From: Candidatus Heimdallarchaeum aukensis
GTDB lineage: Archaea > Asgardarchaeota > Heimdallarchaeia > Heimdallarchaeales > Heimdallarchaeaceae
Assembly: GCA_021513695.1 (NCBI GenBank)
Contig: CP084166.1
Coordinates: 2,688,001 to 2,752,000 of the forward strand
DNA length: 64,000 nt
Direction: 5' to 3'
The position numbers and the translations under genes are program-made. Below are positions 1-64,000 of this stretch, one piece after another (position 1 is the stretch's first letter; each line of letters begins with the position of its first letter). Under the pieces are notes generated by a model. It was not told the origin of the DNA and ran no database searches. It saw only the letters and a list, made by a program, of their open reading frames with translations.

Positions 1-152
1 GATTTTGGGATATTTTTGAACGGGCTAGAGATTCGAGAAAAGAAATTCTAATCCTAGAAGAGCAAATAAGAAACATGAAATTAGTTTTTTCCAACTAATT
101 TCTTATTTGTGACCGTGATAAACCTTATTAATTTAATGCAAGTTTTTCATTA

Positions 153-3125
153 ATGAATAGTCTAAATCCAAAGAAGGTAGGTAAAAAGCTCCAAAGGAGA
201 ATTAAAGGAAAAGTAGTTTGGGACAAAGTTTCTAGATACTTGTATTCCACCGATGCTAGTATCTATAAACTTATGCCCTTGATTGTTGCTCAACCTAAAT
301 GCACAGAAGATGTCCAAGAAATAGTAAAATTCTGTAATAAACACAAACTTTCTATTCATCCTCGAGGTGCAGGAACAGGGTTGGGAGGACAAGCTTTAGG
401 AGAGGGCGTGGTAATAGATTTTGCAAGATTTATGCGTAACATAATCGAAATTAACCTTGAAGAAGACTATGTCTGGACTGAGGTAGGAATAAAGGGTGCC
501 CCCTTACAAAAAAGATTAGGGGAATATAATAAATACATTCCTCCAGATCCAAGTAGTCAAGATTATGCTACCTTGGGTGGAATGATTGCAAATAATGCTT
601 CTGGCTCTCATTCTGTGAAATATGGTGATTGTGATAAATGGGTAGAAGAATTGGAAGTTGTTCTTGCAGACGGAAATGTAATTCATACTAAAGAATACGA
701 TATTGAGAGTGAAGAGTTTAAAAGAATATTAGAAAAGGATACACTAGAATCATACATATATAAAAACCTGTTAGAACTTTGGAAAAAGAATGAAGAAAAA
801 ATAAAGAAAGCTTATCCTCCTGTCCCACATAATGCTACAGGATATGAACTTAGAAAACTGATTTACGACGGAAAAATAAATCTTACAAGGTTATTTGTTG
901 GTTCTGAAGGTACATTTGGGGTTATAACAAAAGCAAAAATGAGAATCAAGACCAAACCAAAATACAAAGTTCTTTCAACAGTCTATTTTGATGATTTAGT
1001 AAAAGCAGGAAAGGCAATTCAATATATTTTAGAACAAGATCCAGCAGCCATTGAATTACTAGGTAAAAAACTTCTAAATATGGCAAGAGAACGATATCCT
1101 TCTCTAGATAAGAAACTACCTAAAGAATTAGATACGATGCTTTTAGTTGAATTTGAAGGAGATGACTTAGAAGAATGCAAAAAGCTAACTGAAATTACAA
1201 AAAAGAAAGTTACTCAAACTGAAAAACTAGCTTTTGAATTTCTCTCGGCAGAAGATCCTGAAGAACAAGCTAATCTATGGGAAGCAAGAAAGTCTGCTGT
1301 GCCACTTTTGTATAAAATTAAAGGAGATAAGAAAATAATTGCATTAATTGAAGATGCAGTAGTTCCTCCAGAGCATCTAGCAAGATATGTAACAGAATTG
1401 GAGAAAGCTTGTAAAGATCTGGGAGTTGAATTTATTGCATATGGACATGCAGCAAAAGGATTACTACACAATCGCCCTCTAATAGATATGAAAAACCCTG
1501 AAGATATAAAGAAAATGCAAAAGTTAGCAGATAAAAGCTTTGAACTAGTTAAGGAGCTTGGGGGCGCAATAAGCGGTGAGCATTCAGATGGAAGGATAAG
1601 GGCGAAGTATATAAAACCACAATATGGAGAAGAAGTTTTTAATATTTTTAGAGAAGTAAAAAGAACCTTTGACCCTGAAAACATGTTCAATCCTGATATT
1701 AAAGTAATGGCTAAAGAAGATGTTCAAATTAGTAATTTGAAATTTGGAGAAAAATACAAGCCCAAAGCTCATAACACAATTCTAAACCTTGGTTCAGAAG
1801 AATATCAAAGAATCATTGAGACATGTATTGGTTGCGGAAAGTGTGGTATCGACGAACCAATTCTAGTTATGTGCCCAGTATATAAAGGTAAGCCTTACGA
1901 GCACACTTTAACTAGAGGAAAGAATAACATACTCAGAGGATATATTGAAGGAGAATTTACTCTTAAAGAATTACTAGAAAACGATGTCTTTGAGTTTATT
2001 ATTTACAATTGTGTGAATTGTCAGCAATGTATGTATGATTGTCCAAGCGAGGTAGACACAGCTATTTTGATGACAGAAATGAAAATACAATACATGGAAT
2101 ACCATAAACCTACATTGAAAAACCTATTTTCAACAATCAAATTACACAGAACTTTCCATTGGACTTATCAATATTTACGTAATTTTTCACTTGCTAAAAT
2201 AGATCTTATAGGGAAATTGGCATCGATATTTTCTCCTTTCTCTAATTGGATGACTAGTTTTATACTTACTAGATTCGGAATGCATTTGACAATAGGTATC
2301 GATTATAGGAGAAAGATGCCAGCTTTCCAAAGAAAGACATTCGTTAAATGGTGGAAGAAGCATCAAAAAACAGCTAATGCTGAAGAACCAAAGAAAGAAA
2401 AACTAAAAGTCGTTTATTTCCATGGTTGTTCAGCAAATACGATTACACCTGAAGTAGGAAAATCAACTGTTGAATTGTTAGAAAAACTAGGTGTAGAAGT
2501 TGTTGTACCTCCACAAAAATGCTGTGGAAGTCCAGCTTATTCTTATGGTGCTAAGAGTGTTCTAGATAAAAATGTTAAATTCAATTTAGATAGCTTAAGT
2601 CAATATTTAGATGATGGTTGTGATGCAATTGTTACTAGTTGTACTAGTTGTTCTCTTGCTCTTAAAAGTGAATATAAACATATAACTAACAATGAGAAAG
2701 CATTGAAGGTTTCTGAAAAAACCTTTCTTACTACTGAATTTGTTGATAAACTATTAAAAGAAAATAAGCTGGATGTTGAATTCAAGCCAGTTAAAGCTAA
2801 AGTACTCTATCATACATCATGCCACTTAAAAGCACAAAGAGAAATTACAACTATTTCTTTTGATCTCCTCAATAAAATACCAGAACTCGAAGTGGAAAAA
2901 GGTCCAAATACTTGCTGTGGTGTTTCTGGAAGTTGGGGAATGAAAAAAGAAAATTACTACGCTTCAATGAAAATCGGACATTGGCTTTTTGATTCTGTAA
3001 AACAAGAAGATATTGATGTTGCTGTCACAGATTGCCCAACTTGTAAAATGCAAATTGAGCATGGAACATCTAAAGAAGTTGATCATCCAGTGATTCTTCT
3101 TTACAAGTCAATAACTGTTAAATAA
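153..3125 (+). CDS. Fused FAD-linked oxidase (GlcD-like) / Fe-S + CCG-domain (GlpC/GlcF-like) dehydrogenase. Putative D-lactate or glycolate dehydrogenase.
   Basis: N-terminal FAD-binding oxidase region ('HPRGAGTGLGGQAL', 'GTFGVITKAKMRI'). The C-terminal half carries two ferredoxin-type motifs ('CIGCGKCGIDEPILVMCP', 'CVNCQQCMYDCP') and two CCG-like cysteine motifs ('KCCGSPAY', 'TCCGVSGSWG'). 990 aa single ORF. Confidence 0.7.
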   Translation: MNSLNPKKVGKKLQRRIKGKVVWDKVSRYLYSTDASIYKLMPLIVAQPKCTEDVQEIVKFCNKHKLSIHPRGAGTGLGGQALGEGVVIDFARFMRNIIEINLEEDYVWTEVGIKGAPLQKRLGEYNKYIPPDPSSQDYATLGGMIANNASGSHSVKYGDCDKWVEELEVVLADGNVIHTKEYDIESEEFKRILEKDTLESYIYKNLLELWKKNEEKIKKAYPPVPHNATGYELRKLIYDGKINLTRLFVGSEGTFGVITKAKMRIKTKPKYKVLSTVYFDDLVKAGKAIQYILEQDPAAIELLGKKLLNMARERYPSLDKKLPKELDTMLLVEFEGDDLEECKKLTEITKKKVTQTEKLAFEFLSAEDPEEQANLWEARKSAVPLLYKIKGDKKIIALIEDAVVPPEHLARYVTELEKACKDLGVEFIAYGHAAKGLLHNRPLIDMKNPEDIKKMQKLADKSFELVKELGGAISGEHSDGRIRAKYIKPQYGEEVFNIFREVKRTFDPENMFNPDIKVMAKEDVQISNLKFGEKYKPKAHNTILNLGSEEYQRIIETCIGCGKCGIDEPILVMCPVYKGKPYEHTLTRGKNNILRGYIEGEFTLKELLENDVFEFIIYNCVNCQQCMYDCPSEVDTAILMTEMKIQYMEYHKPTLKNLFSTIKLHRTFHWTYQYLRNFSLAKIDLIGKLASIFSPFSNWMTSFILTRFGMHLTIGIDYRRKMPAFQRKTFVKWWKKHQKTANAEEPKKEKLKVVYFHGCSANTITPEVGKSTVELLEKLGVEVVVPPQKCCGSPAYSYGAKSVLDKNVKFNLDSLSQYLDDGCDAIVTSCTSCSLALKSEYKHITNNEKALKVSEKTFLTTEFVDKLLKENKLDVEFKPVKAKVLYHTSCHLKAQREITTISFDLLNKIPELEVEKGPNTCCGVSGSWGMKKENYYASMKIGHWLFDSVKQEDIDVAVTDCPTCKMQIEHGTSKEVDHPVILLYKSITVK

Positions 3126-3202
3126 TAAAATACAGCAAATCTGATTTTTTCTTTTTCATTTTTTTTCAAATAGCAAAGAATTTATAGTTCAATCTGAACA
3201 TA

Positions 3203-4180
3203 TTGTTGTTAAACATGAGCGAAACAGAACCTTGTCCTTATTGTTTTAGAGAAATTAAAAAAGGGGTAAATTTTTGTAAATATTGTGGCTCTGCAATAAA
3301 ATATTGTCCAGAATGTAATTCTGCAAATAAAGCTGAAAGCCTTTTCTGTAGTTCTTGTGGAAAAGATATTAGAGATATCATCGCGAAAAAGAGAGAGACA
3401 GAGCCTCCAATCTCTCATCGCGTTGTTGGTCCAACTGCAAGTCAAAAAATAGTTATGTGGCCTCCTCCAGGCCAATTTTTTCCAACACAACCAAAATATA
3501 GACCTTATCAAACACCAGAGGAACAATTATTTGGAACAGCAGATAAACAAGAGTCTTTTCAACCAAAAATCGTTTATCCTTATTCGAAGGTAGCAATACT
3601 CGGGTTCTTGAGAGGTCCAATCTCAACTTCAAAAGTTTTTTCTTCTGTTATTGAAGCATTTGCTTATGGACTGTCTCTCATTGCCGCAGGAGTGTTAATC
3701 ATAAGTTTAAGTTTTCTTTTTCTCCAAACTTTGATCTTACCAATAATAGGATTGCTGTGGGGAGGAACTTTAATTCTATCTGCTCCTTTTTTCGGTATGT
3801 ATTTTGTTACTTCAAGCTGGTTATATAAAGCATTTAAAATTAAAAAACCTGTTAGCGATATGACTATATTGTGGAACTATCTGTTTAGTATAATTTTCTT
3901 TTCCTTTATTTCGCTCATTTTATTACCTTTGCTCGCAACAAACACTCTATTTGCTACAATTTTTGGGATAATAGCTTTAATTGTTATCTTTGCTGTATTA
4001 ATTGTGATCCCACTAAAAGCTTTTCTTATTGACTTAGCCTACGTAAAAGCAGCTGTAATGGAACGAGAGAGTCAAAAAGATAAAGAAGAAACTTCAGATG
4101 AAGATAAAACTCAAAACGATAAAGAGGAAGTTGAAGAAACAAAAAAAGAAGCTTATAAAATAGAAAAAAAGGAAAGTTAA
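3203..4180 (+). CDS. Membrane protein with an N-terminal double zinc-ribbon, a Pro-rich linker, about 4 TM helices and a charged K/E-rich tail
   Basis: 'CPYCFREIKKGVNFCKYCGSAIKYCPECNSANKAESLFCSSCGKDI' gives two CxxC...CxxC ribbons. Long hydrophobic segments follow, then 'ERESQKDKEETSDEDKTQNDKEEVEETKKE'. Confidence 0.5.
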   Translation: MLLNMSETEPCPYCFREIKKGVNFCKYCGSAIKYCPECNSANKAESLFCSSCGKDIRDIIAKKRETEPPISHRVVGPTASQKIVMWPPPGQFFPTQPKYRPYQTPEEQLFGTADKQESFQPKIVYPYSKVAILGFLRGPISTSKVFSSVIEAFAYGLSLIAAGVLIISLSFLFLQTLILPIIGLLWGGTLILSAPFFGMYFVTSSWLYKAFKIKKPVSDMTILWNYLFSIIFFSFISLILLPLLATNTLFATIFGIIALIVIFAVLIVIPLKAFLIDLAYVKAAVMERESQKDKEETSDEDKTQNDKEEVEETKKEAYKIEKKES

Positions 4181-4758
4181 ACTAATCTTTGAACCAATTT
4201 TACTGTCTTATTATCTTCAGCAATATCCACTATTCCATTATTCCTCAAGTCATAAAGAGCTTTCATAACTGCTGCAGGAGTTATTCCCGTTGTTTTTACT
4301 ATCTCATCTCTTGTCCATTCTTCTTTATCTGTGCCTTGCAATAATAACAGAATTTTGGTGTGAGGATTCGCTGCAAAGACATTTTCAAATAGTATAGAAT
4401 AAATTGCAAGTAGCTCTTCAATATCCATTTCTTTAGCTTTTTCAGCAGCTAACTCTTCATACAATGTTCTAAATTTTGACATAGATTCTTCAAGATTATT
4501 TAACTTTTCTTCATATTCTTTGTTTTTTTGCTCTAATTCATTGACTTTCTCAAGTTTTTCTTTAGTCTCAATGGCTAATTTTTCAAGTTCAGCTTCCTTC
4601 TCTTTTAACTCTTTAGAGTATCTTTTATTTGCTTTCTCTAAATTTTCTGCATATTCAATTAGACCAAGTAAAAGGACGGGTAATTGCTCAAAGTTATCTT
4701 TAATAGAAAAATAAAGTTCTTTAAATTCCTTTAAAGTATTTGAATCTAAGTTTGTCAT
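4177..4758 (-). CDS. Coiled-coil protein with a C-terminal winged-helix (MarR/TrmB-like) domain
   Basis: Residues ~40-105 are heptad-rich K/E/L ('KELKEKEAELEKLAIETKEKLEKVNELEQKNKEYEEKLNNLEE'). The C-terminus 'WTRDEIVKTTGITPAAVMKALYDLRNNGIVDIAEDNKTVKLV' fits a wHTH pattern. Confidence 0.45.
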   Translation of the reverse strand: MTNLDSNTLKEFKELYFSIKDNFEQLPVLLLGLIEYAENLEKANKRYSKELKEKEAELEKLAIETKEKLEKVNELEQKNKEYEEKLNNLEESMSKFRTLYEELAAEKAKEMDIEELLAIYSILFENVFAANPHTKILLLLQGTDKEEWTRDEIVKTTGITPAAVMKALYDLRNNGIVDIAEDNKTVKLVQRLV

Positions 4759-5016
4759 AATACTTTAACTATAATAATTATAGTATTTATTTGTTTTGTA
4801 AAATTATTAGCTAATATTAAATTTAAAGATTTAAACAAGTTATTCATCCTGTTTTCAAATAGAGAGGTGTTTAACTTTCTCTTTTATCTTAATTGACTTG
4901 ATTTTTGTGCAAAGTGGTTGTACGCCAATCTTGTTATCGGGAAAGTTCTATGAATGGTAATGTCTTAATACACAAAACCAAGAACCGGATTAATGTAAAA
5001 AAGCAATTATGAAAAA

Positions 5017-5451
5017 TCAAGTTGATGAGATAATTTCAATTTTATCTCCTACAGATATAATGCCTGGTCTAACGACTTTTGCGAAAATTCCTTCTTCTAT
5101 CATAGCTTTCTTTTTCTCATATTCTTCTGGACTAAATTGCTCTTTTGGTTTTCCTATCTGAACGATTTCTAAAACAACCTTATTTATTTTTATTTTAGTA
5201 CCTATTGGTTTATTATTGAGTTCAATTCCGTCGATTGTTAGATTTTCAAAAAGATCTCCATAACTTAGTTTATCTGGGTTTTTCATAAGTTTTTGAATAC
5301 TCTTTATACTTAATAATGAAACTTGTTTATCCCAATTTCCTGAATGAGAATCTCCTTTTAAACCCAAATTAGTTACTTCTACGGTATTAATGTTCTTTTT
5401 TGGCAATTCTCTCTTTGGGCTAATGTTTACAGCTAAAACTGTACCAATCAT
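5017..5451 (-). CDS. MOSC-domain protein (YiiM-like; Mo-cofactor sulfurase C-terminal family)
   Basis: 144 aa. 'MIGTVLAVNISPKR...GLKGDSHSGNWDKQVSLLS...IDGIELNNKPIGTKIKI' matches the MOSC beta-barrel pattern. Sits next to MoaD-like and AOR genes. Confidence 0.55.
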   Translation of the reverse strand: MIGTVLAVNISPKRELPKKNINTVEVTNLGLKGDSHSGNWDKQVSLLSIKSIQKLMKNPDKLSYGDLFENLTIDGIELNNKPIGTKIKINKVVLEIVQIGKPKEQFSPEEYEKKKAMIEEGIFAKVVRPGIISVGDKIEIISST

Positions 5452-5520
5452 AAGAGAAAAAAAATAAATGAAAAGTTAAATTTTTCGTAATTTATGAAGA
5501 ATGGAATTACTGAAAAATCA

Positions 5521-5760
5521 TTATCCTCCTCCAATAGGTGGAAACAGTGAGATAGTACAATTGTCTTCTAACAGTTCGCTTTTAGATACTTTTTTCCCGT
5601 TTAAGAGAATAAGATGAATTTCTTCAGGTTTAAAATCTAGTTTTTTTATTACATCTTCAACAGTAGCATTTTCATCAACATCTAATTCTAAAGGATTTAA
5701 ATCGTTAACATGTGGATATTTTTGTCTTAGGTAAGCAAATACTTTGACATAAATTTTCAA
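5521..5760 (-). CDS. MoaD/ThiS-family beta-grasp sulfur-carrier / ubiquitin-like small protein with a C-terminal Gly-Gly
   Basis: 79 aa ending '...ISLFPPIGGG'. The size and GG terminus are typical of MoaD/SAMP proteins. Confidence 0.6.
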   Translation of the reverse strand: MKIYVKVFAYLRQKYPHVNDLNPLELDVDENATVEDVIKKLDFKPEEIHLILLNGKKVSKSELLEDNCTISLFPPIGGG

Positions 5761-5806
5761 CTAATTAATCACCTTTGTTGAGTAATAGAAAAAAAAATAA
5801 AAGAGG

Positions 5807-7651
5807 TTATATTTCAAGTTCTAATTCTTTAATTTTTTCGGGTGTAGGAATACCATCTTCCCATCCACGTAGCTTATAATACTCTTGTTTCATTTGTTCT
5901 AATTCAACAATTTGTCCTTCTGATGCTCCTTCTGGCATCTTTTCCTCAAGTAGTCGTTTAGGTAATGTGTCATCTTTTCCAGATATTCCTAACTTATTTA
6001 GGATCATCCTTTCTAAATTAGTTATTCTTTCACCTGTCTTCAATAGTTCATCGGTTGTTACGTCCCAACCAGTTACTGGGCCTATCATTTCAGCATACTC
6101 ATCTAAACCAAGAGCAAAAGTTAAGAATAAACAATTAACGCTTGAATTTACTACACTAGTGAAATCTTGGAACGTTTTAGTTAGTTCAGCTTTTCCTTCT
6201 ATTGTGAATCTATCAACATCTCCTAGAACTTCTGCAGCAATAGTATAACCTGTGACATGGCAACCTCCTCGATTAGCTGTAGCATAATTTAATCCAATGC
6301 CTTTTGCTCCTCGTGGGTCATATGCTGGCATTTCTAAACCTTTTACTGACATCGATAATTCAGGAGCTCCATAATGTTCACACATTTTACGTGATCCTTC
6401 TCCAATCCAATAACCTAAACCTTGTCTAAAGGCAGCCATCCATGTGAGTTCTACAATAGCATCAGGGTTTCCAAATTCTACTTTTAATCCTTGTAAATCT
6501 TCTTCAGGTATTAACCCTTTTTCATTTAATTCCATCGCTGCAGCAATTGTGGAGCCAATAGATATCGGATCCATACCAAAGATGTCACAATAGTGGTTAG
6601 CTCGAATAACAGCTCCCATATTGTTGACATTTGTTGTACCTCCTAGTGCCCAAATTGCTTCATATTCAGGACCTTCTGTAAATGAAATCTTATAAGGGCC
6701 AAGTTCAACCTTTGTTTTTCTTCCACAAGCAACAACACAACCCCAACATGGGTGTTTGGAAATCAAATATTTCTCTGTCAAAGTCTCTCCTGAAATATTT
6801 TCTGCTTCTTTATCTACTCCTGTTTGCCAATTTTTAGTCGGGAAAAGACCATTTTGATTGATTATATTAACTAATACTGCAGTTCCATAAGTAGGTAAAC
6901 CTTCTCCTGTGACTCCATTTTCTTTTAGTTTTTCAACATGTTCTTTTACTTTTGTTTCAAATTCCTCTTGTTTAGCAATTTGTGGCTTAGCATTTCCATC
7001 TACAATTATGGCTTTTAACTTCTTTGAACCCATTATAGCTCCTAAACCTGTTCTACCGGCTGCTCTGTGTATTTCATTCATAATTACGGCACAAGGAACA
7101 AGATTTTCTCCTGCTGGGCCTATGCAACTAACTCCTGCTCTTTTTCTTTCGTGTTTTGATTGTAACCACTTTGTAGTGTCTATAGTATTTTTACCCCATA
7201 TTTCGCTAGCATCATGTAATTCTGGTTTTCCATCAATAATAGACAAGTAAACGGGTGTATCACTCTTTCCTTCAATAACAATTCCATCGTATCCTGCAAA
7301 TTTAAGCTTTGCACCCCAAGTACCACCAGTATTTCCAGAACCAATAGATCCTGTGAGAGGAGATTTCAAAGCCATTACATGATGTCTACCACTATTTGGA
7401 GAACGTGTTCCTGTAACTGGGCCTGTAGAAAAGAATAAAACGTTGTCAGGTGATAAAGCATCCATCTCTTTTAAATCTACACCTTTTTTTTCTAATTCTT
7501 TTGCATAATTCCAAAGATAGTAAACAGCTAAACCTTTTCCTCCAATAAATTTGCGTAGTATATCTTCTGGGAAATCAAAATCAGACATTTCTTTTGAACT
7601 TAGATTAACTTTTAACCATTTTCCCATATATCCATAATTCATTTTGCTCAC
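5807..7651 (-). CDS. aor: Aldehyde:ferredoxin oxidoreductase (tungsten/molybdopterin AOR family), canonical length
   Basis: 614 aa. N-terminal AFOR_N-like ('GGKGLAVYYLW', 'GPVTGT...SPLTGSIGSGNTGGTWGAKLKFAGYDGIVIEGKS'). The C-terminal AOR catalytic domain is collinear with the second AOR paralog at 53557..55935. Confidence 0.85.
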   Translation of the reverse strand: MSKMNYGYMGKWLKVNLSSKEMSDFDFPEDILRKFIGGKGLAVYYLWNYAKELEKKGVDLKEMDALSPDNVLFFSTGPVTGTRSPNSGRHHVMALKSPLTGSIGSGNTGGTWGAKLKFAGYDGIVIEGKSDTPVYLSIIDGKPELHDASEIWGKNTIDTTKWLQSKHERKRAGVSCIGPAGENLVPCAVIMNEIHRAAGRTGLGAIMGSKKLKAIIVDGNAKPQIAKQEEFETKVKEHVEKLKENGVTGEGLPTYGTAVLVNIINQNGLFPTKNWQTGVDKEAENISGETLTEKYLISKHPCWGCVVACGRKTKVELGPYKISFTEGPEYEAIWALGGTTNVNNMGAVIRANHYCDIFGMDPISIGSTIAAAMELNEKGLIPEEDLQGLKVEFGNPDAIVELTWMAAFRQGLGYWIGEGSRKMCEHYGAPELSMSVKGLEMPAYDPRGAKGIGLNYATANRGGCHVTGYTIAAEVLGDVDRFTIEGKAELTKTFQDFTSVVNSSVNCLFLTFALGLDEYAEMIGPVTGWDVTTDELLKTGERITNLERMILNKLGISGKDDTLPKRLLEEKMPEGASEGQIVELEQMKQEYYKLRGWEDGIPTPEKIKELELEI

Positions 7652-7741
7652 CTCACGTGAACTACTGAAGTAAACTCTTTCACATATAAAAGATTTTTTG
7701 AAAATTACGAACTTTTTTAAATAGAACAGTTAAAAAAACTC

Positions 7742-9073
7742 TTGATATACTTGTCTAATTTCCCAGAAATAATACAAATTGAACCAACAAATTCATGTAA
7801 TTTCTCTTGCTCTATGTGTTTGTTGTCTTTATGGAAAAATGAGAAAAGAAACTCGATTTCTCTCTCTCTTTTTGAGCATATTGCGCAAGAAACATTTCCT
7901 CATATCTCGCGAGTAGTATTGTATGGAATGGGAGAACCTCTTACACATGAGAAATTTCTTGATCTACTCAGAATAGCAAGAAAATATCTGCAACCTGAAG
8001 GAACAATTGCATTTACGACAAATGGTTCATTATTTAATAACAATATGATTGATGAAGTTCTTGAAAACAATCTTGCAAATGAGATTGTTTTTTCATGTGA
8101 TACTTTTGAAGAAGAAGAGGAGTCATTAGGTCATTCTATGGCAGTAACCACAGTAAGAAAAAATCTGGATTATCTCTTAAAACATGAAAAACGAGGTAGA
8201 ATCAAAGTAGGAATCGAAATTGTTGTGATGAAGAGAAATTATAAATCTCTTGAAAAATCGATACAAATGTTCTGCGATAAGAAAGTGGATTTCATTACAG
8301 TTAGTCATATGTACCCATACAAAGAACATGTCCAAAATGAGACAATGTATACGATGCTTACAGAAGAAGCACTAGATATTTTTGAAGGGTCAGGAGAGAA
8401 ATGGGATGAGCTTATACTTGGTGTAACACGAGAAAAATTCGCAGAATCTATGCAGTTACAATATAGAGAATTATACAAATACAAAGACAGATTAGTAAAA
8501 AAGGAAAGGCCGTATTCAGAAAGATATAATGAATTATTATCTAAAGCAAAAAAGAAAAATGTTCTTTTAAACACTTCATTATACTTGAAAGAAAAAGAAA
8601 AATTAGAACGTTTAAGAGAACTTGAAACAATTTTCAAAAAAATTATTCAAATATCAAAAAAATCAGGGGTAAAAGTTTTTCTTCCTGATATTATCCCATC
8701 TTTTAAACGCAGAGAATGCCCCTATCAATCAAATAATGCTGTAGTTATAAGGTCAGATGGAGAAGTCGTTCCTTGTTTTAAATATCTTTATGATCATCCC
8801 TCATATTTGGATTATCATAGTAGAGAGTCTTCATTCTTTTCTTTTGGGAATGTGAAAAACAATTCTTTTTCAGAGATTTGGAATAGTGCTGATTTTACTT
8901 CTTTTAGAAACAAACTTAAAGATATGAATAAAAATGTTCCATACTGCGGAAACTGCAGTTTCTCGACAAATAATTGTTTTTATGTTACAGAAGGACAAAG
9001 TGATTGTTGGGGAAATGAACCTTTTTGTTCAGAATGTCCATATAGTTTGAATCTTACGAAATGTTTGCTTTAG
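7742..9073 (+). CDS. Radical SAM enzyme with a Cys-rich C-terminal SPASM/twitch-like domain
   Basis: 'EPTNSCNFSCSMC' matches CxxxCxxC. The C-terminus has 'RRECPYQ...VVPCFKY...PYCGNCSFSTNNCFY...CWGNEPFCSECPY'. Confidence 0.7.
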   Translation: MIYLSNFPEIIQIEPTNSCNFSCSMCLLSLWKNEKRNSISLSLFEHIAQETFPHISRVVLYGMGEPLTHEKFLDLLRIARKYLQPEGTIAFTTNGSLFNNNMIDEVLENNLANEIVFSCDTFEEEEESLGHSMAVTTVRKNLDYLLKHEKRGRIKVGIEIVVMKRNYKSLEKSIQMFCDKKVDFITVSHMYPYKEHVQNETMYTMLTEEALDIFEGSGEKWDELILGVTREKFAESMQLQYRELYKYKDRLVKKERPYSERYNELLSKAKKKNVLLNTSLYLKEKEKLERLRELETIFKKIIQISKKSGVKVFLPDIIPSFKRRECPYQSNNAVVIRSDGEVVPCFKYLYDHPSYLDYHSRESSFFSFGNVKNNSFSEIWNSADFTSFRNKLKDMNKNVPYCGNCSFSTNNCFYVTEGQSDCWGNEPFCSECPYSLNLTKCLL

Positions 9074-9204
9074 AGTTTGTTACAAGAATAAGAATGTTAC
9101 TAAAAACAAAAAAGTTCTTTACTTTGAATTATCACTTTATCTTTCGAATTCTATATTGAAAATTTCGTCTACTTTAAGTTTTTTATTTTGCAAAGAATTT
9201 TTAA

Positions 9205-9927
9205 ATGATTACTTTTTCAAAATCTTCGATGGAAGCTATAATTCTTTGTGGGGGATTAGGAACAAGAATTAGAACTATTACTCAAGATTCTATTCCTAAA
9301 GCAATGGTGAAAATTAAAGGTAAAACTATTTTAGAATGGGAAATAGAATGGTTGAATAAATATGGAATTGATCATGTTATTTTAGCAGTAAGACATTTGG
9401 CAGATTACATACAAAAAAACCTTGGTAATAGCTATCAAACTGAAATAGGTAAAGTAAAAATTACTTATAGTAAAGAACCAGAAAAACTTGGTTCAGGAGG
9501 AGCTGTTCGATTTGCTCAAAAACATGTTTCAGATGAGCAAGTTATTATTATGAATGGAGATGTTTTAACAAATTTTAACCTTAAAGAAATGATCGACGAA
9601 CATTTAAAAGGAAATTTAACAGGTACAATAGGCGTTTCAATGATGCGTAGTCCCTACGGGATAGTCGAATTTGATGATAACTTAGTAATATCAGAATTTA
9701 AAGAAAAACCTCTGCTTAATCATTGGATTCACTCTGGTGTTGACATCTTCCAAAAAAAGGTTTTACTTTCTTTTCCTGAAAAAGGTCAGATGGAGGACAC
9801 TATATTTGTAGAACTTGCAAAGAAAAAAGAACTTGCGGTGTTTAAAATAGAACCTAAATATTATTGGAGAAGTATCGATACAACAAAAGATTTCCAAGAA
9901 GCAGAAAAAGATTGGACAGGAATATAA
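9205..9927 (+). CDS. Sugar-phosphate nucleotidyltransferase (NTP_transferase family). The likely true start is at the internal 'MEAIILCGG' (~9229).
   Basis: 'AIILCGGLGTRIRTIT...IPKAMVKIKGKTILEW' is the G-x-G-T-R glycosyl-1-P nucleotidyltransferase signature. Confidence 0.65.
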   Translation: MITFSKSSMEAIILCGGLGTRIRTITQDSIPKAMVKIKGKTILEWEIEWLNKYGIDHVILAVRHLADYIQKNLGNSYQTEIGKVKITYSKEPEKLGSGGAVRFAQKHVSDEQVIIMNGDVLTNFNLKEMIDEHLKGNLTGTIGVSMMRSPYGIVEFDDNLVISEFKEKPLLNHWIHSGVDIFQKKVLLSFPEKGQMEDTIFVELAKKKELAVFKIEPKYYWRSIDTTKDFQEAEKDWTGI

Positions 9928-9930
9928 TTC

Positions 9931-10728
9931 TCAAAAAGTTGGATTCCACTCAAATCTTCTTTGAATATATATTTGTTCAAATCCGAGACTATAATATAAT
10001 TGTTCTGCCTTACTGTTTAATACAGTTTGAAGGCAAAATTCTAAATCTTTGTCTTCAATCAATTTTTCTGAAATGAAGTTCGATAACATAGCTTTAGCAT
10101 AACCCCTTCTTTGAAAACGTTTTTTAGTTCCAACTCCATAAATTCCAATGAGTTCTTCAGTCTTTATACTGCAAAAACATGATATGTCCTTTCCTGAAAC
10201 AACTCCTACATAAAAAGAAATGTTATTCTTCATTTGAAGAAGAACCATGTCCGAAATATATTTCTTTAAACTTCTTGGATATTGAAAAGCATCAAAAAAA
10301 ACATTAACCCATCTGTTGTAATTTTTTTCTGTTAATTCATCAATTTGTAAGGCATTATTTCTGAAATAATTAATTTTATCAAATTTTGTAAGAGACATTA
10401 CATCTACATCAGTTAGAGACCTAAGAAAACCTTTTTCTCTAAGAACTTTTGCGTTGTAATTATAATTGGAATCCTGTGGAATTTTTACTGTAAAATACTT
10501 TTTTCCATTATCAAAAAAAGAGAAACATTGTTCAAGAAACAGATCAAATTCAGAAGACCCCAAATGTGTTGGAGTAATATAACTGTAGGTGTCGATTGTA
10601 TTATTTTTTAAAAAATAGCCATATTTATTGTGAAAAACTTCTGAATTGGGCATAAAACTATAAAATAAATACTCGTTAAAATCATATTTCTTTCTTATAT
10701 CAATTTTTGATTGAGACATTAGATTCAA
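9931..10728 (-). CDS. GNAT-family N-acetyltransferase
   Basis: The C-terminal 'IGIYGVGTKKRFQRRGYAKAMLSNFI...LYYSLGFE' matches GNAT motifs A/B. Confidence 0.5.
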   Translation of the reverse strand: MNLMSQSKIDIRKKYDFNEYLFYSFMPNSEVFHNKYGYFLKNNTIDTYSYITPTHLGSSEFDLFLEQCFSFFDNGKKYFTVKIPQDSNYNYNAKVLREKGFLRSLTDVDVMSLTKFDKINYFRNNALQIDELTEKNYNRWVNVFFDAFQYPRSLKKYISDMVLLQMKNNISFYVGVVSGKDISCFCSIKTEELIGIYGVGTKKRFQRRGYAKAMLSNFISEKLIEDKDLEFCLQTVLNSKAEQLYYSLGFEQIYIQRRFEWNPTF

Positions 10729-10849
10729 CAGAACTTATTTCGATTAAGAGCTTATTATAGTTTCCTTTTCTTAATTAAGATACTAGCTCAAATTTAATAA
10801 ATTAGCAAAAGATTTTAAAGCACTCTTTTTTTTGCAAATATGAAATATA

Positions 10850-11128
10850 ATGAGCACAAAAACAGAAAGAAGTTTCGCTAAAGAAGTAGGGAGAGCAATT
10901 ATTGGAGCTCTAGTTCTAATAGTCTTACTAGTTATATGGTTACTTTGGGATAAAATATATCATGTTTTCTACAATGATTTGTTCCCTAACGCACCTAAAG
11001 GAACGCTTTTGATTTATTGGTTGTTGTTCTTGTTTCCAATAACTTTTGGAGGAATCTCTTTACTGATCGATGGAGGATACAAAGCTTATAAAATAGCCGT
11101 TCCTGAAAAAGAAGAAGAGGAAGAATAA
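10850..11128 (+). CDS. Small membrane protein (2 predicted TM helices, acidic C-terminus)
   Basis: 92 aa with two long hydrophobic stretches and a poly-Glu tail. No family recognised. Confidence 0.35.
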   Translation: MSTKTERSFAKEVGRAIIGALVLIVLLVIWLLWDKIYHVFYNDLFPNAPKGTLLIYWLLFLFPITFGGISLLIDGGYKAYKIAVPEKEEEEE

Positions 11129-11201
11129 TCTAAACAAAATATTTTTTTAGTTTTTCTACATTATTTCACTAAAAGGTTCAACTCTTTATTTTGGTGAAGC
11201 A

Positions 11202-12233
11202 ATGTTTGAAATTGATCTAAGAATTCAAAAGGTAATAAAGAAAGTACTAAAAAACAATTTAGCATTACAAGACGGTGAAAAGTTTCTAATAGCTACTGAT
11301 TATCCATCTACCTTAGATTTAAAGTACAAGGAACCAGAAATTCTTCAGAGAATTTTTGCAAGAAATTTTCTTGCTCGATTTATCCAAAAAATCGCAAAGG
11401 ATAAGTTTCCTAATGTAAAAACTGATTTTATTGCTTATCAATGTCCTTGGGTACATTACCCTGAAAAGATAGATGATTTAGTTGATAAGGTTAAAAATTA
11501 TGATGTATGTTATATTCTTTCAGAGTTTTCTGTCTGGAATATTTTTAGATCTAAAGATTCAAAATTAATAACTAAAACTAGATTTGCTTTTTCTCCAAGT
11601 TGTGATGAAACCATTTTTCGCCCACATGGCCCTTTAGATATCGATAGTAACAAACTTGAAAGAAATGTAATGAATACTTATGCAAAGATCAATAAAGGAA
11701 AAAATGTAAGAATATGGAATCATATAGGCACAAATTTAGAAATAAATTTAACAGAATATAAATCTAGAATTGCCTATGAATCAGGTATCATAAATTATCC
11801 TGGGAAAAAGTCCAATCTTCCTGCTGGCGAAGTACTTATTATGAACCCTGATATTAACGGCACTTATGTAGTTCCTGCTGGTTGGATAGAAGAACTAAAA
11901 TCTAATCTTGTTATTGAGATTAGGAATAGTGAAATAACAAAGATCTACCAGCAGGGAGAAGGAAATTGGATAGAAAATAATTATTTTCTAGTTAAATATC
12001 CTAACAAAATCTCATTTTTCTCTATTGGTCATAACTATCAAGCCAACAACCCTTTTCTAATAATTGAGATGCTAAAAATGAGAGGATTGGCTTCAATAAA
12101 GATTAACAATCGAGGGCTAAGACAACTAGATATTCTGAACACTAAAGTTTTCACAGGTCATTTTCCCTCTCCAAATATTTATCTTGAGGTAGACGGGGAA
12201 GAAATATTCCGTAATGGACAATTCATGCTATAG
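11202..12233 (+). CDS. Hypothetical protein, 343 aa
   Basis: Long ORF with an upstream Shine-Dalgarno-like context. No confident domain assignment. Confidence 0.35.
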   Translation: MFEIDLRIQKVIKKVLKNNLALQDGEKFLIATDYPSTLDLKYKEPEILQRIFARNFLARFIQKIAKDKFPNVKTDFIAYQCPWVHYPEKIDDLVDKVKNYDVCYILSEFSVWNIFRSKDSKLITKTRFAFSPSCDETIFRPHGPLDIDSNKLERNVMNTYAKINKGKNVRIWNHIGTNLEINLTEYKSRIAYESGIINYPGKKSNLPAGEVLIMNPDINGTYVVPAGWIEELKSNLVIEIRNSEITKIYQQGEGNWIENNYFLVKYPNKISFFSIGHNYQANNPFLIIEMLKMRGLASIKINNRGLRQLDILNTKVFTGHFPSPNIYLEVDGEEIFRNGQFML

Positions 12234-12320
12234 CATATTTTAATTAACAGAACTCAAGTTTTATCATATAAAAGAAAATTGAAAAAATAAACGAAAATAA
12301 ATGAAATAAAATTTTAAATT

Positions 12321-12554
12321 TTATTGCTCAACACATATCATTGTCATCGTTGAACGAACATTATCTAATGCACGAAGATTTTCAGTAACAATCTTTTTCA
12401 AAGATTCTGTGTCTTCTGCTTCAATTTTTGCAATTAGATCATATACTCCGTATACTACGTGAGCTTCTTTCACATTAGGAAGTTCTAATAACTGCTCCAT
12501 TACGTTATTTTCCTCCCCAATTTCGCTATTTATTAAAATAAAAGCTGTTGCCAT
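12321..12554 (-). CDS. Stand-alone RAM (Lrp/AsnC C-terminal ligand-binding) domain protein
   Basis: 77 aa 'ILINSEIGEENNVMEQLLELPNVKEAHVVYGVYDLIAKIEA' matches the AsnC_trans_reg RAM fold pattern. No HTH. Confidence 0.55.
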   Translation of the reverse strand: MATAFILINSEIGEENNVMEQLLELPNVKEAHVVYGVYDLIAKIEAEDTESLKKIVTENLRALDNVRSTMTMICVEQ

Positions 12555-12806
12555 TCTTTCATCACCAATATTAGTTCTATATGTATGTATATTTTAATAT
12601 TAATAAACTTTATTCCTAAAATATACTTTCTACTCATTTATTGGTAATAGGATACGGGTATTTTATACATATCTTATATTTTTAATTAACTAGTGATGTT
12701 ATTTATTAAAGAACTTTTATTTTCAAAACTAGTCAAAGTGGTGAAAAAATTTAGTCTATTGAGAAAATAAAGAAAAGAATTTAAGTTAGAGAGAAAAGGA
12801 AAAAAT

Positions 12807-13244
12807 ATGGAAGACATATCAAAGTTAAATGAAAACTGTTTTGCTTGTGGAAAAAACAATCCTATAGGCCCTAAATTACAGTTTCGTATTAATTCTGAAA
12901 ATCAAGTAGAAACAAGTTTTACTCCCCCACAAGAATGGAGCGGTTGGGGAGAAATAGTTCACGGGGGATTACAGACTGTGATTCTAGATGAAATTTCAGC
13001 TTGGGCAATTGTTCTTCTAACAAAAAAATTTACTCTGACGATAAAAGCAAACGTTGAATTTTTAAGGCCTGTGTATGTTAATGAAAGCCTAACAGCTACA
13101 GCAAAAATTGAAAAAATTGAAGATGACATTATCTATGTATCTAGTGTAATTTTAAATGAAAAAGAGAAAATATGTACAAAAGGTCGATTTATTTTTAAAG
13201 AAGTTTCAGAAGAAAAACTTGCAAGCGTAGCCGTTAAAAGATAA
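12807..13244 (+). CDS. Hotdog-fold thioesterase (PaaI/YbgC-like) with an N-terminal CxxC
   Basis: 'CFACGKNNPIGPKLQF ... GWGEIVHGGLQTVILDEISAWA' is a typical PaaI-type pattern. Confidence 0.55.
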   Translation: MEDISKLNENCFACGKNNPIGPKLQFRINSENQVETSFTPPQEWSGWGEIVHGGLQTVILDEISAWAIVLLTKKFTLTIKANVEFLRPVYVNESLTATAKIEKIEDDIIYVSSVILNEKEKICTKGRFIFKEVSEEKLASVAVKR

Positions 13245-13382
13245 AAGATTCTTCATATTTCTCTTGTTTTTTCGTTTTTTGTAAAAATTTTTTACAATTA
13301 CGAATATTTATGAAAAATATTTATAGAAGGAATATTTTTGAATATTACTGATATGGGGATTGAGAATATATGGGGAAAATAA

Positions 13383-14810
13383 ATGAAAAATGAACATAGG
13401 CTACTACGTAAATTTGAAGAAATGGAAAAAGAACAAAAAATAGCTGAAATTGTTGAAAGTTCTGTAGATAAAAAGGAAGATAATTTAACAGATTTTGAAT
13501 TCTATAGTATTTTATACATTAAAGCTAGAGCTAATTTTATTCTTAGGAATTTTGAAGAAGCAAAAAAGTTTCTCTCTCAAATAGAAAAGTGGGCGATAGA
13601 TCATAATATTGAGTTATTTGTAAAAAGTAAAGTGTTAGAAGCTAATTGCTGTACTATTACAGGACAGTTGGTTGAAGCACAGAAAATTTTCGAAGAAATT
13701 TTCACGAAATATCCTGAAATAAAAGAATACCCTTTTTACACAAACATAATTATTAACTACGGACACACTTTTTTCTATCAAGGTAAGATTATTGATGCAA
13801 ATAATCAATATATAAAGGCTTTAACTATAGCTAAAGAACGAAATCTCCGTCAGGATAAAATAAAAAATAATCTTGCTCTAACATATACTCAATTAGGTAA
13901 TTATGAGAAGGCTATAGAATTATTAGAAGAAGTCATCAAAGAAAAAGAAAGAATGAATGATTTTCAAGGATGGACTATTGCCAAAGTTAACTTAGGTTCG
14001 ATATGTAGCTACCATGGTGATTTTCAAAGAGCTAATGAAAATATTGACATTGCAATAAAATTTGCTGAAGAAAAATTGTTCATAAGAGAGCTAGCAGGAG
14101 CTCATTCAGCTAAAGGTTTGGTTTTGCTTAAAGAAAAGAAGGTGTTAAAAGCCCAACAACATTTAGAAAAAGCAAAATCCATACTTGAACAGATTAATGT
14201 TAAAGATATTCTTCCTGAAGTGCTAGTAAGGCTAGGCTTCATATATTTTCTACTTGGTGAATATGAAAGAGTTGAACCTATTATCGACACTATTGAAAAA
14301 TTTGCTGAGGAACAAAAAAGTACTCTTTTCTTAGTCTGGGGTATCTGTTTGGAAACAATGGTGAGATTCGAAAAAAATCAAGACAAAAATGCCTTAAGGC
14401 AGATTGAAAATGTTCTTGATATTTCATTAGAGTTTAATATTATTCCTGCTTTCATTCAAGCATCAGTTTTAGCTCTCTATATCTATGCTGCAATTGAAGA
14501 TGTTGAACAGGTAAATGAAATATCAATTCGTGCTCTAAAAGTAGTTGAAGAGAAAGAGATAAAACTTGTCCAAATCCAACTTTACATCATTTTATGTTTT
14601 GTAAATTTGATTCTAAATAATAATAAGGCACTTATGAAGTATTTCAATAAATTATCAAAATTAAACAAAGAAAATTTATACCCTGATGATATTAAAAAAT
14701 TAAACTATTTTGTTGAAAATAGAAGAAAAACAAACAATTCTGATAATATAGACAATGAAATTCGTAATGTACTTATCGATTTTCTTCAAAGAATAAGTCC
14801 TTGGTTTTAA
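13383..14810 (+). CDS. TPR-repeat protein
   Basis: Repeated 34-aa-like units such as 'NNLALTYTQLGNYEKAIELLEEVI'. Confidence 0.55.
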   Translation: MKNEHRLLRKFEEMEKEQKIAEIVESSVDKKEDNLTDFEFYSILYIKARANFILRNFEEAKKFLSQIEKWAIDHNIELFVKSKVLEANCCTITGQLVEAQKIFEEIFTKYPEIKEYPFYTNIIINYGHTFFYQGKIIDANNQYIKALTIAKERNLRQDKIKNNLALTYTQLGNYEKAIELLEEVIKEKERMNDFQGWTIAKVNLGSICSYHGDFQRANENIDIAIKFAEEKLFIRELAGAHSAKGLVLLKEKKVLKAQQHLEKAKSILEQINVKDILPEVLVRLGFIYFLLGEYERVEPIIDTIEKFAEEQKSTLFLVWGICLETMVRFEKNQDKNALRQIENVLDISLEFNIIPAFIQASVLALYIYAAIEDVEQVNEISIRALKVVEEKEIKLVQIQLYIILCFVNLILNNNKALMKYFNKLSKLNKENLYPDDIKKLNYFVENRRKTNNSDNIDNEIRNVLIDFLQRISPWF

Positions 14811-14984
14811 CTTATTCCACTGTTTTATTTTTTTACTTATTCTCGCGTTTTATACCTAAGAAGTTGTTTTTCACAATGTAATTTTTTTATTAGTAACATT
14901 TATATCAAATAAAGACAATTTCATAATGTTACACTTTTGAGTATAAATTTTATCCTCATTTTGTAACTTAAAAGGTGAGATAAT

Positions 14985-15404
14985 ATGTTTGATACTGTTG
15001 GCGAATGGCTAGATAAAATGGAATTGAAATATCAAAAAAATGAAGAAAAAAGAACTTTTGTTCTTCCTTATGACATTAACAATGTGAAATTTATGGTTAT
15101 TATCCTTGTTTTTCCTGAAAAATGGATAAAAATAGGAGCACTAATAATGAAGGCAGAAAAAGTCGTGGAAGAAATGTATTTAGCTCTACTTCAAGAAAAT
15201 TGGAACTTGTTTGAAGTTACATATTCTGTTGACGAACAAGGAAATATTTTTTCAGAAAATGATATACCCCATACATCCAATTATGAAAACTTTGTGTCTG
15301 AATTTCAAGCTGTTATTTTTGGTGTGATAAACTTTTTCGATAAAATTGCACCTAAATTCCAAGCTAAAGCGGTAGACACTTACAACTCAGAAGCATGGGT
15401 TTAG
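14985..15404 (+). CDS. Hypothetical protein, 139 aa
   Basis: Upstream 'aaaaggtgagataatATG' ribosome-binding context. No confident family. Confidence 0.3.
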   Translation: MFDTVGEWLDKMELKYQKNEEKRTFVLPYDINNVKFMVIILVFPEKWIKIGALIMKAEKVVEEMYLALLQENWNLFEVTYSVDEQGNIFSENDIPHTSNYENFVSEFQAVIFGVINFFDKIAPKFQAKAVDTYNSEAWV

Positions 15405-15435
15405 TTCTAATTTTGTTTCTATCTTTTTTATCCAT

Positions 15436-16671
15436 TTATTTTGGTTTTTTTATTAGAAGATAACCAAGAGAACTGATAAATCTTCCAACTGTTATTACAG
15501 TCAATAAGAAAACAATCGCTTTCCATTTTCCCAAAGAACTAAACATTATCTCTGCAATTAAACCAAATATTAAAGAACCTAAGAATGTTGATACCCCAAG
15601 AAAAAGGTTGTAGATTCCAGTATATGTCCCTTTTTCTTCAGTAGCCGCACAATCAAGAATAAAACTATTTTGCCCTACAATAAAGATCGCGTTACTCATT
15701 CCTGAAACAGCTGAACCGATAGCTATTATCCACCAATAAGGCCACCAGAGAACAGTAAAAATAAGGTTTAGAGGGATGTAAAACATAAAAACTCTACCAA
15801 AGAAAAGCAATGTTTTTCTGGGGATTATATTTATTATTTTGCTTAATATGAGTAGGGTCAATATTTGTGTTACACTAAAAGCTGCCCAAATAAACGTGTT
15901 TTCTTGAGCAGTAGCGTACTCAGCTCTAACAAAACTAAAAATAGGCCAGCCTGCAGCCATAAAGAAAAACATAATTGAGTTTACGTAAACGAATCTTCTA
16001 AATTCTTTATTCTTTTTAACTGGTGCTAATGAAAAAACAGTTTTTTCTTGAAGTTTCTTTACTGGAGGGTCAAAAATAAATAGACTTACACAAGCACTTA
16101 ATAAAAATAATAAAGCAGTGACACGCAAAATAATCGAGTATTGTTTAAAAGTTGTGTCTCCTAAGCTTCCTAGCTGTCCAATAATTAAAAGAGAAGAAAG
16201 AGTTGCTATCGCTCCAACTATAGTAATCATACTGATTAGACCTGCTCTATTAGCTCTATTTGTCAAATCACCTTGTAAGGCAGTAAAAGCTGGATAGTAA
16301 ATAGCATAACCAAATGAAAAAATAATTACGGCTATTAAAAGAACCCAACCTTTTGAAATAAAAGGAAAGGTAAAAAGAGCTAGCCCGGAAAATAGAAAAC
16401 CAAAAATTAACATGATTTTTCTACCAATTCTATCAGATATTCTTCCAAATGTTGATTGAAAAATTTGCTGAATCAGGTTTCTACTTGAAGTAATTAGGGA
16501 AATTATGGCCGGAGACGAACCGATTATAACAGCAAAGAGTTCAATAAAAAGCCTAGCAATAAAACTAGCAGCTGTTCCAAAGCCTGTAATAAGGTAAAGA
16601 ACTGTTTTACTGAAATTTGAAGAAGAATAGAATGTTCTGTATCTAGCATAAATTTTTTTGAAATCAGTCAT
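15436..16671 (-). CDS. MFS-family transporter
   Basis: 411 aa with about 12 hydrophobic helices. 'GRISDRIGRK' is an MFS loop 2-3 signature. Confidence 0.7.
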   Translation of the reverse strand: MTDFKKIYARYRTFYSSSNFSKTVLYLITGFGTAASFIARLFIELFAVIIGSSPAIISLITSSRNLIQQIFQSTFGRISDRIGRKIMLIFGFLFSGLALFTFPFISKGWVLLIAVIIFSFGYAIYYPAFTALQGDLTNRANRAGLISMITIVGAIATLSSLLIIGQLGSLGDTTFKQYSIILRVTALLFLLSACVSLFIFDPPVKKLQEKTVFSLAPVKKNKEFRRFVYVNSIMFFFMAAGWPIFSFVRAEYATAQENTFIWAAFSVTQILTLLILSKIINIIPRKTLLFFGRVFMFYIPLNLIFTVLWWPYWWIIAIGSAVSGMSNAIFIVGQNSFILDCAATEEKGTYTGIYNLFLGVSTFLGSLIFGLIAEIMFSSLGKWKAIVFLLTVITVGRFISSLGYLLIKKPK

Positions 16672-16778
16672 TATTCCATAAATAAGAAAATTGTTTTTAA
16701 ATTTAAGTTTTCACAACTTATTAATCAACGATTTAAAAGTTCCTGTTGTTAAACCTATAAGTATTTATTCAATTCTTT

Positions 16779-17927
16779 CTATTTATCCTTTTTCTTTTCA
16801 ATATAGGAATAGAAGATTGTATCTATTTCATTTAGTATTATTAGAATTTTTTCTAAGTTAACTTTCATTAAGGAATTGTCAGGCATATTTACTTCAGTTT
16901 CAAAAATTAATACTTGAATAGGATTTCGTAGCCCATCAATAAGAGTTTCTAAATAATCATAACTGTTCTCTAGAAAAGAAAACATTTTGTTACTTTTATC
17001 TTTTTCAACTTCTATTTCCTTATTTCTAGATCTTAACTTACTCTTAATATTAAGTACTCTTAAGGTAAAATATGAAATTATTATAGTTGCAAATCCCAAA
17101 AAAATTTTTATGAATAGAATTAAGTAGTTTTCTTCAGTCTCGAAATAGTTTCTTAAACAATCGTAGTATGATGAATCTTTATCTTGTTTAAGTTCAGAGA
17201 GATAGTGATCTATTGTTCCAAGTAAATAATACTTATTTAAATTATCTTTTCCTGAAGAAAATTTCAAACTAAGAGGGTTAAAAATTATATCTAGCTCTCT
17301 AACTTTTGTGTTTTTCAATTTATAATTATAAAATAAGTTATTTACAACTCCTGCATCTAACTTGTGCTTATCTTCTAAATCTTCAATTAAGTCATCGTAA
17401 TTTTGATACTCTATAAAGGAGCTTTCTATTTTGTATTCATTGAGCAAGTTCTTAATTCCATTATTACTTTTATACATAGGATCATCAACTACAACTCCTA
17501 TTCTTTTATGATGAAGATCAAAAATTGTGTGTATTTCAGAACTAGTTGTTACTACTACTCCCATAGTTGATATAACTGTTTCATTGTTAAATTCTAGACT
17601 ATTATATGTATCAAAAGAGTAGTCAACTGCTAGAATAATGTCAATCTCATTACGAATTGTTTTATTATACACATCAGAAAAAGTTCCAAAATAATAATTG
17701 ATTTTCCAATTTACTTTTAAACCAATATATTCGATTAGATCAATAAAAATCCCTTTTATTGCATCATCTTCTTTAAATGAAAAGGGAGGATTATTGTAAA
17801 TACCTATAGAAACTTCTGTTTGATTGACATCAAAATTGATTGAGGATACATTAATGTAACCTATAGGAAATATAAAGAAACAAACAATAAGAAAAAAAAT
17901 AAAAGGTTTTTTTTTGTATAAATTCAT
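16779..17927 (-). CDS. Membrane sensor-like protein. Signal peptide/TM, extracellular solute-binding (SBP_bac_3-like) domain, one TM, and a short cytoplasmic helical region resembling a degenerate HisKA/DHp. No ATPase domain.
   Basis: 'SIGIYNNPPFSFKEDDAIKGIFIDLIEYIGLKV' resembles family-3 SBPs. The TM is 'LILFIKIFLGFATIIISYF'. The cytoplasmic stretch 'FSFLENSYDYLETLIDGLRNPIQV' is H-box-like but has Tyr where His is expected. Confidence 0.4.
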   Translation of the reverse strand: MNLYKKKPFIFFLIVCFFIFPIGYINVSSINFDVNQTEVSIGIYNNPPFSFKEDDAIKGIFIDLIEYIGLKVNWKINYYFGTFSDVYNKTIRNEIDIILAVDYSFDTYNSLEFNNETVISTMGVVVTTSSEIHTIFDLHHKRIGVVVDDPMYKSNNGIKNLLNEYKIESSFIEYQNYDDLIEDLEDKHKLDAGVVNNLFYNYKLKNTKVRELDIIFNPLSLKFSSGKDNLNKYYLLGTIDHYLSELKQDKDSSYYDCLRNYFETEENYLILFIKIFLGFATIIISYFTLRVLNIKSKLRSRNKEIEVEKDKSNKMFSFLENSYDYLETLIDGLRNPIQVLIFETEVNMPDNSLMKVNLEKILIILNEIDTIFYSYIEKKKDK

Positions 17928-18316
17928 TTTTCTAACACAATACAGAAAATATTATTATAGTATTCTAAGTATTTCATCTTAATAAAAATTATGATGTGCT
18001 AATTTTTGAACTTTAAACATAAAAAAGTTCTTTACTAAAATGATTCAAATTATTTGTTAAATTAAATTAAGGTACAAGATATTTGGAAATCAAAACATAT
18101 GCAAATGATTTATTTAATAAAGAAATAATTTATCCTAATACATTATATTAGTTACTGCTGTAACAACGATCTCTGTTAATAACTTTTTTTTTCATAATTT
18201 GCAATTAAACTCTTTATGTAATTCTTTTAATGTCAACTATATTACCACTTAAAAACAAAATTTGTCAAATAATAATATTTATTTTTTTCAGTATTATAAA
18301 TTTTAATAGATAATAA

Positions 18317-18676
18317 ATGAAAATTTTAATCGTGGACGATGATGAAAATATTCGATTTATTTTTTCTAAAGTGTTACAAGGTTATTGTATTAAAACAGCA
18401 ATTAATGGTTTAGAAGCTGTTGAAACTTCGATATCTTGGAATCCTGATTTAATACTAATGGATATTCGTATGCCTATAATGGATGGTATTGAAGCAGCAA
18501 TAAAAATTAAAAATATTAACGAAAATCAGAAAATTATTGGAATTTCAGCTTATAGTGAAATAGAATCTGAACATTTGGAAAACAATCCATTTACTTCTTT
18601 TTTACGAAAACCAATTTCAATTAATCAATTACGTGAAGAAGTGGAAAAGTATTTACAACATAATAAATTTTTGTAG
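18317..18676 (+). CDS. Stand-alone response-regulator receiver (CheY-like)
   Basis: 'MKILIVDDDENIRFIF...DLILMDIRMPIMDG...IGISAY...FLRKP' has all the conserved D/D/T-S/K positions. Confidence 0.75.
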   Translation: MKILIVDDDENIRFIFSKVLQGYCIKTAINGLEAVETSISWNPDLILMDIRMPIMDGIEAAIKIKNINENQKIIGISAYSEIESEHLENNPFTSFLRKPISINQLREEVEKYLQHNKFL

Positions 18677-18863
18677 TTAAATTTTTATCTAATTTTCTTA
18701 ACAAACTTGGTTTTTTATTGAAAGAATAGTAATTAATCTTTATAAGATGCGATTAGCTCAGTATTACTATTCATTTAAACTATAAAATATATTGATACGA
18801 AGTGTATCTTAATCTTTATTAATGAGAAAGAGAAAAGTATACACTTAACAAAGAGGGAAACAA

Positions 18864-19625
18864 TTGGAATTGCTAGGTATAAACTCTTTACCTTCAATTG
18901 AAATATCCTTGAAAAGAAAAGAAAGAATCAAAGAAAGTAAAAGTCAACTAGTTTTAGGCTATCATGATGAAAAGTGGAATATTATAACTTCCACCGATCG
19001 AAGAGAAGAAATAGAAAATTTAAAGACTTACAAAGGAACTACAGTTATCTCCTCATTGGTAAATAAAGGTAAGATAGTAAGTGAAGATACATTAAGAAAA
19101 CAGCTGTTCCAAAAATACTGGTTTTTCAGTATGAAAGGAGATGTAAATATTATAAAGTTGGTCGATGATATTTATAACCGTAGCTTTCCCATTTTTTTAG
19201 AAAATTTTGTTCCTAATTCTGATTCTGAAGAAGAGTTAATTTTTTCAATCATTCTAGAAGGTATTTCTAAAATCAGATATAATATTCATGAAGAAAAAAT
19301 AGCTCTTAAACTTAAAGAAATACTTAGTTGGATTGAACCTTATGGAAAAATATGTTTTTTGCTCTCTGATGGAAATTCTATGTTTGCATATAGATCTGCT
19401 CCTGCTCTATACTATAACCAAGTAGAAAAACCTCTGTTCTCTAGTATTTCTGTTTCTCTTGACATGTATGAACTAAATTTACATACTAAAAATCTGAAAA
19501 AATTAGTTCTCATATCTTCGTCCCCGAAAGAGAGAGAAAATTGGTCTTTGATGGAAAGAGGAAAAGTTTACTGCTTTTGTGGTGGAGAAGATATAAGCAA
19601 TAAAGAGAAAGTCTATTGGAGATAA
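18864..19625 (+). CDS. Hypothetical protein, 253 aa (TTG start as listed)
   Basis: Long ORF. It weakly resembles class-II amidotransferase-like folds but has no N-terminal Cys, so no call is made. Confidence 0.3.
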   Translation: MELLGINSLPSIEISLKRKERIKESKSQLVLGYHDEKWNIITSTDRREEIENLKTYKGTTVISSLVNKGKIVSEDTLRKQLFQKYWFFSMKGDVNIIKLVDDIYNRSFPIFLENFVPNSDSEEELIFSIILEGISKIRYNIHEEKIALKLKEILSWIEPYGKICFLLSDGNSMFAYRSAPALYYNQVEKPLFSSISVSLDMYELNLHTKNLKKLVLISSSPKERENWSLMERGKVYCFCGGEDISNKEKVYWR

Positions 19626-19719
19626 TAGAATTATTTCTCCTAGATTTATTCTCGAAATAAAAGTTCTAATTATTAATGTCCTAAATAAAAAGTAAAAAAG
19701 AAAAAAAAAGAATTTGATG

Positions 19720-20844
19720 TTACCAGATGTAGAACAATGCTGTGTTTCCATCAAATTCCTGAGGAGCATCTACTCCATGATTTTTTGGATAGTTAGCAAA
19801 AGCATAATCAAAGACATCTTCCATTGGAGTAGTAACATCTCCATTAAAGTGTCCGATTAGGGTGTATTCAAGGAAATAGTATGTCCACATTCCATTTTGA
19901 TGTTCAGAGTCATCATAACCGTATCCTCTCTCTGTACAGGTAGTAGTAAGATAAACATGTTCACTATTTGGCATGTTCATCAAATCATCTCCAAACCCTC
20001 CAGAGTAGCAATGGTCTAAAAAGACGAAAATTCTATCTGCAACAGCATTATCTAAAATTGCTGCTAACTCTGTATCATAGAGATTTCCATCTTCTCCGTT
20101 TTCTCCTGAACTGCAGTCCCACATACATAAGTAGGAAGACCCTCTTCCATTACCCGAACCATGACCACTACTGATAAATGCAATTACATCATCACTATCA
20201 GCCGAAGCAACCATGTCTTGTAAGGCTTGCTTTACATTATATTCTGTAGCTAGGCCATCATATTTTGGGTAATTATCGGTATGTCCATCACCGAGAACAA
20301 CTATGTGCTCATATCCAATTCCATTCAAATAATTATACCAATCGGTTGCATCTTCGTCACAATAAGAGAGATCACTTATTGCTTTGTAGTCGCTAATGCC
20401 AACTAAAACTGCCCAATGCTCTACTTCAGTAGAGGGTGGTGGAGTAGCATCATTTGCAACTGTTACAGAAATGGTGTCAGAACCAGTTTGTCCACCACTA
20501 TCAGTAGCTGTTGCTTCAATTGTGTGAGAACCATCAGCATAAGCTGTTGTATCCCAATCATATTGATTTGCATGAACAATGAATACACCGTCTATATAGA
20601 TATCTGCTATGAGATCTCCATCTTCTTTATCAGTAGCTGAAACTAAAATAGTAACAACTCCACTAACTGTATCTCCATTAGATGGAGAATCAATGGAAAC
20701 TGTAGGAGCTTTATTTAGACCAGGTGGGACAAGAGGTTTTGCTCTCACATTAGCCTGAGTTTGTAATGGTATCATAGTAATAAGAAAAGCTCCAATCACC
20801 AAAACTGTAAATATTGTTATCTTTTTTTTCATTTTTTTCACCAA
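19720..20844 (-). CDS. Secreted caspase-family (C14, metacaspase/orthocaspase-like) cysteine peptidase with N-terminal Ig-like domain(s)
   Basis: Signal peptide 'KKITIFTVLVIGAFLITMIP'. Caspase-domain start 'HWAVLVGISDYK'. His motif 'AFISSGHGSGNG' and Cys motif 'FVFLDHCYSGGF'. Confidence 0.65.
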   Translation of the reverse strand: MVKKMKKKITIFTVLVIGAFLITMIPLQTQANVRAKPLVPPGLNKAPTVSIDSPSNGDTVSGVVTILVSATDKEDGDLIADIYIDGVFIVHANQYDWDTTAYADGSHTIEATATDSGGQTGSDTISVTVANDATPPPSTEVEHWAVLVGISDYKAISDLSYCDEDATDWYNYLNGIGYEHIVVLGDGHTDNYPKYDGLATEYNVKQALQDMVASADSDDVIAFISSGHGSGNGRGSSYLCMWDCSSGENGEDGNLYDTELAAILDNAVADRIFVFLDHCYSGGFGDDLMNMPNSEHVYLTTTCTERGYGYDDSEHQNGMWTYYFLEYTLIGHFNGDVTTPMEDVFDYAFANYPKNHGVDAPQEFDGNTALFYIW

Positions 20845-21028
20845 ATAAACTTGGTTGATTGAAATTATTTAAACAATTATTTAAATACTATGTTAAAATT
20901 ATTTCACTTTTTTATTAACTAGTAATGCATAAAAGTAAAAAATAGCATAAAAGGCAAAAAAAATGACCTGACACCAAATATGAAGCAAAGAACATAATAT
21001 TTTGTTTTTTAAAAAAAAGAAAAAAGAG

Positions 21029-22048
21029 TTATGGAGCTTGAATTAGACCATAACCAAATTCTGGATCCCAACCAGGTTCACCAAGATCTAAAGCATTGTT
21101 GATTAACCAATCTTTAACTGCAGCAGGATCTCTTTGTCCACCCATTGCTAGATAGAGAGCAACTAAACCACTTACATGTGGGCAAGCCATGGATGTACCA
21201 GAGAGTGTATCATAACCTCCGTTTTTGTAGGTGGAATAAATACTTACTCCAGGAGCAGCAAAATCTAGAAATGGACCAGAGTTTGAGAAACTGGCAATTG
21301 TGTCGTCTTTGTCCGTTGCTCCAACAGCTATAACTTCATCGTATGCTGCTGGCCAACTGTATTCGTCAGTTGTTGGATCACCATCTCCTTCATTTCCTGC
21401 AGCTGCTACAATAGTAATTCCAGCGTTATAAGCATCGATAATTGCATTGTGAACTTCTTCACCAGGGTCTCCAGAAGCGCCTAGAGACATGCTAATAACA
21501 TCAGCATCGTCTTCTGTACCAACAACACCATCAGGCCCTTCCATTGCAAGATATATTCCTGTGATTAAATCATCCCAATCTCCACGACCGCCAGCTCCTA
21601 GAACCTTTATGGCATAGATTTGGACATTAGCATACATACCTACTACTCCATTGTTGTCTCGAATAGCTCCTATTGTTCCAGCTACGTGAGTTCCATGACC
21701 ATTTTTATCATCAGGATCTCCTCCTCCTGTAGCGTCAACAGCCCAAGCAATATTTGGCATTAAGTCTGGATGATCTAAATCGATACCAGAATCCAGAATA
21801 GCTACTTGAACTGCAGTTGTATATTGGTCACCATAATAAGCACCATTAAAAACTCGTTCGATACCCCAAGGAGTCTCTGGATCATCATCTTGCCAATCAT
21901 AAGTTGTATCATCTCCTCCTCCAAATAGCCAATCAGGAGGACCAGCAAGTGCGAAGGATTGTTTAGCGTAACTTGAAATGGGTACAGCGATTAGACCTAG
22001 TATTAGGGTTGCTAGTAATATACTTTTTATGCTTTTCATTTTTATCAC
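21029..22048 (-). CDS. Secreted subtilisin-like serine protease (S8)
   Basis: Signal peptide, then the D/H/S triad motifs 'VAILDSGID', 'HGTHVAGTIGA' and 'GTSMACPHVSG'. Confidence 0.85.
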   Translation of the reverse strand: MIKMKSIKSILLATLILGLIAVPISSYAKQSFALAGPPDWLFGGGDDTTYDWQDDDPETPWGIERVFNGAYYGDQYTTAVQVAILDSGIDLDHPDLMPNIAWAVDATGGGDPDDKNGHGTHVAGTIGAIRDNNGVVGMYANVQIYAIKVLGAGGRGDWDDLITGIYLAMEGPDGVVGTEDDADVISMSLGASGDPGEEVHNAIIDAYNAGITIVAAAGNEGDGDPTTDEYSWPAAYDEVIAVGATDKDDTIASFSNSGPFLDFAAPGVSIYSTYKNGGYDTLSGTSMACPHVSGLVALYLAMGGQRDPAAVKDWLINNALDLGEPGWDPEFGYGLIQAP

Positions 22049-22292
22049 TTTTTATATGGTTGTGTTCAACCAAAAGAAAGTTCATATTATCTTATAAAAA
22101 CATTGTGTCAAATTTTTATAAGTAAATACTTATTTGAAAAAACGGCGCACTTGCTTGCCTTAGTTTAACAAATTGTTTGCCTTACAAGTTTCTGAAAAAA
22201 GGAGTTTAATTGCGGGGTAACAGTTGTTTTTTGATACCTACAAAAAAGTTGGTTGAGACAAAGGGATAAAAATATAAATGTTAATTTGAAAT

Positions 22293-22793
22293 ATGTCTCT
22301 GAGTAACATGCAATTGAAAAAGAAATTGTTATTATTAATTATTGGTTTCATAGTATTTAGTTCTTTAGTGAGAGCGCTTCCTCAAGATGATTCAGTTTCA
22401 ACTAACTCTACAGATAATTTGTTGAGACTATCACTTTATGATGCTTCTTATAACGATTTTGATGATGATGGAAGAATGGATGATGTTGAGTGTTTTCTTG
22501 ATATCATGATTTCAGATGACTTGAACAGGAAAAATTTTATCTGTGATATATCAATTTATCTGCCTAATGGAGATAGTTATGAATATAGTATCTTAGTATC
22601 TATGAAGTATGATAGCATAACACTCAGAATCGTTTTCATGAATCATGCATATGTTTCTGGAGATTATAGAATCAAAGTGGAAATAAATTTATTTACATCT
22701 GGTTTCTACTATGATGAAACAGAAATAGTTTTTGATCCACCAAGTGAAGAAATTCCTGATGATGAACCATTTATAACTTACTCCACAGTATAA
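22293..22793 (+). CDS. Small secreted acidic protein (hypothetical), divergent from the S8 protease
   Basis: N-terminal hydrophobic signal 'KKLLLLIIGFIVFSSLVRA'. D/E-rich mature part. Confidence 0.4.
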   Translation: MSLSNMQLKKKLLLLIIGFIVFSSLVRALPQDDSVSTNSTDNLLRLSLYDASYNDFDDDGRMDDVECFLDIMISDDLNRKNFICDISIYLPNGDSYEYSILVSMKYDSITLRIVFMNHAYVSGDYRIKVEINLFTSGFYYDETEIVFDPPSEEIPDDEPFITYSTV

Positions 22794-22844
22794 TTATAAT
22801 TTAAAGAATATATTTTAAAAAATTCTGAAAGCAGTTGCTAGAGG

Positions 22845-23969
22845 GTGCCTATTGGATTGATTACAAAAACAGACTACCAATTACTAATCTTATTGCAATC
22901 TAAGCCTACAATTAGCTATTCTGATATTGCACGCATTTTTAATATAAGTTCAGCAACTGCAAAAAGAAAAATTGTTGAATTAAGAAATAAAGGATTATAT
23001 TCTGGTAAGTATGCACAATTTTATCCTACAGCTTTAGGGCTGAATAAATTTATAGTGGTTTCTTTTGTTAAGAGTATTAAGCAAATTTTAATGCTTGAAA
23101 AAGCTCTACGAGAACACCCTTATACAATTCACAGATCAAGGATTTATTCGCCTAAACTAGGTATCTACTCTGAATTTAATTTTCCAATGGAGAATACAAG
23201 TTTTTTAGAAGAGTTTTTTGACAATCTAAAAAATGAAAAGGTGATTGACTCTTTCACCATTTTTGAATCAACCCATATTGAGAAAACGTTACCATTAAAT
23301 CTCAATAAAGTTAGTTTAGATACTCTTAGTTGGGAATATGATTGGAATACCTTAAAAGAATCCTTAGACAAAACAGAAAAAGCTGTTATTCCTGTTCCTC
23401 CCCGAAATATGCTTAAATCTATGAAAGAACTTGATTTTAAGATCTTAAGCATTCTTACCGTTAATGCAGATTATTCTCAGAGAGAGATAAGTCGGATGTT
23501 AAAAAGAGATAGAACTGAAGTTTGGAGAAGATTCAAGTTTCTTGAAGAGAATATTATATCTGGATATCGTTCCAAAATTAATCGTCAAAAATTTAACATC
23601 ACAAGCAATAAAATCATTTTCTTAAGGTTTGAAGATGAGTTGGAACTCTGGCAATATTTTTCTCTTCTTTCTGACGAACAACTGCGCCCTCCTTTTCGAT
23701 ATAGAATAGAAATATTAAAAGAAAAAAATTCTATGAAGAAAATCTTTCAAATTTATATTTCACTTCCTCAAAATCATGAGGCCCAGTTATTTTACTTTAT
23801 TGCAGATAATACGGATTTTGAGAGTTATAATATTGATACAGTAGGTACTCATGGTGTAAGATATTCCTTTTATGAACCTAATTTTGATTATAATGATTGG
23901 GAATGGAAAATAAACAGAAAATATGTTGTAACTGACCCTATTAGAAATATTATACCTAAAAAAATCTGA
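22845..23969 (+). CDS. Putative regulator with two AsnC/Lrp-type HTH domains and no RAM domain
   Basis: 'DYQLLILLQSKPTISYSDIARIFNISSATAKRKIVELRNKGL' and 'LDFKILSILTVNADYSQREISRMLKRDRTEVWRRFKFLEENIISG'. Confidence 0.5.
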   Translation: MPIGLITKTDYQLLILLQSKPTISYSDIARIFNISSATAKRKIVELRNKGLYSGKYAQFYPTALGLNKFIVVSFVKSIKQILMLEKALREHPYTIHRSRIYSPKLGIYSEFNFPMENTSFLEEFFDNLKNEKVIDSFTIFESTHIEKTLPLNLNKVSLDTLSWEYDWNTLKESLDKTEKAVIPVPPRNMLKSMKELDFKILSILTVNADYSQREISRMLKRDRTEVWRRFKFLEENIISGYRSKINRQKFNITSNKIIFLRFEDELELWQYFSLLSDEQLRPPFRYRIEILKEKNSMKKIFQIYISLPQNHEAQLFYFIADNTDFESYNIDTVGTHGVRYSFYEPNFDYNDWEWKINRKYVVTDPIRNIIPKKI

Positions 23970-24098
23970 TTTGATTCCTGAATTATCAATTAAAGCTAAA
24001 TTATTGGAAAACATTTCTAATTTTTCTTTTTCTGTCACAAAGTCTTAAAGAAATATATTTAAAGAAATTAGATAGTCTTTGAATTAGAGGAAAGAAAA

Positions 24099-25409
24099 AT
24101 GAATATAATGAATGACATTAATGATTCTGACCCTATAGTAGCTGATACAATTTTAAAAGAACTAAAGCGTCAAGAGGAAGGAATCGAACTTATTCCTTCT
24201 GAGAACTACACCTCAAGAGCTGTGTTGCAAGCAATTGGAAGTGTATTTACTAACAAATACTCTGAAGGTTATCCTAAAAAGAGATACTATGGTGGAAATG
24301 AAATTGTTGATGAAGTTGAACAGATAGCCATTGACAGAGCAAAAGAACTATTTGGTTGTGAGCATGTTAATGTACAACCTTATTCTGGTTCTCCTGCAAA
24401 TCAAGCAGTTTTTTTTGCTCTTTTAGAACTGGGAGATAAGTTTTTAGGCTTAAATCTCACTTCTGGTGGACACCTTACACACGGAAGCCATGTGAATTTT
24501 TCAGGTAAAAACTATACTTGTGTGAGCTATGATGTCGATAAAGAAACAGAAATGTTAGATATGGACTCAATTAGAAAACTTGCAATAGAAGAGAAACCCA
24601 AAATGATTATTTCTGGATTAACTGCTTATCCACGAGAAATTGACTTTAAAGCTTTTCAAGAGATTGCTGAAGAAGTAGACGCTTATCACTTTGCTGATAT
24701 CTCTCATATTGCAGGATTAGTCGCAGGAGGGGTTCATCCAAGTCCTGTTCCACATGCTGATGTGGTAACAACAACAACTCATAAAAGCTTGAGAGGTCCT
24801 AGAGGAGCTATTATAATGACCAAAATTGAAGATCGGTTACATGACAAATATCATTCAAATACGAAGAAGAACCTTGCTCAACTTATCGATTCTGCTGTTT
24901 TTCCAGGTCTCCAAGGAGGGCCTCATGATAATACAACAGCTGCGAAAGCAGTAGCTTTTGGAGAGGCACTTAAACCTGAGTTCAAAGAATACGCCTCGCA
25001 GATAGTAAAAAATGCTAAAACTCTTGCAGATGAACTAATGTCACTTGGAATTAAGTTGGTTACTAACGGAACAGATAATCATTTAATATTGATAGATCTC
25101 CGTCCAGAAGGATTAACTGGTCAAGGTAAACTAATTCAAAATGCTTTAGATGCAGCAGGAATAACAGTAAACAAGAATACAGTACCATATGAACCATCAA
25201 CACCATTCAACCCGTCAGGAATAAGGTTAGGTACACCTGCAGTAACTACAAGAGGAATGAAAGAGTCAGAAATGAAAGTTATTGCAGAAGGTTTAGCTAA
25301 AGTTATAAAAGCTAAAGGAGATCCTGAAGTTAGTGCTAAAGTTAAGAAGGATATCTTAGAACTTACAAAACAATTCCCATTATACCCTGGGATGAAAATA
25401 CTGCAATAA
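24099..25409 (+). CDS. glyA: Serine hydroxymethyltransferase
   Basis: 'LIPSENYTSRAVLQA...YSEGYPKKRYYGGNE...TTTTHKSLRGPRGA' is the SHMT PLP-lysine signature. Confidence 0.9.
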   Translation: MNIMNDINDSDPIVADTILKELKRQEEGIELIPSENYTSRAVLQAIGSVFTNKYSEGYPKKRYYGGNEIVDEVEQIAIDRAKELFGCEHVNVQPYSGSPANQAVFFALLELGDKFLGLNLTSGGHLTHGSHVNFSGKNYTCVSYDVDKETEMLDMDSIRKLAIEEKPKMIISGLTAYPREIDFKAFQEIAEEVDAYHFADISHIAGLVAGGVHPSPVPHADVVTTTTHKSLRGPRGAIIMTKIEDRLHDKYHSNTKKNLAQLIDSAVFPGLQGGPHDNTTAAKAVAFGEALKPEFKEYASQIVKNAKTLADELMSLGIKLVTNGTDNHLILIDLRPEGLTGQGKLIQNALDAAGITVNKNTVPYEPSTPFNPSGIRLGTPAVTTRGMKESEMKVIAEGLAKVIKAKGDPEVSAKVKKDILELTKQFPLYPGMKILQ

Positions 25410-25442
25410 ATTTCCTTCTTTCTTTTTTTATAGATTATAAAA

Positions 25443-25716
25443 TTAAACTCTTTTTCCTGAAAGGTTTAATTTATAGGTTCGAATTGTTTCTGGTTGAATA
25501 ATTTTACCTGTTGGAGTTATAAATGATAAAGCATCGAAGGGACATTGAACAATGCAAGTTCCACATTTTATACAATCTATTGAATTGACTATTTTCACTT
25601 TTTTTTCCTCTTCATCCATTGAATAGCAGTTACGATGACAGACATCTATACAAATTCCTGTTCCTTTACATTTTTCTTTATCTAAAAGTATTTTGTACTT
25701 GCTTTCTTCAATAATG
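25443..25716 (-). CDS. Small 2x[4Fe-4S] ferredoxin-like ORF that is not in the ORF track. No in-frame ATG/GTG/TTG covers the first Cys cluster, so the start is uncertain.
   Basis: Minus-strand translation by hand gives '...DKEKCKGTGICIDVCHRNCYSMDEEEKKVKIVNSIDCIKCGTCIVQCPFDALSFITPTGKIIQPETIRTYKLNLSGKRV*'. The only in-frame Met (~25619) would keep just one cluster. Confidence 0.4.
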
Positions 25717-25761
25717 TCATTTTTATATAACTTTGATGAAGATAAAAAGATTTACAATTTT

Positions 25762-26262
25762 TTAATACTCTGGTGTTGCGTCTTCCCAAAGAAAATCCCA
25801 CATTTCTGAAGTGTAAAGAGTTTCTTTTTCTACAATTACTCTCATAAGTCTTTTTAGAAGAGCATGATGTCGAATTTCATCCTGATAGATAGCCCGAATT
25901 ACAAATCGCTCTTTTTCACTTTCTAGTTTTTCAAGGAGTTCCTTGTAAGTTTTAATAGCAGATGATTCAAGTTCAATATGTTGCTGAATTGCATCACTAA
26001 TAATATCAGATTGTTTTTCACCTATAAAAGGAGTGGTTTCACCAATTAATGCAATTAAGGCATTTAGCATACTTTTATGTTTTTGAGAATCTATAGCAAT
26101 AGCTAAGACAAGCTCTTTAATTAAACTATTTTTTATTTTTTCCACAGATTCTTTTGCCTTTTCAATTATTTTTTCTTCAAGTTTTACTTGTTTTTTATAA
26201 AAATCCAGTTTTTCTTCTTGATTCATTGTTACCAATTGTACATAAAAGTTGTTTTTATACAA
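25762..26262 (-). CDS. Hypothetical helical protein, possibly ferritin-like/diiron, low confidence
   Basis: 166 aa. 'QDEIRHHALL' and 'AIDSQKH' could be E/DxxH-type motifs. Co-oriented with the ferredoxin-like ORF. Confidence 0.3.
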   Translation of the reverse strand: MYKNNFYVQLVTMNQEEKLDFYKKQVKLEEKIIEKAKESVEKIKNSLIKELVLAIAIDSQKHKSMLNALIALIGETTPFIGEKQSDIISDAIQQHIELESSAIKTYKELLEKLESEKERFVIRAIYQDEIRHHALLKRLMRVIVEKETLYTSEMWDFLWEDATPEY

Positions 26263-26369
26263 GAACTTTTTTATCGGAGAATCTCAATTTGTATATTGAT
26301 AGTAAAATAACACTTCAAGCGAATAGTTTTTAAATTAACATCAAACTCGAGAAATAAGTGAGATAGATA

Positions 26370-26648
26370 ATGTCCTCAGAAAGAAGAGTTGTTAGAAAGA
26401 AGAAGAAATTTGGTCTAGTTCTTGAATTTGTACCTGTTGTTAGAGATCTATTTCCTGATGATGAAGTTAAAGAAAAGATACAAGGAGAAATAAAAAGAGC
26501 AAATGGACTTACTCCTCAATTTCTTGCAGATAAATATAATGTACGAATTAGTACCATCAAGAAAATGCTCAGAGAAGCAGAAGCGAATGGTATTATAGAA
26601 TGTGTTGCAAGTAATAAACGTACAAGAGTTTATAAAGCAAAACAATAA
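26370..26648 (+). CDS. rps25e: Ribosomal protein eS25 (S25e)
   Basis: 92 aa with a basic N-terminus 'RRVVRKKKKF'. 'LTPQFLADKYNVRISTIKKMLREAEANGIIECV...RTRVY' matches the S25e winged-helix pattern. Confidence 0.5.
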   Translation: MSSERRVVRKKKKFGLVLEFVPVVRDLFPDDEVKEKIQGEIKRANGLTPQFLADKYNVRISTIKKMLREAEANGIIECVASNKRTRVYKAKQ

Positions 26649-26715
26649 GAAGATTAGTTTGTTTTTACAACTACTAATTTATTATTTTAACTATTTTTAG
26701 AACCTTAAATAATTT

Positions 26716-27690
26716 TTAGTAAAATTCAAGACTAGCTGGTGAAGTATCAGAAATTCCCTGTTCAGTAACATAAAATAGAATCTCTCTATCAGGAAAACGA
26801 GAACTGTCAAATAATCTAGCAATTCTTGCACTTCCTCTACTTTTTCGAAGGAAAATCCTTTGTTGAGGACGATGAGCCCAAGCAAAGCCTAGGGCTGGTT
26901 CTTCTCCACTTCCATAGAGAAATTGATCTATAGCAGCAATTATTTGGTTAGTAACAACTATAGCAACATCATAATCTACAGCTATTTCTACAAGTTTTTC
27001 AGCCAAACTCATAATCTTTTGTTGTCTCTCAACTAGTCTATCTTTTCCAATAAATTCTGCTCGAAAGTGTGCAGCAAGAGAATCAATAATTACAAGTTTA
27101 ATATTCTCTTCAGGAATAATTTTTTCTAATTGATTTATGTATGCAAGCATTATATCTGTGTTGGAAGTAGGGGCGACTAGTATATTGTCTAAAACCTTTT
27201 TCGTATTCTTTACCTTGTAAGAAGCAATTTCCTCTATTCTTTGGGGAGAAAAAGTTCTTTCTGTATCAATGAAAAAAGCTTTTCCTTCAAGTCCGCCAAG
27301 ATCTTTAGGCAGTTGTACATTAATGCATAGTTGAAAACAAAGTTGAGTTTTCCCGCTGCTGAAAGAACCAACTAATTCTGTTATTTCTCCTGTCCAAATA
27401 CCACCATTAAGCATACTATCAAATTCTTCTGAACTTGTAGTTATTCGTCCTCTATTACGTTCAATTTCCAAAAACTCTGTAGCAGTATAAGGGTGAATAC
27501 CTAACTGATCTTGCGCTTTTTGAATAATTAAAGCAGATAGTTCTTCTTCTATTTCTAAGTCTTCAGCAAGTTCTTTTTCACTCATAAGAGATAATTGACC
27601 TAAAGAATAATTTTTCTGTTCCAATTTTTTTATTATCTCTTTTTCAATTCCTTCAAGTTGTGTCATAGTTGTCTGTTCAACGTTGAACAT
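26716..27690 (-). CDS. radA: RadA recombinase (Rad51/RecA family)
   Basis: N-terminal HhH region 'LEGIEKEIIKKLEQ'. Walker A 'GEITELVGSFSSGKTQLCFQL'. The true start may be the second Met 'MTQLEG'; a 'ttttatatat' TATA-like element ends 7 nt upstream of the listed ATG on the coding strand. Confidence 0.9.
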   Translation of the reverse strand: MFNVEQTTMTQLEGIEKEIIKKLEQKNYSLGQLSLMSEKELAEDLEIEEELSALIIQKAQDQLGIHPYTATEFLEIERNRGRITTSSEEFDSMLNGGIWTGEITELVGSFSSGKTQLCFQLCINVQLPKDLGGLEGKAFFIDTERTFSPQRIEEIASYKVKNTKKVLDNILVAPTSNTDIMLAYINQLEKIIPEENIKLVIIDSLAAHFRAEFIGKDRLVERQQKIMSLAEKLVEIAVDYDVAIVVTNQIIAAIDQFLYGSGEEPALGFAWAHRPQQRIFLRKSRGSARIARLFDSSRFPDREILFYVTEQGISDTSPASLEFY

Positions 27691-27852
27691 TTAGATATAT
27701 AAAACTATTACCAGAGAAAAGAGAAATCATCAATAAATGAAAATCAATGATTTTAAAAGCTATATTGGATTATTCTAGATTTCAAGTTTTACAACACTTT
27801 TTTTAAAAAATAAATACTTATATATAAAGAATGTAATACACATACGATAAAA

Positions 27853-28074
27853 ATGAGTTACGATATAAAAAATGAATACGTAACGCCGAAAAAAATCGAA
27901 AAAGAACTAAAAGCAATATTATACGATATGGAAAGTAAAAATACAGCTATAATTGAAGATGCATGTTATAAATGGGTTAAACTGGAGGAAAGATTTGCTA
28001 AGTATATTCCTGAAGAAAAAAGAAAAGAATTAGCGAAAAGAATAAGTAAACTTAAGCATTATAATGATAGTTAG
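27853..28074 (+). CDS. Hypothetical small protein, 73 aa
   Basis: ORF only. Confidence 0.25.
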   Translation: MSYDIKNEYVTPKKIEKELKAILYDMESKNTAIIEDACYKWVKLEERFAKYIPEEKRKELAKRISKLKHYNDS

Positions 28075-28321
28075 AAATGGCTAAAAATTGATTGCAAAAA
28101 TTAATTTAAATTCAACTTCGATTTTGTATTTGTGTTCTTTTTAGAGACTTAAAATCATTATTTTATTAAAAGTTGACTGACCGTTAATTTTATATATCAG
28201 TCTAAGTCGAATTTTTACGGAAATTGTTTCTCATGCTAAAAAAGACAAACAAAAAAGCTAGTTAAAAATCACTTGGTAAAAAAAATTAACAAAATTGATT
28301 GAATACAAAAAACCAAGATGA

Positions 28322-29968
28322 ATGAGAAATAAAATAAAAAAGGTGAATGAAATGTACGGACAACCAATATATATTTTGAAAGAAGGAACAGAAAGAACAA
28401 CAGGAAAAGACGCACAAAGAAATAATATTTCAGCTGCTAAGGCAGTAGCAGAAGCAGTAAGAACAGCTCTTGGTCCAAAAGGAATGGACAAAATGCTTGT
28501 AGATGGATTTAGTGATGCAACAGTAACAAACGATGGAGTAACTATTCTTAAAGAAATTGAAGTTCAGCATCCTGCTGCAAAATTTGTTATCGACCTAGCT
28601 AAGACCCAAGACCAAGAGACTGGAGACGGAACTACTACTGTTGTTGTTATTGCTGGAGAACTTCTTAAACAAGCTGAAGAGCTTTTAGATATTAATATTC
28701 ATCCAAGTTTAATTATTGAAGGTTACAAACTTGCTATGGAAGAAGTAAAGAATATTCTTGAAAAAATTGCTATACCTGTTCCATTTGATGATGCTGAAAT
28801 GATGAAGAATATTTCAATGACTTCCATGAGCAGCAAAATTATCGCTAGCGAGAAAGAATTTATGTCAGATATCGTTGTTGAAGCCGTTAGATCCGTTACA
28901 GAGGATCGTGATGGCAAAAAATTTGCTGATATTGACAACATTCTAATTCAAAAGAAACGTGGTGGAAGCATTAGAGATACAGAATTAATCAAAGGTTTAT
29001 TGATTGATAAAGAGTTTGTTCATCCAGATATGCCTAAAAAAGTAACAGATGCTAAGATTCTTCTTTTAGACAAAGGACTAGAACTTTCCAAGACTGAAAT
29101 TGATGCTAAATTACAAATTAGCACTCCAGATCAAGTACAGGCATTTCTAGATAATGAACACCAAATGCTTAAAGACATGGCAGAAAAGATTATTGCTTCT
29201 GGAGCAAATGTAGTGCTTTGTCAAAAAGGAATCGATGATATTGTTCAACACTATCTAGCAAAATCTGGTATTGCAGCTGTAAGACGAATTAAGAAATCTG
29301 ATATGAAGAAACTAGCTCGTGCTACTGGAGCTAAGATCACAACCAGTCTTGAAGATTTATCCAATTATCTTGGAACAGCTGGTTTAGTTGAAGAGGTCGC
29401 CATTGGAGACGACCACATGATAAAAATCACAGACTGCAAAGATCCAAAAGCTGTTTCCATTCTCATTCGTGGTGGAACTGAAATGGTTGTTAATGAAGCT
29501 GAACGTGCTATTCATGATGCTCTATGCGTAGTCCGACAGATCATTCACGATGAAAAAGCAGTTGCTGGTGGTGGAGCTCCTGAAATTGAGATAGCTTATC
29601 GTTTAGCTGAATTCGCAAAAGGTCAACCAAGTAAAATACAAAAGGCCGTTGAACAATTCGCTAAAGCCATGGAAATTATCCCCAGAACCCTTGCTGAAAA
29701 TGCAGGATTAGACCCCATTGATATTCTCAGCGATTTATACAGTAAACATGCCAAAAATGGTACAACTTTTGGTGTAGATCCTTTCAGTGGCTCTGTTGCT
29801 GATATGAAAAAACTCAATGTTATTGAACCTATTTCAGTTAAGAAACAAGCTATTAGCAGTGCCTCTGAAGCTGCAATGATGATACTCAGAATTGATGATG
29901 TCATCGCTGCAAAAGAACTTGGAGAAGGTCCTAATCCACCAGGTCCAGGTGGAGAAGACTTCGATTAG
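28322..29968 (+). CDS. ths: Thermosome (group II chaperonin) subunit. The likely true start is 'MYGQPIYIL' (~28352).
   Basis: '[49 protein letters not shown]' and '[15 protein letters not shown]'. The C-terminal 'PGPGGEDFD' tail is typical of thermosomes. Confidence 0.9.
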
Positions 29969-30056
29969 TTTTTTCTTTTTCCTTATCTTTTCTTTTGTAT
30001 AATTTTCTTTATTTTGTTATAGAAAACTTCTTTAGTTTTCTCCTCAATTCCACTAT

Positions 30057-30863
30057 ATGAAAGCAAAACGTGCTATTATAGGTGGTTCAGGAGTTTATGA
30101 AATATTTGAAGAATCTGAACCTATTAATGTAAATGCTTTTGGTCGTGATGTCACGCTCTATAAACTCGAAAGAGAAGGAAGAGAAGTTTTCTTTTTACCT
30201 CGACATGGTAAAGATCATAGTGTTCCACCGCATAAAATTGACTATTTAGGAAATATTTATGCGCTTTATTCTCTTGGTGTTAGTGAGATTATTGCAACAA
30301 ATGCCGTTGGATCAATTGTTCCTGAAGTTAAACCAGGAGAATTTGTTCTTCCAGACCAGTTTATTGATAACACCCGTAATCGTACTCTCACATTCTTTAG
30401 TGGAGAGAAAATTAACGGTTGGGAACCAAAGATTAAGTTAGGCGATGGAACTGTTAGAGAAGGTGTTGTCCATTTAGATTATACAGAACCCTATTGTCCT
30501 CGCCTTAGAAATCTATTAGGAACTATAACGGAAAATCTTGGAGAAAAAGTTCATCATTCTGGTGTTTATGTATGCTCAGAAGGTCCTCGCTTTGAGACCC
30601 CAGCAGAAGTTGAAATGTATCGTCATTTTGGTGGGACAATTGCAGGAATGACTACTATTCCTGAAGCTGTTCTTGCTAGAGAAGCAAACATGTGTTATGC
30701 TACAATATGTTTAGTTACCAATTTTGGTGCTGGTATGCAAAAAAAGGTGACACATGAAGAAGTTATTGAACTGTTCAATGAAAAAACACAAATTGTAAGG
30801 AAAATTATTGAAACAGCTGTTTTCTCTGATGTTGAAAATACAACTTGTAATTGCAGGGTATAA
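30057..30863 (+). CDS. mtnP: 5'-methylthioadenosine / purine nucleoside phosphorylase (PNP family 2)
   Basis: 'AIIGGSGVYE...FLPRHGKDHSVPPHKIDY...ATNAVGSI'. Confidence 0.8.
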   Translation: MKAKRAIIGGSGVYEIFEESEPINVNAFGRDVTLYKLEREGREVFFLPRHGKDHSVPPHKIDYLGNIYALYSLGVSEIIATNAVGSIVPEVKPGEFVLPDQFIDNTRNRTLTFFSGEKINGWEPKIKLGDGTVREGVVHLDYTEPYCPRLRNLLGTITENLGEKVHHSGVYVCSEGPRFETPAEVEMYRHFGGTIAGMTTIPEAVLAREANMCYATICLVTNFGAGMQKKVTHEEVIELFNEKTQIVRKIIETAVFSDVENTTCNCRV

Positions 30864-30887
30864 TTTCCTTTATTTTTTAGTTTTTTT

Positions 30888-31664
30888 CTAAAAGAACCTG
30901 CTAAATTTCTCAAGCTTTTCAGAAAAATATCCTCTTTTAGATTGCTCAATTGCTTCTTTATAATATCTTAAAGCTGCATTCTTATTTCCTGCTAAAAGAT
31001 GAGATTGAATGAGATCAATTCTTAAAGTAAATAAGATCCTTTCTGATTTTCCACTCTTGTAATAATTATACGCTTGTTCAAGATATTTTAGAGAATCAGC
31101 ATATTTTTCTAATGATATCAAAAATTCTCCCAATTCTAAGGATGTTACTGCCATTTTTTCTTTAACATTAACTGATTGAAAGAGTTTAAGGGCATTAGTA
31201 AAATTAGATATTATTTCTTCTTTTTTCTCAACAAACTTTCTAGGATTTTTTATTCTTGCAATTGCCAAAGCTCTTAGAGCATCTGCTTGTTTTTCTAAAT
31301 TGTTAACAAATTCAAATGAATTTATTGCTCTAGTTAAATATTCTTTAGCTTTTGAAATGTTGTTTTTGTTGTCTCTATAGATCAAACCTAGAAGATATTC
31401 ACAAGTCCCTTTTTTTGAAGTATTTTTCCCCTCAAATTTGAAAATGGCTTCTTCATAAGCTTTAATCCCTTTATCTAATTGTCCTAATTTAATATATGAG
31501 TTTGCTATATAAATTAAACATTCTCCTTCCAATTCCTTATCGTTTAAAGCAGCAAATAATTGTTCTGCGTATGTTAAGCTTCTGATACAAGCAATATATT
31601 TTCTTTCTTTATATTCTTGCTTGCCTAGTTCAAGATACTTCTTTGCTTCGTCTTTTTCTTTCAT
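30888..31664 (-). CDS. TPR-repeat protein
   Basis: TPR-like 34-mers ('YIANSYIKLGQLDKGIKAYEEAI'). Confidence 0.5.
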   Translation of the reverse strand: MKEKDEAKKYLELGKQEYKERKYIACIRSLTYAEQLFAALNDKELEGECLIYIANSYIKLGQLDKGIKAYEEAIFKFEGKNTSKKGTCEYLLGLIYRDNKNNISKAKEYLTRAINSFEFVNNLEKQADALRALAIARIKNPRKFVEKKEEIISNFTNALKLFQSVNVKEKMAVTSLELGEFLISLEKYADSLKYLEQAYNYYKSGKSERILFTLRIDLIQSHLLAGNKNAALRYYKEAIEQSKRGYFSEKLEKFSRFF

Positions 31665-31813
31665 AGTTTGTATTCACCGAGCTGACATATGACATGATCA
31701 ATTTTGTCGGTCAGATAATAAATTTATCCAAACAAATTTTTATTGTGTAAAATTAAAATCTATCATTTAAATAAAAGGGAAAAATTAGTTTAGGTGATTG
31801 TTCTGAAAAAATC

Positions 31814-33523
31814 CTACTTCTTTGAGAAAAATAGCTTTTCTTGTTCATAATTGGTAGAAACTTTATTCCAATCGATATCCTGTGAAATAATTCTTTTTCC
31901 TGCATCTTCCAAGGTAGTCACATCTCTTGAGTTGATAATACTTAGTAATTCTCTGGCTTTTCTAATTATAGTCCTTCGTTTGTAGATTTGTTTTTGTTTT
32001 GAACTTAATTTGTGTGTTTTTTGATATTTATCTGCTAAAATGCCTACAACTATTTTTCCATCTGTAACAAATTCTAACAATCTAGGTATAGAACTGTTTA
32101 TGTCCAAGTAGAAAGCTTCTTCAGGAATAATTGAAATGATGGGAAGATCTTTGGTTTTCTCAAGGAACAAGTAATTGAACTTTGTAAGGGCAATAATTGG
32201 GTCTAAAAGTTCTGTAGGATAACTAACATTCTCTTCAGAAATAAACGTTGTTGGATTCTCTTCTTTTTCTTGAGACTGAATAAGTGCTGTAATTGCAAAA
32301 TTATCTTCTCGGTAAGAATCATATACTTCTATTCCTGGTTCTATACCTGAAACGCTGTTATAAAGCATCTCTTCCAGAAACAAGTTGTTCCATCTTTCAA
32401 AATCTTTAGTTATAGTCACTGACTTTACAAATAAAGCTTTTATCTTTGAAAAGAAACCTTTAGATTGTTTTTTAGTTTTTGTTTCAGTTTCAAGTGGATC
32501 TAATATATGATCTTTGTTTTTGTATAATGAAAGGAGGGTGGAAATTTTATTTTTCATCATTACTTCTAATTTTGTTAAATTTATGTCATCGATAGTACTA
32601 CTAATTCCTATCCATCCATATGAGTCACCCTTGTTTGCACAAACAATTATGAAGTTTAATGGGGCTGATTCTTCGAGTTTACATTCCATCCTACAGTATT
32701 TCAACATATGAGGTTGATTCTCTGATACTTTAAGTTTTGATGCGCTATCTATGAATGCTTTTTTAATCTCTTCTATTTTCTGTTTGTTATCGATATTTGA
32801 ATCAAAGAATTTCTTTTTCTTCCCATTGACATTAAGTTCATAATAGTGAAATATATCTGTTTCATTTACATAAGGAACAGGAACTGTATCATTTCTTTCT
32901 CCTATTAATTCATTCTCTGCTTTCAAAACTATCAAGTAACTTGCATAATCTATGTCTTCTATGTCTAATAATTTTAGACTCTCTGGAACTTGAGAAAGTG
33001 TTTTAGAAAATATAGACTGATAAAGAGCTGTTTCAATTAACGCTGCCCACCAAAAAATAGGTACTACTGGGCTTTTTTTATTTAGAAATTCAAATAAATA
33101 GCGTATGAAATAACTAGCAAGTCTAAAGGAAGCTATCTTTTTTGGTATTCCCTTATCTAATTGGAAATAATATCTTTTTCTTAAAATAGAAGCAATATGA
33201 TAAATAAAAGCTACCAAATGAGTAAAATCTATCCAATTATCAATATCATGGTAAGGTAAACATAACCAATATTCAATTATTTCTTTTCTTCTAGCTTCAT
33301 CATCAAGTTCCACCTTTACTTCTGACGACATAATAATGTAATCAGATGTATAAAGAGCAGAGCTTATTAATTCTTTAACTAATGTATATTTCTTCTGATA
33401 TTCATTTATTATAGATTTGAACAAAGGTAAGGAGTCATACCTGTTAAAATGAGAATTAATTTTATGTGTTCGTACAATATTTTGAAATTCATTTTCAAAA
33501 AATTGAAGTATAGTTTTATCCAT
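31814..33523 (-). CDS. Hypothetical protein, 569 aa, no recognisable domain
   Basis: Long uninterrupted ORF whose AT-rich codon usage is consistent with its neighbours. Confidence 0.4.
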   Translation of the reverse strand: MDKTILQFFENEFQNIVRTHKINSHFNRYDSLPLFKSIINEYQKKYTLVKELISSALYTSDYIIMSSEVKVELDDEARRKEIIEYWLCLPYHDIDNWIDFTHLVAFIYHIASILRKRYYFQLDKGIPKKIASFRLASYFIRYLFEFLNKKSPVVPIFWWAALIETALYQSIFSKTLSQVPESLKLLDIEDIDYASYLIVLKAENELIGERNDTVPVPYVNETDIFHYYELNVNGKKKKFFDSNIDNKQKIEEIKKAFIDSASKLKVSENQPHMLKYCRMECKLEESAPLNFIIVCANKGDSYGWIGISSTIDDINLTKLEVMMKNKISTLLSLYKNKDHILDPLETETKTKKQSKGFFSKIKALFVKSVTITKDFERWNNLFLEEMLYNSVSGIEPGIEVYDSYREDNFAITALIQSQEKEENPTTFISEENVSYPTELLDPIIALTKFNYLFLEKTKDLPIISIIPEEAFYLDINSSIPRLLEFVTDGKIVVGILADKYQKTHKLSSKQKQIYKRRTIIRKARELLSIINSRDVTTLEDAGKRIISQDIDWNKVSTNYEQEKLFFSKK

Positions 33524-33607
33524 ATCAGAAACATCTTTTAGATTAGATATAAATGTTTTTCAAAAAAAGATTTAATAAACTGAAAACAATTTTGGTTTTA
33601 AATGAAA

Positions 33608-33676
33608 GCGTTGAGATGATGATGGTTTTACCGTTTGAGGAAAAACCGATGAAATGAACTGGCACACTGATCACGC
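33608..33676 (+). ncRNA. Candidate C/D-box sRNA (archaeal snoRNA-like)
   Basis: Sits in a 180-nt non-coding gap. The layout is 5' 'gcgttga' then 'gATGATGA' (C box), a 13-nt guide, D'-like 'tgag', a spacer, 'gATGAAAtga' (degenerate C'), a 12-nt guide, 'CTGA' (D box) and 3' 'tcacgc'. The ends form a short terminal stem, and 'ttttcttttttaaaaaa' (T-rich) follows. Confidence 0.4.
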
Positions 33677-33702
33677 TTTTCTTTTTTAAAAAATAAAAAA
33701 AA

Positions 33703-35064
33703 TTATAGTAAAAGCTTTGCTGCTTTATTTTGTTTTTTCCAATATTGGTTATATAGAATCACAGGTTTCTTTAAAGGAGTACTTGCTTCAATTTTTTTTA
33801 TCCACGTTTTTGTTTTTTCTACACTTAATGTAAAAGCTTTTTTCGTAATCTTTTTTAGCTCTTCTTTGTCTTTTTTGGATAATTTTCCTGTAATTTTACT
33901 TATTTTCTCATAGGTTTCTTGTATAAATTGTCTTTCTAATTCATCACGTTCAGATCTATACATATTTAATCGATTGACATAGTCCGTTAATACGAGTCGG
34001 TGTAGTTTTTCGTGAATCCACCAAAGATTATCAGGATCGTAAGTAGAGCTAATAGCTTTTTTCTCATTTTCTTTTCCAATACCCGGTAGAAAAATAGGTT
34101 TAAAGATACTAGTACACGGAGCTGACGTTCCAGTAACCCAATGAATCTGTATATTCTCTTTTAAATGTGAAACCATTGAGCCAGTACTCTGGCTGGGTGT
34201 CATCATTGAAGTTGCATGTAAACAAGGACTTTTCATTGAACTTTTGTGTGGAGCCCATTTTTCTTCTTTTTTTGATTGGATGTTATGATCTCGTAAAACA
34301 CTCATTACTATTTCAGGAGTAATCTCTCCTTTATGTTTTTCAAGAAGGAATTGAGTTCTTTTTTTTCTCTTTTTACCCATGGCGCCAATTTGATTAATAT
34401 TTAATTTTTGAACAAAACATTTGGTAAAATCAAAATCTTCTTCTGATTTGCAGTAACCCTTTTTTACAGCGTAATCAACCAATTCTGGGTGTATAAGATC
34501 ATATTCTTTTCCAATTGTAATGGTGTTAGAGATTGTTCTAACTCCTTTTACTTTTTCAGCAATCCAAAATTTATCTGCTGTCTCTAGAACCCATGCTTCT
34601 TTTTTATCTGCAATGATGAAAGAATTGTGATAAAAGAGTTTCTTATCGGTATAGCCTCCTGGACCTCCTTGACCATATTCTTCTAACAATTTAGTGATTA
34701 AAGTCAAAGCTTCAGAAGCAGTTTTTGTACGTTCTAAAGCTAAACGCATCAGATCCATTCCTAAAAGACCTATTTTTCTATAGGGCATTTTAGTCCAAAC
34801 AGCTTCATTACCTATAGTTACTCCAAATTCATTACTCCCCATTTCGCACCCCCAAATCCAGAAGGGTTTGAGGAGTAACACTTCATATGTTTCCTCTACT
34901 TGAGGGATGTTAAGATAAGTTGTTCTAACAGTTTCCTCTTCATGTTTCTTTCTGGGATAATATTCAATAACATGAACTTCATTTGGTTCTCTATCAGAAT
35001 TTTTTCCAAATATTACACTCCCATCCTTCGTTGCATCTCCAATAGCTACAATTGTATCGCACAT
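33703..35064 (-). CDS. Peptidase C69-like dipeptidase (Ntn-hydrolase; N-terminal Cys nucleophile)
   Basis: The protein begins 'MCDTIVAIGDATKDGSVIFGKNSDREPNEV'. Cys2 followed by 'KNSDR' is typical of C69. Confidence 0.6.
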   Translation of the reverse strand: MCDTIVAIGDATKDGSVIFGKNSDREPNEVHVIEYYPRKKHEEETVRTTYLNIPQVEETYEVLLLKPFWIWGCEMGSNEFGVTIGNEAVWTKMPYRKIGLLGMDLMRLALERTKTASEALTLITKLLEEYGQGGPGGYTDKKLFYHNSFIIADKKEAWVLETADKFWIAEKVKGVRTISNTITIGKEYDLIHPELVDYAVKKGYCKSEEDFDFTKCFVQKLNINQIGAMGKKRKKRTQFLLEKHKGEITPEIVMSVLRDHNIQSKKEEKWAPHKSSMKSPCLHATSMMTPSQSTGSMVSHLKENIQIHWVTGTSAPCTSIFKPIFLPGIGKENEKKAISSTYDPDNLWWIHEKLHRLVLTDYVNRLNMYRSERDELERQFIQETYEKISKITGKLSKKDKEELKKITKKAFTLSVEKTKTWIKKIEASTPLKKPVILYNQYWKKQNKAAKLLL

Positions 35065-35108
35065 ATTATTAGAAATGAATATTGAAAAAATAAAAAGATT
35101 GTGAAAAG

Positions 35109-36554
35109 CTATCTGTATTTCTCGATAAGATAAGCGATAAGTTCCATTCCTTTAATCCAGTCTTCGACAAATATGTTCTCATTTGGAGCATGAGCATTAG
35201 AATCAGCATGACCTGTCCCTATTGATACACAAGGAATATCCTTAAACAGATACATAGGACCAGATCCTCCCACAATTGGCCAACAAATTGGATCGTGGTT
35301 ATAAACCTCTTTTATAACAGAAATAACTTTTTGGGCAAATTCATTTTCGATAGGAGTAACAGCTGCAGGATAACCATCCCATGAAGTTATCTCAATATGA
35401 GAAAAGTTTTGTTCATCTAAGTAAGTTCTAATTTTTTTAACTAAATCGTCTGGATTTTGTCCTGGAACCAATCTACAATCTACTTTAGCAAATGCTTCAT
35501 TTGGTGTAACGGTTTTACTTCCTTGTCCTTGGTATCCACTCCATATTCCACAAATATTAAGAGTAGGTTCGAGGAAATATTTTTTCTTTAAATCCATTCC
35601 TGATAAATTCATTCTGAATTTTTCAATCCCAAATGACTCTTTTAGATGTTCTTCTTTAATTTTAAATTCTCTTATTGTCTTCATCTCTTTCTCAGAGGGG
35701 GGTGTTATATTTTCATAAAAACCAGGAACAAGTATTTTGTCTTTTCTATCTTTGAGTGAACTTAAGGCCCAAACCAGTTCATAAGCTGCATTATCGACAA
35801 ACTGTGTATATCCAGAATGAATATCTCGTCCTATTGTTTTTGTATGAAAATGTAGGTATAGAATTCCTTTAACTCCTAAATTTACTTGCTGGATTCCATC
35901 CTTGTCCTTTCCTCCAAACTCCCAAATAATGCCATCTGTGTTTAGAGCAAAATCTTTGTTTTTCTCTACAAAATATCCTAAATTGGGGCTACCTATTTCT
36001 TCTTCTCCTTCTAATATAAATTTAATATTGACGGGTAACTCTCCAAAGATTTCTTTATAAGCTTTTATTGCTTGTAGCCTACAAATTATTTCTCCTTTAT
36101 TATCCGCGACACCACGAGCAAAGATCTTTCCTTCTCGAATAGTAGGTTCAAATGGAGGACTTTCCCATAATTCTACTGGGTCTTCAGGTTGAACATCATA
36201 ATGATCATAAAAACTGATTGTTTTTTCTGCTCCTGAATTTAACTCTGCACAAAAAACAGGGTTACCTGGTGTTTCTGCAACAAAGAAGTCAAATCCCGCT
36301 TCTTTAAAAATTTTCGTTAGAAAATCGATCGCTTCTTCTGTCCCTAATTTTTTTGCTGCAACTGTAGGGATTCTTAAAAATTCAAATAACAAGTCAAGAG
36401 ACTTTTCTTTATTTTGGTGAATAACTTTTGAAACATCATGAGAAGACATGATTAGTAATTGTTTGTTTAATTTATAAACTCTTTCGTTAAAATTAAGCTT
36501 TAAACTATTGATTATAAAAATTAAGAAAAATAGGATAAAACGTCTTTTAGGCAA
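35109..36554 (-). CDS. M20-family metallopeptidase (ArgE/DapE/carboxypeptidase-like). The start is probably the internal 'MSSHDV'.
   Basis: 'ISFYDHYDVQP...WESPPFEPTIREGKIFARGVADNKG' and 'HAPNENI' give the M20 metal-ligand pattern. Confidence 0.65.
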   Translation of the reverse strand: MPKRRFILFFLIFIINSLKLNFNERVYKLNKQLLIMSSHDVSKVIHQNKEKSLDLLFEFLRIPTVAAKKLGTEEAIDFLTKIFKEAGFDFFVAETPGNPVFCAELNSGAEKTISFYDHYDVQPEDPVELWESPPFEPTIREGKIFARGVADNKGEIICRLQAIKAYKEIFGELPVNIKFILEGEEEIGSPNLGYFVEKNKDFALNTDGIIWEFGGKDKDGIQQVNLGVKGILYLHFHTKTIGRDIHSGYTQFVDNAAYELVWALSSLKDRKDKILVPGFYENITPPSEKEMKTIREFKIKEEHLKESFGIEKFRMNLSGMDLKKKYFLEPTLNICGIWSGYQGQGSKTVTPNEAFAKVDCRLVPGQNPDDLVKKIRTYLDEQNFSHIEITSWDGYPAAVTPIENEFAQKVISVIKEVYNHDPICWPIVGGSGPMYLFKDIPCVSIGTGHADSNAHAPNENIFVEDWIKGMELIAYLIEKYR

Positions 36555-36586
36555 ATATTTAAGAGAGAGAGAAAAAGAAAATTCTT

Positions 36587-37774
36587 ATGGAAAAAAGAAA
36601 GTACAAGTTTGATACTTTATCAGTTCATGCTGGAGAAAACGTTGAAAAAACAGGAACTATAGCTCCTCCAATTTATCAGTCTGTTGCATACCCCTATTAT
36701 TCTGCAGAATACGCTGCAAAGTTGTTTAGATATGAAATAGAAGGATATATGTATGGAAGAATGGATAATCCCACAAATGCAATGTTTGAAGAAAGAATTG
36801 CAGCGTTAGAAAATGGTGAAAAAGCTGTTGGAACATCATCTGGTATGTCTGCTGAATTTTTAGCTTGTCTTCACTTGTTAGAGCATGGGGATAATTTTGT
36901 TACTGCTGGAAAAATATATGGAGGTACAAATCAACTCTTTACTGTAACATTACCCAAGATGGGCTTTAATCCTAAATTTGTATATGAACCAGATAATTTA
37001 GAAAATTGGGAAAAAGAAATTGACAAGAGAACAAAATTTCTTTATTTAGAAACACCCTCAAACCCCAATTTATTTGTTGGAGATATATCTGGTATAGCTA
37101 AACTTGCTCATGAACACGGAATTCCTCTAATTGTAGATAATACTGTAGCTTCTCCTGCTTTACAGAAACCTTTGAATCTTGGAGCAGATATAGTGGTTCA
37201 TTCAGCAACAAAATATCTTAGCGGAAATTCGACATGTATTTCGGGTGTAATAGTGGGTAAAGCTGATTTTATTGATGGAATAAGAGAAAAAGAGTACAGA
37301 AACATTGGTCCATCTATTAGCCCATTTAATAGTTGGTTGTTACTATTAGGGATGGAAACACTAAGCCTAAGAATGGATAAGCACAGTAAAAATGCTTTAG
37401 CTATTGCTGAGTTTTTAGAAGACCATTCAAAAATTGTTTCTGTTAACTATCCTGGTTTGAAGAGTCATCCTCAACATGAACTTGCGAAAAAACAAATGAA
37501 AGGATATAGTGGGCTATTATCCTTTGTAACTAAAGGAGAACTAGATGATGCGAAAAACGTTCTAAATAGTTTTCAGCTAATTATCCACACAGGACATCTG
37601 GGCACTACAAAAACACTAGCGACCCATCCAGCTTTTACTACACATCAGCAACTATCACAAGAAGAGAGAGAAGCAATAGGAATACCTGATACTATGATCA
37701 GAATGTCTGTAGGAATAGAAGATGTTGATGATTTAATAGAGGATTTAGATCAAGCCTTAACAAAGATTAAATGA
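36587..37774 (+). CDS. PLP-dependent Cys/Met-metabolism enzyme (O-acetylhomoserine sulfhydrylase / cystathionine gamma-synthase family)
   Basis: 'VVHSATKYLSGNSTCISGVIVG' is the PLP-Lys motif. There is overall MetY/MetB-like collinearity. Confidence 0.8.
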   Translation: MEKRKYKFDTLSVHAGENVEKTGTIAPPIYQSVAYPYYSAEYAAKLFRYEIEGYMYGRMDNPTNAMFEERIAALENGEKAVGTSSGMSAEFLACLHLLEHGDNFVTAGKIYGGTNQLFTVTLPKMGFNPKFVYEPDNLENWEKEIDKRTKFLYLETPSNPNLFVGDISGIAKLAHEHGIPLIVDNTVASPALQKPLNLGADIVVHSATKYLSGNSTCISGVIVGKADFIDGIREKEYRNIGPSISPFNSWLLLLGMETLSLRMDKHSKNALAIAEFLEDHSKIVSVNYPGLKSHPQHELAKKQMKGYSGLLSFVTKGELDDAKNVLNSFQLIIHTGHLGTTKTLATHPAFTTHQQLSQEEREAIGIPDTMIRMSVGIEDVDDLIEDLDQALTKIK

Positions 37775-37801
37775 AAATAATATGAGTTTAGTAGAGAATA
37801 A

Positions 37802-38641
37802 TTAGAATAATTGCTTTAATTGTTCAATTTTTTCTGCAGAATAATTATTTCTTTTCATTATTTTAAGAGCTTTATCGTAATATTCCTGTGCTTTTTTCTT
37901 CTTTTCTAGTTTAAGATATATCTTTGCTATTTGCATAACTATTGTAACCAGAAAGTCATCTTGTTTCTTATGTTCAAAATAAGACATTGCAGATAGAAAG
38001 TAATTTAATGCATCTTTTTCATTTTCTGTTGAGAGAGAAAGTAAAGCTAAGTCTATCTCTGCTAATGCTTTTTTTTCTTCAGCTTTTGCCTTCTTAAACA
38101 ATTGTATTGCTTTTTGATAAGCCAACTTAGTATTTTGAACAGAATTAGGGTTCTGTACATCTTTTAAAAGAGTATTTCCTATTTCTTTCCACGAATCACC
38201 TAAATGTTCTATAGATCCTATATCTTCAAAAAGTTCCTTTGAAATATCTAAAAATTTTATACTTTTTTCTATATTTTTGCATTCTCTGTGAAGAGAACCC
38301 ATCTTTAATGCACATTCAGCAGCCTTCTCAATATTTTGAATTTCAGTGAACTTAATGAAAGCTTCATTGAGAGACTTTAAGGCATAGTTCATCTGGTTCA
38401 AATTTAAGTATGCATGACCTAAAATAAACATACTTTCCGCAGCTAATTCCTTTGAATTTAAAGTTGAAAAAAGACTCTCTGCAAACTGTAGGTCTCTTAC
38501 ACACTTTTCATAATTCCCTTTTTCAAAATTAATTTTACCTTGATTAAAATACATGTTTGCTTGAGCTTTATGCGGATTAGCTGCTTCGACCATATGTGTA
38601 CTATTTGATTTTTCTTTTTTTAAATTCATGGATAGTACCAA
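37802..38641 (-). CDS. TPR-repeat protein
   Basis: TPR-like repeats ('ILGHAYLNLNQMNYALKSLNEAFIKF'). Confidence 0.5.
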   Translation of the reverse strand: MVLSMNLKKEKSNSTHMVEAANPHKAQANMYFNQGKINFEKGNYEKCVRDLQFAESLFSTLNSKELAAESMFILGHAYLNLNQMNYALKSLNEAFIKFTEIQNIEKAAECALKMGSLHRECKNIEKSIKFLDISKELFEDIGSIEHLGDSWKEIGNTLLKDVQNPNSVQNTKLAYQKAIQLFKKAKAEEKKALAEIDLALLSLSTENEKDALNYFLSAMSYFEHKKQDDFLVTIVMQIAKIYLKLEKKKKAQEYYDKALKIMKRNNYSAEKIEQLKQLF

Positions 38642-38880
38642 TTAGAAATTTTAATAGAAACGTAATACTCTCGATTTTTTTGAGAAAAGAGTAATTAAAA
38701 ATTAATGGAAAATGGATAAACTACAGTTTAATAATTAATCCTCTTTTGGTTTTTGTTATTAAAAAGTTTAAACTTATTTAAGCTATTCTCTATTTATATA
38801 GTTGTCATCACCTAATTTTGACAAGGAATCTATAAAAAAAGAAAAAAAAGAAAAAAATTTAGGCGCGAAATAGATAATTT

Positions 38881-39552
38881 TTGCTAGCTAAAGAAAAAGA
38901 AATAATTAAATTAGAAAAGCTTTATAAAGGCTATAAAGAAATCGACATGAATTTAAAAAAAAGGTGTTTAAAACCAATGACAAAATTAGATTTTGGTATA
39001 GTAATACAAAATGTAGTAGCAAGTATAAATCTGTACTGCACTATTGATTTAGTGAATGCTTATCAGATGCTTATTGATGACGATCAACTTTTTGTTTCTT
39101 ACAACCCTGAAACTTTTCCTGGTTTGATTCTTAAAATTAAAAAACCAAAAATTTCTTCTCTAGTTTTTTCTAGCGGCAAACTTGTTTTAACTGGCGCTAA
39201 ATCCACTGATATGGTAAATAAAGGCGTTCAACAGATGATTAAAATACTAAGATCTGTTGGCACAGAGATTACTGAAGAGCCTGAAATTATTGTTCAAAAC
39301 ATTGTTGCTAGCGGACATTTTAACAACCGTTCTATTAACTTAGAACTTGCTTCTTTATGGTTAGACCATTCTATGTATGAACCTGAACAATTTCCAGGTT
39401 TAATTTATCGTTTAGCTGAACCAAAAACAGTCTTACTTCTTTTCCAGAGTGGTAATCTTGTTTGTACTGGAGCTAAAACTGAAGAGCAAGTGCGGCAAGC
39501 AGTTGAAAATACGTATAACCACTTAGACGAAATTAATGCCTTTGAATTTTAA
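38881..39552 (+). CDS. tbp: TATA-box binding protein. The true start is likely an internal Met (~38947 or ~38977).
   Basis: Two direct repeats: 'IQNVVASINLYCTIDL...FPGLILKIKKPKISSLVFSSGKLVLTGAKS' and 'VQNIVASGHFN...FPGLIYRLAEPKTVLLLFQSGNLVCTGAKT'. Confidence 0.85.
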   Translation: MLAKEKEIIKLEKLYKGYKEIDMNLKKRCLKPMTKLDFGIVIQNVVASINLYCTIDLVNAYQMLIDDDQLFVSYNPETFPGLILKIKKPKISSLVFSSGKLVLTGAKSTDMVNKGVQQMIKILRSVGTEITEEPEIIVQNIVASGHFNNRSINLELASLWLDHSMYEPEQFPGLIYRLAEPKTVLLLFQSGNLVCTGAKTEEQVRQAVENTYNHLDEINAFEF

Positions 39553-39636
39553 TTTTATTTTTCACTTATTTTTTTATTATACTTCTACATCACGTAAAAT
39601 CTTTGTTACTAAATTAATAACTTAATTCTTTTTTCT

Positions 39637-41223
39637 TTATTTTTCTATAATTGTTAAATAGTTCTTCTGTACATTTTCACTTACTGATACAATTTCCACC
39701 TTCTTGAATTTTTGAGGAGACTTTATCAGCTCATATATTAATAAAATATCAAATTCTTCAAAATGCTTCTGTCTTACTACTGAATCAGGTACTATATGTC
39801 CTATTATTTGATATCCATCAAAAATTCTTTTTTTCTTGTTTAACGATTTCTCGTTTACAGTTGAGCCTGATAACAGTAGAGAACACATCTCATTTTCATA
39901 AGTTATTGCATTTATTAACAAAATCTCTATATTTTTTATTATTTCTTCGTTTTTCTTTTCATGTGTTATTGAACTTATTGCAGGGGTTATATGAATAACA
40001 TCTTTTAGATTTTCTATGATTTTTTTCTTGATATCATTTCTTTTCAAACCAAATATTGCATCAGAATCGGTTATTGCGGATCGATATTTGTAAACTCCGG
40101 GTTTTCCAAGCAAACTATCAGAATCTGTTTTAATCTTTAGATTTTTTAATTTAACAATGTCACTAGAAGATGAAGCAAGGTCGTAAACCATAGTAATATT
40201 TATTGCATTAGCCAACAAGTAAGCATAGTTTTTTCTTATTCGTTGTTGTTCATCATCTGTCAACTTTTTAGTATTTTTCAAAGCTTCAGGAAAAATGGAT
40301 AGAGCTTTAGAATATCCTTTATAATCACCTAATCCATTTGCGATAGCAGCATAAAGAATAGATTTTTTAGTTGTTTTATGTTGTTTTACAAAGTCTAAAA
40401 GTAAGGGTAGAATTCGCTCTACTTGCTCATCAGAAATCTTGCTCATCATTGTTAGAATGGATAACCTTTTTGCTATTTCGTTAGGATTTTTAACTTTAGA
40501 GAGTGTACGTAGAACTAGATTAACTCCATCTACAACCATTGATTTATACTTAGGTGCAACTATTAATCCTTGATTTTCGCTAAAAAGGTGAAGAAAAAAG
40601 TCTGAGGCCATATGTAGTTTTGTAGATGAATAAGCATTATCTTTAACTATTTCTATTACTTTCTTACATGAGTCTGCAGCATCGTTGATTTTTTTGTTAA
40701 ACATATGCATTAATCCGATATTTACTTCTGTGTATACCAAATTTTCTACCATGTTGTTTTTTTCTGCTATTTGCTTCGATTTAATGAGATATTCAAGAGC
40801 TTTATCCTTTTCCAGAGTTCTATAAATGGCAAACAGAAGATTTAAGGACTTAACTATCAATTCGGGGTTATTTATTTTATATGCCATATTTTTTGCTTTT
40901 TCTGCAGCTTTTCTTGCCCCTTCATATTCATTGTTTATCATAAAAGAATTAGCTAAGTTTAGGTAAAACCTAACATAATTCTCTCTTGAAGATAAAGGAA
41001 TTAAAGGTTTTATTCTTTTAAGGAGAATTAAAGCTTGAGAACGTTTTTCTTCTAATAACAATTCATATGTTTCGGATAAAAGAAAATCAACAAAACTGCT
41101 GATATCCATCTCTCTCTCGATTTCAAGATCAGATAATAGTTGTTTTCTCTTTTTATTATCTACGACAATTTCCTTTAACTCATCGACGCTAAAAGCTCCA
41201 ATGTACTTAACTACATCGCTCAT
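39637..41223 (-). CDS. Hypothetical helical-repeat (TPR-like) protein, 528 aa
   Basis: Helical repeat composition. Immediately downstream of hisS on the same strand. Confidence 0.4.
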   Translation of the reverse strand: MSDVVKYIGAFSVDELKEIVVDNKKRKQLLSDLEIEREMDISSFVDFLLSETYELLLEEKRSQALILLKRIKPLIPLSSRENYVRFYLNLANSFMINNEYEGARKAAEKAKNMAYKINNPELIVKSLNLLFAIYRTLEKDKALEYLIKSKQIAEKNNMVENLVYTEVNIGLMHMFNKKINDAADSCKKVIEIVKDNAYSSTKLHMASDFFLHLFSENQGLIVAPKYKSMVVDGVNLVLRTLSKVKNPNEIAKRLSILTMMSKISDEQVERILPLLLDFVKQHKTTKKSILYAAIANGLGDYKGYSKALSIFPEALKNTKKLTDDEQQRIRKNYAYLLANAINITMVYDLASSSSDIVKLKNLKIKTDSDSLLGKPGVYKYRSAITDSDAIFGLKRNDIKKKIIENLKDVIHITPAISSITHEKKNEEIIKNIEILLINAITYENEMCSLLLSGSTVNEKSLNKKKRIFDGYQIIGHIVPDSVVRQKHFEEFDILLIYELIKSPQKFKKVEIVSVSENVQKNYLTIIEK

Positions 41224-41241
41224 ACTTCACCACTACCACTT

Positions 41242-42744
41242 TTATTCTGTGTTAACTATTTTTCTTAGTTCGTCCTCTATTCCTTCAATTGGAAGTAATG
41301 TTTGTTCTCCTGTTTCAAGGTTTCGTAGAGTTACTTTATTTTGCTCTAGTTCTCTTTTTCCAACTATTATCATGTGTTTAATTTTTCTAGCAGCTGCATC
41401 TTCTAATTGGTTGGATAATTTCCATCCAAAAGGGTTGAACAAGACTCTAAACTCTTTTCTTAGTCTTGCAGTTATATCTGCCGCTTCCTTTATAACTTTC
41501 TTATTTACAGGAGCAACATAAAAATCTACTTTTTGACAATAAGTAGGTAACCTTCCCAAATCTTCTAAGATTGCCATTAATACGGTTTCTCCCATCCCTA
41601 TTCCAGTTGCAGGTATCTTTTCTCCACCGAAACTTGAGACCAATTGATCATATCTTCCACCACCAGCTATGGCTCTTACAACAGAACCAGTACGATCAAA
41701 AAATTCATAGACAATACCCGTATAATAATCTAAACCTCTAGCAATTGAAGCATTATATTCACAATTATTGATAACTCCAAAATATTCTAAATAAATAGCT
41801 AGTTCTCTTAATTTTTCTAATGCTAAACTAGCTTTCTCTCCCAAATCCAATTTTGAAATTTCTTCGAGGAAGAAAGAAGGCGTCCCTTTAGTTTTTGAAA
41901 AAAAGTATACCTTCTCTGCAATTTCTTCATCCAACCCTATTTTTATGAGCGTTTCAATGATTTTCTGTTTCTCTATTTCTGGGGAAAGTTCGTAATAATA
42001 ATTTATGTACTCCTTATCTTTATTGGATAAGTTTGGGAACTCTTTCTCTTTTTTTTGCTTTTTTAGTCTAACAAAAGTTGCAATTTCTTTTGCTTTAGAA
42101 GCAGTAAATTTTTTTTCTAAAAGTTCTTCTACAATAAAATCTTGGATGTACTTCTCTTTTGAATCTAAAACTTTGATTACATCAAGGTAATTTTCAATTC
42201 CTAAGTATTCAATATAACTTTGAACTAACTCTCTACTATTTATTACACAGATAAATTCTCCATCTTTTAATCCACTAGTTTTAATAATGTTACATGTTAA
42301 AGCAATAATTTCTGCATCAGCTGCAGGGTGATCGACACCTATAATATCTGCATTAAATTGAAAAAATTCTCTTACTCTCCCTTTCTGAGGAGTTTCATTT
42401 CTAAAAATTCTAGGTATTGAAAACCAGCGGATTGGTTTAGGATAACGTTGTTGTTCATTTACAATCATTCTAGCTAAAGTGGGTGTTTGCTCTGGACGAA
42501 GAACAAGTTTTCGATCATCTTTACCTTTAACAATAAAAGTCTCTTCTAATATTTCCTCACCTGATTTAATCTCAATTAATTTTGCATATTCTAAAGAAGG
42601 GCCTTCGTATTCCTCATAACCAAAACTTTCAGAGACTTTTTTCATAATATCTAGAATGTAGTTTACCTTCGCAAAATCTGCAGGATAATAATCTCGAAAA
42701 CCTTTAATTCCTTTTAGTATCTCCTTAAGTACTCCGTCATCCAT
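41242..42744 (-). CDS. hisS: Histidyl-tRNA synthetase (class II)
   Basis: 'GFRDYYP...RPEQTP...RWFSIPRIFRNE' (motif 1/2) and 'AIAGGGRYD' (motif 3). Confidence 0.9.
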   Translation of the reverse strand: MDDGVLKEILKGIKGFRDYYPADFAKVNYILDIMKKVSESFGYEEYEGPSLEYAKLIEIKSGEEILEETFIVKGKDDRKLVLRPEQTPTLARMIVNEQQRYPKPIRWFSIPRIFRNETPQKGRVREFFQFNADIIGVDHPAADAEIIALTCNIIKTSGLKDGEFICVINSRELVQSYIEYLGIENYLDVIKVLDSKEKYIQDFIVEELLEKKFTASKAKEIATFVRLKKQKKEKEFPNLSNKDKEYINYYYELSPEIEKQKIIETLIKIGLDEEIAEKVYFFSKTKGTPSFFLEEISKLDLGEKASLALEKLRELAIYLEYFGVINNCEYNASIARGLDYYTGIVYEFFDRTGSVVRAIAGGGRYDQLVSSFGGEKIPATGIGMGETVLMAILEDLGRLPTYCQKVDFYVAPVNKKVIKEAADITARLRKEFRVLFNPFGWKLSNQLEDAAARKIKHMIIVGKRELEQNKVTLRNLETGEQTLLPIEGIEDELRKIVNTE

Positions 42745-42863
42745 TTAATTTCAAAGACAATTTCCAGAGGAGTTTAAATAATTTAGCTTCTTTAAGATAT
42801 TTCTAGATATATGCCAGTAGAAAAATTAAGGAAAAAAAAAGAATAAATGTTAAAATGATCTAT

Positions 42864-43844
42864 CTATTCATCTTGAAAATCTCTTATTAGGGTAACTTCA
42901 AAGAGTGGTGCAGCTTTTACAGACCAGAAAACTTGTTTATCTATTATATTGCTTAGAAGGTAACGCGTTATTTCAGTTTCAGTTAAACCTGTTTTTGTTT
43001 TCTTGATACCTTGTAAATCCTTCACAAATTCTATCAACAATTTCGTTAATAGATTTGTAGATCTTATTTGTTCCATTCTGGTGGTAACTAACCAACACGA
43101 AACAGAATCATCAGCAGCCATGATAAACTGACGGTCTCTATATTTCAAAATTTCAATTATAGGAAAATGACTAGAAGAAAATTTACACTGAATGACTGGA
43201 GATAAAATATCAGAGTTCAAATTAGATTGAGGAGTAGTTAATCTCATCTCGTAAACTCCCTTATCAGTTTTGATGTAAGAAATAAACATCTCAACAGTTA
43301 TTTTGTCAACTATTAATTGTTGGATAATGCTTGAAGCTAACCAATTAATTGTTCTATCAAAATTTTTTCCTGAACTAAAGGATGTGCTTAAATACTCGAT
43401 GTTTTTTTTTCTTACTCCATCTGAAAATTTCTTAACTATGGATTTTACTTCAGAGTTAGAGAATTCTTCATCTCTCATGTTAAATAATACTAAAACAGGA
43501 TTTTCTTCTTTTAACCAATTTAAAGAGCGAGTAAACCACTTTTTAGATTCATGTAGCTGATCTTTTTTAGTAATATCTGTAACATAAATAAGTGCATCAG
43601 AGCGAGAAATAAAACTCTTCCATAAGGTCTTTCTAAAAGAAGGAAGACCACCTAAATCAGTAATATCTAATATTATACCATCGGCATTATATAACTCGTG
43701 GTTAACTCCCATTGTAGAAGTGATAATGGTGTTGTTGTAACCTAATAGACGGTTAATGAAATAAGTTTTGCCAGAATTTTCTAATCCAGCAACAGTAACA
43801 GAAATATCACGTTTCAAATAATAATAATTCGGTGACACATCCAA
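42864..43844 (-). CDS. Rag/Gtr-like small GTPase with a C-terminal extension of about 150 aa (possible roadblock/longin-type domain)
   Basis: G1 'VAGLENSGKTYFINRL'. Switch-I Thr in 'IITSTMGV'. G3 'LDITDLGG'. 'ALIYVTDI' then 'VLVLFNMRDEE' parallel RagA 'VLIYVFDV' and 'LVHKMDL' (an H/N-K/M-x-D G4 variant). 326 aa matches Rag length. Confidence 0.55.
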   Translation of the reverse strand: MDVSPNYYYLKRDISVTVAGLENSGKTYFINRLLGYNNTIITSTMGVNHELYNADGIILDITDLGGLPSFRKTLWKSFISRSDALIYVTDITKKDQLHESKKWFTRSLNWLKEENPVLVLFNMRDEEFSNSEVKSIVKKFSDGVRKKNIEYLSTSFSSGKNFDRTINWLASSIIQQLIVDKITVEMFISYIKTDKGVYEMRLTTPQSNLNSDILSPVIQCKFSSSHFPIIEILKYRDRQFIMAADDSVSCWLVTTRMEQIRSTNLLTKLLIEFVKDLQGIKKTKTGLTETEITRYLLSNIIDKQVFWSVKAAPLFEVTLIRDFQDE

Positions 43845-44274
43845 TCCCCAGCAATAGGTAACCCCGAAACGATCTTCATCGTAAGTAGATGTAAATTGAA
43901 TATTAAGAAGAAATACTTCTTAGTATATTCAGATTTTTAACATCCAATGAAGATTGTTTATTAAACTAGTATTAACAATATAAATATATAATTATATCGT
44001 TTTTAGTTTAAATGAACTTCTTTTAAAGTTAAAATCGTTGAAAAAAAAATTAGAGGATTGAATTAGATGAAATTACAAGAAAAAAATCAAAAAAGAGGAA
44101 GAAAGAAAAACAAAAAAAAAGCTTTTAGTTAAATTGGGAGACTGCTACTTAAAAAGAATTATCTGAACCTATAAATAGAAAGTAATGCTTATAAATGCGT
44201 CTGGTTTTCGTTGTTATAGTTAGTATAAGGAAATTTATTGTTCAAAGTGAACAAAAAGAAAAAGGTGAAATTAT

Positions 44275-45282
44275 TTGAGTTTAAAAGGATATATACTCAG
44301 ACGAACAATCTACATAGTTCCTATTATGCTTGCAATTACACTAATGAACTTTACACTGATTAACATCAGTCCAGGAGATCCTGTTTTAGTAAGATTAGGA
44401 CTGATTAAATGTGAAACACCTGAATGTTACAACGCAGCGTACAACAAAGAAGCAATAGAAATGGGACTACTAGATAATAGTTTATACACTGTTCCATGGT
44501 TCGAAAGATATATAGATTTTGTAAATGATCTATTGCATTTCGACCTAGGAAAAAGCTGGTCATATACCCAAGCAGGAGAAGGGATACCGATATCGAAAAT
44601 AATTGGAGACCACGCAGTTTATACGGTGGTGCTAAACTTACTATCATTTGTTTTATCACTATTATTATCAACAGCAATAGGGGTAGTATCAGCAACAAGA
44701 CAAAACAGTTTCTGGGATAGAACACTAACAGTAGCAATGCTATTAGGATATTCTATGCCTTTGTTCTGGTTAGCAAAATTGTTAATGCTAGTGTCCTATT
44801 ATTTATTTAACTTTACAGGAGTAGCAAACAAATCGGCGTTTAACAAACCGTTAATACTGAACCCGATGTTCTATAAGTTCTTAATATTACCAACATTGTC
44901 ACTAACACTGGGTGGACTAGTGTTCATGGCAAGGTTAATTAGATCACAACTGCTGGAGATATTAAGACAAGATTACATAACAACTGCAAAATCAAAAGGA
45001 TTAGATAGAAGAGCAGTAATATACAAACACGCGTTCAGAAATGGTTTATTGCCTATAGTAACAATTATAGGAAATTCACTACCAGGATTACTATCCGGGT
45101 CAGTAATGGTTGAGTCAGTCTTCGGATGGCCAGGATTAGGAACAATATTCCTAGAAGCTGCATTTATGAGAGATTATCCAATGATGATGGCAACAAACAC
45201 AATATTTCCATTCCTGTTCCTAATAGCAAGATTGCTGACAGATATAACCTATGTCTTTATAGACCCGAGAATAAAATACTAA
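44275..45282 (+). CDS. oppB: Oligopeptide/dipeptide ABC transporter permease (OppB/DppB-like)
   Basis: 6 TM. 'EAA'-loop region 'ITTAKSKGLDRRAVIYKHAFRNGLLPIVT'. Confidence 0.8.
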   Translation: MSLKGYILRRTIYIVPIMLAITLMNFTLINISPGDPVLVRLGLIKCETPECYNAAYNKEAIEMGLLDNSLYTVPWFERYIDFVNDLLHFDLGKSWSYTQAGEGIPISKIIGDHAVYTVVLNLLSFVLSLLLSTAIGVVSATRQNSFWDRTLTVAMLLGYSMPLFWLAKLLMLVSYYLFNFTGVANKSAFNKPLILNPMFYKFLILPTLSLTLGGLVFMARLIRSQLLEILRQDYITTAKSKGLDRRAVIYKHAFRNGLLPIVTIIGNSLPGLLSGSVMVESVFGWPGLGTIFLEAAFMRDYPMMMATNTIFPFLFLIARLLTDITYVFIDPRIKY

Positions 45283-45301
45283 AAGAGGAGAGTAAAGAAA
45301 A

Positions 45302-46363
45302 ATGGCAACAGTTGATAAAAAAGCAGTAGAAGAGGAAGGACCAATTCTAGATGAAACAACTTTAAAAGAAATTGAAAGCATGAAAGGAGCAGGACAATGG
45401 TCTATTGTATGGAGAAGATTGAAAAAGGATACAATGGGAATGGTAGGATTATACATTGTAACATTCCTAATATTGATGGCAATAGTGTCCTGGTTCTTAC
45501 TAATGTACGATAAATGGCTATTTAATAATGTAGCACTAACAAGAGATCCAGATAATCCATACTCACTAGCTAATCTATATGTAGACTTCTGGCTACCTGG
45601 AATGAAGGAACCAATAATACTGTTCCAACATCCAGAATGGCAATTCGCAGATCAAGTAAAATTGCCACCAAGCATTGAACACCCATTTGGAACAGATAAA
45701 AACGGAAGAGATATGTTCTCAAGAGTGTTCTTTGGAGCTACAATATCAATGGCTCTAGGTTTCATTGGACAAATGACAACCGTAATCATCGGAACAATTT
45801 TAGGATCACTTTCTGGATATTATGGTGGATTATTTGACGACATCCTACAAAGAATAGTAGAATTACTATACTCAATGCCTGGATTTATCTTGCTAGTGTT
45901 CGTAATCGTGCTATTCGAAAATACAAATATACCAGGAGGAAGATACGCAGTAGTAGTAATATTCTTCTCACTAATAAGCTGGGGAGGAACAGCACTTATA
46001 GTAAGATCGAACTTCTTCTCGCTAAAACAACAAGACTTTGTAGAAGCAGAAAAAGCACTAGGGGCAGCAGACATGAGAATAATATTCAGACATATACTAC
46101 CAAACTCACTAGCACCACTGATAATTATAATAACGCTAGGTATAGCAGGAACAATATTCACATTCGCAGCACTAGCATTCTACGGATTCGGAGACCCAAA
46201 CGTCGTTTCCTGGGGTGACGACCTTAACCGCTGGCAAAATGATCTCATGACTTATCCGTGGATGCCCATGTTTCCCGCTCTAATGATATTTTTCACAGTG
46301 TTGGGTTTCAACTTACTTGGTGACGCCCTTCGTGATGCTCTTGATCCTCGTTTGAAAGATTAA
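45302..46363 (+). CDS. oppC: Oligopeptide/dipeptide ABC transporter permease (OppC/DppC-like)
   Basis: 'VEAEKALGAADMRIIFRHILPNSLAPLII' is the EAA loop. N-terminal extension before TM1 is typical of OppC. Confidence 0.8.
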   Translation: MATVDKKAVEEEGPILDETTLKEIESMKGAGQWSIVWRRLKKDTMGMVGLYIVTFLILMAIVSWFLLMYDKWLFNNVALTRDPDNPYSLANLYVDFWLPGMKEPIILFQHPEWQFADQVKLPPSIEHPFGTDKNGRDMFSRVFFGATISMALGFIGQMTTVIIGTILGSLSGYYGGLFDDILQRIVELLYSMPGFILLVFVIVLFENTNIPGGRYAVVVIFFSLISWGGTALIVRSNFFSLKQQDFVEAEKALGAADMRIIFRHILPNSLAPLIIIITLGIAGTIFTFAALAFYGFGDPNVVSWGDDLNRWQNDLMTYPWMPMFPALMIFFTVLGFNLLGDALRDALDPRLKD

Positions 46364-46650
46364 ATTAATTCTTTTTTTCCTTTTTCAATTATTTTTTCAA
46401 CTATTTCTAAAAATAATAATACTTTGAGTTTAGATAGACTCTTGTAACTTTTAAGGAAGTAGAAGCGCTAATTTATCTCTTTCAATAAAATTATTCCAGA
46501 AAACAATTGACATTTATTTCCTATCCTGTTGTTCATCAAGCAGAATTTGAGCAACCTATGCTTATATAGCATGTGGAAAAGCTTATACAGAAGGCAGAAA
46601 AGCGACATAATTATTATAAATATCTGTAAGAAAATATAGTCGCTCAACTA

Positions 46651-47340
46651 GTGGAAAATGTAACAAGGGAGATAAAAAAATCATGCCTAAATTACTTAGG
46701 AAAAAAAATTATGTATAAATTGCTGGGAAAATTATTAATACTAATATTACTGCTTCCAATACTTATTTTTCATGGTGTGTTATCAATTAGAGGTGCTCAA
46801 CCTGTTCTCGCTTCTAGAATTTCTGAGATTACTGAAATCACAATTTCTGAATCTACTGATAACCCTTTATTTGAAAATTATACTGCTTTTAAAATCGAAG
46901 CTGAAGTAGAGATCTTAAATAGAGCTGATGAAAATCAAACAGTTATTTCTCCTGATCTTAAACTTATGATTAATGCAAGCTTGGTTAATCAATCATTGAA
47001 GTTGGTAGTGGAAGCAATGGGTTCTTGTATGGTTACTTACGACACCTATTCTCCTGGTATCACTATTGAAAATCACTCTCTTAAATTCTATATTAATCAA
47101 ACGGATTTAAGTTATCTCCCTGATGGTAATTATACTCTCTGGAGACCTATTAATGGGGGAGAAGAATTACCTACGATTATTATAATTAAATCTGGTATAA
47201 TGAATATTACTTACAGTAGTTTTGGCAATCAAGAGACTGAAGCGGTGAGCTTTTTCCTTCTGTTTCCTTTAATGTTATTCCTTCCACTCTTTTCATATGT
47301 GATTGTCTTTTCTAAATGTAAAAAGTCAGAGATTGCTTAA
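46651..47340 (+). CDS. Membrane-anchored extracellular protein (N-terminal signal/TM, N-glycosylation-sequon-rich ectodomain, C-terminal TM anchor)
   Basis: 'MYKLLGKLLILILLLPILIF' near the N-terminus, several N-x-S/T sequons, and C-terminal 'VSFFLLFPLMLFLPLFSYVIVF'. Its 3' end plus downstream sequence is repeated at 51467..51564. Confidence 0.4.
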   Translation: MENVTREIKKSCLNYLGKKIMYKLLGKLLILILLLPILIFHGVLSIRGAQPVLASRISEITEITISESTDNPLFENYTAFKIEAEVEILNRADENQTVISPDLKLMINASLVNQSLKLVVEAMGSCMVTYDTYSPGITIENHSLKFYINQTDLSYLPDGNYTLWRPINGGEELPTIIIIKSGIMNITYSSFGNQETEAVSFFLLFPLMLFLPLFSYVIVFSKCKKSEIA

Positions 47341-47391
47341 AAGTTTCTTAGAAAAAAAACCTTACCATTTTTTGTTAAATTTTTGCCTTTG
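47299..47391. repeat. Left copy of a ~95-bp direct repeat (3' end of the 46651 gene plus downstream)
   Basis: 'ttttctaaatgtaaaaagtcagagattgcttaaaagtttcttagaaaaaaaaccttaccattttttgttaaatttttgccttt' re-occurs at 51467..51564 with a few mismatches. Confidence 0.8.
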
Positions 47392-47539
47392 TAATCATCT
47401 TATGTGCTCTTTAGGAATTATTTAAGAGATTATATGCGACAAAGGAGTTTTGTACTGACGTGGATGAAGAAGTACATAAATTTTTTAATGTTTTTGGGAA
47501 TATGATTTAAATCTTTATAATTGGAGGAAAATTGTTCTC

Positions 47540-48484
47540 ATGTTATCAGCTAGCAATATATCAAAAACATATCCGAATGGTATTAAAGCATTGCAAGACG
47601 TAAATCTTGAGGTTTCCGAAGGAGAGATAATGGGATTTATTGGCCTAAATGGTGCAGGAAAGACTACTTTTATTAAAATTGCGAATGGTGTGCTGCAAAA
47701 TGATACAGGTAACATTACGATATGTGGTATGAACCCCATATCTGAATTAAAAAAAATAACTCGTAAAATTGCTTGGATTCCTCAAGATGGTCTAAGAAAA
47801 TTCAACACATTTCTTTCTGGTCGTGATAATATAATCTATTTTTCAAGACTGAAGGGTATGAATTCCTTGCAGATTAATCAAAAGTTAGATGAACTCTTGG
47901 AGCATCTATGTCCAGCAAAGGATTTTATTGATAAGAAAATTTCAATTATGAGTGGAGGACAAAAGCAATTGTGCAATCTGTTAACGGGTTTTGTGTTAGA
48001 TAGCGAGTTTCTATTTTGTGATGAAATTTCAGTAAATATTGATCCTATAACCTTAGATAAGATCTACTCTTATTTGCGAGAATATGCATCAGAAGGTAAG
48101 TCTGTATTATTAACCTCACAAAATCTCCATGAAATTGAAGAGTTGTCAAACACTATCGCACTATTACACAAAGGAAAGATTATGCAGGTAGGAAAACCAA
48201 AGGACATATCCAATAAACTTCTAAAATATGAAATAATCGACATAGGGTTTGAAGAAAGAATGAAGGAACTGAATTCAATAAAAGATTTTAGCTTAAAACT
48301 GGAATCAATAGCTGATAAAATAATTATTGATAATGAAAAAAATTTGATACGTATTTATTGTGAAGATTCACTGAGCCTTTTACCTCAAGTAGTTGAGTTT
48401 CTAAAAGAGTATAACTTTGCTGCATCTATAGAAAGTGGTAAAGCTGATTTAACTAATGCAATTATAACTTTAGCGGGGAGATAA
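47540..48484 (+). CDS. ABC transporter ATP-binding protein (ABC-2/CcmA-like) with a C-terminal accessory domain of about 90 aa
   Basis: Walker A 'GLNGAGKTT', signature 'MSGGQKQ', Walker B 'FLFCDE'. 'ggagg' lies 8 nt upstream of the ATG. Confidence 0.8.
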   Translation: MLSASNISKTYPNGIKALQDVNLEVSEGEIMGFIGLNGAGKTTFIKIANGVLQNDTGNITICGMNPISELKKITRKIAWIPQDGLRKFNTFLSGRDNIIYFSRLKGMNSLQINQKLDELLEHLCPAKDFIDKKISIMSGGQKQLCNLLTGFVLDSEFLFCDEISVNIDPITLDKIYSYLREYASEGKSVLLTSQNLHEIEELSNTIALLHKGKIMQVGKPKDISNKLLKYEIIDIGFEERMKELNSIKDFSLKLESIADKIIIDNEKNLIRIYCEDSLSLLPQVVEFLKEYNFAASIESGKADLTNAIITLAGR

Positions 48485-48486
48485 CT

Positions 48487-49326
48487 ATGAAAACGTTTAT
48501 TGCGAACTTTATAACACAAATAAAATATTTTACTGGCCTCAGAGTCATATGGATTTCAAGGATCGTTTATGTTTTTGTATCCTTACTCACCTCATTTACA
48601 ATGGGTATGGTGTATAAATTTAATGAAGCAACACAAAATTTGATAGGTGTCCAAAATGTTGCTATATTTGTTCTTACTGGCTTTTTCTTGCAATTTTTAA
48701 TGAATGCAAGTTCAGGTTATACACCAGCAGCAGTTAGGGAGATGATACAAAATGGAAACCTTGAGTATTCAGTACATTGTGGAGCTAATATTGTTCAACA
48801 AATATTGGGTATATACATCGCTTCATATCTCTTCGATTTCGTTATTTGTTTGCCTTTCATTGTTACTTTGTCTCTCTTAACCATTAATACAATTTCAGTT
48901 TACGCTTTATTGTCTTTTATAGGTTTTCTCTTTATTTCAGGTTTGTGTCTTTTTTCTATAGGCTTTCTGTTTTCTTCTCTTTACGTTCTGAGCAAGGGAT
49001 TTCTTGGTTTTCATAGTGTGATTGCAAACATAGTCTACTTTATCTGTGGGGTCTATTTTCCAATACAAGGCTATTTAACTCTATTCGGTTCTGTGGGTGG
49101 CTGGATTGCCATAGCTATTGTGTCTATTTTTCCGTATACATATGTATTTGACCTATCACGTTATATGATTTTTCTCGGGCAAAATTATCAAACGTTTTTA
49201 CCTTTTGGTATTGAATTGATAATATTCATTTGTTCTTCAATTTTAATAATGCTTATTGCAATGCAACTATTCAAGTTAGGATTTAAAAGAATGAGAAAAA
49301 AAGGTTTCATAAGTTTTATCTACTAA
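48487..49326 (+). CDS. ABC-2-type transporter permease
   Basis: Six hydrophobic helices. Start overlaps the upstream ATPase stop by spacing, which suggests an operon. Confidence 0.6.
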   Translation: MKTFIANFITQIKYFTGLRVIWISRIVYVFVSLLTSFTMGMVYKFNEATQNLIGVQNVAIFVLTGFFLQFLMNASSGYTPAAVREMIQNGNLEYSVHCGANIVQQILGIYIASYLFDFVICLPFIVTLSLLTINTISVYALLSFIGFLFISGLCLFSIGFLFSSLYVLSKGFLGFHSVIANIVYFICGVYFPIQGYLTLFGSVGGWIAIAIVSIFPYTYVFDLSRYMIFLGQNYQTFLPFGIELIIFICSSILIMLIAMQLFKLGFKRMRKKGFISFIY

Positions 49327-49451
49327 TTCTAAATTTTCATTTTTCCCTTATTTTTTCTTATTCTTCCTTTTTCTTGATTTTTAGATTGTTTTTACTGCAA
49401 CTTATTAAGTAACAATTAAAAATAATAAAACTAATTATCTCTTGATTAAAC

Positions 49452-51464
49452 GTGCGTGATAATTTTTTCTTTCTTAGAAGGTTAAATCTTTTGGGTAAAC
49501 TTGAGAAGTTCGATAAATATTTTTCTTCTATTGATTGGACTTCTATTTTGGATGAAATCAATGAACGCTTGTTTTTTTTTGGTGGAGGTTATAGTCGCAT
49601 TCTTGATTTATTTTCTGCTACTCTCATTGAACGTGGTATTTGGTTTGATTCTCGTTATTATATGAGCAATAAAGTTCTTAAAATTGTCTTTAAGGTTTTA
49701 TCTCAGTTTGCAGATAACAACCTTATTTTTTCTTTAGTTTCTGCTTTGGATGACTACGATTCTGATGTTCGTGCTGCTGTTGCTGAGCTGTTAGGTCTAA
49801 TTGGCCATTCTCTTGCTGTTGACCCCTTAATCAAATTACTCAAAGATGAGAATTGCTTTGTTCGCAGTAGTGTTGTCATAGCTTTGGGTAAGCTTGGTGA
49901 TCCTCGCTCCATTGCTGCATTTAATGATATTGCCTTATATGATGATTCCCAGGGTGTGCGTGCCGATGTTATACGATCCTTGAGAGAGATAGGTGATCCT
50001 CTTGGTGTTTCCCTTCTAATCGAAGCCCTAAAAGATGAGGATAGTATTGTTGTAAGAGCTGCTTTAGAAGTCTTGCTAGAATTGGTTGATTCTGGTTCTG
50101 TTGAGTTATTAATAGAAGCTCTAAAAGATAGGCATTGGTTTGTTCGCAGTAGTGTTGCAGAAGCGTTAGGCAAAATAGGAGACCCTAGAGCCATTGACTC
50201 CCTAGTAGCTGCCTTGAAAGATAAGGATTATTTTGTTCGCAGTAGTGTTGCAAAAGCTTTAAGTAAAATGGACGATTCTAGAGCCATTGACTCCCTAGTA
50301 GCTGCCTTAAAAGATAAAGATTTGCGAATGCGTCGTATTGCTGCAGAAGTGTTGGGAGAAATAGGTGACTCTAGGGCAGTTGAACCCTTAATAGATGTAG
50401 CTCTAAAAGATGAGGGTTTTTTTGTGCGTGAAAAAGCTATAATACTGTTAGGTGAACTAGGTGATTCTAGAGCAGTCAAGCCCTTAATAGAATTACTAAA
50501 AGATGAAGATTGGGAAGTGCGTCGTAATGTTGCAACAGCGTTGGGTAAAATAGGTGACCCTAGAGCCATTGAACCATTAATCAATGCAACTCTATATGAT
50601 GGTAATTGTGAAGTGTGTTATTTTTCTAAAGAGTCACTGATAAAAATAGGTGATATGAGTGCCGTTGAACCTCTAATAGAAGGACTGAAAGATAAGCATC
50701 CTTCTGTTCGTTGTGTTGCTGCTGAAGTGTTAGGTGAACTAGGTGATTCTAGAGCTGTCAAGCCCTTAATAGAATTACTAAAAGATGAAAATAGGAAAGT
50801 GCGTTGTGATGCTGCAGAAGCGTTAGGTAAAATAGGTGACCCTAGAGCCATTGAACCATTAATCAATGCAACATTATACGATGATGTTTTTCATGTGCGT
50901 AATAATGCTGCCTCGGCACTGAGAGAAATAGGCGTTTCTAGTGCTGTTGAACCATTAGTTAAACTAGCCTTATATGATGAAGATTCAGAAGTGCGTAAAA
51001 ATGCTGCTTATGCTTTAGGTGAAATATGTAATCCTAATGTCGTTGACCCATTAATCGATGCAGACCTATATGATGATGAGGAAGTGTGTGAAAATGCTTC
51101 CTCTGAGTTAGGTTTAAGATGTGATCCTAGTTCAGCTGAATTATTAGTAAATTTAACACTCTATGAGGAGGATTCAGTAGTGCGTGCAAGAGCTTTAAAT
51201 TTATTGGTTCAAATACGTGATTCAATTGCAATAGAAAAATTAATCAATATAGTGCTGTATGATGAAGATTCAGAAGTGCGTAAAAATGCCGCAAAAGCCT
51301 TAGGTGAGATAGGTGATACAAATTCATTTGAAACATTAATAATGAATGCCCTAGATGATGACGAGGGGAAAGTGACTAAAAATGTTGAAGAAGCTGTAAG
51401 AATAATGGGCGATCCTGAATTAATTGAATCACTAGAAGATGCCCTATTAAATAAGAGTTGGTAA
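49452..51464 (+). CDS. HEAT-repeat (PBS-lyase HEAT-like) protein with about 17 tandem 31-aa repeats. A likely ATG start is at ~49662.
   Basis: Reiterated 'D.xVR..AA.ALG.IGD.RAI.PLI..LKDE' units. The 5' 70 codons start with GTG and are low-complexity. Confidence 0.75.
   Translation: MRDNFFFLRRLNLLGKLEKFDKYFSSIDWTSILDEINERLFFFGGGYSRILDLFSATLIERGIWFDSRYYMSNKVLKIVFKVLSQFADNNLIFSLVSALDDYDSDVRAAVAELLGLIGHSLAVDPLIKLLKDENCFVRSSVVIALGKLGDPRSIAAFNDIALYDDSQGVRADVIRSLREIGDPLGVSLLIEALKDEDSIVVRAALEVLLELVDSGSVELLIEALKDRHWFVRSSVAEALGKIGDPRAIDSLVAALKDKDYFVRSSVAKALSKMDDSRAIDSLVAALKDKDLRMRRIAAEVLGEIGDSRAVEPLIDVALKDEGFFVREKAIILLGELGDSRAVKPLIELLKDEDWEVRRNVATALGKIGDPRAIEPLINATLYDGNCEVCYFSKESLIKIGDMSAVEPLIEGLKDKHPSVRCVAAEVLGELGDSRAVKPLIELLKDENRKVRCDAAEALGKIGDPRAIEPLINATLYDDVFHVRNNAASALREIGVSSAVEPLVKLALYDEDSEVRKNAAYALGEICNPNVVDPLIDADLYDDEEVCENASSELGLRCDPSSAELLVNLTLYEEDSVVRARALNLLVQIRDSIAIEKLINIVLYDEDSEVRKNAAKALGEIGDTNSFETLIMNALDDDEGKVTKNVEEAVRIMGDPELIESLEDALLNKSW
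50430..50890. repeat. Near-identical internal tandem duplication of about 280 bp (three HEAT units) inside the HEAT-repeat gene
   Basis: 'ggtgaactaggtgattctagagc.gtcaagcccttaatagaattactaaaagatgaa...ggtaaaataggtgaccctagagccattgaaccattaatcaatgcaac' occurs at ~50451 and ~50733, about 90% identical. Confidence 0.7.
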
Positions 51465-51466
51465 AT

Positions 51467-51564
51467 GTGATATGTGCTTGTTTTTTCTAAATGTAAAAAA
51501 TCAGAAACTGCTTAAAAGTTTCTTAGAAAAAAATCTTACCTTTTTTGTTAAATTTTTTCTTTTC
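51467..51564. repeat. Right copy of the ~95-bp direct repeat. Together the two copies flank the 4.1-kb ABC-2/HEAT module.
   Basis: 'ttttctaaatgtaaaaaatcagaaactgcttaaaagtttcttagaaaaaaatcttaccttttttgttaaattttttcttttc', same orientation as the left copy. Confidence 0.8.
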
Positions 51565-51597
51565 TCTTTCCTTTCTCTTCTTTTTTGCTAACTTTTG

Positions 51598-51810
51598 TTA
51601 ATACCTGAATCTTTCTCTAGATTTTAAATAAATTTCCATCAGTTTTGGTTTTTTTGACGCTCTATCCATTAGTTCTTCAATTTCTTTCTTTGGTTGTCCT
51701 TTTTCTGCTTTAATTCTTGATGTAGTAACGATCACATAAATTAACATCGCAGTAATAGCTAAAAAACCTCCAAAAACGATTATACCGAAGGCTACTATTA
51801 CTATATTCAT
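51598..51810 (-). CDS. Small single-TM protein (copy 1 of a tandemly duplicated gene)
   Basis: 70 aa 'MNIVIVAFGIIVFGGFLAITAMLIYVIVTTSRIKAEKGQPKKEIEELMDRASKK'. About 75% identical to 52082..52297. Confidence 0.45.
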   Translation of the reverse strand: MNIVIVAFGIIVFGGFLAITAMLIYVIVTTSRIKAEKGQPKKEIEELMDRASKKPKLMEIYLKSRERFRY

Positions 51811-51879
51811 CGAATAATAATAGCTTTCAACAATTAAATACTTTTGGAAAAAAGGTATAATTAATTATCTCTTAATTTT

Positions 51880-52065
51880 TTGTTCATATGCCTTCATTAG
51901 TTCCTTAAAGCTTCTTCTTTTGTAATATCTTTTGGATTTAAGGTAAGTGTTCCATCGTTTATCGCTTTTTCTGTTATTTCTTCTAGCTGTTCTTCTTTTT
52001 CTCCCTCCTCTTTCAATGTTTTTGGTAATTTTGTTAATTAACCTTTCTTGAAGTTCTTCTACTTT
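51880..52065 (-). pseudogene. 3'-terminal fragment (about 60 codons) of an iron-alcohol-dehydrogenase gene, frameshifted and with the stop mutated. It is a relic of a ~480-bp tandem duplication.
   Basis: The DNA aligns with the 3' end of the intact ADH gene at 52361..52545 ('ttcatatgccttcattag...aaagcttcttcttttgt.a.atcttttggatttaaggtaagtg'). There is a ~5-nt indel relative to the intact copy and a tta->ttg stop change. Confidence 0.55.
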
Positions 52066-52081
52066 TTTTTACTGACTTATG

Positions 52082-52297
52082 TTAAAACCATAATCTTCCC
52101 TTATACTGTAAATAATTTTCCATTAATTTTGTATTTTTTGCTGCTCTATCCATTAATTCTTCAATTTTCTTTTTTGGTTGTCCTTTTATTGGTTTGATTC
52201 TTGATGTCGTAGCAATTAGATAAATTAATATCGACATAATAGCAAAAAAGCCTACAAAAACAATTACTCCAAAGGCTACTATTAGTGAACTCATCAT
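52082..52297 (-). CDS. Small single-TM protein (copy 2)
   Basis: 71 aa 'MMSSLIVAFGVIVFVGFFAIMSILIYLIATTSRIKPIKGQPKKKIEELMDRAAKN'. Confidence 0.45.
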   Translation of the reverse strand: MMSSLIVAFGVIVFVGFFAIMSILIYLIATTSRIKPIKGQPKKKIEELMDRAAKNTKLMENYLQYKGRLWF

Positions 52298-52360
52298 ATA
52301 ATAATAGTATTCGACAGTTATATACTTTTGGAAAAAGGGTATTAATTATTTCTTAATTTT

Positions 52361-53551
52361 TTATTCATATGCCTTCATTAGTATCCTTAAAGCTTCTTCT
52401 TTTGTTACATCTTTTGGATTTAAGGTAAGTGATCCATCATTTATCGCTTTTTCTGCTATTTCTTCTAGTTGTTCTTCTTTCACTCCTGCTTCTTTCAATG
52501 TTTTTGGTAATTTTATTAGTTCATTTAACCTCTCTTGAAGTTCTTCTATTTTTTCTATGAACTTTCTAGCTCTTTCTTTTTCTTCAGTTTTTACATATAT
52601 TTCTTCTCCCGCTAGTGGTAAAAGTAGTTCTTTTAACTCTTCTTTAATCTCTTCGTAGTTGAATTTAAGCACATGTGGTAGAAATATGTTCATTGCTACT
52701 CCATGAGGAATTTTTGCTACTGCTCCTGCAGCGTGTCCTAAACTATGTACTAGACCGACCATAGAATTAGAAAAAGCTACTCCTGCCATTGTTGCTGCTA
52801 TTGCCATTTCTAATCTTCTTTCTTTGTCCTTTCCATTTTTCACTAGTTCAACGATGTTTTTACTAATTAATTCTATAGCCTTCCATGCATAGACGTCGCT
52901 AAAGAGGTTTTTTTGTAAACAAGTATATGCTTCTATAGCGTGAGTTAGTGCGTCCATAGCTGTTAAAGCTGTTATATAAGCTGGTAGGGTAATAGTCATT
53001 CGTGGATCTATTACTGCTACGTCAGGCATAAGATATCGTGAAGTAAATAACATTTTAGTTGCAGACTTGTCATCTTTTATCACAGCAACTGCTGTTACTT
53101 CTGAACCTGTACCTGCAGTAGTAGGAATAACAAAAAGAGGTCTAAGCGGACGTTTTAATCTTTCTGCTCCAGCAAATTCTTTTAGATCTTTTCCTTTTTC
53201 TGAAACTAAGATATTTACTCCTTTTGCTGTATCTATTACTGATCCTCCGCCTATTGCTATTATCCCATCACATTTTTTTTCATTATAGATTTCTGCTATT
53301 TTATTTACTTCCTCGGTTGAAGAATCTTGAGGTATGTCATCTATTATAGCAGGGAATATTACATCTGCTCCTCCACATGCTTTAATTACTTTATCTACCA
53401 ACCCTGCTTTGTTTACTCCTCTATCAGTGAGAATGATAGGTCTTTTTACTCTGAAATTATCAAATTCCGAAGGCAAGTTTTCTAAAGCTTTTTTGCCTGC
53501 TAATATTTTTGTCTTATTCTGAAATTCAAAATATTCTTTCATTTTTTTCAC
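52361..53551 (-). CDS. Iron-containing (group III) alcohol dehydrogenase
   Basis: 'AIGGGSVIDTAKG', 'TTAGTGSEVT', 'DALTHAIEAY' and 'GLVHSLGHAAG' are Fe-ADH metal/NAD motifs. Confidence 0.85.
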   Translation of the reverse strand: MKKMKEYFEFQNKTKILAGKKALENLPSEFDNFRVKRPIILTDRGVNKAGLVDKVIKACGGADVIFPAIIDDIPQDSSTEEVNKIAEIYNEKKCDGIIAIGGGSVIDTAKGVNILVSEKGKDLKEFAGAERLKRPLRPLFVIPTTAGTGSEVTAVAVIKDDKSATKMLFTSRYLMPDVAVIDPRMTITLPAYITALTAMDALTHAIEAYTCLQKNLFSDVYAWKAIELISKNIVELVKNGKDKERRLEMAIAATMAGVAFSNSMVGLVHSLGHAAGAVAKIPHGVAMNIFLPHVLKFNYEEIKEELKELLLPLAGEEIYVKTEEKERARKFIEKIEELQERLNELIKLPKTLKEAGVKEEQLEEIAEKAINDGSLTLNPKDVTKEEALRILMKAYE

Positions 53552-53556
53552 CTTTA

Positions 53557-55935
53557 TTAAATGTTAAAAGGAATTGAGAATAAATATAGGTAAATTCTAA
53601 CAATATATCTCTTCATTAAATTAATAGTAGGTATTTTTCGCATTATTCTTTTTGCAATAATTCTTGGAAAAAGATAGGTTTCTGTGATATTTAGGCAACG
53701 TATTAGAGACATAGCAATTTGAGTATCTCCTTTAACTTTTATTGCATTAGATGCATAAGCATGATGTATGCCTTTCTGAGCAGTCATTAACTCAAAAGCA
53801 GCGTCTATAGTTCTAAAAGTAATAACTAGATCTGCTTGTTTTTCTGGAATCTTTTGAGGATTTAAGACTCCTTTTTTATTCTTTAAAAGCCCTAAACTAG
53901 TTTCATAGTTATCTACATTAAATAAAATCTTGAAATTTGTTGGCCAAGATCTAATCTCTTGCTTAATATTAGAATCAATAGTTGATAATGTCTTCATTGC
54001 TCTTCCTAAAATTGTAAAAACTAAAGATACTATTCTTTCTTTAATTCTCTTAGGTTTAGGTTGGAATCCTTCTTCTATTCCTAACTTTTTCATGACCTTT
54101 GCTGTTGGGACACCGTTTCTTGAATAACCTCTAATCTTGTAATACTTTTCTTGCATCTCTTCTAAGGGGACAACTTTTTTCTTTTTATCGCTCTCTCTTC
54201 CTTCATTTAGGAATCGTTCAGGAAGAGTATCATCTATTCTTGAGACACCTATCAAGGTGTTCATATATCTTTCTAGAATATGAATTCTTTCACCTGCTTT
54301 GAGAAAATCACGAGAACTTTGTTTTATTCCAGTTACAGTTTCAAATAATTTAGAGTAAATACTTATATCTAATACTTTTTGCGTTATTCTTGGAAAATAG
54401 CTAATAAAGATTTTCAGAAATATTTTTGGCGGATACTTTGCTATTGGTGCTTCTAACATAAAGGCATAAGAAGTAAAAATACATAATTGTAGTGAATTAA
54501 TTGCTGAAAAGAGATTTTCCATGTAATAAACAAACTGTGCTTTAGCTCGCTTCGATTCTCCTTTAAGAAAATTGAAAAATGCTTCTAGGGTGAATAATGA
54601 TGCAGAAAGGTGACACGCTCCTCTATTTGCAACACTGTAGGATAGCCCTTGTCCCCAACATCCTCTTGGATCATATCCTGAAAATTCTAGACCTTTAATA
54701 TTCATTGCAAATCCTTTTCCACCATATTTTTCTGCTAGCCTTTTAGTTCCAAGGGCTAACTCTTCTCCTATTCCTTTTCTGTATGCAATGTCATAAAGTA
54801 TTTCAGAAACTCCTTCTGGAGAACCAAATTTTAGTGGAAAAGAAAAGAGATTTTTCTCATTAGCTTCTATGGCATATGCTAATGTTACAGATATAGAAAT
54901 AGTATCTAATCCTAATCTTGAACAAATTTCATTCCATTCAGCAATTTTTTCAGCATCATATATCTCTAGATTAGAACCAAATAAACTTGTGGTCTCATAT
55001 TCTGGAGCTTGAATTAATTTACCGTTGAACATTCCTTTATGTCCACAGAGGATTGCACAGTTCCTGCAAGAGCTGTATTTCTTATAGAATTCGGACTTTA
55101 ATCTTTCACCATACAGTTCACTAGCTTTTTCGCTCATACCTTTTGTGAAATTGCGAACTGGTAAGATCTTTTTTTCGTTACATATCCTAAAACCAGCGTT
55201 TGTGCCATAATTTCTGTATAAATCTGAAGTATATTCGTTTCTATTAATATACTTAATTGCTTTTCTTTTTATTTTCATGTATTTCTTTTCTTTTTTTGGT
55301 TTTATTCTGAAAGAACCTTTTTCAACAACAATAGCTTTAAGGTTTTTAGCTCCAAAGACAGCTCCTATTCCTCCTCTACCAAAAAATCTGTGTCCAGAAG
55401 CTACATTGGCATAAAGAACCCTATTTTCTCCTGCAGGACCAATAACTAGATTCCCTTTATTTTTTGCTTCTAGTAATTCTTGAGTCTCAAAGATATCTTT
55501 ACCCCAAATTTTAGAAGCACTGTTAAATGAAACACCGTTTTCTGTAATAGATAGATAAGTTGGTTCTTTTGCTTGCCCTTTTATTATTACTCCGTCATAA
55601 CCTACAGATTTCAAGAAAAACGCAAATGACCCTCCACAAGATGAAGAAACTATTAAACCTGTAAGCGGAGATTTAGTAACAGCAGCAAAGCGAGAAGAAT
55701 TGGGTGCACCAGTTCCAACCATTACTCCACCAAAGATGGCAATAATGTTATCTTCACCTAAAGGGTCACAAGACAGATCCATCTTTTTATATAGATAGTA
55801 AATGGCTAATCCCTTTCCTCCGAGATAAAGTTTTCTTTCTTCATTACTTATAGAAACTGTTGTAAAAGCTTTCTTTGTAAGATCAATCTCAAGTAGTTTG
55901 TTGTGAGACCCTAAAATCAACCTAGGACTAGTCAT
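53557..55935 (-). CDS. AOR-family aldehyde:ferredoxin oxidoreductase fused to a C-terminal SCP2 (sterol-carrier-protein-2) domain and a hydrophobic/basic tail
   Basis: Residues 1-~615 are collinear with the AOR at 5807..7651 ('GGKGLAIYYL', 'SPLTGLIVSSSCGGSFAFFLKSVGYDGVIIKG', 'GPAGENRVLYA'). Residues ~640-750 read 'NFKILFNVDNYETSLGLLKNKKGVLNPQKIPEKQADLVITFRTIDAAFELMTAQKGIHHAYASNAIKVKGDTQIAMSLIRCL'. This parallels the SCP2 core '[46 protein letters not shown]'. Confidence 0.8.
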   Translation of the reverse strand: MTSPRLILGSHNKLLEIDLTKKAFTTVSISNEERKLYLGGKGLAIYYLYKKMDLSCDPLGEDNIIAIFGGVMVGTGAPNSSRFAAVTKSPLTGLIVSSSCGGSFAFFLKSVGYDGVIIKGQAKEPTYLSITENGVSFNSASKIWGKDIFETQELLEAKNKGNLVIGPAGENRVLYANVASGHRFFGRGGIGAVFGAKNLKAIVVEKGSFRIKPKKEKKYMKIKRKAIKYINRNEYTSDLYRNYGTNAGFRICNEKKILPVRNFTKGMSEKASELYGERLKSEFYKKYSSCRNCAILCGHKGMFNGKLIQAPEYETTSLFGSNLEIYDAEKIAEWNEICSRLGLDTISISVTLAYAIEANEKNLFSFPLKFGSPEGVSEILYDIAYRKGIGEELALGTKRLAEKYGGKGFAMNIKGLEFSGYDPRGCWGQGLSYSVANRGACHLSASLFTLEAFFNFLKGESKRAKAQFVYYMENLFSAINSLQLCIFTSYAFMLEAPIAKYPPKIFLKIFISYFPRITQKVLDISIYSKLFETVTGIKQSSRDFLKAGERIHILERYMNTLIGVSRIDDTLPERFLNEGRESDKKKKVVPLEEMQEKYYKIRGYSRNGVPTAKVMKKLGIEEGFQPKPKRIKERIVSLVFTILGRAMKTLSTIDSNIKQEIRSWPTNFKILFNVDNYETSLGLLKNKKGVLNPQKIPEKQADLVITFRTIDAAFELMTAQKGIHHAYASNAIKVKGDTQIAMSLIRCLNITETYLFPRIIAKRIMRKIPTINLMKRYIVRIYLYLFSIPFNI

Positions 55936-56078
55936 TTTTTTTAAAAGAAAAGAACTTGTTTAAATTTTTTTGTACTGGTAACGGAAATATTATGGTTTTC
56001 TATATTGGTAGAACTCAAAGAGAGAAAGTGAAAAAAAATGAAGAAGCAAACAAAAAAAGAAAAAAGAAAAAAAGGAGT

Positions 56079-59021
56079 TTAGTTAGTTTTAGCGAAAACA
56101 AGACCTTTTTTCTTGAGTAATAGCAGTATTACTGTAATAAGACCAATGCCGCCCACTGCAGCTAGAGGAATAATATACATTAATGGATTAATTTCTTTTT
56201 CTACACTGTAATTTATTTCAAATATTTCAGTTTCTGTAGTTAAAGATGAGTCATCAGTTGCACTTATCTTGAAAATTAAGGTTCCTGATTTTTTGGGTAA
56301 TTCTATGTCAAAGAAGTAACAATCTGTCTCATTGTTGTAAAGCATTGTTTCAACCATCCATTCATCTTCTGTAGCAAATTTGTAAGAAAACAGGACATTT
56401 GTTATATTTCCATCATCGGTCACATTAGCTCTGATTCTTATCGCTTTTTCTTCTAGGACTAAAGGAGAAGAGAATGACGTATCTAACACGATAATTATTG
56501 GAGCTAAAGCTTTTGTAAACTCTATAATGGTAATATTAGATTCTGAAGAAAATCCAGCAAGATCATATGCTCTTACTTTGTATGTCAAGTTCCCTGAAGA
56601 AATAATGACCGGTATCGAAACTGTGTATAAAGATATAGAAGAGTCATATTTCATTGAAAGTATTTTCCAATCGCTTTCTTCATCAAATGTGTAATAAACT
56701 TCTACTGTAAGTAATCCTCCTTTATCTGTGACATTTGCTTGAACTTCAATATCATAACCCCCAGCTAGGTCAAGAGGACTTGTAATAGGAATTAGACTAA
56801 TATTTGGAGCTAATCCATCTGAATAATAACTAAAGGTAGAACTATTAACTGAGTTATCTAATGCGTCAGTTAAGGTAATATAAAATAGAACATCTGTATC
56901 CATATTTGTTCTGGGGATAGTAGAAATAAATTCATAACCTATTGGAATAGTATAATGCTTTAATACAATCTCATAATTTATTACAGAACCAGAATATAAA
57001 TCAGAATAATCTGTAATTTTTAGAGTGAAATTAGCTTCTGTGAAGTCAGATTGAGTTAACCCAAGTTCTAGTAAGTCGATGCTTAAAGTAAAACTTGTTG
57101 GTCTAGTTTCTCTATCAAAAATCAAAAATTCTCTTCCATCATCTAATTCTAACCAGATTCTAATATCTGCAGATTTCTCGTGAGTGATGTCAACGTTTAG
57201 TGTTGCTTCTGATACTCCTCCTCCTCTTTCAACATTTAAAGTTACAAGTGTTGTACTATTGTCTTCAATTAAGGCAGGTAAGTCTACAGCAGTAAAAGTT
57301 TCCATATAATCCATAAAAGAATTGTAGTTTATGACATAGGATATTGTGTTGTTCCACGTTATTCCTCCATCTGTACTATACCAAACAACAGAAGTTTTAA
57401 GGTCTGTGTAGTCGGTCGCATTAAATAACACTTGGACATCGGTAATATTTGAGATTACTGGGGGGTTAACAAGTAGTTTGCCCAAAATAGGTGCTGCACC
57501 ATCAGCATAATAGAAGTTGACTGAAGTGTTCCCCACATTGTCAAAAAAGTCATAAGTTTCAAAGAAGTACTCAACAAACGTTGTTTCGTTTGTTTCAGGT
57601 AGAATAACTGTAAAAGTTGTGGGGGATGTTCCTTCTTCTATTGGCGTTGTATTGACCATCTGTTTTCTTAAGAAAGTTGTTCCGTTAGGCATTGAGTATA
57701 AAATATCAACTCTTTTTGTTCCTGAAGGGTCAACAAATTTTGCAGTAATATTAACTTCTGAACTTGTTAATGTTACATTTTCTATTCCTGGAATAGATAT
57801 TCCGCCATAAATTGAAATTGAATTTACTCTGGGATTCATGTTATCTACTATGGCGGTTTTTAATCCAGATGATCCCTCTCTTCCTTTTTTAGAGTCAACT
57901 ATATCTGAAGCATTTATCATGTATAGAAGATTAGCTTCTACATTAGAAATATCGTCTATTTGAAGTGTTGTACGGTAACTTGCCGCTGTACTACTTAAAT
58001 CTGTCAAATATTCAAAGTTTTGCGATTTATAGTCTTCCTCACCTTCAATCTTATAGTATAAAGTTACACTAGTATCATTAATCGTTTCTACTCCATCATA
58101 ATCCGTAACTGTGACATTAAATACAAAACCAGTGTCTGCATTAATAACTGTTGGTACTTCATGAATGGTAATCTTGGGGGTCCAATCCATAAGAAATGTG
58201 TATGTTTCACTGGTCATTGAATTATTGAATAGATCAAACGAGGTAACATAATATTCAACCCAAGTGGGAGTGTTAGTTGTGACGCTAGGTGGAGTTATAT
58301 CTCCACTAAAATATTCTTCATATATACGCAAGTAATTAAATACTGGGTCATTTACATTAGGATGATCTCCAATATGTGTGATCGCAAATATCTTATATCC
58401 TAATACAGATTCTGTGCTATCATAATCTACAGGAAATGGTGAAACTTCTTCTGTCCCTCCATATGATCCATCAATATATCTTTGTTCCCATGTTTCTGAA
58501 GTAATATTAAAGGCTTCAATTGAGACATAGACAAGATTGTTACGACTTGTTTCCTTATCAATTGAGCAATATATTCTCTTTATTACATCTCCTTCATTAG
58601 CTATGAAAATGTATTCACCATATCTCCATTCTGTTTTATCATTCGTTTTGATTCCAGTGTCAGTTATGTATCCTGTTGATTCAAACTCTGTCTCATCCAC
58701 AACTAGTTGTAAATCTCTACTCATCGAAGCGTTAAACAAAGTATCGTTTAGTGAAATATACTTCCACCACAGAGTAGCATTCCTTATTTCATCTGAATCA
58801 CTTATTGTCAAAGAAACCGTTGCTGTTTCATTGCTATTTGGAGCATCAGGACTAACCTGTGGTGTTCCGAAGAAACTATATTCTGAACTGAATTTTATAG
58901 GTGTTTCTCTGTCTAAAGTTCGGTTTGAAGATAAGTAAATATTCAGCGATACTTCTACACTAGCAGTTATTAAGACAGCTGTAATTAAAATAATTTGGCT
59001 AAATTTCTTTAATTCTTTCAT
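56079..59021 (-). CDS. Large secreted surface protein (980 aa) with repeated Ig/beta-sandwich-like modules and a C-terminal TM anchor
   Basis: N-terminal signal 'IILITAVLITASVEVSL'. Many N-x-S/T sequons. C-terminal 'PLMYIIPLAAVGGIGLITVILLLLKKKG'. Confidence 0.6.
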   Translation of the reverse strand: MKELKKFSQIILITAVLITASVEVSLNIYLSSNRTLDRETPIKFSSEYSFFGTPQVSPDAPNSNETATVSLTISDSDEIRNATLWWKYISLNDTLFNASMSRDLQLVVDETEFESTGYITDTGIKTNDKTEWRYGEYIFIANEGDVIKRIYCSIDKETSRNNLVYVSIEAFNITSETWEQRYIDGSYGGTEEVSPFPVDYDSTESVLGYKIFAITHIGDHPNVNDPVFNYLRIYEEYFSGDITPPSVTTNTPTWVEYYVTSFDLFNNSMTSETYTFLMDWTPKITIHEVPTVINADTGFVFNVTVTDYDGVETINDTSVTLYYKIEGEEDYKSQNFEYLTDLSSTAASYRTTLQIDDISNVEANLLYMINASDIVDSKKGREGSSGLKTAIVDNMNPRVNSISIYGGISIPGIENVTLTSSEVNITAKFVDPSGTKRVDILYSMPNGTTFLRKQMVNTTPIEEGTSPTTFTVILPETNETTFVEYFFETYDFFDNVGNTSVNFYYADGAAPILGKLLVNPPVISNITDVQVLFNATDYTDLKTSVVWYSTDGGITWNNTISYVINYNSFMDYMETFTAVDLPALIEDNSTTLVTLNVERGGGVSEATLNVDITHEKSADIRIWLELDDGREFLIFDRETRPTSFTLSIDLLELGLTQSDFTEANFTLKITDYSDLYSGSVINYEIVLKHYTIPIGYEFISTIPRTNMDTDVLFYITLTDALDNSVNSSTFSYYSDGLAPNISLIPITSPLDLAGGYDIEVQANVTDKGGLLTVEVYYTFDEESDWKILSMKYDSSISLYTVSIPVIISSGNLTYKVRAYDLAGFSSESNITIIEFTKALAPIIIVLDTSFSSPLVLEEKAIRIRANVTDDGNITNVLFSYKFATEDEWMVETMLYNNETDCYFFDIELPKKSGTLIFKISATDDSSLTTETEIFEINYSVEKEINPLMYIIPLAAVGGIGLITVILLLLKKKGLVFAKTN

Positions 59022-59297
59022 TATTTTAACCTTTTATAGTTTACTAGTACATAGTTACTTTTCTTACATATATAAGGTAACTTCTCCAAAAAAGTAAAGT
59101 TTGTCTCTTAAACGAAGAAAAATAAGTAAAGTGGAATAATTCCTTAAAAAACTAGTATATTTTTATTTTCTAATTAAAGTAAATTATTAATAAGATTACT
59201 ATCTTTCAAAAAAGTTATAAAGTTCTGTAGTTTTTACGTTTATAACAAGGTAAAGCATTAAGATAAACTTATGCAAATGAAAATTTAAAGTGATTTT

Positions 59298-60347
59298 ATG
59301 AGTGTAAGAGCACCGGAAGATATTCTACTAGAAGTAAAAGGCTTAAAAACCTACTTCTTTACAGAAGAAGGAGTAGTGAAAGCTATAGAATCAATTAATT
59401 TTGTTGTTTATAAATCAGAAACATTAGGGCTAGTAGGAGAATCTGGATCTGGAAAAAGTGTAACTGCTCTAAGCATCTTAGGAATAGTACCGGACCCACC
59501 GGGAAAAGTCCTTGAAGGTGAAGTTATTTTCCATGGTCAAGATTTACGTAAATTAAGCCCTGCTGAAATGCGCAAAATCAGAGGAAACCAGATTGCCCAA
59601 GTATTTCAAGATCCAATGACCTCTTTGAACCCTGTTTTCACTGTTGGAGACCAAATCGGAGAAGCTATTATTCTTCATCAACAAGTTTCAAGGAAGGAAG
59701 CTAGAGAAAAAGCTATCAAAATTATGTCTCTTGTTGGTATTCCTTCTGCAGATGAACGTGTTGATAACTATCCCTTTGAGTTCTCAGGAGGTATGCGCCA
59801 AAGAGTTATGATTGCTATGGCTCTCAGTTGTAATCCTGAGCTTCTCATCGCAGACGAACCTACAACAGCTTTAGACGTAACTATTCAAGCTCAAATTCTC
59901 GAGCTTCTAAAAGCAACCAGTGAAGAGTTCGACATGAGTATTATTCTTATTACACATGATATGGGTGTTATTGCAGAGATGTGTGATCGTGTAGCAGTCA
60001 TGTATGCAGGGTATATTGCTGAAGTTAGCGACATAATGACTATTTTCAAGTCTCCTTTGCATCCTTATACCAAAGGTTTGCTCGGAGCTATTCCTCGTCC
60101 TGATGCGAAAAGAGAAGACTTGACGATTATTAGAGGAAGTATTCCTAATCTTATTAATCCTCCATCTGGATGTCGTTTCCATCCTCGATGTGATTACTGG
60201 ATTAAAGGCTTATGTGAAGTGAAAGTTCCTGAGTTTATAGAAATTGAACCAGGACATGAATTAATGTGCCACTTATACACTGAAGAAGGTAAAGCTTATC
60301 TGGAAGCTCACAAAGACCACCCCAGAATATCTTATGCAGCAAAGTAG
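59298..60347 (+). CDS. oppD: Oligopeptide ABC transporter ATPase (OppD/DppD-like)
   Basis: Walker A 'GESGSGKS', signature 'FSGGMRQR', Walker B '[12 protein letters not shown]', and a C-terminal oligopeptide-ABC 'GCRFHPRC' motif. Confidence 0.85.
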
Positions 60348-60358
60348 GTGAATAAAGA

Positions 60359-61564
60359 ATGTCAACACCATCTATTATAGAAAAATTACAAGCAAAAAAA
60401 GGAAAAGATGCAAGAATTAAAACTAAAGAACTCGAGGAAGATGTTGTTCTCGAAGTTGAAAATTTAGCTAAATACTTTAAAATCCCTAATCCTATGGATA
60501 CAACTTGGTTCTTAGTTGCTTTTGTAGCCTCATTAGTAATATTCGCATTTTTCAAAATTATTGGACTTATTCTTATAGGATTGATTATTCTAGCTTATTT
60601 CATTATACCTTATATTCCACCATTCAATAAAAGACCAAAATTTGTTTATCTGAAAGCAGTTGATGGTCTAAACCTTAAAATTAGAAAACAAAAAATTGTA
60701 GGTCTTGTAGGAGAAAGTGGATGTGGAAAGAGTACAGCAGCTAGAACTATTTTACGTCTTCTCGAACCAACCAAAGGTTCTGTTTATTTCAGGGGTATAG
60801 ACATCAACAGATTAACTTCTGATGAATTAAAAGAAATGAGAAGATATATGCAGATAGTGTTTCAAGATCCTTATGCCAGTCTTAACCCAAGAGCAACAGC
60901 TTTTGATATTATATCTGAACCATATATCATTCATGGAGTAGCTTCTGGAGACGAAATAAGTATTAATGTTCTCAGATTGTTAAAGGAAGTAGGATTAGCT
61001 CCTCACCACGCTTACAGATATCCTCATGAGTTCTCTGGTGGTCAAAGACAAAGAATAGGAATTGCTCGTGCTTTAGCTTTAGAGCCTGATTTCATCATCA
61101 TGGACGAACCTGTAAGTAACTTAGACGTTTCTGTAAGAGCAGCAATTATTCAACTAATTCTAAAATTACAACAAAAAATGGGTTTGACTTATCTATTTAT
61201 TGCTCATGATCTTGCACTAGTTCGTATCCTCTGTGATGAAGTAAATGTTATGTATCTCGGAAAACTAATGGAAGCTGGAACAAGCGATGAAATCTTCGAG
61301 GATATGAAGCATCCTTATACAAAAGCTTTAGTTTCTGCAGTTCCAATAGCTGACCCAACAAAAAGATCTAAGAAAATATTCTTACAAGGAGATATTCCTA
61401 CACCAATTAATCCTCCACCAGGTTGCCGTTTCCAAACTCGATGTCCTCTTGTGAGTGACATCTGTCGAGCTGAAGATCCTAAACCTAAATATTTCAGTAA
61501 AACACATGTTGTATATTGCCACAATGTTGAGGGTGGAGAAGATTCTCCAAACGCTTTTGAATAA
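60359..61564 (+). CDS. oppF: Oligopeptide ABC transporter ATPase (OppF/DppF-like) carrying a hydrophobic insertion of about 40 aa ahead of the Walker A motif
   Basis: Walker A 'GESGCGKST', 'FSGGQRQR', 'IIMDEPVSNLD' and 'GCRFQTRCP'. The inserted segment is 'TTWFLVAFVASLVIFAFFKIIGLILIGLIILAYFIIPYIPPF'. Confidence 0.8.
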   Translation: MSTPSIIEKLQAKKGKDARIKTKELEEDVVLEVENLAKYFKIPNPMDTTWFLVAFVASLVIFAFFKIIGLILIGLIILAYFIIPYIPPFNKRPKFVYLKAVDGLNLKIRKQKIVGLVGESGCGKSTAARTILRLLEPTKGSVYFRGIDINRLTSDELKEMRRYMQIVFQDPYASLNPRATAFDIISEPYIIHGVASGDEISINVLRLLKEVGLAPHHAYRYPHEFSGGQRQRIGIARALALEPDFIIMDEPVSNLDVSVRAAIIQLILKLQQKMGLTYLFIAHDLALVRILCDEVNVMYLGKLMEAGTSDEIFEDMKHPYTKALVSAVPIADPTKRSKKIFLQGDIPTPINPPPGCRFQTRCPLVSDICRAEDPKPKYFSKTHVVYCHNVEGGEDSPNAFE

Positions 61565-61653
61565 AACTTTCTTTTTTCCTTTTCAACCTTTTTTAAATAT
61601 AGCATAATTCTTATATTACTTATTATTATATTTCAATTGTTAAAATAAAATGC

Positions 61654-62421
61654 TTGGTGACCAAGTCAATGAGTAAGGTAAATGTACAAACAGCTCTAAA
61701 TAATATTGAAAGAATAAAGTCAGAATTAGAAGAATTAACTCAATTAGTTGTTGGGTTGAAAGAAGATCTTAATTATTCTGTAGAAAATAGTAAAAATTCA
61801 TTGTCAAGTATACTAAAAAAAATAGAAGAGAAAAGTGAAAATATAACCAATCTTGAAAATTCTAGAAAAGAATTACAACGTCAAATTAGCGAAAAAACTG
61901 GTGAATTAAACGAAAAGACATCAAAGAAGGATATTTTGGCCTCTGAAATACAAAGTAAAAGGCAAGACTTAGAAAAGCTTAATTCTGTCATTCTCACAGA
62001 AGAAAAGAATAAAACAGAACTGCAAACCGAAACAGTTGGAAAAGAGGAGAAGTTACAATCACTTAACAGAAAAATAGAAGAGAATCAAGTCTTAATTGAA
62101 GCAACAAAAGAAGAAACAGAGAAAGAAATTTTAGCCAAGAATCAAGAACTTATGAAATTAAGTGATGAAAAAGATAAAATTATTTCAAGAGCTAAAGCGC
62201 TAAAATATCTCCTGAAGAAAAACATTATCAGCTTACCAGAGATCAATGTAATCAGAAGTCTAAATGTACCAGGAGTAGATACTGAAGAAAACATTAGAAA
62301 AACTTCTGGCGTTTCTGACCAGATTGTAAGGAAAATTTTGATGGATCTGGATGAGAGAGGAATTATAACCTATGAAACATTATCGGGGAAGGTGCAAAAA
62401 CTAACTAGAATAGATATTTAG
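61654..62421 (+). CDS. Coiled-coil protein with a C-terminal winged-helix domain (paralog 1 of a tandem pair). TTG start as listed; an ATG at ~61669 is an alternative.
   Basis: About 190 aa of heptad K/E/L/Q-rich sequence, then 'SGVSDQIVRKILMDLDERGIITYETLSGKVQKLTRI'. Confidence 0.45.
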   Translation: MVTKSMSKVNVQTALNNIERIKSELEELTQLVVGLKEDLNYSVENSKNSLSSILKKIEEKSENITNLENSRKELQRQISEKTGELNEKTSKKDILASEIQSKRQDLEKLNSVILTEEKNKTELQTETVGKEEKLQSLNRKIEENQVLIEATKEETEKEILAKNQELMKLSDEKDKIISRAKALKYLLKKNIISLPEINVIRSLNVPGVDTEENIRKTSGVSDQIVRKILMDLDERGIITYETLSGKVQKLTRIDI

Positions 62422-62432
62422 GAGGAATAAGA

Positions 62433-63197
62433 ATGCAAGAAGTTGAACAACTTAGGTCTCATTTAGACAGAATTAGAGAATCAATAGACAACTTGAGCAA
62501 TAAGCTCAATAATAAAATCAATACAATTCGTTCTATTTCTTCTTCTACTGATGAAGAAATAAATGTAATTCCTGGATTCTTCGAAGAACTAGAAAAAAAA
62601 GAAAATGAACTAAATGAAGAAATCAAAAAACTAAAAGAAGACCTTCAAAATTTAGTAGATAATATACAAAAAACTGAAGAAGAAATCTCTCTCAATGAGG
62701 TTGAACTACAGAAGTTAAAAGAAAAAGAAAATGAAAAAAGAGAAGAGAAAGATAAGATTATTTCTGAAATAGCTGAGTTGAAAAACAAGAATATTCTTTT
62801 AGATACTCAAATAGAGGAAAAAACAAAAGAACTTGAAACATTAACAGAACAATATTCACAAGTACAAATTAATTCAAAACAACAGATAGAAGAACTAACA
62901 GCAAAAATTAGCGCACTTGAAGAGGAACTAAAGAAAGCGAAAGAAGATAATAAACTTATAGTTTACTTGATGGACGCAGGATTGATGGATGTTCCTGAAG
63001 CTGAAATAATCTCGGTAATTGCAGCAAGTACTGATGGATTAACATTAAACGAAATAAAGGAAAAAGTTTCTATCCCTAGCGTAAGAGTACAACCTACACT
63101 AAATAATTTACTTGAAAAAGTCTTAACTTATGATGCAAGAAGAGAGAAATACCAGATTAGTTCAATAGTACAAGAAGAAATGAACAATAGATCCTAA
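62433..63197 (+). CDS. Coiled-coil protein with a C-terminal winged-helix domain (paralog 2). Preceded by 'ggagg' 7 nt upstream.
   Basis: Long coiled coil, then 'STDGLTLNEIKEKVSIPSVRVQPTLNNLLEKVLTYDARREKYQI'. Confidence 0.45.
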   Translation: MQEVEQLRSHLDRIRESIDNLSNKLNNKINTIRSISSSTDEEINVIPGFFEELEKKENELNEEIKKLKEDLQNLVDNIQKTEEEISLNEVELQKLKEKENEKREEKDKIISEIAELKNKNILLDTQIEEKTKELETLTEQYSQVQINSKQQIEELTAKISALEEELKKAKEDNKLIVYLMDAGLMDVPEAEIISVIAASTDGLTLNEIKEKVSIPSVRVQPTLNNLLEKVLTYDARREKYQISSIVQEEMNNRS

Positions 63198-63222
63198 AAT
63201 TCTATTGTTCATTAAACTTTAT

Positions 63223-64000
63223 TCATTTTTTCTTAGATTCAAAATTCTTCTTTATTTCATAATAATCTTTATTGTTAAAAGGACAGACCTTTAAACATAT
63301 GCTACATCCGTATTCATTAGTAAAATGTGGCATACATTTTTCCTGTATAATATGAGTTATTCTTCCTGAGCTGTGAATAATTGGTTCATCTAGAATTGCT
63401 TTACCTGGGCAAGAACGAATACATTTTCTACATTTTTTACAATAATCCTCTATCCAAGAGTGCTTATTCTCTTTCGCAAAAGGTAAATTTTCAATATTTG
63501 TATATATTGCTGATATTCTAAATCTAGGACCAAACTCAGGAGAAATCATTAATCCGGAGTAACCGATCCAAGCTAATCCCGCAGCTTGTGCTAAAGGTGG
63601 ATATAGAGAAATCCCTCCTAAAGGGTGTCCTGCATGAGCTGAAAAGCCTAGCTTTCTTAAATATTTAGTTAATTTGTTTGTTAAGATGCCAAGTTTGTTA
63701 TAAGTGTGCATTACTTCTTTAATTGCTTTAAAGCTGGGGGATGTATCCATTTTTTCTTTATTCATTTCCATTCCTAAAACAATAGCATTTTTGTACAAAA
63801 CGCATTTTTCCTTGAAAATGTTTTGTGGTTCTACTTTTGCATAACCAATGAGGTCAATACCTATCTGTTTTGCATAATTTTCAACATCTTTTAATTCTGC
63901 TTTTGTAATTCTTTTCTTAGGATTAGAAGGGTTCTTCTTTAATGTATCAATTGCCTTGTGTAAATTAATTACATTAGAAATTACTATTGGAGATAAACGA
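63223..64000 (-). CDS. QueG-like Fe-S oxidoreductase (DUF1730 + 2x[4Fe-4S]; epoxyqueuosine-reductase family). The reading frame stays open to the window edge, so the N-terminus is uncertain or partial.
   Basis: 'CKKCRKCIRSCP...CSICLKVCPF'. By hand, the frame upstream of the listed TTG start continues without stops ('...KRITKAELKDVENYAKQIGIDLIGYAKVEPQNIFKEKCVLYKNAIVLG') and resembles the QueG N-terminus. Confidence 0.5.
   Translation of the reverse strand, partial: RLSPIVISNVINLHKAIDTLKKNPSNPKKRITKAELKDVENYAKQIGIDLIGYAKVEPQNIFKEKCVLYKNAIVLGMEMNKEKMDTSPSFKAIKEVMHTYNKLGILTNKLTKYLRKLGFSAHAGHPLGGISLYPPLAQAAGLAWIGYSGLMISPEFGPRFRISAIYTNIENLPFAKENKHSWIEDYCKKCRKCIRSCPGKAILDEPIIHSSGRITHIIQEKCMPHFTNEYGCSICLKVCPFNNKDYYEIKKNFESKKK

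Follow-up and report, generated by a model that had tools for sequence, protein, structure and literature searches.

Why would a tungsten-type aldehyde oxidoreductase (AOR) in an Asgard archaeon carry a C-terminal extension that resembles a lipid-binding fold, and why would it stand next to an iron-containing alcohol dehydrogenase (Fe-ADH)? The locus lies in a 64,000-nucleotide stretch of contig CP084166.1 from Candidatus Heimdallarchaeum aukensis (the window). A first-pass annotation had proposed a 792-aa ORF at 53557..55935 encoding an AOR joined to an SCP2 domain, and a 396-aa ADH ORF at 52361..53551; both ORFs and the domain calls were upheld by the ORF list and Pfam. An exact-sequence look-up identified the fused protein as GenBank UJG40566.1, in which a short flexible linker connects the AOR (residues 1-620) to a domain of SCP2 fold (~630-752), and residues 753-792 form a helical tail of basic, amphipathic character. 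The features are as follows.

53557..55935, minus strand: complete fusion gene encoding 792 aa, closed by a TAA stop (ORF list)
55321..55899, minus strand: AFOR_N domain, residues 13-205 (Pfam E 1.6e-68)
54076..55272, minus strand: AFOR_C (AOR domains 2 and 3), residues 222-620 (Pfam E 1.8e-109)
54337..54456, minus strand: helical hydrophobic insertion, residues ~494-533 (gap versus PDB AORs)
54049..54075, minus strand: flexible linker, residues 621-629 (pLDDT <50 only at 624-628)
53680..54048, minus strand: SCP2-fold domain, residues ~630-752, ending in a conserved AMSLIRCLN motif
53560..53679, minus strand: basic amphipathic tail, residues 753-792 (column conservation, charge, hydrophobic moment)
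53543..53556, minus strand: intergenic spacer of 14 nt with an AGGTGA ribosome-binding-like motif
52361..53542, minus strand: Fe-ADH, 393 aa, ATG at 53542 (Pfam Fe-ADH and ADH_Fe_C)
5807..7651, minus strand: second AOR of the window, 614 aa

A genuine AOR-SCP2 fusion

The AOR is confirmed to be genuinely fused to an SCP2-fold module. The full-length model was confident (pLDDT 92.1, pTM 0.81) with residues 624-628 alone disordered, and a 2379-nt gene of equal length and identical structure occurs in the independently closed genome of Ca. Heimdallarchaeum endolithica, where the AOR is 94% and the tail 97% identical. Of the 120 homolog clusters with the best scores, 67 have the fusion (795-841 aa); they come from many assemblies of Heimdallarchaeia, Anaerolineae and Desulfobacterota and from one cultured isolate, Desulfosoma caldarium. 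The fusion thus spans two domains of life and is neither rare nor confined to the aukensis genome. Alignments with dozens of homologs extend over 99% of the fused query, which, together with the endolithica gene, excludes an assembly chimera at the junction, and misassembly or read-through was ruled out by that closed genome and the 67 fused clusters. The first-pass annotation had also named separate genes in closely related genomes as grounds for refutation: the two parts are indeed separate in more distant Heimdallarchaeota and in Odinarchaeota, where this reflects a polymorphism of natural fusion or fission rather than an artefact.

Four independent lines of evidence support the assignment of the C-terminal ~170 residues to the SCP2 fold. 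Pfam SCP2 (PF02036) scored 20.2 bits on the full protein and 22.3-22.7 bits on the isolated tail, around a gathering cutoff of 21.3, and was the sole family matched, with no rival, by 15 of 76 family members (E <= 0.01). A profile of these 76 members gave significant PDB matches to SCP2 proteins only, the best being human SCP2 (2c0l_B, E 4.2e-4), and the register of the alignment originally quoted agrees exactly with this profile alignment. The top 46 Foldseek matches in the PDB were all SCP2 folds, led by UbiJ-SCP2 (E 2e-5). In the modelled domain, a pair of helices at the N-terminus is followed by a sheet of five strands with two short helices and then by a C-terminal helix, and this helix-covered alpha/beta fold superposes on solved SCP2 structures. 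Hydrophobic character is kept along the helices and strands lining the putative SCP2 tunnel. The suspected likeness of the extension to SCP2 goes beyond chance. That the fusion arose from an assembly chimera, a lost stop codon or a frameshift, or that the resemblance is accidental, is very improbable: the full-protein Pfam score just below the cutoff and the free-standing occurrence of the module would fit such an origin, but the endolithica gene structure, the fused clusters and the four methods behind the fold effectively refute it.

The linker is the counterpart of the basic N-terminus of free-standing proteins, and the alignment of these standalone homologs starts at QPKPKR. The tail bears a YLFPxxIA motif whose proline is 97% conserved, with helices modelled at residues 738-755, 758-764 and 773-790 (pLDDT 76-90). 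It had been described as hydrophobic and basic; the basic character holds, with a family median tail charge of +7 in a strongly basic family (median net charge +14), but a membrane-spanning hydrophobic segment does not, since a 19-residue window rises above a Kyte-Doolittle value of 1.6 in only 17 of 76 family members and the tail instead forms amphipathic helices with periodic hydrophobic and basic residues. A transmembrane anchor was accordingly unsupported by hydropathy analysis. The positive charge of the fused protein partly reflects a Lys-rich, low-GC proteome, and the AOR body itself stands at +31. A bacterial-microcompartment encapsulation peptide was dropped as a role for the tail, because shell genes were absent from every locus viewed.

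The AOR part and its subclade

Judged by its motifs, the AOR part appears complete and catalytically intact. Both AFOR_N (230.8 bits, cutoff 29.8) and AFOR_C (366.9 bits, cutoff 27) exceed the Pfam gathering thresholds, and the [4Fe-4S] ligands C290, C293, C297 and C485 (CxxCxxxC plus a distal Cys) align to those of the solved W-AOR 9mqx_D and are invariant across 79 homologs. Second-shell residues T245, E312, Y421 and H442 are invariant or nearly so among the same homologs, and a Thr/Glu/Tyr/His set of this kind belongs to aldehyde-oxidising clades (PMC12096430). From the alignment, the extra metal-ligating Cys of the YdhV/BamB type seems to be absent.

Just past the fourth cluster cysteine lies an insertion of ~30-40 aa, modelled as short helices (pLDDT 89-95). 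It is found in fused and unfused members of the AOR subclade that contains the fused gene (100% bootstrap), is missing from the paralog at 5807..7651 (32% identical to the fused AOR), and is a marker of that subclade. A docking site peculiar to fused proteins was ruled out as its role, as unfused members carry it too, and a count of fusion events from the neighbour-joining tree was dropped, its backbone being unresolved. Compared with Pyrococcus furiosus AOR (1aor), WOR1 (9mqx) and FOR (1b25), the fused gene belongs to a separate subclade distinguished by the ~30-aa helical insertion, and many of its members, unlike the characterised AOR, WOR and FOR enzymes, bear the SCP2-like C-terminal module. 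We know of no characterised member of this subclade. A 2025 review lists many AOR clades as purely hypothetical (PMC12096430), and for the tungsten-enzyme field the present locus gives one such clade an operon-level functional context.

The neighbouring Fe-ADH and its constant partner

The longer ADH ORF (52361..53551, minus strand, 396 aa) opens on a GTG at 53551, but the start is more likely the ATG at 53542, giving 393 aa as in GenBank, with AGGTGA 5 nt upstream. The ADH thus begins 14 nt downstream of the fused gene; this junction is identical in Ca. H. endolithica except for one base, and the two genes are probably co-transcribed. Pfam recognised Fe-ADH and ADH_Fe_C in the ADH (163 and 177 bits), as expected of an iron-containing (group III) alcohol dehydrogenase, and its GGGSVIDTAKG, MDALTHAIEAY, VHSLGH and IPHGV segments line up with the ligand motifs in 3owo and 8zrl, with the Asp/His/His/His ligands and GGGS intact. 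The ADH reached the cutoff of none of the NCBIfam equivalogs compared (ErcA, FucO, GbsB, 4-hydroxybutyrate dehydrogenase, EutG and others), and four other members of its subfamily likewise fell below. Its nearest solved or curated relatives use small polar substrates (methanol, 1,3-propanediol, lactaldehyde, choline).

The module family comprised 508 clusters (50% identity) in a profile search, mostly free-standing proteins of ~175 aa, and an initial search using just the tail retrieved solely free-standing proteins of 176-179 aa; the fusion was thus ruled out as the ancestral or sole form. RefSeq names these proteins "hypothetical protein", and beyond the borderline SCP2 match no Pfam or NCBIfam model covers them. 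That the ADH neighbour might be conserved was borne out: an orthologous Fe-ADH (49-61% identical) directly follows the module in all 30 assessable loci, spanning Archaea and at least six bacterial phyla, and the reverse search from the ADH side found an SCP2-like partner in 4 of 4 loci. The ADH belongs to an uncharacterised Fe-ADH subfamily whose genes invariably follow an SCP2-like gene or module. An AOR is often present as a third partner but need not be: it may be fused, separate upstream, located after the ADH or absent. That AORs of one subclade stand beside the pair in all three of these positions constitutes a Rosetta-stone pattern. The module is thus not chiefly an AOR accessory: its family mostly stands free, the Fe-ADH is the invariant neighbour, and many loci have module and ADH without any AOR.

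Around the pair, only ADH and AOR recur as conserved neighbours: genes for lipids, fatty acids or isoprenoids were not conserved there, and neither were sensor kinases, regulators, or ubi or UbiK-like genes. An AGPS-like FAD oxidase lies near the Anaerolineaceae locus and recurs nowhere else. Cultured hosts include Desulfosoma caldarium, Desulfothermus okinawensis and Mangrovitalea sediminis.

By analogy with ErcA, an ADH-like regulatory protein, the module and its ADH-like partner might form a sensing or regulatory pair, with the AOR fusion incidental. We regard this as quite unlikely. ErcA is the top NCBIfam model for every subfamily ADH tested, but at 300-323 bits (323 for the aukensis protein) these fall far under its cutoff of 550 and barely exceed the scores for FucO, GbsB and 4-hydroxybutyrate dehydrogenase. 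The metal and NAD motifs of the ADH are intact, the lack of a conserved sensor kinase or regulator tells against signalling, and the repeated link to a catalytic AOR subclade argues for metabolism.

A proposed alcohol/aldehyde/acid unit with a carrier

Since the constant partner of the module is the neighbouring Fe-ADH, AOR, module and ADH probably belong to one unit. The suggested module interconverting alcohol, aldehyde and acid thus gains ground as a real three-part arrangement, through its architecture, the SCP2-like/ADH adjacency seen without exception and the repeated AOR linkage. Our leading explanation, to which we give an even chance, is that the three form a single alcohol/aldehyde/carboxylic-acid unit in which the module acts as a carrier. 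Such a unit would combine a ferredoxin-linked metallopterin AOR, an NAD(P)-linked iron ADH and an SCP2-fold carrier. The module accompanies this ADH subfamily as its obligate partner, and in Ca. Heimdallarchaeum, as in several lineages of bacteria, it has become tethered covalently to the AOR C-terminus via the short linker. The SCP2 cavity may accommodate an alcohol or aldehyde of low solubility, or the hydrophobic chain of such a compound, and the basic amphipathic tail helices may dock the module on the enzymes, on an anionic membrane surface or on both. Alcohol and aldehyde would be interconverted by the ADH, and an AOR, if there is one, could take up or hand over the reactive aldehyde without its release. 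What we infer for this unit is a physical complex, the binding of a ligand, a substrate that is hydrophobic, docking on the membrane and the direction in which flux runs; the long-chain or isoprenoid substrates and the membrane association put forward in the first-pass annotation are suggestions read from the fold.

The absence of lipid, fatty-acid and isoprenoid genes around the pair and the small polar substrates of the ADH's nearest relatives weigh against a hydrophobic carrier. Both would fit a module that carries no ligand and is a structural adaptor, oligomerising or stabilising the ADH and tethering it to the AOR, which we consider possible but less probable. Equally tentative is the chemistry that would accompany it, in which short soluble toxic aldehydes such as acetaldehyde would be channelled in short-chain alcohol metabolism (ethanol or other) or in ferredoxin-driven acid reduction; AOR-plus-ADH routes that link short-chain acids with alcohols are well documented in anaerobes (PMC12096430). 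Adjacency and fusion are just as good evidence for a complex if the module is an adaptor, and the tail helices, confidently modelled within the monomer, may therefore pack on protein and not on membrane. Against an adaptor, however, the structural neighbours of the module are all binders of lipids or hydrophobic ligands, the hydrophobicity of the elements lining the putative tunnel is conserved, and many loci with module and ADH hold no AOR to tether.

The carrier reading can be set beside known systems. The closest structural analogues of the module (UbiJ-SCP2, the MFE-2 SCP2-like domain and the alkylsulfatase C-terminal domain) all bind lipids for enzymes. UbiJ-SCP2 does so for the enzymes of the Ubi metabolon (PMC9499169). 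The UbiJ/UbiT accessory proteins, however, are only 13-20% identical to the module and partner Ubi hydroxylases and methyltransferases, whereas the module partners Fe-ADH and AOR, has neither a UbiK-like coiled-coil partner nor ubiquinone genes at its loci, and carries the family-specific YLFPxxIA tail motif. Enzymes fused to SCP2 or SCP2-like domains occur in SCPx (thiolase-SCP2), MFE-2/HSD17B4 (dehydrogenase-hydratase-SCP2L) and bacterial alkylsulfatases; here, in contrast, the catalytic partner is a metallopterin/[4Fe-4S] AOR of strict anaerobes, the module is mostly encoded by its own gene beside an ADH, and an extra basic amphipathic tail stands where SCPx/MFE-2-type fusions have a peroxisomal targeting signal. 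In AOR-ADH routes and AdhE-type channelling, as at this locus, an aldehyde enzyme is genetically coupled to an Fe-ADH, and there the aldehyde is an internal intermediate. To our knowledge neither has an SCP2-like third component, and, unlike in those systems, the ADH here never occurs without the module in the loci assessed from either side. In the literature searched, no paper connected AOR or Fe-ADH with SCP2.

Together these observations define an unannotated SCP2-like family and suggest a testable role for it: obligate partner to a single uncharacterised Fe-ADH subfamily, and repeatedly fused to one AOR clade that is likewise uncharacterised. The pairing of enzyme and SCP2 carrier, as in peroxisomal beta-oxidation, alkylsulfatases and the Ubi metabolon, is thereby extended to anaerobic bacteria and Asgard archaea and to their ferredoxin-linked aldehyde chemistry. 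A bolder version, which we think improbable, is that the SCP2-like protein and Fe-ADH, with or without AOR, form an unrecognised, widely transferred system of strict anaerobes for converting long-chain acids, aldehydes and alcohols, whose substrates would be membrane-derived or exogenous and fatty or isoprenoid. If true, Heimdallarchaeia, and so Asgard archaea, would have a route, driven by ferredoxin, that connects fatty acids with fatty alcohols or aldehydes, possibly serving ether-lipid or plasmalogen-type chemistry or alkane-derived alcohols; this would then be relevant to lipid metabolism across the archaeal-eukaryotic boundary. Because cultured hosts exist, the hypothesis is directly testable.

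Between the two Heimdallarchaeum species, the SCP2 region differs by 12 nt substitutions, too few to show selection on that region by itself, and both enzymes are under purifying selection (omega 0.13 for the AOR and 0.10 for the ADH).

The fused gene and its AOR

The fused gene joins a tungsten-type aldehyde:ferredoxin oxidoreductase (AOR) to a C-terminal module and a basic tail, and it lies next to an iron alcohol dehydrogenase (ADH) in the circularised Asgard genome of Ca. Heimdallarchaeum aukensis (PMC8813620). Its product is identical in sequence to GenBank UJG40566.1, the ADH is 100% identical to an annotated protein of the same species, and fused sequences carry only the public annotation "aldehyde ferredoxin oxidoreductase". 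The relevant features are:

53557..55935 (-), fused AOR-SCP2 ORF, 792 aa, TAA stop
residues 13-205 of the 792-aa protein, AFOR_N (Pfam, very strong score)
residues 222-620 of the 792-aa protein, AFOR_C (Pfam, very strong score)
52361..53551 (-) from a GTG start (396 aa) or 52361..53542 (-) from an ATG start (393 aa), ADH ORF, Fe-ADH and ADH_Fe_C (Pfam)
5807..7651 (-), canonical second AOR, 614 aa, 32% identical to the fused AOR

A 14-nt spacer containing AGGTGA separates the TAA stop from the ADH ORF, which more probably starts at the ATG than at the GTG. The first-pass annotation had raised the possibility of an assembly chimera, but the fusion is real: the closed genome of Ca. H. endolithica carries the same 2379-nt gene with the same stop and junction (AOR 94%, tail 97% and ADH 97% identical to the window), and a whole-protein search returned 67 fused clusters of 795-841 aa among its best 120 matches, with 99% query coverage and 44-57% identity. 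The clusters trace to Heimdallarchaeia, Anaerolineaceae, Thermodesulfobacteriota, Desulfosarcina and Desulfosoma caldarium, the last of which is cultured, and we consider an artefact highly improbable. AOR and ADH are under purifying selection (omega of 0.13 and 0.10), an estimate from the one pair of Heimdallarchaeum species, whose SCP2 parts differ too little to be judged in this way. Along the operon (53557..55935 against 3141..5519 of the Ca. H. endolithica locus, then the ADH), dS was uneven, at 0.21 for the AOR body, 0.06-0.08 for the SCP2 module and tail and 0.13 for the ADH, which could reflect recombination or gene conversion, or merely small counts.

The AOR body retains the [4Fe-4S] ligands, CxxCxxxC plus the distal cysteine, as well as the Thr/Glu/Tyr/His second shell of aldehyde-oxidising clades (PMC12096430). 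It belongs to a subclade separated from the window paralog at 100% bootstrap and marked by a helical hydrophobic insertion of ~30 aa right after the fourth [4Fe-4S] cysteine (54337..54456 (-), residues ~494-533). Fused and unfused subclade members share this insertion, which neither the canonical paralog nor the solved AORs have; a role in shaping the substrate channel, or an interface, is conceivable. A neighbour-joining tree intermixed fused and split-adjacent AOR forms with a few unlinked ones. Its archaeal fused group (97% support) was separate from the fused groups of bacteria; the backbone lacks resolution, so fusion and fission events cannot be counted.

Identity of the C-terminal module and tail

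Taken by itself, the window protein is a borderline sequence match to SCP2: with its gathering cutoff at 21.3, the Pfam model gave the full protein 20.2 bits and the tail in isolation 22.3-22.7 bits. The resemblance had been noted in the first-pass annotation, and a HMMER profile alignment to human SCP2 reproduced the register proposed there. At the family level, the only significant PDB matches of a profile of 76 members were SCP2 proteins (E about 4e-4 for those of human and rabbit), and Pfam SCP2 was hit individually by 15 of the 76, with a rival family in none. Modelled by itself with AlphaFold (pLDDT 71), the tail had the helix and strand order of SCP2, and the best 46 Foldseek matches of this model in the PDB were all SCP2 folds, led by UbiJ-SCP2 (E 2e-5). 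The full-length model, built with 79 homologs, reached pLDDT 92.1 and pTM 0.81, with 84-94 across the module; residues 624-628 were its only disordered part, so the module is attached through a short flexible linker. Profile, member hits, Foldseek and full-length model thus agree with the fold first proposed, and on this family-level and model-based structural evidence we regard the assignment of the extra C-terminal part to an SCP2 domain as settled.

The C-terminal helix of the SCP2 domain ends in a conserved AMSLIRCLN, followed by a conserved YLFPxxIA motif (Pro 97% conserved) and two helices in which hydrophobic and Lys/Arg residues alternate regularly. Median net charge across the family is +14 for the whole protein and +7 for the 43-residue tail. 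This sequence pattern fits surface-binding amphipathic helices, whose target may be an anionic membrane or a partner protein. With pLDDT 76-90 in the monomer model, the tail helices may also pack onto their own protein. A transmembrane anchor does not fit, as a 19-residue window exceeded Kyte-Doolittle 1.6 in only 17 of 76 members.

The SCP2-like/ADH pair and its possible functions

The module belongs to a family of mostly free-standing SCP2-like proteins. Searching with the tail alone recovered only free-standing proteins of 176-179 aa, and 508 clusters passed E <= 0.001 in an exhaustive profile search (380 passed E <= 1e-10); among the 150 clusters listed, almost all were 145-210 aa and a single one was represented by a fusion. 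Public sources name these proteins "hypothetical protein", and we found no NCBIfam model for the family. In the loci reached through the module, 27 from genome and metagenome scans as well as those of Desulfosoma, Anaerolineaceae and the window, the gene directly downstream of the module was an orthologous Fe-ADH wherever downstream sequence was present (49-61% identity to the window ADH). Conversely, all four diverse ADH homologs picked without regard to context (from Desulfothermus okinawensis, Mangrovitalea sediminis, an Odinarchaeote and an Acidobacteriote) were preceded by a family member (E 1e-55 to 1e-73). The ADH neighbour is therefore conserved in every assessable locus and in both directions, a point left for checking in the first-pass annotation, and no other conserved neighbour beyond AOR appeared in the neighbourhoods compared. 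AOR itself varies in position.

Position of AOR relative to the SCP2-like/ADH pair (L-numbers are homologous loci from the scans; L009 is Ca. H. endolithica)
Fused, upstream: window, L009, L004, L006, L011
Upstream as separate gene: L021, L034
After ADH: L014, L020, L027, L030, L037
Divergent: L022, L023
Not found within the fetched 4-5 kb flank: another Heimdallarchaeote, Odinarchaeote, Syntrophomonadales, Spirochaetota, Mangrovitalea, others

At L021 (2856..5507), from an Anaerolineales MAG, the AOR has 695 aa, ~75 of them extra at the C-terminus; a distinct SCP2-like gene (180 aa) begins 21 nt later and the ADH comes next, an arrangement that may be a fission or fusion intermediate. The cultured gammaproteobacterium Mangrovitalea sediminis (L028, NTLB01000006.1) has the pair, its genes overlapping by 4 nt, with AOR absent from the 4-kb flanks, so the pair is not confined to strict anaerobes or AOR-containing loci; the opposite strand nearby carries two 4HBT thioesterase genes. 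At archaeal loci lacking AOR, a small protein gene precedes the SCP2-like gene (L001 9392..9910; L029 724..1155). Neither product had a Pfam match, the Heimdallarchaeote one, of 172 aa, carries two hydrophobic helices in its N-terminal part and is Cys-rich at the C-terminus, and the gene is not conserved in bacterial loci.

Invariant two-way adjacency, with repeated fusion or adjacency to one AOR subclade, amounts to a Rosetta-stone signal, and AOR, ADH and the SCP2-like protein very probably work together. By analogy with its structural relatives, the module has perhaps an even chance of being a carrier that would present a poorly soluble alcohol or aldehyde to ADH and pass aldehyde to or from AOR. 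We favour this carrier role because all structural relatives bind hydrophobic ligands, several of them on behalf of enzymes, among them UbiJ of the Ubi metabolon (PMC9499169), the SCP2 domains of MFE-2 and SCPx, and the alkylsulfatase C-terminal domain. The GGGS motif of the ADH is intact, as are its four metal ligands. The ADH reached no cutoff among curated NCBIfam equivalogs; ErcA was best (323 bits vs 550), closely followed by FucO, GbsB and 4-hydroxybutyrate dehydrogenase, and a regulatory, ErcA-like role for the pair seems quite unlikely. Among solved structures, the ADH comes closest to methanol and 1,3-propanediol dehydrogenases (E about 1e-60 to 1e-66). The small substrates of such relatives and the absence of lipid genes nearby speak for the main rival, in which the module is a non-carrier scaffold subunit tethering ADH, and AOR if present, while short aldehydes are channelled; we hold this possible but doubtful.

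The first-pass annotation had centred a three-step module (alcohol, aldehyde, acid) for hydrophobic substrates, possibly membrane-associated, on the fused gene; the SCP2 fold, the ADH neighbour and the three steps stand, but the centre should be the SCP2-like/ADH pair, since AOR is variable and the family mostly free-standing. Hydrophobic substrates and a link to the membrane are hypothetical. Neither couples of AOR and ADH nor fusions of an enzyme to SCP2 are new in kind. What appears undescribed is the SCP2-like family, its strict pairing with a single Fe-ADH subfamily and its fusion to an AOR clade. A search of freely accessible literature returned no paper combining AOR or Fe-ADH with SCP2 or sterol carrier, a 2025 tungsten-enzyme review mentions no SCP2-type module and treats many AOR clades as purely hypothetical (PMC12096430), and the genome paper does not discuss the fused gene or the ADH (PMC8813620).

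Neighbouring genes in the window

We detected a copy of ADH residues 345-389 at 51903..52037 (87% identical), flanked by paralogous single-helix membrane ORFs of ~70 aa (51598..51810 and 52082..52297), and the region 51598..52297 (-) looks like a tandem duplication of a unit made up of the ADH 3' end and a small membrane gene. After its ADH gene, Ca. H. endolithica also has a similar piece of the ADH C-terminus (L009 7019-7195). At 49452..51464 (+), PBS-lyase/HEAT-like repeats, at least 8 of them (HEAT_2 E 7e-114), take up nearly all of a 670-aa protein, and the long antisense ORFs over this gene (49754..50866) are probably by-products of repeat composition. The gene at 56079..59021 (-), which shares the strand of the AOR fusion and lies directly upstream of it, encodes a 980-aa protein that had no significant match in a Pfam search; with its N-terminal signal-like helix, many N-x-S/T sites and C-terminal hydrophobic anchor, it is likely a surface or S-layer-type protein.
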